Below, in pieces: positions 1-25,527 of a stretch of 25,527 nucleotides of DNA. Location of the stretch: positions 1 to 25,527 of IMG/VR virus record IMGVR_UViG_3300020160_000250. One strand, written 5' to 3'. A program made the position numbers and the translations under genes. Under the pieces are notes generated by a model. It did no database searches. It was not told the DNA's origin and worked only from the letters and a program-made list of their open reading frames with translations. The stretch is from a virus. Its lineage: Duplodnaviria > Caudoviricetes. How positions within the stretch are numbered: the stretch's first letter is position 1; the number at the start of each line of letters is the position of its first letter.

Positions 1-1
1 C

Positions 2-793
2 TCTCGTCAAGGTACCTATGGCGGTAGCCGCCAGCTTCTTGCTTCTATGGAACGTGAACGCAATCTAGGTACGCAGTTAGGTGATATCCAGTCGCGTGGT
101 TTGCAATCGGCGTATGAGAGTGCACAGCAACAGTTCGAGCGTGACCGCGCAGCACGTATGACCACGGCTCAGCAGAACCAGCAAGCGGCACTCGGTGTTC
201 AGGGTCTTGGGGCGGATATCGGCTCACGTATGGCACTAGCTAATCTGTCAAATGAGCAGCAAGCACGGGTCAATAACCAAGCTCAGCAGTTCCAAGCACA
301 GGGTATGAATGCCGAGAACGCACTTCGTGCGGCTCTTGCTAACCAGCAAACCGGCCTTTCTGCACTTCAGTCAAACCAGCAGGCTGACCTTGATAGGCAG
401 CGGATGGCAGAGCAGTCTCGCCAGTTTGGTTCGCAGCAGGGACTTGCAGGGTTGGCACAAGCCGGTCAGATGGGTCAGACACTTGCTAATATTGGTTCGG
501 CGCAGTCACAAGCCGATCAAGCTCGCTTTGGTTTACAGACAAGTACAGCAGCGCAGCAACAAGCACTTAACCAACAGTATCTTGACACGGATTATCAAGA
601 ATTCTTGCGTCAGCGCGACTATCCGATGGAACAGCTTCAGCAGTACAGTAGCTTGCTACGCGGTGTGCCAGTAACCCCGCAATCGACAACCACGACGTAC
701 GCTCCTAATGCTTCTCTAGGTTCGCAGCTTATAGGTGGTGGGCTAGGCGCAGCTAGTATCTACAACACGGCTAATCGGGCGGGGATAATTTAA
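2..793 (+). CDS. Putative internal virion / DNA ejection protein, Gln/Ala-rich (5'-truncated by window)
   Basis: The frame is open from base 2 (SRQGTYGGSRQLLAS-MERE...), so the true start lies upstream. It has a GxxGGSRQ motif, a Q/A-rich helical body and a Gly-rich C-terminus (GSQLIGGGLGAA), as in podovirus ejection-protein-like genes. It precedes two other large + strand genes. Confidence 0.6.
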   Translation, partial: SRQGTYGGSRQLLASMERERNLGTQLGDIQSRGLQSAYESAQQQFERDRAARMTTAQQNQQAALGVQGLGADIGSRMALANLSNEQQARVNNQAQQFQAQGMNAENALRAALANQQTGLSALQSNQQADLDRQRMAEQSRQFGSQQGLAGLAQAGQMGQTLANIGSAQSQADQARFGLQTSTAAQQQALNQQYLDTDYQEFLRQRDYPMEQLQQYSSLLRGVPVTPQSTTTTYAPNASLGSQLIGGGLGAASIYNTANRAGII

Positions 794-794
794 G

Positions 795-2147
795 ATGGAA
801 ACGAAACCGTACGATCTACAGTCCCCTGAGCAAATCGCTAAGGACTATGGTGGCAATAAGCAGAAGATTGCTGAAGCTATGCAGATGGGTATTCTTGACC
901 CTACCGCTGGCACGTTGGCTGGTATGTTTATTGACCGTATGCGCGCCGCTGCGCAGCAAGAAGCTGCGCCACAACAATCAGTTGCTCAGCAGGTGTTCGC
1001 TCCTCCGGCTCCACCCCCAATGGCGGCACCTGCTGGGTTAGGCGCTACACCAGAAGCTGCGGCTATGCCGCCTATGAATGCTGCGCCACCTATGGGTGCG
1101 GCTCCACCACAAGAAATGCCAGCTATGGCTATGGGCGGTATGGTCCCTCCTTACGCTTCTGGTGGCGGTCTTTCTGATATGCCTCTGCCTGACGGTATGT
1201 TCGACGAGCCTAGCAATGGTGGCTACGGCGACGGCTACGCAGGTGGCGGTCTCGTTGCGTTTGCCGAAGGTGAAAAAGTTGAAGACAAGGACAAGAAGCA
1301 GTACCTCACCACTGGGGAACCGGCCAAAATTAACGCAGTTGGCGAGCTTGTTGTCGAGCCGCAGATGGCTGCGCCAGCCGTAGTTACAACGCTGCCCGGA
1401 ACAGATTATGCGGTACCAAGTGAAATGTACGGTCGTACCGCTAATCCGTTTACCAACTTTGATAAGTTTGAAGAGATGGCCCCCCGTAAGGTTAAGCGGG
1501 CTGAGCAGCTTCAGGCGTACCTAGATGCCGCACTCGACCCCGAGACGAAGAAAGGCCGCGCCAAAGACGACTTCATGGCTGCTATCGGTATGCTGGGTGC
1601 CAAGATGGCGTCCACACCGGGTTCACTACTCCAGTCGTTCAGTGCCGGTGCTGCTGAAGCTATACCTCAGTTATCTGCTTCGGCTAAGGAACGCCAAGCG
1701 GCGGAGCGCGAAGCCATCAATACACTGGTCGCTGAAGAGCGGACAGGGAACGCGGAACTCCAAGAGCGCGCTAATGCCGCTTACGAGAAATCGAAAGATT
1801 ACGGAACCTTTGCTGAGGCTATGAAGGACCGTGAATTCAGGACTATACTTGAGCGTGAAGGGTTTAACGTTCGTTTACTTGAAGCAAGACTAAACGCTGG
1901 GGCTAGCATTAAGAATGCACTTACCGCAGCAGGCGCTAGCATGTACGGCTCTGATCGTCAGATTGAAAGCGATAGACTCCGGTTTAACACTGAGGTAGCT
2001 GCAACTGTGCGCGAACTTACTGGTAAGGGTGGTGCTAACTATCTACCTTACTCGCAGGCAGTTAAAGCAGGTATAGGGCCTAAATATCTTCAAGACCTCA
2101 CTAGGGCTCTCGGTGGGGGCGATGATCCATTTGGTTTCCGTCGCTAG
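795..2147 (+). CDS. Putative internal virion protein (450 aa), Pro/Ala/Met-rich linker with repeated [MYF]AxG(G) motifs
   Basis: Long ORF starting 1 nt after the previous stop. Contains MAMGGMV, YASGGGL and YAGGGLVAFAEG motifs and a helical C-terminal half. Function is inferred from gene position only. Confidence 0.55.
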   Translation: METKPYDLQSPEQIAKDYGGNKQKIAEAMQMGILDPTAGTLAGMFIDRMRAAAQQEAAPQQSVAQQVFAPPAPPPMAAPAGLGATPEAAAMPPMNAAPPMGAAPPQEMPAMAMGGMVPPYASGGGLSDMPLPDGMFDEPSNGGYGDGYAGGGLVAFAEGEKVEDKDKKQYLTTGEPAKINAVGELVVEPQMAAPAVVTTLPGTDYAVPSEMYGRTANPFTNFDKFEEMAPRKVKRAEQLQAYLDAALDPETKKGRAKDDFMAAIGMLGAKMASTPGSLLQSFSAGAAEAIPQLSASAKERQAAEREAINTLVAEERTGNAELQERANAAYEKSKDYGTFAEAMKDREFRTILEREGFNVRLLEARLNAGASIKNALTAAGASMYGSDRQIESDRLRFNTEVAATVRELTGKGGANYLPYSQAVKAGIGPKYLQDLTRALGGGDDPFGFRR

Positions 2148-2175
2148 AGTTATTAGTATTTATTAGAGAGAAAAT

Positions 2176-5100
2176 ATGGATAATCTTGCCGACTTCCGTC
2201 GCCAGTACCCTCAGTACAACGATATGAGCGACGTCGAGTTGGCGGATGCGATCCATCGTAAATTTTATTCGGACCTACCAAAAGCGGAGGTTTTTAAGAA
2301 GCTCGCGGTAAAACCCGCCGGGGCTGTTGCTGTGCCTACCGCCGCTGCGCCTGCTGCTCTGACGCCTGCCCAGAAACAAGCTGTTGCCCAGAAAACAGCA
2401 GAACGCGGTTTCTTTGGTGGTGTGTACGATGCCGTCATGGGTAACGAGATCGAAGCCCCCGAAGTATATACCGCTAAAGAACTAGCTGCACGGCAAAAGC
2501 AGATTGCGGCTACGCTTAAGAAACTTGGGGTAGACGCTAAAAAATACGACACACTCGCTGTAAGTGCGGCCAAAGAATATCAAGGTCCTAATGCTCCGGA
2601 TCGCGCTCTCGGTTTTACCCAGCAAGCACAGGCTGCGCGTAGTGAAGCAATAGCCCTCCAGAACGAGCTAGATAGCATTACCAAGACGGGGCTAAAGGTT
2701 CCAAAAGCAAATAAGTTTCGTGAGACTCTTAGCTCTACTTTACGTGTTCCTGCTGAAATATTTGCCGGTATCCCCGGTGCCATTGAGGCTACTGCGGGTT
2801 ACGGCCTTGGGACATTTGGCATTCCCGGTGCCGAGACCCTTAAAGCTGCCGGTAAGTCTGACATGGCCCGTGCAAGTGAGCTAGCCGCGCAAGGCTTTGG
2901 CGCACAGGGTGAAGCCCTTAAATATGACGCCACTGCAAAGTTCCTTGCGGATGTCGGGGGTGGTGTAGGTAGTGTTGGTACGTTCTTAGGCCCCGGCCTG
3001 TTGTCCAAGGCTGCTGGTGCGGGTAAAGGTCTGGTAGGCGCAGCGCGGGCAGAAGCTATTGCCAAAGCCGCCCGCCCGCTTGAGTACGGGCTTGGCACCG
3101 TGCAGGGTGCGCAACAGGGCATCCAAGATATTCAAGCTACTGAGCAGCGGACAGGTAAAGTAATCCCCGACGCAAATGCGTTTACTGCTATCGTGTTAAG
3201 CGCAGGTATGGGCGCTACTGAAGTTGGCGCGGCAAGACGTATTTTTGAAAGTCTCCCTGTCGCTAAACGCGGTGCTACTTTGGATACCGTGACCGATATC
3301 GTGCGCCGGGGTACCGCTGGCCGTGTAGACCCTAAAGTGATTAGCGAAGCTGTTAAACGTACTTTGAACACGATTGAAAGTCGTGCGGTTGGTCGTGTGG
3401 CTGTGCGTGGCGCTGAAGAAGCACTTCAAGAAGGTGGCGTACAGTTCGGCACTAATGTGATTGCCAAGGGGCTATACGACGAAGACCGTAACGTTACAGA
3501 AGGCGTCGGGTATAGTATGCTCATCGGCGGTATCGTTGGTAGCGGTCTGCGCGGCGTCACTGAAGTTGCACAGAAGGCCCTTGGTAAAGCCAAGGCGCAG
3601 GGGGTAGACCCTGCGGCTGTTATGGCAGAGTTTCAGCGTCTTGCAGCGGAACAAGCTGGTAGGGTTATGAAGGCTAACCCCGGCATGAAGCAGAACGATG
3701 CTGTTAAGTTTGTCGAGGACAACGCTGAAGCACTATTTAACCTCGCTACTGCTAACATAGTATCGGGAACCAAAGGAGTTCTAGATGTCCCAGTTACAAC
3801 TGGTGCCGGAGTGGATGACCTCGGAGGAAGTGGAGCAGGCACTGCTATTGATCGAGAATCCTTGGCGACCGAAGCCGGTACTACAGTCGCTGGAGCGGAT
3901 GACGACGGACGATTGGACAGGTCTGTATCTGGCGTATCAGTTCCTACAACTGGCACGGGAACGGGAGTCGGTACACTAATTGAGCCTACGGCTAAGCAAG
4001 TTAAAGCCATGGTGCCTACCATTGAGCAGGCGTTTAAAGCCTCGGCTCTTGATTTTGAAGAAGCTTATGCGGACGTCCTCGATAAGAACAACAAGCTAAA
4101 CTCCCAGCAGAAGACACTGGCTGCGCGTATCCTAGTCCAAAGCCCCGAAGTCGATCCGTATGATGCCATTGGGTCAGTGCTTGATCGTGGCTTGGAGACA
4201 CTTCTTGGTAAGCCAGTTCCCAAGAAGGTACCGTCTACCTCGCGCACTACGGTTACACCTACTACGCCTACTACACAGGCTACGCCTGTACGTGATGACA
4301 CCATAATTGGTGCTATATACGATGCTAAGAATAACGAGCGTAACCCGTTAACTTATGAAGATTTGATCGACCAGCTTGATTTCCTAGAAACTCTGGCGAC
4401 CGAAGGTAAGCTTACACCAGAACGGTTAGCATTTTCTGACTTTGGGCAAGTGCAAGACACAGGTACTCTTACTGGCCTTAAAAACAGAATTGCAGCCGAC
4501 CCAGTGGGCACCATACAGCGACTTCGTGAATCTGCGGAGCTTAATAACCAACGGGATATGGCTGAAGCTGCACCCGTTGAAGCTGTACAGGATGAAGCTG
4601 CACCTGCCGGTACGCCCGTTGAACTGGTGCCATATAAAGATATTGCGCTGTCTACCATGTGGTACAAAGGCGGCTCTCAAACCGCTGTTGCGGGTAATGA
4701 AAAGCCTGCATGGGTTCCGGATGATGTACTTGAGTATGATATACCCGGACGCCCAAGACCCACTGGTGATCAGTCTGATGTACGGGTCGAGCAATTTACC
4801 GCCAAAGACGGGACTGTAGGCACAAAGGTATCGGTGCTGGTTCCTACTATTGATGAAGTTTACGGCGACCGAGGTAATACCGCCGCTGCTACTATATGGC
4901 TGCGTGACGCTGACCCCAAGGATATAGACAGCGCAGTTCAAACTGCCGAAGCCGTCGCACGATGGGTTGCTGATCCGAACAACTCAAAGGCTGCTGATGG
5001 CCCGCTAAATCAGATTGCGGATAAGGCAATTTCATTTATTGCTACGCAGTCCGCCCCGGCATCCGTTGCTGCACCTACTACGGCAGGAGCAAAGCCCTCA

Positions 5101-8100
5101 AAGGCACGCGGCCCAAGTAAGGTTAAGGCGGCTGGGGATAAGGGAGCCAAAGCTAAGGCTGTTAAGAAAGTCATTAACAGCAAGCCCGGTAAGACTGTGG
5201 CCGAGAAAATCTTCAACATGGCACAGGCAGAAGTCGATGCCATGCCGAAAGAAGAACTAGATGAGCAGGCTACACCGTATAGCCCTGAGTACGAAACAAT
5301 CCGAGCTACTCCGGGTATCAATACGAAGCGCATGGCCAAGATGCTTGGCCCGCAGCTTTATGGTGACCCAACCAATATGGGTCAGGTTTGCATCAAGGAA
5401 GTATTGCAGAACTCGTTCGACGCCACCCGCACTGCGGTGGATAAGGGGCAGATTACGCAGGGTAAGATCGAAATATCTATCTCGCGGGATGAGCGCACCC
5501 TGACGGTTAAAGACAATGGTATCGGTATGACACCCGAACTGTTGGGCGGTAAGTTCCTCCAGATTGCTGGTACGGACAAGGAAGGCGACAAGAACGCTGG
5601 CGGCTTCGGTATTGCCAAGATGCTCTTTCTGTATGCCAACAAGAACATCCGCGTGGTTACTGCGCGTGATGGGCGTATTGCTGAACTTAACGCTACAGGC
5701 GAACAGCTTTTTGATGGACTGGATGACCCTGATGCCCGCCCGTTCATAGATATTCGTGACTTAGAACCCGCTGACTATGCGGCGTTCCCTAACGGCCATG
5801 GTACCATTATCCAGTTGACTATCCCTGAGGAGTCAGGGGATTACAAAATTAACCCGCTACCGTGGCAAGCACAAAGTGTTCCGTCTTTAATGCTTAGCCC
5901 GCTATTTGCGGATATTGAGGTGTCGTTCTCGGACTATACAGGTTCGCGTGCTTATGCGGTGGACATTGGTAGCAACTTCCCAATCCAAGATTACACCCAG
6001 TTTGTTGGGGTCAAGTTCCCATGGGGTACCGCCAAGGTCTATGTAACACGTAACCAAACGACCCAAAAATACGGTCAGAATATGCACATCCTATCGAACG
6101 GGTTGTGGCAATTCTCAAACTCGGTTAGTAAAGACCCATCCAACATATATAGCGATCCCGTTCCGTACCGGTTCTACGTAGACATCGTACCGTCTGTGAA
6201 GCCAGATGAACCGGGCTATCCATTTAACTTTAACCGCCAGAGTTTTACCGACGACGCCAAGGCCGACTTTAATAAAGTTAAGGCGTATATCGACGCCGTA
6301 TATGCGTATAAGAGTCGTGCGGGTGAGGCTACGTCTTTTGGAGTTATCCAGTACTTCGATGAAAATGGGCAGCTTACTGCACCTATAGACCTCACACCTG
6401 ACATCCCAGTCGTAGATACGGCCTTTACGCGGATTGCAGAAGGTGACATTATTAAGATAGACGATGATGGTTCGTTATTGGTCAACGGGCAACGTATGCC
6501 TGAGCTAACCCCTGAAGAACTAAAGGCGGGCATCCCAAGCGCAAATGACCTAAGAATAAACCCTGATCTAATTGATACCAATCTGGTTATGGTCCACGAC
6601 AACGCTGACGTAGTTATAAAGTCTACCGGCGAGAAAATGCCGATACCGGACTTTATGCGCCGCCAGTTTGGCGAGCGCTTTGATGACTTCATGAGCTTTA
6701 ATGGTGAGGCATTCCTCAAGCTACGTGACGAAGTTGCGCGTGTTATGGGTTATCCCGGCTTACGCGATGAAGCTATCGGTGTATCATTTGACCCTGAGTA
6801 TCGTGGTGTCTCGATCCGGCTACCATTCTCTGGTAGCTTTATTAACCCACTGGTACCCAAGTATGCGGACGGATTGCGCGCTGGGTACGGCATCTTCGGG
6901 ACTATGATCCATGAGCTTGCACACTACAAGGAGCGTAGCCATAATGCTAGATTCCCAGCAGAGTATCAGGATATAGACTTAAACATGGAAGCTGACACAG
7001 GGTTCGCCTATCGTCGGTTTAAGGACAATTTTGCAGACACGATTGCGGCAGATTACGCCGACATCGTTAAACTTGGCGTGGAGCTTTTTAATGGCCAAAA
7101 CTCAGACATTAGCATCGAGTATCGCGGAAACAAATTTACGGATGGCGATGCAGAGCAAACATCCGATGGAGATGGCGATAGGAACGCTGGGGACGTACGC
7201 GGACCTAGCGGAGAAGGAAGCACCGGGGAATCCCTACTCAGCCCATCTTATGAAGGTCGTGACCGTACTGGAGAACGGGGCGACCTTGGAGCAGGCGATG
7301 GAGGTGGCACGGAACCCCTAACTGACGCCAATGTTGAGGAGGCTGTTTCGGTTAAGCTGACTAAGGCGCAGATCAAACGCCTTGAAGCTGCGGCTGGTAT
7401 CCGTGGCATGGAAGTCAACAGGCTACAGAAGCGCATCATCCAGAGCCGTAACGAGAACGAAACCAAGGGGCTTATCAAGCGCCTTGCGGAAGCTATGCGG
7501 AACCCGGATGCCAATAGTGGTATCATAGCATCCCTTACCCAGAGTATGCCGGTAGGGGGCTATAGGCTCATACTTGGCTTCCAGCAAATCGAAGACATCT
7601 TCCGTCTGGCTAAGCTCGCCGGTATGAAGTCGATTGGTAAGATCGACACTATCATGCGGGAAGAATATATCCCGTACGTCAATCGCATCGTGCGGCGAGC
7701 CAGTACGGTTGAGCAAGAATGGACAGCGTTTGCTTCGCGTGACCCAGATGGCAACACGGCGTTGGATGACAACATCATGTACTCAAACATGATCGACGCA
7801 GACCCAAGCTTGGCTGTGACTGCGGCGGAGTATATGCGTATCGACCCCAAGCTTAAAGAACTTGAGGCTAGCTTAGCTACGGAAGCTGACGCAAATAAAC
7901 GGAAGAGCCTGAAAGGGCAGATCACCACGCGTAAGGATGACATCAAGCGGCTGTACTTTGGTGGCACACTTAAAGATACAAACGGTGACCCTGTCCTTGA
8001 CGAGGATGGAAACCCAGTTGTCGTCCTAGGTTGGAACAGCTTAGCGCCAGAAGGTAGAAAAATCTTCAAGGCTGCTCGTGATTTCCACCGCGCCAATTTC

Positions 8101-10710
8101 AATGAGCATTACCGCCTGCTTATGCAGCGGATTGACGACGCCAAGTTCGACTCGAACGACGCTGTGAAGCTTAAGTCATCCATCGAGCAGATGTTTAATA
8201 AGGCTCGGGAACGCACGATCTACTTCCCCGTTAAACGATTCGGGGAGTACTGGCTCAGTGTAGGTAATGACTTCTACATGCGGGAGACCCCCGCAGAACT
8301 GAAAGCGCTACAGCGTAGGCTGAAGAAGGAAGGCGAAACCCGTGCGATGGTAACGGGTACTAGCCGTGCGGACCTACGTAACAAGGTCGCTAGTAATGAC
8401 GCCAGTGCAGCGCTCAAAGGTATTCTGGATGCCCTCGATGGTGGCAATACCGCCAAGAGCAACGGGAAGCCTAGGCTTGAGAGGGACGACATGGAGGGCC
8501 TGCGGGACCTCGTATTCCAGATGTACCTAACGGCACTACCTGAGGCAGATATGCGTCGGCGTTTTGTTCACCGTAGGTTTGTAACTGGTTTCAGCACCGA
8601 CTCGCTTCGCACGTTTGCTGCTACGGCAGTAGCGTCAGCGAACCAACTTGGGCGTCTGGCGTATAACTATAAGTTCCAGAACGTCATTGAAGAAGCTAAA
8701 GCGGAATCCGAAAGCGACGAACTAACCCCTTACCGCGATGCACTCCGGCTTGAAATCGAGGAGCGGGTGAAAAGCGCAGTGGCTCCTGAGTCGAACAGCA
8801 TCCTCCTTAACGCCATCAATAATGCGATAGCGTTCGGGTCTAAGCTTACATTCTACCACCACCTGTCTTCAATGGCATCTGCGGCGATTAACCTTACCCA
8901 GCTACACACTCTAGGGCTTCAAGTCCTGTCAGGTGAATTTGGTGAGGCCAAGACGGCAGCTATGGCTGCTCGGTACACAACTTCGTTATTGGCGGGCCGG
9001 GAAATCCCTAACCCGTTCCGCGACGAGGATGGTAACGTCGGGCTGCAAGCTCCGGAGTTTAAGTTCCAGAACAGCGCCTATATGCGTAACCTTAAGAAGA
9101 ACGACCCAGACCGCTACAAGCAGACGATGGCTGCATGGGAATACGCGCAAGACCATGACGTCATTGAGAGCACTTTCGCTTCGAGTAGCCAGCTGTATGA
9201 GCGTAGCAACACACCTACCGGGGACTTTAATTTCCGGCAGGCGGTACGCCGTGGTGAAGTATTGACCGCAGGTCAGCGGGCTGCTGCCAATACCATGAGT
9301 GCTATGGGTTTCTTGTTCCATTCGACTGAGACAATCGGGCGCAGTGTCATGTATATGTCCAGCTTCGATCTAGCGTATGAGCGGGCAATCGGTAAAGGTA
9401 AGACGCCGGAGCAAGCGGGTATAGAAGCCCGTAAGTTAGCGACTGACCTAACGAATAAGGCCATGTTCGACTTTACCAACTGGAATAAATCACGTTTTGC
9501 TAAAGCCCCTGCGACTCGTTTTGCGCTCCAGATGACTTCGTATATACATTCGCTATCGTCGCTAATGTTGCGTAGCTTTGTCGGTATGCTCCCGTACTTT
9601 AACAAAGAAGGCAAAGCAGCCGCAGCCCGTGTATTCTTCGGTTCTTCTGCCGTCACCGCGCTCTACGGTGGCGTACAGGCTACCCTGTTTGCTCCTTTAA
9701 TTATGGGTGCATTCACCGTCGCTAAGTATGTCGAAAGCTTGTTTGAGGATGATGACGATGAGGAAGAGGAAATCAAGGAAGGTGTCCTCGGTGAGAAAAC
9801 CGTCGAGCGCCAGTTCCTCAAATACGCAGACGAGAACGGGAACGAACTAGGTAAGAAGGATATGGATTACTATATCCGGGCGACCTTTATCCCTGAGACG
9901 TTTGGTAGGGAAAGCACCCTACAGAACGCACTTGGTCTCAGCGACAAGGCAGCAGCCAATTTGGCAACCGCTGCGGATAGCGGCATACCGGCAATCTTCG
10001 GTGTGGATATATCTAACTCCGTGGCCATGGGTGACTTGCCGTTTATCTGGAGTAATGTGCAGGTGAAGGGCGACACACCTGAAGTCCGAGCTTATGAAGC
10101 CGTGGCAAGGATGGCACTTGGTCCGTTTGGTAGCGTGGCTATTTCGTACCGTAAAGCGATTGACGCGTGGGAAAAAGGTGATGTCCAGCAGGCCGTGGAG
10201 TTGGCGGTTCCTGCAATTATCCGTAACCCACTGAAAGCCCTACGCCTCCAAGAGGAAGGGTTGAAGATCGGGAAAGACAAGGACATTCAGCTTAAGGACC
10301 CCAGCTACTATACCGGTGGTAAGACCTTTTTGCAGTCCCTCGGCTTTAAGGACGCTGAGACAACGCGTAATATGGAGCTTGATATAATGGCAGGTGCCGT
10401 TGAGCGGGAAGTCGCAGCGCAGAAGACCGAGCTACTTGATCGACGGTACCGTGCTATCCTTAAGTATGATGCAGACCCATCGGATAAAAACGAGCTTGAG
10501 TTGCAGCGGGTGGAATACGACATCAACGTATATGATGAGAACTACCCATCGAACTCAATATCCAAAGATACCAAGCGGAAGTCGTTCAAAGCTAAGGAGC
10601 AAGACGCTACTGGTAAAGCCTACGGTTTGGAGGTTAATCCGAAAATCCCGATCAGGGAAGTGCTACAGGAAGAGCGTATTCAGCAGCTTCTGGAGGCTGA
10701 AGGCCAATAA
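2176..10710 (+). CDS. Giant polyvalent (probably virion-ejected) protein, 2844 aa: GHKL ATPase + HExxH zincin peptidase + PLxRFG + LPD39-like C-terminal region
   Basis: GHKL motifs: EVLQNSFDA (5398), DNGIGM (5512), GGFGIA (5599), HGT (5797). Hsp90 middle-domain-like PFNFNRQ (~6220-6240). HELAHYKERSHNARF (6910). YFPVKRFGEY (8221) matches the PLxRFG motif of phage polyvalent proteins. N-terminal FRRQYPQYNDMSDVELAD and EEALQE motifs are also typical of such proteins. Confidence 0.85.
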   Translation: MDNLADFRRQYPQYNDMSDVELADAIHRKFYSDLPKAEVFKKLAVKPAGAVAVPTAAAPAALTPAQKQAVAQKTAERGFFGGVYDAVMGNEIEAPEVYTAKELAARQKQIAATLKKLGVDAKKYDTLAVSAAKEYQGPNAPDRALGFTQQAQAARSEAIALQNELDSITKTGLKVPKANKFRETLSSTLRVPAEIFAGIPGAIEATAGYGLGTFGIPGAETLKAAGKSDMARASELAAQGFGAQGEALKYDATAKFLADVGGGVGSVGTFLGPGLLSKAAGAGKGLVGAARAEAIAKAARPLEYGLGTVQGAQQGIQDIQATEQRTGKVIPDANAFTAIVLSAGMGATEVGAARRIFESLPVAKRGATLDTVTDIVRRGTAGRVDPKVISEAVKRTLNTIESRAVGRVAVRGAEEALQEGGVQFGTNVIAKGLYDEDRNVTEGVGYSMLIGGIVGSGLRGVTEVAQKALGKAKAQGVDPAAVMAEFQRLAAEQAGRVMKANPGMKQNDAVKFVEDNAEALFNLATANIVSGTKGVLDVPVTTGAGVDDLGGSGAGTAIDRESLATEAGTTVAGADDDGRLDRSVSGVSVPTTGTGTGVGTLIEPTAKQVKAMVPTIEQAFKASALDFEEAYADVLDKNNKLNSQQKTLAARILVQSPEVDPYDAIGSVLDRGLETLLGKPVPKKVPSTSRTTVTPTTPTTQATPVRDDTIIGAIYDAKNNERNPLTYEDLIDQLDFLETLATEGKLTPERLAFSDFGQVQDTGTLTGLKNRIAADPVGTIQRLRESAELNNQRDMAEAAPVEAVQDEAAPAGTPVELVPYKDIALSTMWYKGGSQTAVAGNEKPAWVPDDVLEYDIPGRPRPTGDQSDVRVEQFTAKDGTVGTKVSVLVPTIDEVYGDRGNTAAATIWLRDADPKDIDSAVQTAEAVARWVADPNNSKAADGPLNQIADKAISFIATQSAPASVAAPTTAGAKPSKARGPSKVKAAGDKGAKAKAVKKVINSKPGKTVAEKIFNMAQAEVDAMPKEELDEQATPYSPEYETIRATPGINTKRMAKMLGPQLYGDPTNMGQVCIKEVLQNSFDATRTAVDKGQITQGKIEISISRDERTLTVKDNGIGMTPELLGGKFLQIAGTDKEGDKNAGGFGIAKMLFLYANKNIRVVTARDGRIAELNATGEQLFDGLDDPDARPFIDIRDLEPADYAAFPNGHGTIIQLTIPEESGDYKINPLPWQAQSVPSLMLSPLFADIEVSFSDYTGSRAYAVDIGSNFPIQDYTQFVGVKFPWGTAKVYVTRNQTTQKYGQNMHILSNGLWQFSNSVSKDPSNIYSDPVPYRFYVDIVPSVKPDEPGYPFNFNRQSFTDDAKADFNKVKAYIDAVYAYKSRAGEATSFGVIQYFDENGQLTAPIDLTPDIPVVDTAFTRIAEGDIIKIDDDGSLLVNGQRMPELTPEELKAGIPSANDLRINPDLIDTNLVMVHDNADVVIKSTGEKMPIPDFMRRQFGERFDDFMSFNGEAFLKLRDEVARVMGYPGLRDEAIGVSFDPEYRGVSIRLPFSGSFINPLVPKYADGLRAGYGIFGTMIHELAHYKERSHNARFPAEYQDIDLNMEADTGFAYRRFKDNFADTIAADYADIVKLGVELFNGQNSDISIEYRGNKFTDGDAEQTSDGDGDRNAGDVRGPSGEGSTGESLLSPSYEGRDRTGERGDLGAGDGGGTEPLTDANVEEAVSVKLTKAQIKRLEAAAGIRGMEVNRLQKRIIQSRNENETKGLIKRLAEAMRNPDANSGIIASLTQSMPVGGYRLILGFQQIEDIFRLAKLAGMKSIGKIDTIMREEYIPYVNRIVRRASTVEQEWTAFASRDPDGNTALDDNIMYSNMIDADPSLAVTAAEYMRIDPKLKELEASLATEADANKRKSLKGQITTRKDDIKRLYFGGTLKDTNGDPVLDEDGNPVVVLGWNSLAPEGRKIFKAARDFHRANFNEHYRLLMQRIDDAKFDSNDAVKLKSSIEQMFNKARERTIYFPVKRFGEYWLSVGNDFYMRETPAELKALQRRLKKEGETRAMVTGTSRADLRNKVASNDASAALKGILDALDGGNTAKSNGKPRLERDDMEGLRDLVFQMYLTALPEADMRRRFVHRRFVTGFSTDSLRTFAATAVASANQLGRLAYNYKFQNVIEEAKAESESDELTPYRDALRLEIEERVKSAVAPESNSILLNAINNAIAFGSKLTFYHHLSSMASAAINLTQLHTLGLQVLSGEFGEAKTAAMAARYTTSLLAGREIPNPFRDEDGNVGLQAPEFKFQNSAYMRNLKKNDPDRYKQTMAAWEYAQDHDVIESTFASSSQLYERSNTPTGDFNFRQAVRRGEVLTAGQRAAANTMSAMGFLFHSTETIGRSVMYMSSFDLAYERAIGKGKTPEQAGIEARKLATDLTNKAMFDFTNWNKSRFAKAPATRFALQMTSYIHSLSSLMLRSFVGMLPYFNKEGKAAAARVFFGSSAVTALYGGVQATLFAPLIMGAFTVAKYVESLFEDDDDEEEEIKEGVLGEKTVERQFLKYADENGNELGKKDMDYYIRATFIPETFGRESTLQNALGLSDKAAANLATAADSGIPAIFGVDISNSVAMGDLPFIWSNVQVKGDTPEVRAYEAVARMALGPFGSVAISYRKAIDAWEKGDVQQAVELAVPAIIRNPLKALRLQEEGLKIGKDKDIQLKDPSYYTGGKTFLQSLGFKDAETTRNMELDIMAGAVEREVAAQKTELLDRRYRAILKYDADPSDKNELELQRVEYDINVYDENYPSNSISKDTKRKSFKAKEQDATGKAYGLEVNPKIPIREVLQEERIQQLLEAEGQ

Positions 10711-10740
10711 AAACCCCCGGCTGAGTGAGCAACCGGGGGT
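10706..10740 (-). terminator. Intrinsic (Rho-independent) terminator of the - strand arm / candidate sRNA
   Basis: Minus strand reads ACCCCCGGTTG-ctcact-CAGCCGGGGGT (11-bp stem with one G-U pair) followed by TTTTATT. It lies at the point where the two arms converge. Confidence 0.85.
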
Positions 10741-10781
10741 AGTGAGTGATGCGATGCACCGATAGGAAGGAGCAAACTTCC
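10706..10781 (-). ncRNA. Candidate ~76-nt antisense regulatory small RNA (anti-SD hairpin + anti-primase-start segment + terminator)
   Basis: Sequence GGAAGUUUGCUCCUUCC-UAUC-GGUGCAUCGCAUCACUCAC-U-terminator. Complementary to several RBSs in this window and to the primase start. A promoter-like element lies 7 nt upstream. Confidence 0.6.
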
Positions 10782-10787
10782 GAGGGC

Positions 10788-10816
10788 TATATACTTACAT
10801 CCGCCATACTCGTAAA
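10788..10816 (-). promoter_or_regulatory. Putative sigma70-type promoter for the candidate sRNA
   Basis: TTTACG (10816-10811), a 17-nt spacer, then TATATA (10793-10788). The predicted +1 near 10781 coincides with the first G of the 5' hairpin. Each hexamer matches consensus at only 4/6. Confidence 0.45.
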
Positions 10817-10989
10817 CCCCTAATCCCACTTTCGATTGAGGGCTTGACCAATATCTTGATACGTAGGCGTTTGATGACTACCATCAGTTGTGCCCGAGCG
10901 CGTGGTACATGGAGGCAAGGGAAGAACAAAGAAGTGCCCCTCTGGAATGCGCGCCAGTTAACTTCATAGTCTATACCCTCAATCTGCAT
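10795..10989 (-). CDS. Small basic hypothetical phage protein (64 aa), C-terminal GxRVWR motif
   Basis: Overlaps the primase 3' end (coupled arrangement). Ends in GIRGLRVWRM, a motif type seen in small phage proteins, possibly DNA-binding. Confidence 0.65.
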   Translation of the reverse strand: MQIEGIDYEVNWRAFQRGTSLFFPCLHVPRARAQLMVVIKRLRIKILVKPSIESGIRGLRVWRM

Positions 10990-13822
10990 CTATTATACCA
11001 TCTTCCTTGGCGTACTCATTGACGCTTACAAAGTCTGGGTCCAGCTTGAACCACAGGCAGTGGACGTTATCCCCTGAGACAGCCATACCCTTGGACATAC
11101 GCTTGTTGTCACGATTCACTAACCGACCTTGTGCCGCTAACTTGTCTAGAGTGTCGTTGTAATTGATCTGGTACTTGACGCAGTACTCCCTAAACGGTTT
11201 GGCAATAAGGAACATCATCTCGGTATCTGGTTCGATACGGATCAGCAACTCACCCTTTGGTTCGCGTATAGGCGCAGATGGCAGTTTGGTGCGGCGGTCT
11301 GACTTGTCGTTCACAACTAAGATATTCTGCATATGGCGATACAGGTAGTCACCTATAACCTGCTCAACACCGTTAAGTGGTGCCTTGGTATCTTGACGAA
11401 GCCGCTCAACTATATCGCAAGCGTGTCCGTAGATGCGCTTCATATTCCAGTCGATCAAGCCGCACTTCTTAGCGAGGATACCACCTTCGATATTAGCTGC
11501 TACTGTGGCTGACCAGAAGCGCTCCTTAGGTAGAAGCTGAAGCTCACGGTCAATCTTGTCCTGCATCTGGAGACACTTACCCACCACGTATTCCATGTTG
11601 TTTAGCACATAGCGAATGTAAACAGGTCCGGCGTGGCCGTAATTAGAGAACAGCACCTTATCAAATAACTCTTTGGCATTTGCGGTATTGATGGAGTCTA
11701 CCAACCCTATCGGGTATTCGATAAGGCGCATAAGCTCACCTTCTGGGTTATCCTTCAAGATCGACAACTTCTCAACAAACGAAGAGTTCGACGTCGAAAC
11801 CGTAATGTTCTGCCATGTGGTATTGTTCTCACGCAGTTCGTTGGCCCCAGCCAACATGCGTTCCTTACCCTTACCGTTCGACAGCGAGTATAAGAAGTCT
11901 GAGTATTCCTTAGATGTTACGTTGGTAAGCTCGTCCATGGTGGCTGGCAGATTGTTGAGGACGCCGACCCACTGAAGCTTACCGTTCATGGTGTCGATTT
12001 CTTTCAAGCGCAGTTGTTGGGGATGCCCATAGACGCTGTTCACCATGTTCAAGATGGTGGTCTTACCCGTACCAGAGTGGGAGTTAAACAGGTTGATGAC
12101 GGCCCCTGTCTGGTTAAGAAACTTTAGCAGCGGTGACCCGAACGCGCTTAGCGCAGCAAATGCTTGGGCTTCCATGCCCTCCTCGCCATACAAGCTCCAC
12201 ACGCTTTTCCATTTATCCATCGACCCAACAGGACCAATAAACTTAGCCAGCTTACCCGTTGCCTTAGACGGCGGCGAATAGATATTGCCGTCGATGGTCA
12301 TCTCCTGATCGCCTAAAACAAACCGGCTGTTGCCGTCTACCCAACCAAATTGTTGCCTCATGATTTCTGCTTTCTGTCTATCTTGTAAGTTTTCAGCGGA
12401 TGCGTGTACATATTCCATCAGCGTATCGAAACGCTTGCCGTAGCTATACACCCCGTTGGCGGAGAGTATCTTGCGAAGCTCATCCTTCTGGGTAACCTTG
12501 GACATGGCAACGGTAAATTCCCGTAAACCGTCTTGCGGTAGGTGTACGCGCATAAGCGCGGAGTCGCCCTCACCGGGATCGTACATACGTTTCACAACAT
12601 AGAAATCGTTTGCGTATACCATCTTCGGTTCGACTTCTTCGACTGAATCCTTGGGAGGCTTCTTCCAAACACCACCGCCATCGCCCCTGTAGAACGGGAA
12701 CGGATACTTAGGGATGTCGATATGCTCGACCACACCCTCTTCAGTTTCTACCTTGATGAAGTCCTCGCTGGACTCCTTGACCACCTTGCCCAGTTCCTTG
12801 GGGCCTTTGATTTTGTCGAGGTGTGGACACCCCTCACATAGCTCTTGGTTAACGCTACGAAACTTGGCGCAGCTAGTTGACTTGCGGATCGTTTCAACTT
12901 TCCGGTCTATGGACTCTGGATCGTAGTCTGGGTGACCCTTCGACATCATATGGACCGCAGTGTCTGCGTCCTCGCACATAGCTGCCACTGACAGCGCGTA
13001 GAACCATTCGTAGTAACTAACGGTATCTTGGTTCGTATATGCGTGTAGGAGTTGGTTACACCCATCGCCCCTAGCTGTGCGCTGCATGATTTGTTTGAAG
13101 TTGTAGCCTATACCATTTGTCAGTGCCAGTTGGCGTGGTGACGGTTGGTAATCCTCATCGAAGATTGTCGGCTGCGCCTTGACCCCAAAGATGGCGCGCA
13201 CCTCCTCAAAGGAAATCGGCTTACCCACATGGATAAACTCAACCAGACGAGGCTCTTCCTCTTTGAAGTTAAACGTACCGGGCACACGTAGGATACGTGC
13301 CACTTCGAACACCGCGTTATCGACGTAGAAGTTCTGGGTTTGGCACACTTCCTTGAAGCGCTCTGCTACAGGTTCCCAGTCCCGCCGTGTGATTTCTTCC
13401 GTAAGCGCCCAGTATACGTGGATGCCACCACCTGAGTTTACTATGGTAGGAGTAGGAAGACCGACGGATTCACAAAAAGTACGCAGCGCCGCTATGGCAG
13501 CAGTTTGGTCTACGTAACCATCAGGTCGTCCAGTCTTCGGGTCGGGTTCAGCTTTGGTCGGGCCGCAGTCCACATCGAGCCAGAACGCCTTGAGACCAAG
13601 GACATTCTCCTTCTTGCGGTTGTCACCAGTTGCATACTTGGCTACCCCAAAGAATACATTTCGGCCAGCATCGACGAAGCGCTCTATTAAAGCATCTGCT
13701 TCTTCCCGCGTAGCTACAAGTTCTTGGCGGACATCGGCGTCTTTCCCCGTCCCTTTGATACCTGTGATAGCGAACCAGCCCCCCGCTGGCTGCACGAGGC
13801 TTAAGAGATCATATTGTTGCAT
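10979..13822 (-). CDS. Primase-helicase: AEP/RepB-type primase + Cys-rich PriCT/PriL-like region + DUF927/Cch-like helicase
   Basis: AEP motifs FWLDVD, SGGGIHVYW and RILRVPGTFN. Cys cluster (SCAKF...CEGCPH). RQQFGW, Walker A SGTGKTT, Walker B TMDE and GKGKER/STSN typical of DUF927 helicases. Preferred start is the ATG at 13822 (GGTGAG SD-like 7 nt upstream); the alternative is the GTG at 13834. Confidence 0.85.
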   Translation of the reverse strand: MQQYDLLSLVQPAGGWFAITGIKGTGKDADVRQELVATREEADALIERFVDAGRNVFFGVAKYATGDNRKKENVLGLKAFWLDVDCGPTKAEPDPKTGRPDGYVDQTAAIAALRTFCESVGLPTPTIVNSGGGIHVYWALTEEITRRDWEPVAERFKEVCQTQNFYVDNAVFEVARILRVPGTFNFKEEEPRLVEFIHVGKPISFEEVRAIFGVKAQPTIFDEDYQPSPRQLALTNGIGYNFKQIMQRTARGDGCNQLLHAYTNQDTVSYYEWFYALSVAAMCEDADTAVHMMSKGHPDYDPESIDRKVETIRKSTSCAKFRSVNQELCEGCPHLDKIKGPKELGKVVKESSEDFIKVETEEGVVEHIDIPKYPFPFYRGDGGGVWKKPPKDSVEEVEPKMVYANDFYVVKRMYDPGEGDSALMRVHLPQDGLREFTVAMSKVTQKDELRKILSANGVYSYGKRFDTLMEYVHASAENLQDRQKAEIMRQQFGWVDGNSRFVLGDQEMTIDGNIYSPPSKATGKLAKFIGPVGSMDKWKSVWSLYGEEGMEAQAFAALSAFGSPLLKFLNQTGAVINLFNSHSGTGKTTILNMVNSVYGHPQQLRLKEIDTMNGKLQWVGVLNNLPATMDELTNVTSKEYSDFLYSLSNGKGKERMLAGANELRENNTTWQNITVSTSNSSFVEKLSILKDNPEGELMRLIEYPIGLVDSINTANAKELFDKVLFSNYGHAGPVYIRYVLNNMEYVVGKCLQMQDKIDRELQLLPKERFWSATVAANIEGGILAKKCGLIDWNMKRIYGHACDIVERLRQDTKAPLNGVEQVIGDYLYRHMQNILVVNDKSDRRTKLPSAPIREPKGELLIRIEPDTEMMFLIAKPFREYCVKYQINYNDTLDKLAAQGRLVNRDNKRMSKGMAVSGDNVHCLWFKLDPDFVSVNEYAKEDGIIDAD

Positions 13823-13838
13823 TGCATCACTCACCGTT

Positions 13839-13856
13839 GCGGGGGGAAACCCCCAC
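13839..13856 (-). promoter_or_regulatory. GC-rich hairpin in the primase 5' leader
   Basis: Minus strand gtGGGGG-TTT-CCCCCcgc immediately upstream of the primase initiation region. There is no U tract, so a translational or structural role is more likely than termination. Confidence 0.45.
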
Positions 13857-13880
13857 TTATCGTTTGCTCTTTGTGAAAGC

Positions 13881-14114
13881 TCAACCCAAATTAGCTAGGT
13901 AGGACTGGATGGCCTCACATGATTTGCCTCTTGGCTCACTCAACCCAAGAAACCAGTGATAAACCGTTTGACGTGTAATCCCAAGGCTCTCCGCAACTTC
14001 TGCGACAGGGATATCTTGGGCAAGACAAGCTCGCCCAAGTTGTACCCCGAGGAGGTTAACATCGGCCTCCCCGATAGCCTCGGCTACACGGATGCTGTAG
14101 CCCCGCATACTCAT
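13881..14114 (-). CDS. XRE/Cro-like helix-turn-helix protein (77 aa)
   Basis: VAEVAESLGITRQTVYHWFLGLSEPR is an HTH signature. ATGA overlap with the upstream gene. Confidence 0.8.
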   Translation of the reverse strand: MSMRGYSIRVAEAIGEADVNLLGVQLGRACLAQDIPVAEVAESLGITRQTVYHWFLGLSEPRGKSCEAIQSYLANLG

Positions 14115-15049
14115 GCGAAGTCATCCTCTTCTTCTTCCTCTTCCTTAAGCCACTCACCCATTACAGATGCCAGTTCGGGCTTTACCTCAGGAGTAACCTT
14201 CGGCTTAGCGGCCCGTTTGACTGGGGTGGCTGGCGCTTCGTCTTCATCGTCGTCACCGAACGGGTTAACGCTCACAGTGGGGGCAGCGATAGCAACAACA
14301 GGAGCAGGAGCAGCAATAGCCTTAGTAGTGTCTATAGCACCAGCAGTCAGCATGGTGTACTTCTCTGTGGCGGGATCGTCTTGCGCTGCGTCCACAAGCG
14401 ATGCTTCCATCTCGGTCAGGTGGCGGATAGGTTTGAACCCAACCTTGGCCGTGTCTGCTTCGGTATCGTAGACAAGGCGTGTTACCACCGTGTCGAGGGC
14501 ATGTTTGCTGGCAAGCATAAACTTCTTGTAGCCTTCGAAGCCGTAGACGTTGCCATTGTTGTCGCTGAATAGCGAAGCGCCCGGAATAGCAATCTGGTAC
14601 AAATCACCAGACGGGTCACCGGCAACAAGGACTGCGAGGCGGCGTTCATACCGGCAAGCCTTCTTATTGTTAGGCGCGGAACCCTTAACGTCCTTGGGGC
14701 AACCACGGCAAGCCCTACTCTGCTTGTTGCTAGCTCCTGCTTCTGGCGCAACACCATCGTTTGACCAGCAGTCAGGTAGTGTGGCCTTGGCGTCTTTATC
14801 GTAAGCAGCCGCATAGAATTTACGCGAAGGCTCAACCAGCCAGTCTACGATAATGACGTCGAGCGTATCACTAGCGGCCTTACCAATCTGCTCACCGTTG
14901 ATGACGCGCTTGAAAGTGCGGCCATTGCTAAGCTGGATACGGCGCATGGTGCTCCCGCTACCGCCGCTGGACATACGGTCCATACGACGAGACTCACGCT
15001 GCACCGTGGCGACATTAGAGGGTTCTTCAAATATGGTTATACTGCTCAT
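14111..15049 (-). CDS. Putative single-stranded DNA-binding protein with Cys motif and acidic tail
   Basis: Acidic C-terminus ending in an aromatic residue (EEEEEEDDFA), like phage SSBs. CWS...CRGCP...C motif. Located in the replication module. Start placed at ATG 15049. Confidence 0.65.
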   Translation of the reverse strand: MSSITIFEEPSNVATVQRESRRMDRMSSGGSGSTMRRIQLSNGRTFKRVINGEQIGKAASDTLDVIIVDWLVEPSRKFYAAAYDKDAKATLPDCWSNDGVAPEAGASNKQSRACRGCPKDVKGSAPNNKKACRYERRLAVLVAGDPSGDLYQIAIPGASLFSDNNGNVYGFEGYKKFMLASKHALDTVVTRLVYDTEADTAKVGFKPIRHLTEMEASLVDAAQDDPATEKYTMLTAGAIDTTKAIAAPAPVVAIAAPTVSVNPFGDDDEDEAPATPVKRAAKPKVTPEVKPELASVMGEWLKEEEEEEDDFA

Positions 15050-15057
15050 AGGTATTC

Positions 15058-15462
15058 TCACTTCTCAGTTGGTTTACGGACTTGGATTACGTACTTGTTG
15101 TCGATCTGAAGACCGATAGGGAGAACGTCCGGATTCTCCTCCAGAAACTGTTTCATGTTACCGTTGTGAATACGCTTTTCTAAAACGAAAGGCACATCGT
15201 TGTCTGCGATAAACTTGTACATATGCTCCCAGTCCGTTGTCCAATATCGCGTTTGGACACGGCGGGATAAAGTGCCAGCAGGGGTGCGGACACTGTCGAG
15301 GTTCTGCTCATTGCAGAAGTTAAGAAGCTCGGTAGAGATGAGTTCCAACTGGTCCTTCAAATCTTTGAGCTTGGCATCGTGGGCTTCTTCCTCCGCCGCA
15401 ACCGCAGCACGAATGTTACGGTACGCAGACACGAGGTCATTGATTGGTACTGGTTCTGACAT
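15058..15462 (-). CDS. Phage replication-module protein (134 aa), N-terminal coiled coil, loosely Gam/Gp157-like
   Basis: Coiled coil followed by SVRTPAGT and ...VLPIG. Strong RBS AAGGAGCAAACC-ATG. The family assignment is tentative. Confidence 0.6.
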   Translation of the reverse strand: MSEPVPINDLVSAYRNIRAAVAAEEEAHDAKLKDLKDQLELISTELLNFCNEQNLDSVRTPAGTLSRRVQTRYWTTDWEHMYKFIADNDVPFVLEKRIHNGNMKQFLEENPDVLPIGLQIDNKYVIQVRKPTEK

Positions 15463-15496
15463 GGTTTGCTCCTTGCTCGGCTATTGCCGTAGTCTT

Positions 15497-15525
15497 GTTC
15501 TAGACCCTGTACTATACAGTGTCAA
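15497..15525 (-). promoter_or_regulatory. Sigma70-type promoter for the SSB/primase genes
   Basis: TTGACA (15525-15520), a 17-nt spacer, then TAGAAC (15502-15497). The spacer contains the inverted repeat CTGTA-N3-TACAG. Confidence 0.6.
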
Positions 15526-15781
15526 GCTCCTTCAGATATCTTTCTTCAATATGCAACGTCCTAGAGTGGGGCGTTTTAACGAATGGTTCGCATAAGTAGT
15601 CATGGCTGTGGTTGTTGTATGAAGCCACATTCACTACCGTAAAACCCTCAGGGTAGGTTAGAGCGTATGACCCCTTAGTGCAGCCAGTGGCCCTTAGGTG
15701 CAGCCTATCTTTTACCGTAACGCGGTCACCCACCTTAAAATTAAATACTAGGGGGCGTTCGGACATTTTTTGCTCAGTCAT
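15512..15781 (-). CDS. Hypothetical protein (89 aa), KOW/SH3-like FKVGDRV start
   Basis: GGAGGA SD upstream; starts 1 nt after the helicase stop; FKVGDRVTV motif. Confidence 0.6.
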   Translation of the reverse strand: MTEQKMSERPLVFNFKVGDRVTVKDRLHLRATGCTKGSYALTYPEGFTVVNVASYNNHSHDYLCEPFVKTPHSRTLHIEERYLKELDTV

Positions 15782-15782
15782 T

Positions 15783-17324
15783 TTATTCCTCCGTCATCTG
15801 TCTATATAAATCTATGATACGTTTGTGGTTCTCGATATTACCGCGAAGCATATTGTATAAGCGGTCTTCCACCTCGCTGCCTTTGATATGCACGATGGTC
15901 ATAGCGTTATTCTGGCCGGGACGATCAATACGGGCATTGGCTTGGAGGTAGGTCTCGACTGATGTTACGGGAGCATACCAAATGATTGTGTCTGCTGCCG
16001 TAAGTGTAAGCCCGTGTGATGCAGCCTGTGGCTGAATGATAAGCACATGGGGGTCGGGTTGCGTTTGGAACTGGTGAATGATGTCGCTGCGCTTGTTCAC
16101 CGATACCTTACCGTTGATGACGTCGCAGGATACACCAGCCTTTTGCAGTTTGGCGCGTAGCAACTCGATGGTGTGGGTAAACGGCACGAAGACCAGCACC
16201 TTATTGCTGGCTTCCTCGATCACTTCTAACACCACGTTAAGGCGGTTAGACACATCGAACTCTAAGACTTCGCCAGTATCCGTATAGACTGCGCCTCCGC
16301 TAATCTGGAGTAGCTTGTTGATACGGGCCGCAGCGTTCACCGCGCTGACCTCTTCGCCATCGGCTTCGAACAGCATCTGGCTCTTTAGCTTGTTGTAGTA
16401 TTTCTGCTGCTGTGGGGTGAGCGGCGCTTCACGTTCGGTATGAGTCACCGCTGGCAAGTCGAGGCAATCCTTCTTCTCAAACCGTATGGCTGGCTGAAGA
16501 ATACTATGCACCACATCCTGCGAGTGCGGCTTGGGAACCCATTTGAACTGGGTCACCTTCATCATAACCTGTTCGCGGTACTGGCCATAGAACTTAGGGC
16601 AGTTGGGGCCATCAGCTAACTTAGCGAGGCCGTAAGCATCAAGAGGGCTTTGTGCTGCTGGCGTACCTGTAAGCATCCAGATACGCGGATTCAGCGCATT
16701 AACTATTTGCTTAATTGTTTTCCAGCGGTTGGTCTGCGCATTTTTGTATGCGTTTGCTTCGTCGATCACGATGAGGTCGAACCCACCAGCGATGATCTGG
16801 TCCTTCACGATAGCCAGCCCATCGAAGTTAATGATGACGAACTCGGCCCCTGCTTCAATGATCTTCTCACGTTGCTTGGCAGCGCCATGCGCTACGCTGC
16901 ACGAACGGTGCATAGCGAACTTAAACAAATCCTGTTGCCACGCAGACTTCATGATAGAAAGTGGGCATAGCACCAGCACACGTTTGATATCACCGCGCTT
17001 CATGAGGTAGTCCGCAGCCCAGATTACGCTGGCTGTCTTACCTGTACCCTGCTCGTTGAAGCAAAATGCGCGTTTACGGATTGATAAGAAAGAAGCTGTA
17101 ACCTTCTGGTGTTCGAACGGGGTTAGCTTACCTGTCCACTCATAGGACCTAAGCATGGGCGATGGTGTGTCGATGAACCCGAGCCCAGCTAGTATCTCAG
17201 CTTCAGTGTGCCCCCATTTGACAACCACGCCTTCCTTAACGGCAGCGCTCTTGTGTATATGATCCGTGATGACGGACGGGTCCTGAGCGCTGACTAGCAA
17301 CGCCTTGTTGTCAATGATTTCCAC
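15783..17324 (-). CDS. SNF2-family (SF2) helicase/ATPase
   Basis: EQGTGKT, VLCPLS, IIDEAN-like Walker B (LIVIDEAN), LTGTP, HGLTLT and QANARIDRPGQ. GTG start with an AGGAGCAAAC RBS. Confidence 0.92.
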   Translation of the reverse strand: MEIIDNKALLVSAQDPSVITDHIHKSAAVKEGVVVKWGHTEAEILAGLGFIDTPSPMLRSYEWTGKLTPFEHQKVTASFLSIRKRAFCFNEQGTGKTASVIWAADYLMKRGDIKRVLVLCPLSIMKSAWQQDLFKFAMHRSCSVAHGAAKQREKIIEAGAEFVIINFDGLAIVKDQIIAGGFDLIVIDEANAYKNAQTNRWKTIKQIVNALNPRIWMLTGTPAAQSPLDAYGLAKLADGPNCPKFYGQYREQVMMKVTQFKWVPKPHSQDVVHSILQPAIRFEKKDCLDLPAVTHTEREAPLTPQQQKYYNKLKSQMLFEADGEEVSAVNAAARINKLLQISGGAVYTDTGEVLEFDVSNRLNVVLEVIEEASNKVLVFVPFTHTIELLRAKLQKAGVSCDVINGKVSVNKRSDIIHQFQTQPDPHVLIIQPQAASHGLTLTAADTIIWYAPVTSVETYLQANARIDRPGQNNAMTIVHIKGSEVEDRLYNMLRGNIENHKRIIDLYRQMTEE

Positions 17325-17341
17325 AGTTTGCTCCTAGTGGG

Positions 17342-17626
17342 TTATTTCTTTTTACGTTCTCGCGTACTTACTTCCGATACAAGATTGCCCTTGCTGTCCC
17401 GCTTGAACGAGCGGTTAGCAGATTTGCTAACTAGCCGTACGCCATCTTTATTGGTGCCGCCTTTGTCAAATGCTTTTGTATGGGCAACGTCTTTCCCGTC
17501 ACCCTTCTTCGCTTTACCAGCCTTCACCATCTTGGCACGGGCCGCATTGCGCTGCGCTCGGTTCTTTTTCTGCTCTAGCTTGCCTTGGTACTTGTCGTAC
17601 TCAGCGCGGTAGTCTCGTGCCATCAT
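17342..17626 (-). CDS. Small basic HNH-like protein (possibly degenerate)
   Basis: KDVAHTKAFDKGGTN...SANRSF resembles the DVDH-KP---GG-N---NL------NR pattern of phage HNH proteins. Confidence 0.6.
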   Translation of the reverse strand: MMARDYRAEYDKYQGKLEQKKNRAQRNAARAKMVKAGKAKKGDGKDVAHTKAFDKGGTNKDGVRLVSKSANRSFKRDSKGNLVSEVSTRERKKK

Positions 17627-18297
17627 CTTCTCCGTGGCGGCTTGTAGTGTTCGCAGCTTTTAACTGGGCACCATCCGCATAGTGGGCTTGTCTTGGCGTT
17701 CCATATACCATTATCTATGGCAGATTCCAACTGATCTAACTGGTCGTTGAACACATTAAAGTACTGATCCAGCTTCTCTCTTACGTGTACCTTCTTAGGA
17801 AACTCATTGCTTACCACAAAGGCTAACGCTGACTTAATCTTCTGCACCTCTGGGTAGTGCACAAAGATGGCACCCGCCATAAGGTCAAGCTGCTTCATGT
17901 CTGCGTACTTAGCGCTCTTACCTGTCTTGTAGTCAATCATGTAGGCAGTCTTACCGTTCACAATCAGCAAATCGACGATACCACGCCACCATACGTCCTT
18001 AGCAAAGAAGGTGGTAGACTCGTAGCCAGTATCCGTCTTCCTGACACCCAGCCGCAACTCGGTGTGCTTTGTACCTTTCTTAGCAGCCAGTGGCTCCATG
18101 ATGGGTCGCATGTAAGCAAACTTCTCAGGGATGGGTGTGCCATCCTTGATGAACAACTCGGCGGCTTCATGGACTGCGGTCCCATAGTCAGCAGCTTCTC
18201 CCGGAATATCCTTGACGTCCTTCACAATCTTAAGGTGAAAGTACTTCTTCGGACACTGGTCGAAGGTCTTGATGCTACTATAGGACCACGCTGTCAT
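17623..18297 (-). CDS. PD-(D/E)XK nuclease, Cas4/RecB-like exonuclease with four Cys
   Basis: SYSS..FDQCP, GTAVH, GIVDLL, IDYKTGK, QL and C-terminal CGWCP...C. Confidence 0.88.
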   Translation of the reverse strand: MTAWSYSSIKTFDQCPKKYFHLKIVKDVKDIPGEAADYGTAVHEAAELFIKDGTPIPEKFAYMRPIMEPLAAKKGTKHTELRLGVRKTDTGYESTTFFAKDVWWRGIVDLLIVNGKTAYMIDYKTGKSAKYADMKQLDLMAGAIFVHYPEVQKIKSALAFVVSNEFPKKVHVREKLDQYFNVFNDQLDQLESAIDNGIWNAKTSPLCGWCPVKSCEHYKPPRRR

Positions 18298-18298
18298 G

Positions 18299-18811
18299 CT
18301 ATCTAGTTTTCCCTTGGAGACGGTCAGCCACTAACGTAGCATATCCCGCTATATCAATCCAGCTATCTATATGATTTGGGTTACCATTTACAACCCGTGC
18401 AATCTTGCTGGCTATCATATCAAGGGCTTCTATTTGGTCGTCATCTAACTCGCTGTTGTTACATATGCGAATTGCATTTTTTATCTCCTGTGCGCACCCT
18501 GCTACATCTTCAAAGCTACCGTAAGTGGTCGCACGTTCGTTAAGGATTGTGTCTACAGCATTATCAGCCTCTGCCTCTGCCCTCCAGTCTTCGATCATCT
18601 CTTTGACCTTGTTGGTGTGCTCTGCGGCAGTCTGTCGCACCGTTTCCACCACTTCTTCCGCCCCTTCGGCTAACTTCTTCTTTAGCATGTAGATGTAACT
18701 TCCGCTAACCCCCAACACCTCGTTAATAAATGCAACGGATTCCCCCGCTTTCAGCATCTTTGTAACTGCTTCTGCTTTAGTCATTTTCAAATTTATCGGT
18801 ACTCTAGTCAT
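18299..18811 (-). CDS. N-terminal HTH fused to a DUF6378-like domain
   Basis: N-terminal GESVAFINEVLGVSGSYIY (HTH-like). C-terminal ILNERATTYGSF...KIAR..NG...DSWIDIAGYA, the pattern of the phage DUF6378 family. Confidence 0.75.
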   Translation of the reverse strand: MTRVPINLKMTKAEAVTKMLKAGESVAFINEVLGVSGSYIYMLKKKLAEGAEEVVETVRQTAAEHTNKVKEMIEDWRAEAEADNAVDTILNERATTYGSFEDVAGCAQEIKNAIRICNNSELDDDQIEALDMIASKIARVVNGNPNHIDSWIDIAGYATLVADRLQGKTR

Positions 18812-18823
18812 TTCATTTGCTCC

Positions 18824-19582
18824 TTATTTAAGATTGCCGCCGCTCTGCAAGAGGTCACCACCAAACACATACGTGCCTACATGATGTAACTTGATGAACG
18901 GGTGGGCGTGTATTTTGCCACCGTGGTTGCGCCACAGTTCACAAAAATGGTAATCTTCGCTTAGCAACGCACCGCTGTCGTCGATGCTGGTAGCGAAAAA
19001 CTCGTGGGTTAATGGCTTCTGGTACTCACCTGTCTCTGGGTCTTTGAACGACGACACACGATAGGTTGGCACGTGCGGTATCAACTCCTCGAATACCCCC
19101 CGCTTGATGAGCATGAAGCCTGTGCCGCCATGTCGCACTTCGATGCAACCTGTCTCGTCGGACTCTGCATTACCTGTACCAATCATGTTAAACACAAAGG
19201 CTCCGGCATGGTTCTCAAGATCAGTCTTCCCCGCAAGGGCGGCGCGGTTGACGCTATCCCAGTTCACTTCCTTCTTCGGGTAGATACCGCATACGATATC
19301 CTTATCGGCCAGCATCAGGTGCGCAACAGCCTCTTGATCGAAGCCGATGTCAGCGTCGATGAACATCAGGTAGTCGTGGTCACTCTCAAGGAATATCCGT
19401 GCCAGTTCGTTCCGTGCCCGTGTGATAAGGCTCTCGTTCATAATCTGGCACCATGCCACGTTGACCCCGACCTCGCGCATCTTAGCTATCGTAAAGAGCA
19501 AGCCCTGTACGTAGTTACCTGTGCACATGCCCCCATACATGGGGGTGGCAATCATAAGGCTTGGGCGTTTTTCTTCAGTCAT
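18824..19582 (-). CDS. GT-A fold glycosyltransferase-like protein
   Basis: IATPMY, ITRARN, DxD motif in FIDADIGF, GTGFMLIKR and LSEDYHFC. Confidence 0.82.
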   Translation of the reverse strand: MTEEKRPSLMIATPMYGGMCTGNYVQGLLFTIAKMREVGVNVAWCQIMNESLITRARNELARIFLESDHDYLMFIDADIGFDQEAVAHLMLADKDIVCGIYPKKEVNWDSVNRAALAGKTDLENHAGAFVFNMIGTGNAESDETGCIEVRHGGTGFMLIKRGVFEELIPHVPTYRVSSFKDPETGEYQKPLTHEFFATSIDDSGALLSEDYHFCELWRNHGGKIHAHPFIKLHHVGTYVFGGDLLQSGGNLK

Positions 19583-19733
19583 TTGCTTTCGCTTTCTTTA
19601 GTTTTCTATAACGGCATTCCACGGAAGCAATCGTAAGCCCCATTTGTTCTGCCATATATGCTGGCCTTAGACCGTGCTCGTAATATTCCAGCAACTGTGC
19701 GTCTTTCTCAGGTGTCCATACTCGTTTAGACAC
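19575..19733 (-). CDS. Small GcrA/Myb-like HTH protein (52 aa; absent from the ORF track)
   Basis: Translated by hand: MSKRVWTPEKDAQLLEYYEHGLRPAYMAEQMGLTIASVECRYRKLKKAKAND. The GTG start overlaps the upstream TAG and the stop overlaps the next gene start. Confidence 0.75.
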   Translation of the reverse strand: MSKRVWTPEKDAQLLEYYEHGLRPAYMAEQMGLTIASVECRYRKLKKAKAND

Positions 19734-19915
19734 TACTTACCGCCTTTGAAACGGCCACGGCTGTCGCGGTCAGTGAGTTTGTGCAGTTCAGCATTAAGTC
19801 GCTCGTTCTCACGCTTGATGCCTTCGGCGGATGCAAAGTTGCGTATCAACGCCACCAAATATCCAAGTACGAACAGTCCGATAAAAATAAAAATCAATAG
19901 CCAATCCATAATCAT
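19733..19915 (-). CDS. Small membrane-anchored protein (TM helix + coiled coil + RDxxGRF tail)
   Basis: Hydrophobic WLLIFIFIGLFVLGYLVAL, then a heptad-like segment and RDSRGRF. AAGGAG SD upstream. Confidence 0.7.
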   Translation of the reverse strand: MIMDWLLIFIFIGLFVLGYLVALIRNFASAEGIKRENERLNAELHKLTDRDSRGRFKGGK

Positions 19916-20520
19916 TCTCCTTTCTTACGTACAATTAACTGGTACCCAATGTGCACAATCTCCACTTCCTCTGCGAACAGGTTAATGAAGGCGTCGATGG
20001 CTGCTTTAGGGCGGTGCAGGATATCCCGTGCGTTCGGTGTCCATAGATAATCGTCGAATACCATCAGCCCCTTGGGCTTGAGTAGTGGCCAAGCCATACA
20101 CGCATCGGTCAGCACATCCTTAGCGATGTGGCTTCCGTCGATGTAGATGAAGTCGAAGCTATGCCCAGACGGGTGGCTCTGGAGTTCTGCCAACTTCTTA
20201 GTTGAGGTGCCCTTAAGTTGGAAGATACGGCGGCGCGGCAGCTTTTTTGTAGCTACAATTAAGTTGTGCCGGAAACGATCCTCGACTCCACCCATATCCT
20301 CTTCGCCATGCTCTTCGCCACCTTCCCATGTGTCGATGCAGCGCAGTTCGTCGCCTTCGGTCATCATGTTCTCGGCAATCCAGATGCTGCTGCGTCCTTC
20401 AAAAGAACCGATCTCAAGGAATTGTCGGTTCGTTGCTGTACCTGACAACATAAGGGTAAGCTGGTTCCAGATTTCCGGTGCCCAGTTGAACCAATCTTTT
20501 GTAAATTGATACTCGGTCAT
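19912..20520 (-). CDS. Class I SAM-dependent methyltransferase (Methyltransf_24-like)
   Basis: LEIGSFEGRS, CIDTW, FDFIYIDGSH and LKPKGLMVFDDY. Start placed at ATG 20520 (TAATG overlap). Confidence 0.88.
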   Translation of the reverse strand: MTEYQFTKDWFNWAPEIWNQLTLMLSGTATNRQFLEIGSFEGRSSIWIAENMMTEGDELRCIDTWEGGEEHGEEDMGGVEDRFRHNLIVATKKLPRRRIFQLKGTSTKKLAELQSHPSGHSFDFIYIDGSHIAKDVLTDACMAWPLLKPKGLMVFDDYLWTPNARDILHRPKAAIDAFINLFAEEVEIVHIGYQLIVRKKGE

Positions 20521-20747
20521 TAGTCTTCCTTCCATCCATCAAGTATTTCATCAAGGCTTTCGTTCGGCTCTGGCTCTGGCCCCACCTTGGCTTTGTACTT
20601 AGCGCACCAGTCATCCGGCCTCACAATGGGAAACATACGCCTATTGTTTTTGTAGTCTGGTGAAGGTGGTTTTATCCTACACTCTAACCCACGGTATTCT
20701 TCGTCGGAATATGTGCACATCCAACACGCTGGTCCAGTATCATCCAT
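20520..20747 (-). CDS. Small Cys-rich hypothetical protein
   Basis: CWMC...C...P...WC pattern; coupled to neighbours; GAGGAAGGA SD-like sequence upstream. Confidence 0.65.
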   Translation of the reverse strand: MDDTGPACWMCTYSDEEYRGLECRIKPPSPDYKNNRRMFPIVRPDDWCAKYKAKVGPEPEPNESLDEILDGWKED

Positions 20748-21324
20748 AACTTATTCCTTCCTCGTTTAGGTCTTTCAATAGTTTAGCATTGCTGGGGTGC
20801 CTTAGTTTCCGCAGTGCTTTTGCTTCGATCTGGCGTATACGTTCCCTATGTACGCCGTGATGAATAGCTACTTCATCAAGGGTTTCCTCCTCAAAAAACC
20901 TGCGGTGTATAATATCCTGCTGTCGAGGGGTTAGTACCTGTAGCGTTTTGGCTACCCTCTCTGAAGTAAGTACTTTCTGTACCATCTGTTCAGTGCCATT
21001 ACCGGAAGCAAGCTGTGCAACGGCGTCTTCACTCATGCTAACTTCGCGTGAGTTGCGCCCGAGCGCCATCCCCCGTTGCTTCTCAGTCCACAACTCTTCC
21101 GGCTCCGTCTGTAGCGCCGAGGACAAGGCAAAGGCGCAATCAAGCCACTCCCCAGTGTGAGCACTTACAGGGCGCTTTTTAAGTCCGATAAGCGTACCCA
21201 CTATTTGGGGGCCTAACCCCGACTGCTTGGCCAGTTCCGCTTGGCTTTTAATACCAAGCTTCTTCATCCGGCGTAGTATCAGGTTGTTACGCACGGTTAC
21301 CTTAACTGCATATTCATCCGCCAT
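20740..21324 (-). CDS. HTH + sigma70 region 4 fusion protein (no sigma region 2)
   Basis: N-terminal XRE-like SQAELAKQSGLG...LSSALQTEPEELW. C-terminal LTPRQQDII...TLDEVA...RERIRQIEAKALRKLRHPS corresponds to RpoD region 4. Confidence 0.85.
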   Translation of the reverse strand: MADEYAVKVTVRNNLILRRMKKLGIKSQAELAKQSGLGPQIVGTLIGLKKRPVSAHTGEWLDCAFALSSALQTEPEELWTEKQRGMALGRNSREVSMSEDAVAQLASGNGTEQMVQKVLTSERVAKTLQVLTPRQQDIIHRRFFEEETLDEVAIHHGVHRERIRQIEAKALRKLRHPSNAKLLKDLNEEGISYG

Positions 21325-23137
21325 AGCTTGCTCCTATTTTGCTTTCACAATTCAACGGTAGCGTTGGTGCCCACTTGGGGCGCATGCGCATGCATGCTTC
21401 CACAAACGCACGAGCCTTGTCGGCTTCCTCAGTAGGGGCAATCACCCCTATCGCGTCATGCACGGTCATCACCACGCGGTAGCGCCGTGCGATCATCAGC
21501 ATCTGTTCACCTATTATAATACGTGCAAGGGCTTGGCATACGTTCTCTACTAGCTTCCCACCGTATATACGGGAGAGCAACACGGACTTGCCCTTCTTCT
21601 GGTCGTAGACCATCTCAGCTTTCTGCCCCTCTTCTGCTTTTAAGCGGCGCACGTTGTCGTACTTAACGAACAGGCCATTGGGTAACTCAATGCCATCCTT
21701 ACCGTGGACTACCAGCACATCGTTATGGCCCAAGGTGGTGTGTGTACCTAAAGATATAGAGTCCAGCACATCGTTCGCGTCATCCCACAGGTCGGGTATC
21801 TTTGGGTAGGTCTCACGATACACTCGGATAATACGCCTACACTCGGCCATTTCCATATCGACGCCGAAGGTCTTTAGCTGCGCCTTAAACTTGGCAGCAC
21901 CCATCCCGTAACCACAGCCAAGGATGGTAGTCTTCCCCACAAAGCGTTGGTCATCCGTCACCTCCTCGACAGGCACAGTATAGATAGAGCTTGCCATAAT
22001 CTTGTAGACATCCTCGCCTCGGTCAAACGCAGCAATAAGGTCATCTTGCCCAGCCAGCCACGCTAAGGTTCGCGCTTCGATCTGGCTGCTATCGCAGTCG
22101 ATGAACGTGTAGCCCTCTGGGGCCAACATCGCCTTTTTCAGTGGTGACTTGCGCGGTAGGTTCTGGAGGTTGACCTTATCGTCCCCTCCCCATCGCCCAG
22201 TATGTGCAGCATAGTAACGTAGCGGCACAGGTAATGTGCCTCGCTCTGCGATCTTAATGAACCGTTCGGTGCGTGTCTCTTCCAGCGTAGACTTAACGCC
22301 CAGCCGCGCAGCCGCTACCGCTTGCACTCGCGGGTCGGGATGCTCAAGTAATGCCTTGAACCCCTCGTCACTCTTGGCGAAGGCGAATGCTTCCTTGCCT
22401 GTCTTGGCGCTCACCTTCACAGGTGGGACGACACCCATGGCGCTCAGTAAGCAAGCCAGCTTAGGGTTGGACATCAGCGCGTCCTTATCTACCACGATAG
22501 CATCCATGAGTTTGGCTTTTTTGCTCCTCACATTAGACACGTGGTTTGTGAGGACTTGTTTGTCTAAAACTAGCACTGGCTCGGTGAACATGCGTATCGT
22601 CAGGTCGATCAACCGAAACTCAACCGCTGGGAAACCCACAGCTATGCGTTGGAACAGGTCATAGGTCAGGTCCGCATCGTTGATACAGTATGTGCCATAT
22701 CGGGACATCTCTTTTGGCGTGAAGTCCAGTCGCCGTTTACCTAGCGCATTGATTACCTCTGTGCCTTTGACACCTAGTTTATACCGCTCGGCTGCTTTGG
22801 CTAAACTGTTACCAGCGTCAGGCCCGTCGATAGCTCGTAGCATAGAGAGCGTGTCCACAATCCGCTTGGGTCTAATATCGAAGTGCCAGTTCAAGATAGC
22901 CATATCGAAGACAGCGTTGTGCGCCACAGCGATAGCGTTGTCCCAGTCGAACTGATCCAGCCACCGTTTGGTTTGCGCCTTCGGGCCGGAGAAAAACTTA
23001 GCTTCCCCGGCGTCCACCTTTACTGCTACGCCAGTAACCTCAAACTCGGAGTCCCGGATATACTCCTCCGTTGTCATCTTAGAGAGACTAAACTTCTGGC
23101 TATAGAACGTCTCGAAGTCGATGGTTAGGATTTGCAT
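21314..23137 (-). CDS. polA: DNA polymerase family A with 3'-5' exonuclease (Leu762 type)
   Basis: Exo motifs DFET, HNAVFD and YCINDA. Polymerase motifs HTGRW, NLQNLP, DSSQIEAR (A), RFVGKTTILGCGYG (B) and TVHDA (C). Start placed at ATG 23137 (TAATG overlap). Confidence 0.93.
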   Translation of the reverse strand: MQILTIDFETFYSQKFSLSKMTTEEYIRDSEFEVTGVAVKVDAGEAKFFSGPKAQTKRWLDQFDWDNAIAVAHNAVFDMAILNWHFDIRPKRIVDTLSMLRAIDGPDAGNSLAKAAERYKLGVKGTEVINALGKRRLDFTPKEMSRYGTYCINDADLTYDLFQRIAVGFPAVEFRLIDLTIRMFTEPVLVLDKQVLTNHVSNVRSKKAKLMDAIVVDKDALMSNPKLACLLSAMGVVPPVKVSAKTGKEAFAFAKSDEGFKALLEHPDPRVQAVAAARLGVKSTLEETRTERFIKIAERGTLPVPLRYYAAHTGRWGGDDKVNLQNLPRKSPLKKAMLAPEGYTFIDCDSSQIEARTLAWLAGQDDLIAAFDRGEDVYKIMASSIYTVPVEEVTDDQRFVGKTTILGCGYGMGAAKFKAQLKTFGVDMEMAECRRIIRVYRETYPKIPDLWDDANDVLDSISLGTHTTLGHNDVLVVHGKDGIELPNGLFVKYDNVRRLKAEEGQKAEMVYDQKKGKSVLLSRIYGGKLVENVCQALARIIIGEQMLMIARRYRVVMTVHDAIGVIAPTEEADKARAFVEACMRMRPKWAPTLPLNCESKIGASYGG

Positions 23138-23265
23138 TAGCCCCACCAATCCTCTTCCATTTCTTTGCGCTCTTGCTCGGTTATCTTCGGTGCGGTTGCA
23201 ATCAGGTAGGCGGCAAGGATTATTACCCCCATGACCAATACGAAAAGCCAGTTATCTGCGGTCAT
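23137..23265 (-). CDS. Small single-pass membrane protein (42 aa; absent from the ORF track)
   Basis: Translated by hand: MTADNWLFVLVMGVIILAAYLIATAPKITEQERKEMEEDWWG. ATGA and TAATG overlaps at the two ends exactly fill the gap. Confidence 0.72.
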   Translation of the reverse strand: MTADNWLFVLVMGVIILAAYLIATAPKITEQERKEMEEDWWG

Positions 23266-23471
23266 TGGCTCATCGCCTCTTCCACAGTCATCTTGGGGTG
23301 GCGATCACTTGGCTTAATCTCGATGCTCTCGATGGAGTAGAAGCTAGGTCCGCACTCCACGATGTCTTGAAGCTCAAAAAGCTCCTCGACGTTAATTGTG
23401 GTGCTGCGCGGCCCATCTCCGTGGTGATAGGTCAGCGTTACCGTCCAGCGTGGTTCATTTGTAATAATCAT
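23262..23471 (-). CDS. Hypothetical protein (69 aa)
   Basis: ATGA coupling and a GGGAGCAAA RBS. Confidence 0.65.
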   Translation of the reverse strand: MIITNEPRWTVTLTYHHGDGPRSTTINVEELFELQDIVECGPSFYSIESIEIKPSDRHPKMTVEEAMSQ

Positions 23472-23788
23472 CTGCTTTGCTCCCTCAGTCTGCGTTTCCT
23501 ATTCTCAAAAAACTTAAGCAGTGCCTTGAGTAGTGCAGCCGAGCCTTCCTTGGCGTTCTTATTCCACTTGCGTTCGGAGTCGCTGTTCAGTCCCGTAGAG
23601 TTAGCGTTAGGCTTCGCGGTTGTTGCATGTTCTACCTCTGGTCGCACCACTTCGACCTTCCTCTTTGTGCCCTTCTTTATCTTATCGCGCAGGGCGATAA
23701 CACGTTTCACATCCACACCATGATAAGTCGCGATATACTTATTGTCGGTTATGTAGCTCATTGTCTTGAGGATATCTTGGTCGGTCAT
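23468..23788 (-). CDS. Hypothetical basic protein (106 aa)
   Basis: AGGAG SD and ATGA overlap with the VRR-NUC gene. Confidence 0.65.
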   Translation of the reverse strand: MTDQDILKTMSYITDNKYIATYHGVDVKRVIALRDKIKKGTKRKVEVVRPEVEHATTAKPNANSTGLNSDSERKWNKNAKEGSAALLKALLKFFENRKRRLREQSR

Positions 23789-24102
23789 GCCGCTTCTCCT
23801 ATGACAGTAGTCTTAAGTTTCCGCACCATATCGCGCACCATGTCCCAGTTCTCCTCGTTCACCACCACAGCCACGCCGTTGTTGCGCCGGATAGCTTCAA
23901 TCTCACTGATCTGTAGTGCGGTAGGTTTGTTTGTCCCAGCCTTGCACTCAATGGCAAAGAAGTGTCCGTTTACACAGGCTATAATATCAGGGACGCCGCT
24001 GCGTCCGTAGCCGTGGGTTGCTGGGAAGAAATAGTAGACGCTCTCTTCTTTGAGAATGCGAACGACTTTCTCCTTCACCCGCTTTTCAGGGGTAGATGCC
24101 AT
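23785..24102 (-). CDS. VRR-NUC domain nuclease (putative Holliday junction resolvase)
   Basis: TPEKRVK, GVPDII, AIECKA and PTALQ motifs. Confidence 0.88.
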   Translation of the reverse strand: MASTPEKRVKEKVVRILKEESVYYFFPATHGYGRSGVPDIIACVNGHFFAIECKAGTNKPTALQISEIEAIRRNNGVAVVVNEENWDMVRDMVRKLKTTVIGEAA

Positions 24103-24124
24103 GTTGTTTGCTCCTTGTTTATGT

Positions 24125-24152
24125 TGATTACACTACGGGTATACTATGTCAA
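24125..24152 (-). promoter_or_regulatory. Putative sigma70-type promoter for the VRR-NUC/polymerase operon
   Basis: TTGACA (24152-24147), a 16-nt spacer, then TAATCA (24130-24125), in an intergenic gap just upstream of the RBS. Confidence 0.5.
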
Positions 24153-24181
24153 GTCCAGTTTTGCTTACTCGGGTAAGGAAA

Positions 24182-25078
24182 TCATCCCGGCTCCTCTTTC
24201 TTATCCATAACGTAGTAGAGGTTAGCATGTATACGAGCGCCTACATTATCAATGGCGGTCTCGTCCTCGACTAGCTTGAGTAGACCAAGCGCACCACGGA
24301 TATGGTCTGGTAGTGTGGTATCAGTATAAGAGTGAGTCTCATACCCAGTGTTTATGGGTCGGGACGTAGCGTATGTGCCGTTGGGTTCAAGCTGCACGTT
24401 GACACCATTACCTTGGCTTACTGCCTCCTGCATCTGCATCGCGTGGCCGTTTGCCGCCACCAGACTCGGTAGGTCAATTCCCTTAGAGGATATTGGCAAG
24501 ATCAACTTGGCTTCTTCCCAGTGTCGCGCTGCATATAGAAAGAACTCTCCCTCAATACCTGCTTTGGCCCTACGCACAGGCACATTAGTCTCTTGCACCA
24601 AAGTGTTGACAACACTCCGGACAGCATTCTGCGCGTCAACAGCCCGTTCGGATGGGGTCTTCATGTGGAACGCCTTGACGATACGCTTGACTGCTACGTC
24701 TGACTTAGTTGTATAGCTCACGCTGTTGCGCTGCCGCTCTTGATGTAGCCGGAAGTTGTTGAAGCAGTAGCGCACCTCTTGGTCGCGCCAGTGGGTCTCT
24801 CTCCATAACTGCCCAAGCTTCTCATCCCCTTCGTAGATGTCGAAACGCACGGCGTGTTTTGTAACACTAACACCGTCACCACCACCATGGATTAGCTCGT
24901 AGGACTTGAACCGCCATGTCGGACGCTCACGCATCAGCTTGTCAAAGACTGGCTCCAAGTCTGGGTGTAATATGATAGAAAGTGCAGGGCGATGTGGCCT
25001 GTCGAGCGACTCCTCCCACACTATGTTCTTCATGGTATTCAAGTAAGTGTAACGGTTCTTCATGTCGTCAATAAACAT
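24182..25078 (-). CDS. Hypothetical phage protein (298 aa)
   Basis: Long ORF with TGATG coupling and an AGGAG SD. No motif recognised. Confidence 0.75.
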   Translation of the reverse strand: MFIDDMKNRYTYLNTMKNIVWEESLDRPHRPALSIILHPDLEPVFDKLMRERPTWRFKSYELIHGGGDGVSVTKHAVRFDIYEGDEKLGQLWRETHWRDQEVRYCFNNFRLHQERQRNSVSYTTKSDVAVKRIVKAFHMKTPSERAVDAQNAVRSVVNTLVQETNVPVRRAKAGIEGEFFLYAARHWEEAKLILPISSKGIDLPSLVAANGHAMQMQEAVSQGNGVNVQLEPNGTYATSRPINTGYETHSYTDTTLPDHIRGALGLLKLVEDETAIDNVGARIHANLYYVMDKKEEPG

Positions 25079-25269
25079 CAGTAGTCTCCTTCTTCTAATT
25101 TCTTCATTGCAATAACGTAGGCGTCTAGCTCGTCACGAGCCGCGATGTTGGGAAGCACATACTTCAAGCCAGTGCGGCCATCTCGGTAATACACTGCGAA
25201 GTATGTTGTCCCCGCATATCCTCTCCGATGCCATGCCGACACCTCGTATATCTGGTGCTCACCACTCAT
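25078..25269 (-). CDS. Hypothetical protein (63 aa)
   Basis: Overlaps both neighbours in a coupled arrangement. Confidence 0.6.
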   Translation of the reverse strand: MSGEHQIYEVSAWHRRGYAGTTYFAVYYRDGRTGLKYVLPNIAARDELDAYVIAMKKLEEGDY

Positions 25270-25525
25270 AGGACTTGAGGATGTTGTCGAGCTTGTCCTT
25301 CATATCGGTGCGGGTATCCTCGTCGCCCTTGATGTCTTCGATGTCCACACCAGCGATGGCACGCTCCAGCCCACGCCTTGCTTCTTCTAGCGTAGGGTCA
25401 CGGGTGATGTTGAGGTGGGTCAGCATACCGCACATCTCTTGCGCGTTGGTGATGAAGGTGTCGTGCCAGCGGCGCTTGTCCTCGTCCCCGTCCTCTGGTT
25501 CGGTCAGCTTCTCTGACATACGGAA
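25259..25525 (-). CDS. C-terminal part of a helical phage protein, possibly DUF3150-like (5'-truncated by window)
   Basis: The frame is open to the window edge. The LTHLNITRDPTLEEAR pattern recalls DUF3150-like phage proteins; tentative. Confidence 0.55.
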   Translation of the reverse strand, partial: FRMSEKLTEPEDGDEDKRRWHDTFITNAQEMCGMLTHLNITRDPTLEEARRGLERAIAGVDIEDIKGDEDTRTDMKDKLDNILKSYEW

Positions 25526-25527
25526 CA

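Follow-up and report, generated by a model that had tools for sequence, protein, structure and literature searches.

Most antisense RNAs known from phages act on a single gene, as a rule in the control of lysogeny. We asked whether a short intergenic sequence in the genome of an uncultured tailed phage could instead encode an RNA that acts on many of the phage's own genes. The window analyzed here is a 25,527-nt stretch of DNA (IMG/VR record IMGVR_UViG_3300020160_000250; Caudoviricetes), and the original prediction placed in it a candidate self-contained antisense RNA that could silence translation of much of the replication arm.

RESULTS

A candidate small RNA gene at the convergence of the two arms

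The - strand sequence that raised the question, TTTACG-N17-TATATA with a hairpin 7 nt further on, was located at 10816–10706 (Table 1). It lies directly 3′ of a conserved 64-aa gene, where the replication and structural arms meet; counting from the -10 hexamer, the hairpin's first G is the seventh base, and the terminator U tract overlaps the stop codon of the opposite-strand 2844-aa gene, by only 5 nt. By sequence comparison, the element has a predicted promoter of its own and an intrinsic terminator in an intergenic position, as a trans-acting, base-pairing small RNA gene should. The predicted fold reaches -30.8 kcal/mol (z = -5.0), and none of 200 shuffles was as good. The hairpin and terminator were recovered as predicted, but the linker is not purely single stranded, as had been proposed, because a 5-bp hairpin is predicted inside it. 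No match at E ≤ 1 was found anywhere in the window in Rfam 15, including the C4, alpha-r15/AbcR and cuckoo families, in agreement with the initial view that the RNA belongs to no recognized family.

Table 1. Features of the window discussed in the text
Feature	Coordinates	Strand	Remark
Likely small RNA gene, 76 bases	10781-10706	-	Hairpin, then linker, then intrinsic terminator
Predicted -35, TTTACG	10811..10816	-	Overlaps the Gly-Leu-Arg codons ending the 64-aa gene
Predicted -10, TATATA	10788..10793	-	Lacks the last T; 17-nt spacer to -35
5′ hairpin	10765..10781	-	5-bp stem; 7-nt loop UUUGCUC at 10776-10770
Variable linker	10741..10764	-	Here complementary to primase Shine-Dalgarno and start codon
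Intrinsic terminator	10706..10740	-	11-bp stem at 10740-10713 plus U tract
Gene for 2844-aa DarB-like/ejected protein	2176..10710	+	End of structural arm; converges on the element
64-aa conserved gene	10795..10989	-	Last of replication arm; weak DUF7303 look-alike
DUF927 primase/helicase-like gene	10979..13834	-	Likely true start ATG at 13822
Predicted linker target	13809..13834	-	Primase Shine-Dalgarno and start codon region; inverted repeat with linker
GGAGCAA, 134-aa Gam-like gene	15466..15472	-	Start co-varies with loop
GGAGCAA, SNF2 helicase gene	17328..17334	-	43/56 orthologues in this loop class (UUUGCUC)
GGAGCAA, DUF6378 gene	18817..18823	-	25/26 orthologues in this loop class (UUUGCUC)
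GGAGCAA, sigma-70 region 4 protein gene	21328..21334	-	
GGAGCAA, 69-aa gene	23477..23483	-	
GGAGCAA, 105-aa endonuclease/resolvase gene	24108..24114	-	

The element and its predicted promoter are conserved

The 64-aa gene was confirmed in 584 related stretches. In protein searches, the element followed this gene in 52 of the 56 loci found through the primase and in 68 of the 78 found through the small gene itself. One hairpin per genome was counted in 15/15 records, all chosen for having the hairpin, and 12 of 86 distinct matches to a 17-mer search lacked the element's context, on the analyst's reading. In a 57-row alignment, compensatory changes on both sides of a stem occurred in 57 cells, compared with 10.4 in shuffles (0/500 as high), around a loop that was invariant in rows selected for that loop. 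Stems of the types GAGAG/CTCTC, GACAG/CTGTC and GCAAG/CTTGC were also found. The linkers differ widely in sequence between loci.

The -35 hexamer is identical in 81/113 loci, and the Leu codon within it is TTA in 84 of 101 Leu codons, compared with 7.8% in primase genes. A best -10-like hexamer, picked for fit by the script, lies at 16–18 nt spacing in 112/113 loci, and the hairpin starts 6–7 nt past it in 81/113. The predicted promoter is thus conserved across relatives, beyond what the codons need. Missing the final T of its -10, it failed a strict scan for sigma-70 promoters, and only 46/113 loci passed a strict -10 match. It was not found as a recurring early or late phage promoter; a host-type promoter occurs once in the window.

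The hairpin loop and a ribosome-binding-site tag change together

The hairpin loop and 3′ arm are complementary to a tagged ribosome-binding site. The window contains 12 copies of GGAGCAA, the complement of the loop UUUGCUC (3.8 expected; 0/100 shuffles), and six of these copies stand at - strand gene starts of the replication arm, which bears out the anti-Shine-Dalgarno loop of the original prediction. "Much of the replication arm" amounts to these six starts plus the primase, among 22 scored - strand starts, and several of the tagged starts head tightly overlapping gene runs. Across 14 genomes, the cognate tag was present at 68/518 early-strand starts but at only 3/619 structural-strand starts. 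At loci without the hairpin, GGAGC was found at 12 of 56 GGAG starts, compared with 358 of 721 elsewhere.

Related phages carry other loops, and the tag follows two of them. In the UUUGCUC class, 192/237 GGAGC starts continue with AA; in the UCGCUC class, 14/33 continue with GA (1/237 in the UUUGCUC class), and in the UAGCUC class, 19/35 continue with TA (4/237). The Gam-like gene carries the matching tag in 58/63, 11/12 and 7/12 cases, respectively, so its ribosome-binding site follows the loop as had been foreseen. The two changed loop types fall in separate clades, each with support of 99, so that the co-variation represents two independent changes, with the larger counts coming from relatives. 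This joint change of loop and tag from lineage to lineage makes it likely that a single RNA downregulates an entire class of phage genes. An exposed seed complementary to distant targets, with compensatory change on these two occasions, is therefore present with exceptions: predicted tags were found in 0/10 cases for AAGCUC/AAAGCUC loops and 1/18 for AUGCUC loops, and the neighboring gene in the UCGCUC clade has GGAGCAA in 6/12 loci and the predicted tag in 1/12. A cognate binding preference was seen in two of three loop lineages; in the UAGCUC clade, its own hairpin scored -12.9 with its own Gam-like starts, no better than the foreign pairings (-14.0 and -13.7). Stem changes were mostly independent of the bases preceding GGAGC.

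The tag site opposite a G is C or T at 172/185 tagged starts, compared with 94/168 untagged starts, and the tolerated tag variants fit G-U pairing with a putative - strand RNA. C/T and A/G variants are plain transitions as well.

The linker resembles a second seed for the primase in some clades

As originally claimed, the linker complements the primase start: the two head the list of inverted repeats in the window (26 nt, 85%), with 20/24 ungapped matches, a score reached by 0/1000 shuffled linkers. The primase start is also the strongest predicted binding site among 25 starts (-19.7 kcal/mol); the database form of this protein is 947 aa. The expectation that linker and primase start would co-vary in relatives was borne out in part, as the pairing recurs in about four clades, through sequences that differ between them, yet is significant in only 27/94 loci. 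In five loci, this clade's linker stands beside a non-matching primase. No other universal linker target recurred in 68 loci, where the primase was the best target in 19 and any start reached p ≤ 0.05 in 22.

The terminator loop was also tried as a third seed (both loop and target in 9 cases, target only in 11, loop only in 8, neither in 69). The UUGCUC/CUCACU of the terminator, which had been noted in the original prediction, is not supported in this role because half of it lies within the stem and it does not track the primase start in relatives.

DISCUSSION

These comparisons point to a trans-acting, multi-target antisense RNA of about 76 nt that would damp translation of early and replication genes through a shared ribosome-binding-site tag, and we consider this the probable function of the element. 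Predicted structure, loop/tag co-variation, scarcity of the tag without the hairpin, the promoter and recurrent linker pairing all support the original proposal in this form. The phage-encoded RNA would pair with the tag in front of early and replication genes of the phage itself, at their ribosome-binding sites, likely blocking translation. Transcription would start at the element's own host-type promoter, and the RNA may in addition be released by cleavage of the replication mRNA near its 3′ end. Pairing would nucleate between the loop and the bases that extend GGAGC (AAA/GA/UA); the weak stem would then open, and its anti-Shine-Dalgarno arm would mask the Shine-Dalgarno sequence over about 11 bp. 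For this clade, the linker may act as a second seed, occluding the primase Shine-Dalgarno and start. The least certain step is the purpose, which is most likely to restrain synthesis of replication proteins as RNA and genome copies build up, by negative feedback or as a timer.

The same pairing RNA could instead serve superinfection exclusion of kin, or a non-integrated carrier state, by silencing early genes of related phages as they enter the cell, with loop/tag divergence marking immunity groups. The lineage-specific loop/tag pairs, of which two of three lineages prefer the cognate partner, would suit such a role, as would the single host-type promoter, and P22 Sar and BTP1 STnc6030 are precedents (PMC12197685). 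We nevertheless regard it as unlikely: the resident genome's own genes bear the same tags, and 82/141 loci share the commonest loop, a low diversity for an immunity system. Neither is a lysogeny role, as once suggested, supported, because the complete relative G005 has no integrase family among 64 of its 80 called proteins, and a search of 185,579 prokaryote genomes (GTDB) gave only 2 of 22 pattern matches in this phage synteny, on a phage-sized 61.7-kb contig and an 8.3-kb contig, with no clearly integrated copy. Both results weigh against the exclusion or carrier-state role as well.

Two further explanations dispense with the antisense RNA. A protein might read the tag, with the + strand late transcript that runs through the site titrating it by presenting the tag in the loop of a hairpin; such a protein would be RegB- or CsrA-like. 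Loop/tag co-variation is equally expected here, the 5′ stem, being free of G-U pairs, forms on both strands, the + strand folds with z = -3.0, and 0/97 loci have an A-rich linker end of the kind that would terminate + strand transcription. The promoter spacing and the terminator's U-G pairs, which are valid on the - strand only, indicate the other strand, however, tag variants obey the wobble rules for a - strand RNA, and a decoy leaves unexplained why, in several clades, linkers match primase starts that are unrelated in sequence, so that we find a sense decoy improbable. Still more doubtful is that the terminator alone is functional, the hairpin and linker being a stabilizing 3′-UTR structure or relics of inverted start-region duplications. 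The replication operon needs a terminator at this site anyway, in relative L414 the terminator stands alone, the codons under the -35 are conserved, and linkers are highly variable; against this, the loop stays invariant within varying stems, loop changes are met by ribosome-binding-site changes in the same gene, and the tag is both specific to one arm and rare where the hairpin is absent.

Returning to the multi-target antisense RNA, the closest host parallels are AbcR1/AbcR2 (alpha-r15) and NfeR1 of rhizobia, anti-Shine-Dalgarno sRNAs that repress many targets at the ribosome-binding site (PMC8844928). As described there, they too carry the anti-Shine-Dalgarno motif in a 5′ hairpin loop and a second seed between stem-loops, but they are Hfq-bound host RNAs of 114–121 nt that act on host transporter mRNAs through a generic motif. 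The seed of our element would read a non-Shine-Dalgarno extension that is restricted to early genes of the phage itself, and the element has no match in Rfam.

The c4 RNA and the related P4 CI RNA are short phage RNAs with separate single-stranded seeds. The predicted RNA resembles c4 in this and in its proposed repression of the translation of phage genes. In phages P1/P7, c4 has a role in ant regulation (PMC8201110); it controls a single operon (icd-ant) to hold lysogeny, whereas our element has many dispersed predicted targets. Its neighbors are the primase gene, the 64-aa gene and the structural gene rather than an immunity operon upstream of icd/ant, and G005 has no antirepressor family among the same 64 proteins. 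Sar (P22), OOP and aQ (lambda) and STnc6030 (BTP1) are likewise phage RNAs that pair with phage genes and repress them, as our element is predicted to do; they are described as cis-antisense RNAs, each opposite a single target (PMC12197685), whereas the element lies 3–20 kb from its predicted targets (3–14 kb within the window), which are on the same strand, with 11–24 nt of pairing.

OppZ and CarZ are autoregulatory sRNAs derived from 3′ ends. The element is similarly placed at an operon 3′ end with a shared terminator and predicted feedback on operon genes, but it has a separate conserved promoter, and its predicted targets span several operons.

Outside its own family, the element gave only chance blastn matches in 50,697 phage records, the 64-aa protein had no match among cultured phages, and no such element was present at the convergence points of the distant relatives Rollin and RHph_TM3_14A or the capsid relative Pag-Yong1. 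A metagenome scan for the promoter-plus-loop pattern (11/64 parts) gave 119 stretches, two of which passed a loose codon filter, neither with the full anatomy. No sequencing run recorded as RNA was found to contain the sequence, and two runs with 5–6% of words consist of contigs, probably of DNA. Literature listings and abstracts yielded no account of the element; it may be among the unannotated candidates in the IMG/VR-based alignments of Fremin et al. 2023 (PMC10690425).

If the assignment is correct, an abundant uncultured phage family has an RNA-level early-gene switch that works through a co-evolving ribosome-binding-site tag, and the loop/tag lineages would provide naturally occurring sRNA/RBS pairs, partly orthogonal to one another, that reporter studies could use. 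A broader proposal, which we put at somewhat short of even, is that a lytic phage family times infection by one RNA that reads a lineage-specific ribosome-binding-site barcode shared by its entire early regulon, together with a second seed, against the primase, that has evolved anew repeatedly. Such logic would explain unexplained start-associated motifs of other phages. Temperate cluster K mycobacteriophages carry the start-associated sequence (SAS), a 13-bp extended ribosome-binding-site motif restricted to genes for non-structural functions; several genomes also have one copy in reverse, and Pope et al. left open whether its partner is RNA or protein (PMC3203893). Our element would be a concrete answer to that question: it too combines an extended motif on non-structural genes with a single reverse copy, and here the reverse copy has a predicted promoter, a terminator and co-variation, whereas the cited account of SAS describes no RNA partner. 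Only the AGGAGC core of the 13-bp consensus is shared, and the window's general repeat listing, which was not an ESAS-specific search, contained no ESAS-like repeat family. In spot checks, Amgine gave no reverse SAS match, and of three such matches in MacnCheese, one fell within a long intergenic hairpin, in its loop.

Anatomy and conservation of the candidate RNA

The window comprises the whole phage contig, and the candidate RNA gene sits where its structural and replication arms end. The sequence and promoter-hairpin spacing in the original prediction were correct when checked on the window sequence. Predicted folding of the RNA gives a 5-bp hairpin, a weak hairpin in the linker and a terminator with an 11-bp stem (z = -5.0), and it has no match in Rfam. 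Its 17-base hairpin was present in 119 IMG/VR stretches, and by our reading 74 of the 86 distinct contexts share the same anatomy. A search pattern allowing other loops matched 79 stretches; each of the 39 distinct contexts that this added comes after the same gene end. Searches independent of the RNA, with redundant contigs included, placed the element in 52/56 loci found by the DUF927 primase and 68/78 found by the small 64-aa gene directly 5' of it.

Among 56 distinct rows, all with the UUUGCUC loop, 98.4% of stem cells were paired and both-side stem changes numbered 57 against 10.4 in shuffles, a ratio inflated by sequence kinship. Variants of the 5' stem included GAGAG/CTCTC (n=7), GACAG/CTGTC (n=5) and GCAAG/CTTGC (n=4). 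U-G pairs in the terminator appear to fix the element on the minus strand. Overall, the RNA element is real and conserved, and it is probably functional.

Coordinates of features discussed in the text
Feature	Position	Strand	Remark
2844-aa gene, last of the structural arm	2176-10710	+	DarB-like similarity; HATPase_c domain; weak virion RNA polymerase match
Candidate RNA gene	10781-10706	-	~76 nt
64-aa gene, last of the replication arm	ends at 10795	-	
Primase start (ATG), most likely	13822	-	
7-bp G-C hairpin	13840-13856	-	directly upstream of primase SD
Start of 63-aa ORF	25257-25269	-	possible second linker target
Reverse SAS-like sequence in loop of long perfect hairpin, MacnCheese	L550:1226-1280		between gp5 and gp6

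Several relatives depart from this layout. In some lineages (L147, L156, L194, L201, L205, L212, L227 and L232) the promoter is separated from the anti-tag hairpin by an additional hairpin, whose loop in L147 also has GCUCC. A second full anti-tag copy occupies the terminator loop in L052 and L068/L160. In L184, 3' of the small gene, the terminator is retained and the usual 5' hairpin is replaced by one with a CCCUCCC-type anti-SD loop; GGAGC starts are few. Near-identical elements stand next to very different primases in L024, L028, L067 and L148 (also L018/L016), and near-identical primases next to different terminators, mismatches that argue for frequent recombination around the element.

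The predicted -35 overlaps Gly-Leu-Arg codons of the small gene, where the Leu codon is TTA in 84/101 cases compared with 7.8% in primase genes. The hairpin starts 6-7 nt past the predicted -10 in 81/113 loci, and only 46/113 satisfy a strict -10. A missing -7 T is described as typical of alphaproteobacterial promoters (PMC8407463), and the missing T here is no more than a weak hint of such a host. The motif did not recur as a phage promoter and is therefore uninformative on timing.

The hairpin loop and its ribosome-binding-site tag

GGAGCAA, complementary to the UUUGCUC loop, was over-represented in the window (12 copies, 3.8 expected), with six copies at minus-strand starts; hairpin duplex energies were -15 to -18 kcal/mol at these six and -7 to -14 at 19 others. 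A longer record of the same phage added five early starts with this tag. Across 14 near-complete genomes, with a crude ORF caller, the cognate 7-mer stood at 68/518 early-strand and 3/619 structural-strand starts.

Loop classes were compared in the 104 of 114 representatives with sufficient flank. GGAGC was followed by AA at 192/237 GGAGC starts in the UUUGCUC class, by GA at 14/33 in the UCGCUC class and by TA at 19/35 in the UAGCUC class; the Gam-like orthologue carried the class-predicted tag in 58/63, 11/12 and 7/12 cases, respectively. The UCGCUC and UAGCUC types form separate clades in a primase tree built by a quick method, which points to two independent loop changes, not dozens. Cognate hairpin binding was strongest in two lineages (-18.0 and -19.3) and was not the best in a third (-12.9 vs -14.0). 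In 13 hairpin-less loci, two of them with a degenerate hairpin, GGAGC occurred at 12/56 GGAG starts compared with 358/721; L414, which has the terminator only, had 0/4. The target base facing the stem G was C or T in 172/185 sites and in 94/168 at untagged starts, which agrees with G-U pairing as predicted, although transitions would appear similar.

Against this co-variation, predicted tags numbered 0/10 for AAGCUC-type loops and 1/18 for AUGCUC loops. Within the UCGCUC clade, moreover, one adjacent gene had GGAGCAA in 6/12 cases. Stem arms mostly do not follow the bases upstream of the tag.

The linker and the primase start

The linker is complementary to the primase start at 20/24 bases, equalled in 0/1000 shuffles, and this start gives the strongest predicted binding among 25. 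With translation most likely beginning at the ATG listed, pairing would span the SD as well as the start. After three short linkers were dropped, pairing was better than shuffles in 27/94 loci and, in a comparison with foreign primases, ranked among the best 10% in 24/94. The matches differ in sequence across about four primase clades (the window/L005, L016, L015 and L037 groups), and in the window/L005 group one target change is mirrored in the linker. The 8-mer target and 6-mer linker of the window's clade co-occurred in 13 loci; five had the linker only, one the target only and 78 neither, and the five look like recombinants. The linker would thus serve as a second seed that is optional. 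The loop of the terminator does not track the target.

Predicted pairing of the linker with the start of the 63-aa ORF is nearly as strong as with the primase start (-18.5 kcal/mol, whole RNA). Hairpins resembling that at the primase SD lie upstream of primase starts in most relatives; in the window, GAGCAAAC lies directly upstream of the hairpin.

Proposed mechanism and alternatives

Anatomy, position, complementarity and co-variation were seen directly. We propose a minus-strand RNA whose loop would nucleate on the tag, opening the weak stem (-3.7 kcal/mol) and masking the SD, while the linker would block the primase start. Several tagged genes stand first in runs of overlapping genes, so translational coupling could widen repression beyond tagged genes; this is tempered by tags at closely spaced genes (18/69 vs 34/103). 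No plus-strand terminator was evident at the element, and late read-through could therefore also neutralise the RNA.

Feedback or timing during lytic growth is the favoured role because integrase families were absent among 64/80 proteins of the complete relative G005, and only 2/22 GTDB pattern hits were of the window's phage type, neither clearly integrated. Exclusion of kin phages is a less likely role for the same RNA; a plus-strand decoy for a protein and a plain terminator are less likely readings too.

The element would work much as AbcR-type anti-SD sRNAs (PMC8844928) and c4 (PMC8201110) do, but it belongs to neither. The layout resembles the start-associated sequences (SAS) of cluster K mycobacteriophages (PMC3203893); spot checks found a reverse SAS-like hairpin loop in MacnCheese and none in Amgine. 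The sections consulted of a 2025 review (PMC12197685) list no class-wide phage RNA of this kind. Literature searches turned up no description of the element; the motif may be within the supplements of PMC10690425, outside this comparison.

The phage and its relatives

The minus-strand replication arm encodes DNA polymerase A, a sigma region 4 protein, exonuclease, SNF2 helicase, Gam-like protein, HTH protein, DUF927 primase and the 64-aa gene. Near-complete relatives are 60-67 kb, and the capsid protein of one (G002) shares 64-72% identity with those of Pag-Yong1, DSL-LC04 and HTVC023P; for the window's primase, polymerase and helicase, no cultured relative exceeded ~41%. OQ594354.1, OL906435.1 and PP438419.1 have different cyanobacterial hosts, yet identical length (65,014) and capsid score. 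Two phages of the window's family (L338 and L347) are binned in GTDB into MAGs of unrelated phyla, likely by mis-binning.

Follow-up and report, generated by a model that had tools for sequence, protein, structure and literature searches.

How does the translation start of a phage primase gene come to be mirrored some 3 kb further along the same genome, and does the likeness carry a function? The question is raised by a virus record of 25.5 kb, which was analysed at its full length of 25,527 nucleotides and is called the window here. The + strand of the window, up to position 10710, holds structural and ejection genes, and the - strand, down to 10795, encodes DNA polymerase A, a sigma-70 region 4 protein, an exonuclease, an SNF2 helicase, an HTH protein, a DUF927 primase-helicase (10979..13822, 947 aa) and, as the last gene of this replication strand, a conserved protein of 64 aa (10795..10989). 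The inverted repeat reported in the preliminary description is confirmed, as + 10742-10760 is identical to minus-strand 13834-13816 at 17/19 positions, and the match extends to 22/26 over 10742-10767 and 13809-13834. The comparative analysis points to a predicted phage sRNA gene that is real and conserved and carries two seeds, of which the mirrored arm would be the second.

The inverted match at the primase start

Taken alone, the bare inverted match is weak and near chance. Pairs of at least 17/19 number 3, 0, 2 and 0 in four dinucleotide-shuffled windows; the real window has a second one (9009-9031/14245-14267), whose arms lie within two coding regions; and 1 of 40 shuffles brought the fixed 76-nt region to 17/19. 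It is the landing place of the match, the primase start, rather than the match itself, that beats chance: the predicted binding of the RNA to this start is -19.4 kcal/mol, against -4.6 +/- 2.7 kcal/mol for 30 shuffled leaders, none of which binds as well. Significance against shuffled sequence, on which the preliminary description had made its proposal depend, is thus absent for the match and present for the binding. The 17/19 match is counted as real because of its context, since it lies in the middle of a conserved predicted RNA that has a putative promoter, a covarying hairpin and a terminator.

The arm had been said to cover both an SD-like site and the ATG of the primase gene, and it does. 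The database product has 947 aa and the family consensus begins at residue 5, so the start is most likely the ATG at 13822 (13822-13820), and not the GTG at 13834; with this start, the second seed spans -12 to +7, including the SD-like site and the AUG. This translation-initiation region (13816..13834, - strand) is the predicted target of the second seed. A GC hairpin predicted by folding lies immediately 5' of the SD-like site (13839..13856, - strand), and relatives show similar hairpins with other sequence. A contact between the RNA and this leader hairpin, also proposed earlier, is not borne out, as both the hairpin and the terminator remain closed in the co-fold. By eye, and in one sub-clade only, GAGCAA upstream in the primase leader, the block likeness of the preliminary description, has a possible pairing with the terminator loop, which would be collinear.

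The predicted small RNA and its putative promoter

Relatives of the window phage are uncultured phages of 61-64 kb. Among 50,697 phage records no close cultured relative was found, the best primase match being 28.6%, and the 64-aa protein had no match there. The 64-aa gene and the RNA element are present on three GTDB MAG contigs, which come from unrelated phyla and resemble binned phage contigs, so no host can be assigned. A scan of two near-complete genomes (G003, 82 proteins; G005, 35; 117 in all) detected no integrase or repressor family, and phages of this type are apparently lytic. The predicted RNA gene is conserved in many such uncultured freshwater phages.

The predicted RNA has about 76 nt (10706..10781, - strand) and consists of hairpin 1, the primase seed and a terminator. 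Minus-strand 10781-10706 folds as three hairpins, the last of which is an intrinsic terminator, and the fold z for 10700-10800 is -3.4 on the minus strand and -3.7 on the + strand; Rfam models give no match in the window at E<=1. A scan with a motif of the 17-nt hairpin returned 119 matches, 88 of them after the 64-aa gene and one cut by a contig end; the other 30 are coding, lie in other viruses and do not have the layout of the element. The locus collection was reduced from 236 to 180 loci with primase, 64-aa gene and flanks, and then to 113 distinct loci. The layout of loop hairpin, variable middle and terminator was parsed in 104 of these 113 and 9 were left unparsed; removal of 5 mis-parsed loci gave 99 loci, which represent 55 lineages at 90% primase identity.

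Hairpin 1 (10765..10781, - strand) has a 5-bp stem and a 7-nt loop, UUUGCUC (10776-10770), which together with the 3' strand of the stem is antisense to the tag AGGAGCAAA. In the alignment of 43 lineages, from which 12 of the 55 with other loop lengths or sequences were omitted, the loop is nearly invariant and the stem covaries, with double changes in 5 of 6 pairs (23 cells); none of 500 shuffles equals this and slid controls reach at most 6 cells. The second seed follows at 10742..10760 (- strand). The terminator (10706..10740, - strand) has an 11-bp stem (10740-10713) followed by a U tract, and in the window a U tail exists on the minus strand only. An A tract able to serve the opposite strand occurs in 2 of the 55 lineages, and the overall strand asymmetry of the terminator is weak (33 vs 22).

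The 64-aa gene, which has 116 homologues, carries the predicted promoter. Its product belongs to no Pfam or PHROG family that could be found and gives a confident structure model, for which Foldseek lists no match at E<=0.001; the best VIA Z is 4.8, and the Atlas hit to DUF7303 (0.85) is a lead only. A predicted -35 box, TTTACG, lies within the Gly-Leu-Arg (GLR) codons of the gene (10811..10816, - strand), and 17 nt below it, right after the stop codon, lies a predicted -10 box, TATATA (10788..10793, - strand). The leucine codon of GLR is TTA or TTG in 49/49 lineages, against 582 of 3898 leucine codons (15%) of the primase, a count that covers the 49 lineages with GLR and omits the 6 of 55 lacking it. 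All 40 TTA cases are preceded by GGT, which yields TTTACG, and a TA is found by eye 16-17 nt downstream in 49/49 rows, the register being one base over in the 9 TTG lineages. Most lineages have no final T in the -10 box, and a generic promoter scan of the window did not include the sRNA promoter among its calls. This codon usage and spacing suggest a sigma-70-type promoter maintained within the codons of the upstream gene. The 5' end of the RNA would lie about 7 nt below the -10 box and adjoin the foot of hairpin 1. Nowhere else in five genomes does this signature stand at a consistent place, so it tells nothing of the timing of the RNA. A promoter of its own, as predicted, an intrinsic terminator, a conserved secondary structure and short, imperfect, covarying complementarity to distant starts, which for the primase is seen in 16 of 55 lineages, are features by which trans-acting base-pairing sRNAs of bacteria and phages are recognised; members of that class are discrete transcripts that regulate their targets, frequently together with Hfq or ProQ.

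Two proposed antisense addresses

The loop of hairpin 1 (10770-10776) is antisense to the tag at six other starts of the window, a larger signal than the primase match and one that the preliminary description had missed. The GGAGCAA tag precedes, all on the - strand, a 134-aa gene (tag 15466..15472, start 15462), the SNF2 helicase gene (17328..17334, start 17324), a DUF6378 gene (18817..18823, start 18811), the sigma-70 region 4 gene (21328..21334, start 21324), a 69-aa gene (23477..23483, start 23471) and a Hjc/VRR-NUC-like nuclease gene (24108..24114, start 24102); the primase start itself has no tag. Of 123 occurrences of AGGAGCAA on the sense strand of the replication genes across the 55 lineages, 116 have a start codon 0-8 nt downstream, mostly 2-5; for the sense strand of the structural genes the figure is 2 of 14, and for the two antisense strands it is 0 of 3 and 0 of 16. 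In five near-complete genomes, with genes from a crude ORF caller, GGAGCA precedes 56 of 213 genes on the strand of the RNA and 2 of 238 on the other. The tag is thus apparently built into the SD of about a quarter of the replication-strand genes.

Predicted net binding, calculated without loop-loop contacts, is -15.7 kcal/mol at the sigma-70 region 4 gene, a value that none of 30 shuffles reaches. It is modest at the starts 15462, 17324, 18811 and 23471 (-6.6 to -8.6 kcal/mol, reached by 2-12 of 30 shuffles), because hairpin 1 has to open, and pairing at these four of the six tags would therefore need a kissing start or a chaperone. In some lineages the loop and the tag have changed jointly. 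UCGCUCC loops occur with GGAGCGA sites in L141, L144, L153 and L154, the last with partial fit only, UAGCUCC and AAGCUCC loops occur with GGAGCU sites in L155 and L151, and AAC sites make up 4 of 7 in lineages with a GUU loop against 8 of 111 in those with a UUU loop. In the L049/L055 clade the loop has changed and the tags have not, and the fit of loop and tag is poor in L142 and L148.

The second address varies from lineage to lineage. By cut-offs fixed after the table had been seen, 36 of the 99 loci (16 of the 55 lineages) have a cognate primase duplex that ranks in the best 3% against windows of their own locus and in the best 3.5% against distant leaders. All 11 lineages of the window's clade pass and 39 of the 55 lineages fail, so that the covariation in relatives expected from the preliminary description holds for part of the family only. 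As 14 of the 16 passing lineages sit in one half of the tree, they represent few independent events, about five. Within the 8-nt core of the passing seeds, changes in the mRNA are compensated in L005/L009/L036/L039 (the GUAAUG group), L032 and L026-L030, or held by G-U pairs in L019 (at two places) and L016, and none is neither compensated nor held in this way. A C-A mismatch is present in the window's own duplex and likewise in L013 and L165. In a cross-table of seeds and leaders, compensated alleles (the L005 group, L032, the L026 group, L049 and L038) have their cognate leader as the best or within ~0.2 kcal/mol of it; seeds that follow the window's consensus bind the leaders of their neighbours in the clade equally well or better.

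Some seeds are directed elsewhere. The L038 group pairs ~45 nt upstream of the primase AUG, and in L037 and L012 the middle of the RNA pairs instead just upstream of the tag of the 134-aa gene. The seeds of lineage 20 and L035 bind the primase of another clade at -24 to -29 kcal/mol, against -12 to -13 kcal/mol for their own. The L059 RNA is 92% identical to that of L002, while the flanks of L059 are at most 76% identical to anything outside its own lineage; the phages that share this RNA have primases only 53-56% identical and unrelated flanks, which suggests that the RNA is exchanged as a cassette. Trans pairing of an sRNA at the primase start, as had been proposed, thus gains from the promoter signature, the terminator, the covarying hairpin and the compensatory changes, and takes a lesser place: the conserved core of the RNA would address many replication-strand genes, and the primase match appears to be a second, variable seed of this multi-target RNA.

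Proposed regulation, alternatives and known systems

The element probably encodes a trans-acting phage sRNA of ~76 nt, with two seeds, which would lower the translation of the phage's own early and replication genes. The host polymerase likely transcribes a short stable RNA from a dedicated promoter of host type, situated where the replication strand ends. Its conserved loop would pair in trans with the AGGAGCAA tag in the SD of the tagged genes, the loop pairing first and the duplex then extending through opening of the 5-bp stem, while the variable middle would serve as a gene-specific seed, which in the window's clade covers the SD and the AUG of the primase-helicase. An sRNA that covers the SD blocks the entry of the 30S subunit and represses translation, which is established sRNA behaviour, and pairing at these sites would accordingly hinder 30S loading and reduce translation of the targets. 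The level of the RNA would rise with time and with the number of genome copies, so that the synthesis of replication proteins would be damped and the untagged structural genes spared. A wider and rather doubtful extension is an RNA-addressed regulon, in which a private barcode in the ribosome-binding sites of early and replication genes is read by a modular sRNA with a swappable second seed; this seed would travel between distant lineages as an 80-base cassette and, as it fits a competitor's primase better than that of its new carriers, might also throttle co-infecting phages.

The same pairings could be made by an element that is only the 3' end of a long replication mRNA and has no promoter of its own, acting in cis over long range or as an sRNA cut from the 3' UTR. 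The operon does run into the terminator, so that on a long mRNA the element would be found 3.05 kb beyond the primase start, but the codon constraint at the promoter opposes this origin, and the tagged starts, which reach as far as 13 kb upstream in the window and span the whole early module in full genomes, cannot be served by one cis arm, which makes it unlikely. It is very unlikely that the locus is a DNA-level feature, such as an inversion site pair or an operator, or a chance primase match beside an ordinary terminator. The 0-3 inverted 17/19 pairs per shuffled window would allow chance, but the compensatory changes and the fixed location at the SD speak against it, as do tags that are strand-specific and lie 2-5 nt before starts. 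Inversion of the segment, raised earlier as an alternative, finds no support: the primase keeps its orientation within its module in the window and in all five near-complete genomes, and the PHROG scan of the 117 proteins revealed no recombinase. Relatives at ~90% identity occur in the assembled contigs of two runs, at least one of them probably DNA; no strand-changing joints are listed for them, which bears on neither inversion nor expression.

Two further readings keep the tags and change what acts on them. T4 RegA is a protein translational repressor, and a protein of this kind, for example the 64-aa protein, could bind the tag, with late read-through of the + strand acting as a decoy that carries copies of the tag and of the primase start. 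The + strand folds about equally (z -3.7) and shows the tag in a loop, a late transcript meets no U tail here, and R3H-type RNA-binding domains are among the weak Foldseek rows of the 64-aa model, none of them significant (E >= 0.38). Promoter and terminator are, however, both oriented the opposite way, the G-U-preserving states of L019 and L016 fit pairing by the minus-strand RNA, and a decoy need not follow changing primase sequences base by base, so that this reading is quite improbable. That the RNA pairs with the tags and raises translation, as an adaptor or unfolding helper, would suit tagged genes that are core replication genes requiring strong early expression; both seeds cover the SD itself, however, where by the established sRNA mechanism they would block 30S entry, and activation is therefore highly improbable. 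Repression in trans by a two-seed sRNA is the preferred reading.

Current accounts of the timing of phage gene expression rely, to our knowledge, almost entirely on promoters, sigma factors and protein repressors. Phage sRNAs listed in the available parts of a 2025 review (PMC12197685) act on one phage gene or on host genes. If the proposed mechanism is true, one RNA would reach an entire class of genes by way of an SD barcode that co-evolves with it, helped by a further seed for the primase, and the shut-off of replication would be timed in a novel manner. The element is compact and natural compensatory pairs are available, so reporter studies of it need no phage culture, and it is a source of orthogonal sRNA/RBS parts. 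The accessible parts of the full-text literature contain no description of this RNA; it may stand, with no function given, among the 8,495 IMG/VR candidate RNAs of PMC10690425, three files of which gave no match to it.

The c4 antisense RNA of P1/P7 (RF01695; PMC2864571, PMC8201110) is encoded by a phage and acts in trans, by way of short complementary sites, on genes of that same phage, as is predicted for the element, but it serves one immunity operon (icd-ant) of a temperate phage, whereas the tag of the element stands on about a quarter of the replication-strand genes, as predicted here. Rfam gives no RF01695 match at E<=1, and the element does not lie in an immI-type operon with icd/ant targets. 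No antirepressor family was found among the scanned proteins, and the element sits after the primase and 64-aa genes.

CopA-type RNAs are cis-encoded, fully complementary counter-transcripts with a single target. The plasmid antisense RNAs CopA/CopT and pMV158 RNAII (PMC4485353) are small RNAs that limit the translation of a replication protein, and the likeness lies in the effect only, which is predicted here. The analogy to plasmid copy-number control drawn in the preliminary description does not carry over, as the element is on the same strand as its target, 3041 nt away, complementary at 17/19 positions and multi-target, and the target is a primase-helicase and not a Rep initiator. The toxic small RNAs of betaproteobacteria have an anti-SD motif. 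Like the element, they are intergenic, 57-92 nt long and end in a terminator, and they differ in being chromosomal, with native targets described as unknown (RF02278; PMC4603805). The RF02278 covariance model gives no match at E<=1 in Rfam.

SviR of the phage satellite PLE (10.1101/2022.04.08.487710) is also a trans-acting sRNA with separate seeds, which acts on its own and on competing phage mRNAs; it is satellite-encoded, and the available text of that source does not describe a shared RBS tag. The Rfam models of alphaR8, MmgR and SisA, RNAs that are marked by a conserved 10-mer, do not match the element at E<=1. These alphaproteobacterial anti-SD sRNAs (alphaR8/SisA-D/MmgR; PMC12559287) resemble it in having a short conserved anti-SD seed that pairs upstream of the starts of many mRNAs, and the known ones repress. 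They are encoded in host chromosomes, depend on Hfq, act in metabolism and use another seed, while the predicted targets of the element carry a phage-specific extended SD and the element adds a second, gene-specific seed.

RNA alleles, the 64-aa gene and early promoters

The 64-aa protein gene, which is located at 10795-10989 (-), is tightly linked to the predicted small RNA that directly follows it. The protein has a confident predicted structure of alpha/beta type; it received no family assignment in Pfam or PHROG, and a structure search with the model returned no significant fold match. It could be a chaperone or a regulator of the RNA. In the related phage lineages L059, L063, L066, L068 and L035, the RNA allele found after the 64-aa gene is nearly identical to that of a distant clade, while its flanks are unrelated, and the seeds of these alleles, the variable middle of the RNA, fit best the primase of that other clade.

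The layout of the element located 3' of the 64-aa gene also varies. In L114, the loop sequence is present again within the terminator loop, and the elements of L103 and L018 have an additional 5' segment ahead of the loop hairpin. On the replication strand of two relatives' genomes, the early genes' region has canonical sigma-70-type promoters, at G003:C1 43175 (-) and G004:C1 2314 (-), which are nearer to consensus than the predicted promoter of the RNA.

Leader hairpin and a further candidate target

The primase leader hairpin, at 13839-13856 (-), lies immediately above the SD, and many relatives have such a hairpin too, with stems that differ in sequence. It is possibly a separate cis element in its own right. 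The 5' half of the RNA has an additional 14/16 match at 25296-25311 (-), 27-42 nt upstream of the start at 25269, with a predicted binding of -18.6 kcal/mol, and none of 30 shuffled leaders bound as well. This site may be an extra target of the RNA.

Second inverted match and the 2844-aa protein

A second inverted match in the window (20/23) pairs 9009-9031, in the gene of a 2844-aa protein, with 14245-14267, in a 316-aa gene. It looks like a coding coincidence, because both arms encode an NPF-x-D-x-D peptide. The 2844-aa protein, encoded at 2176-10710 (+), is of virion type. Its segment near residues 1070-1165, which matches an unnamed PHROG family, looks by its motif like a GHKL ATPase, and near residues 2000-2270 the protein has DarB-like similarity.
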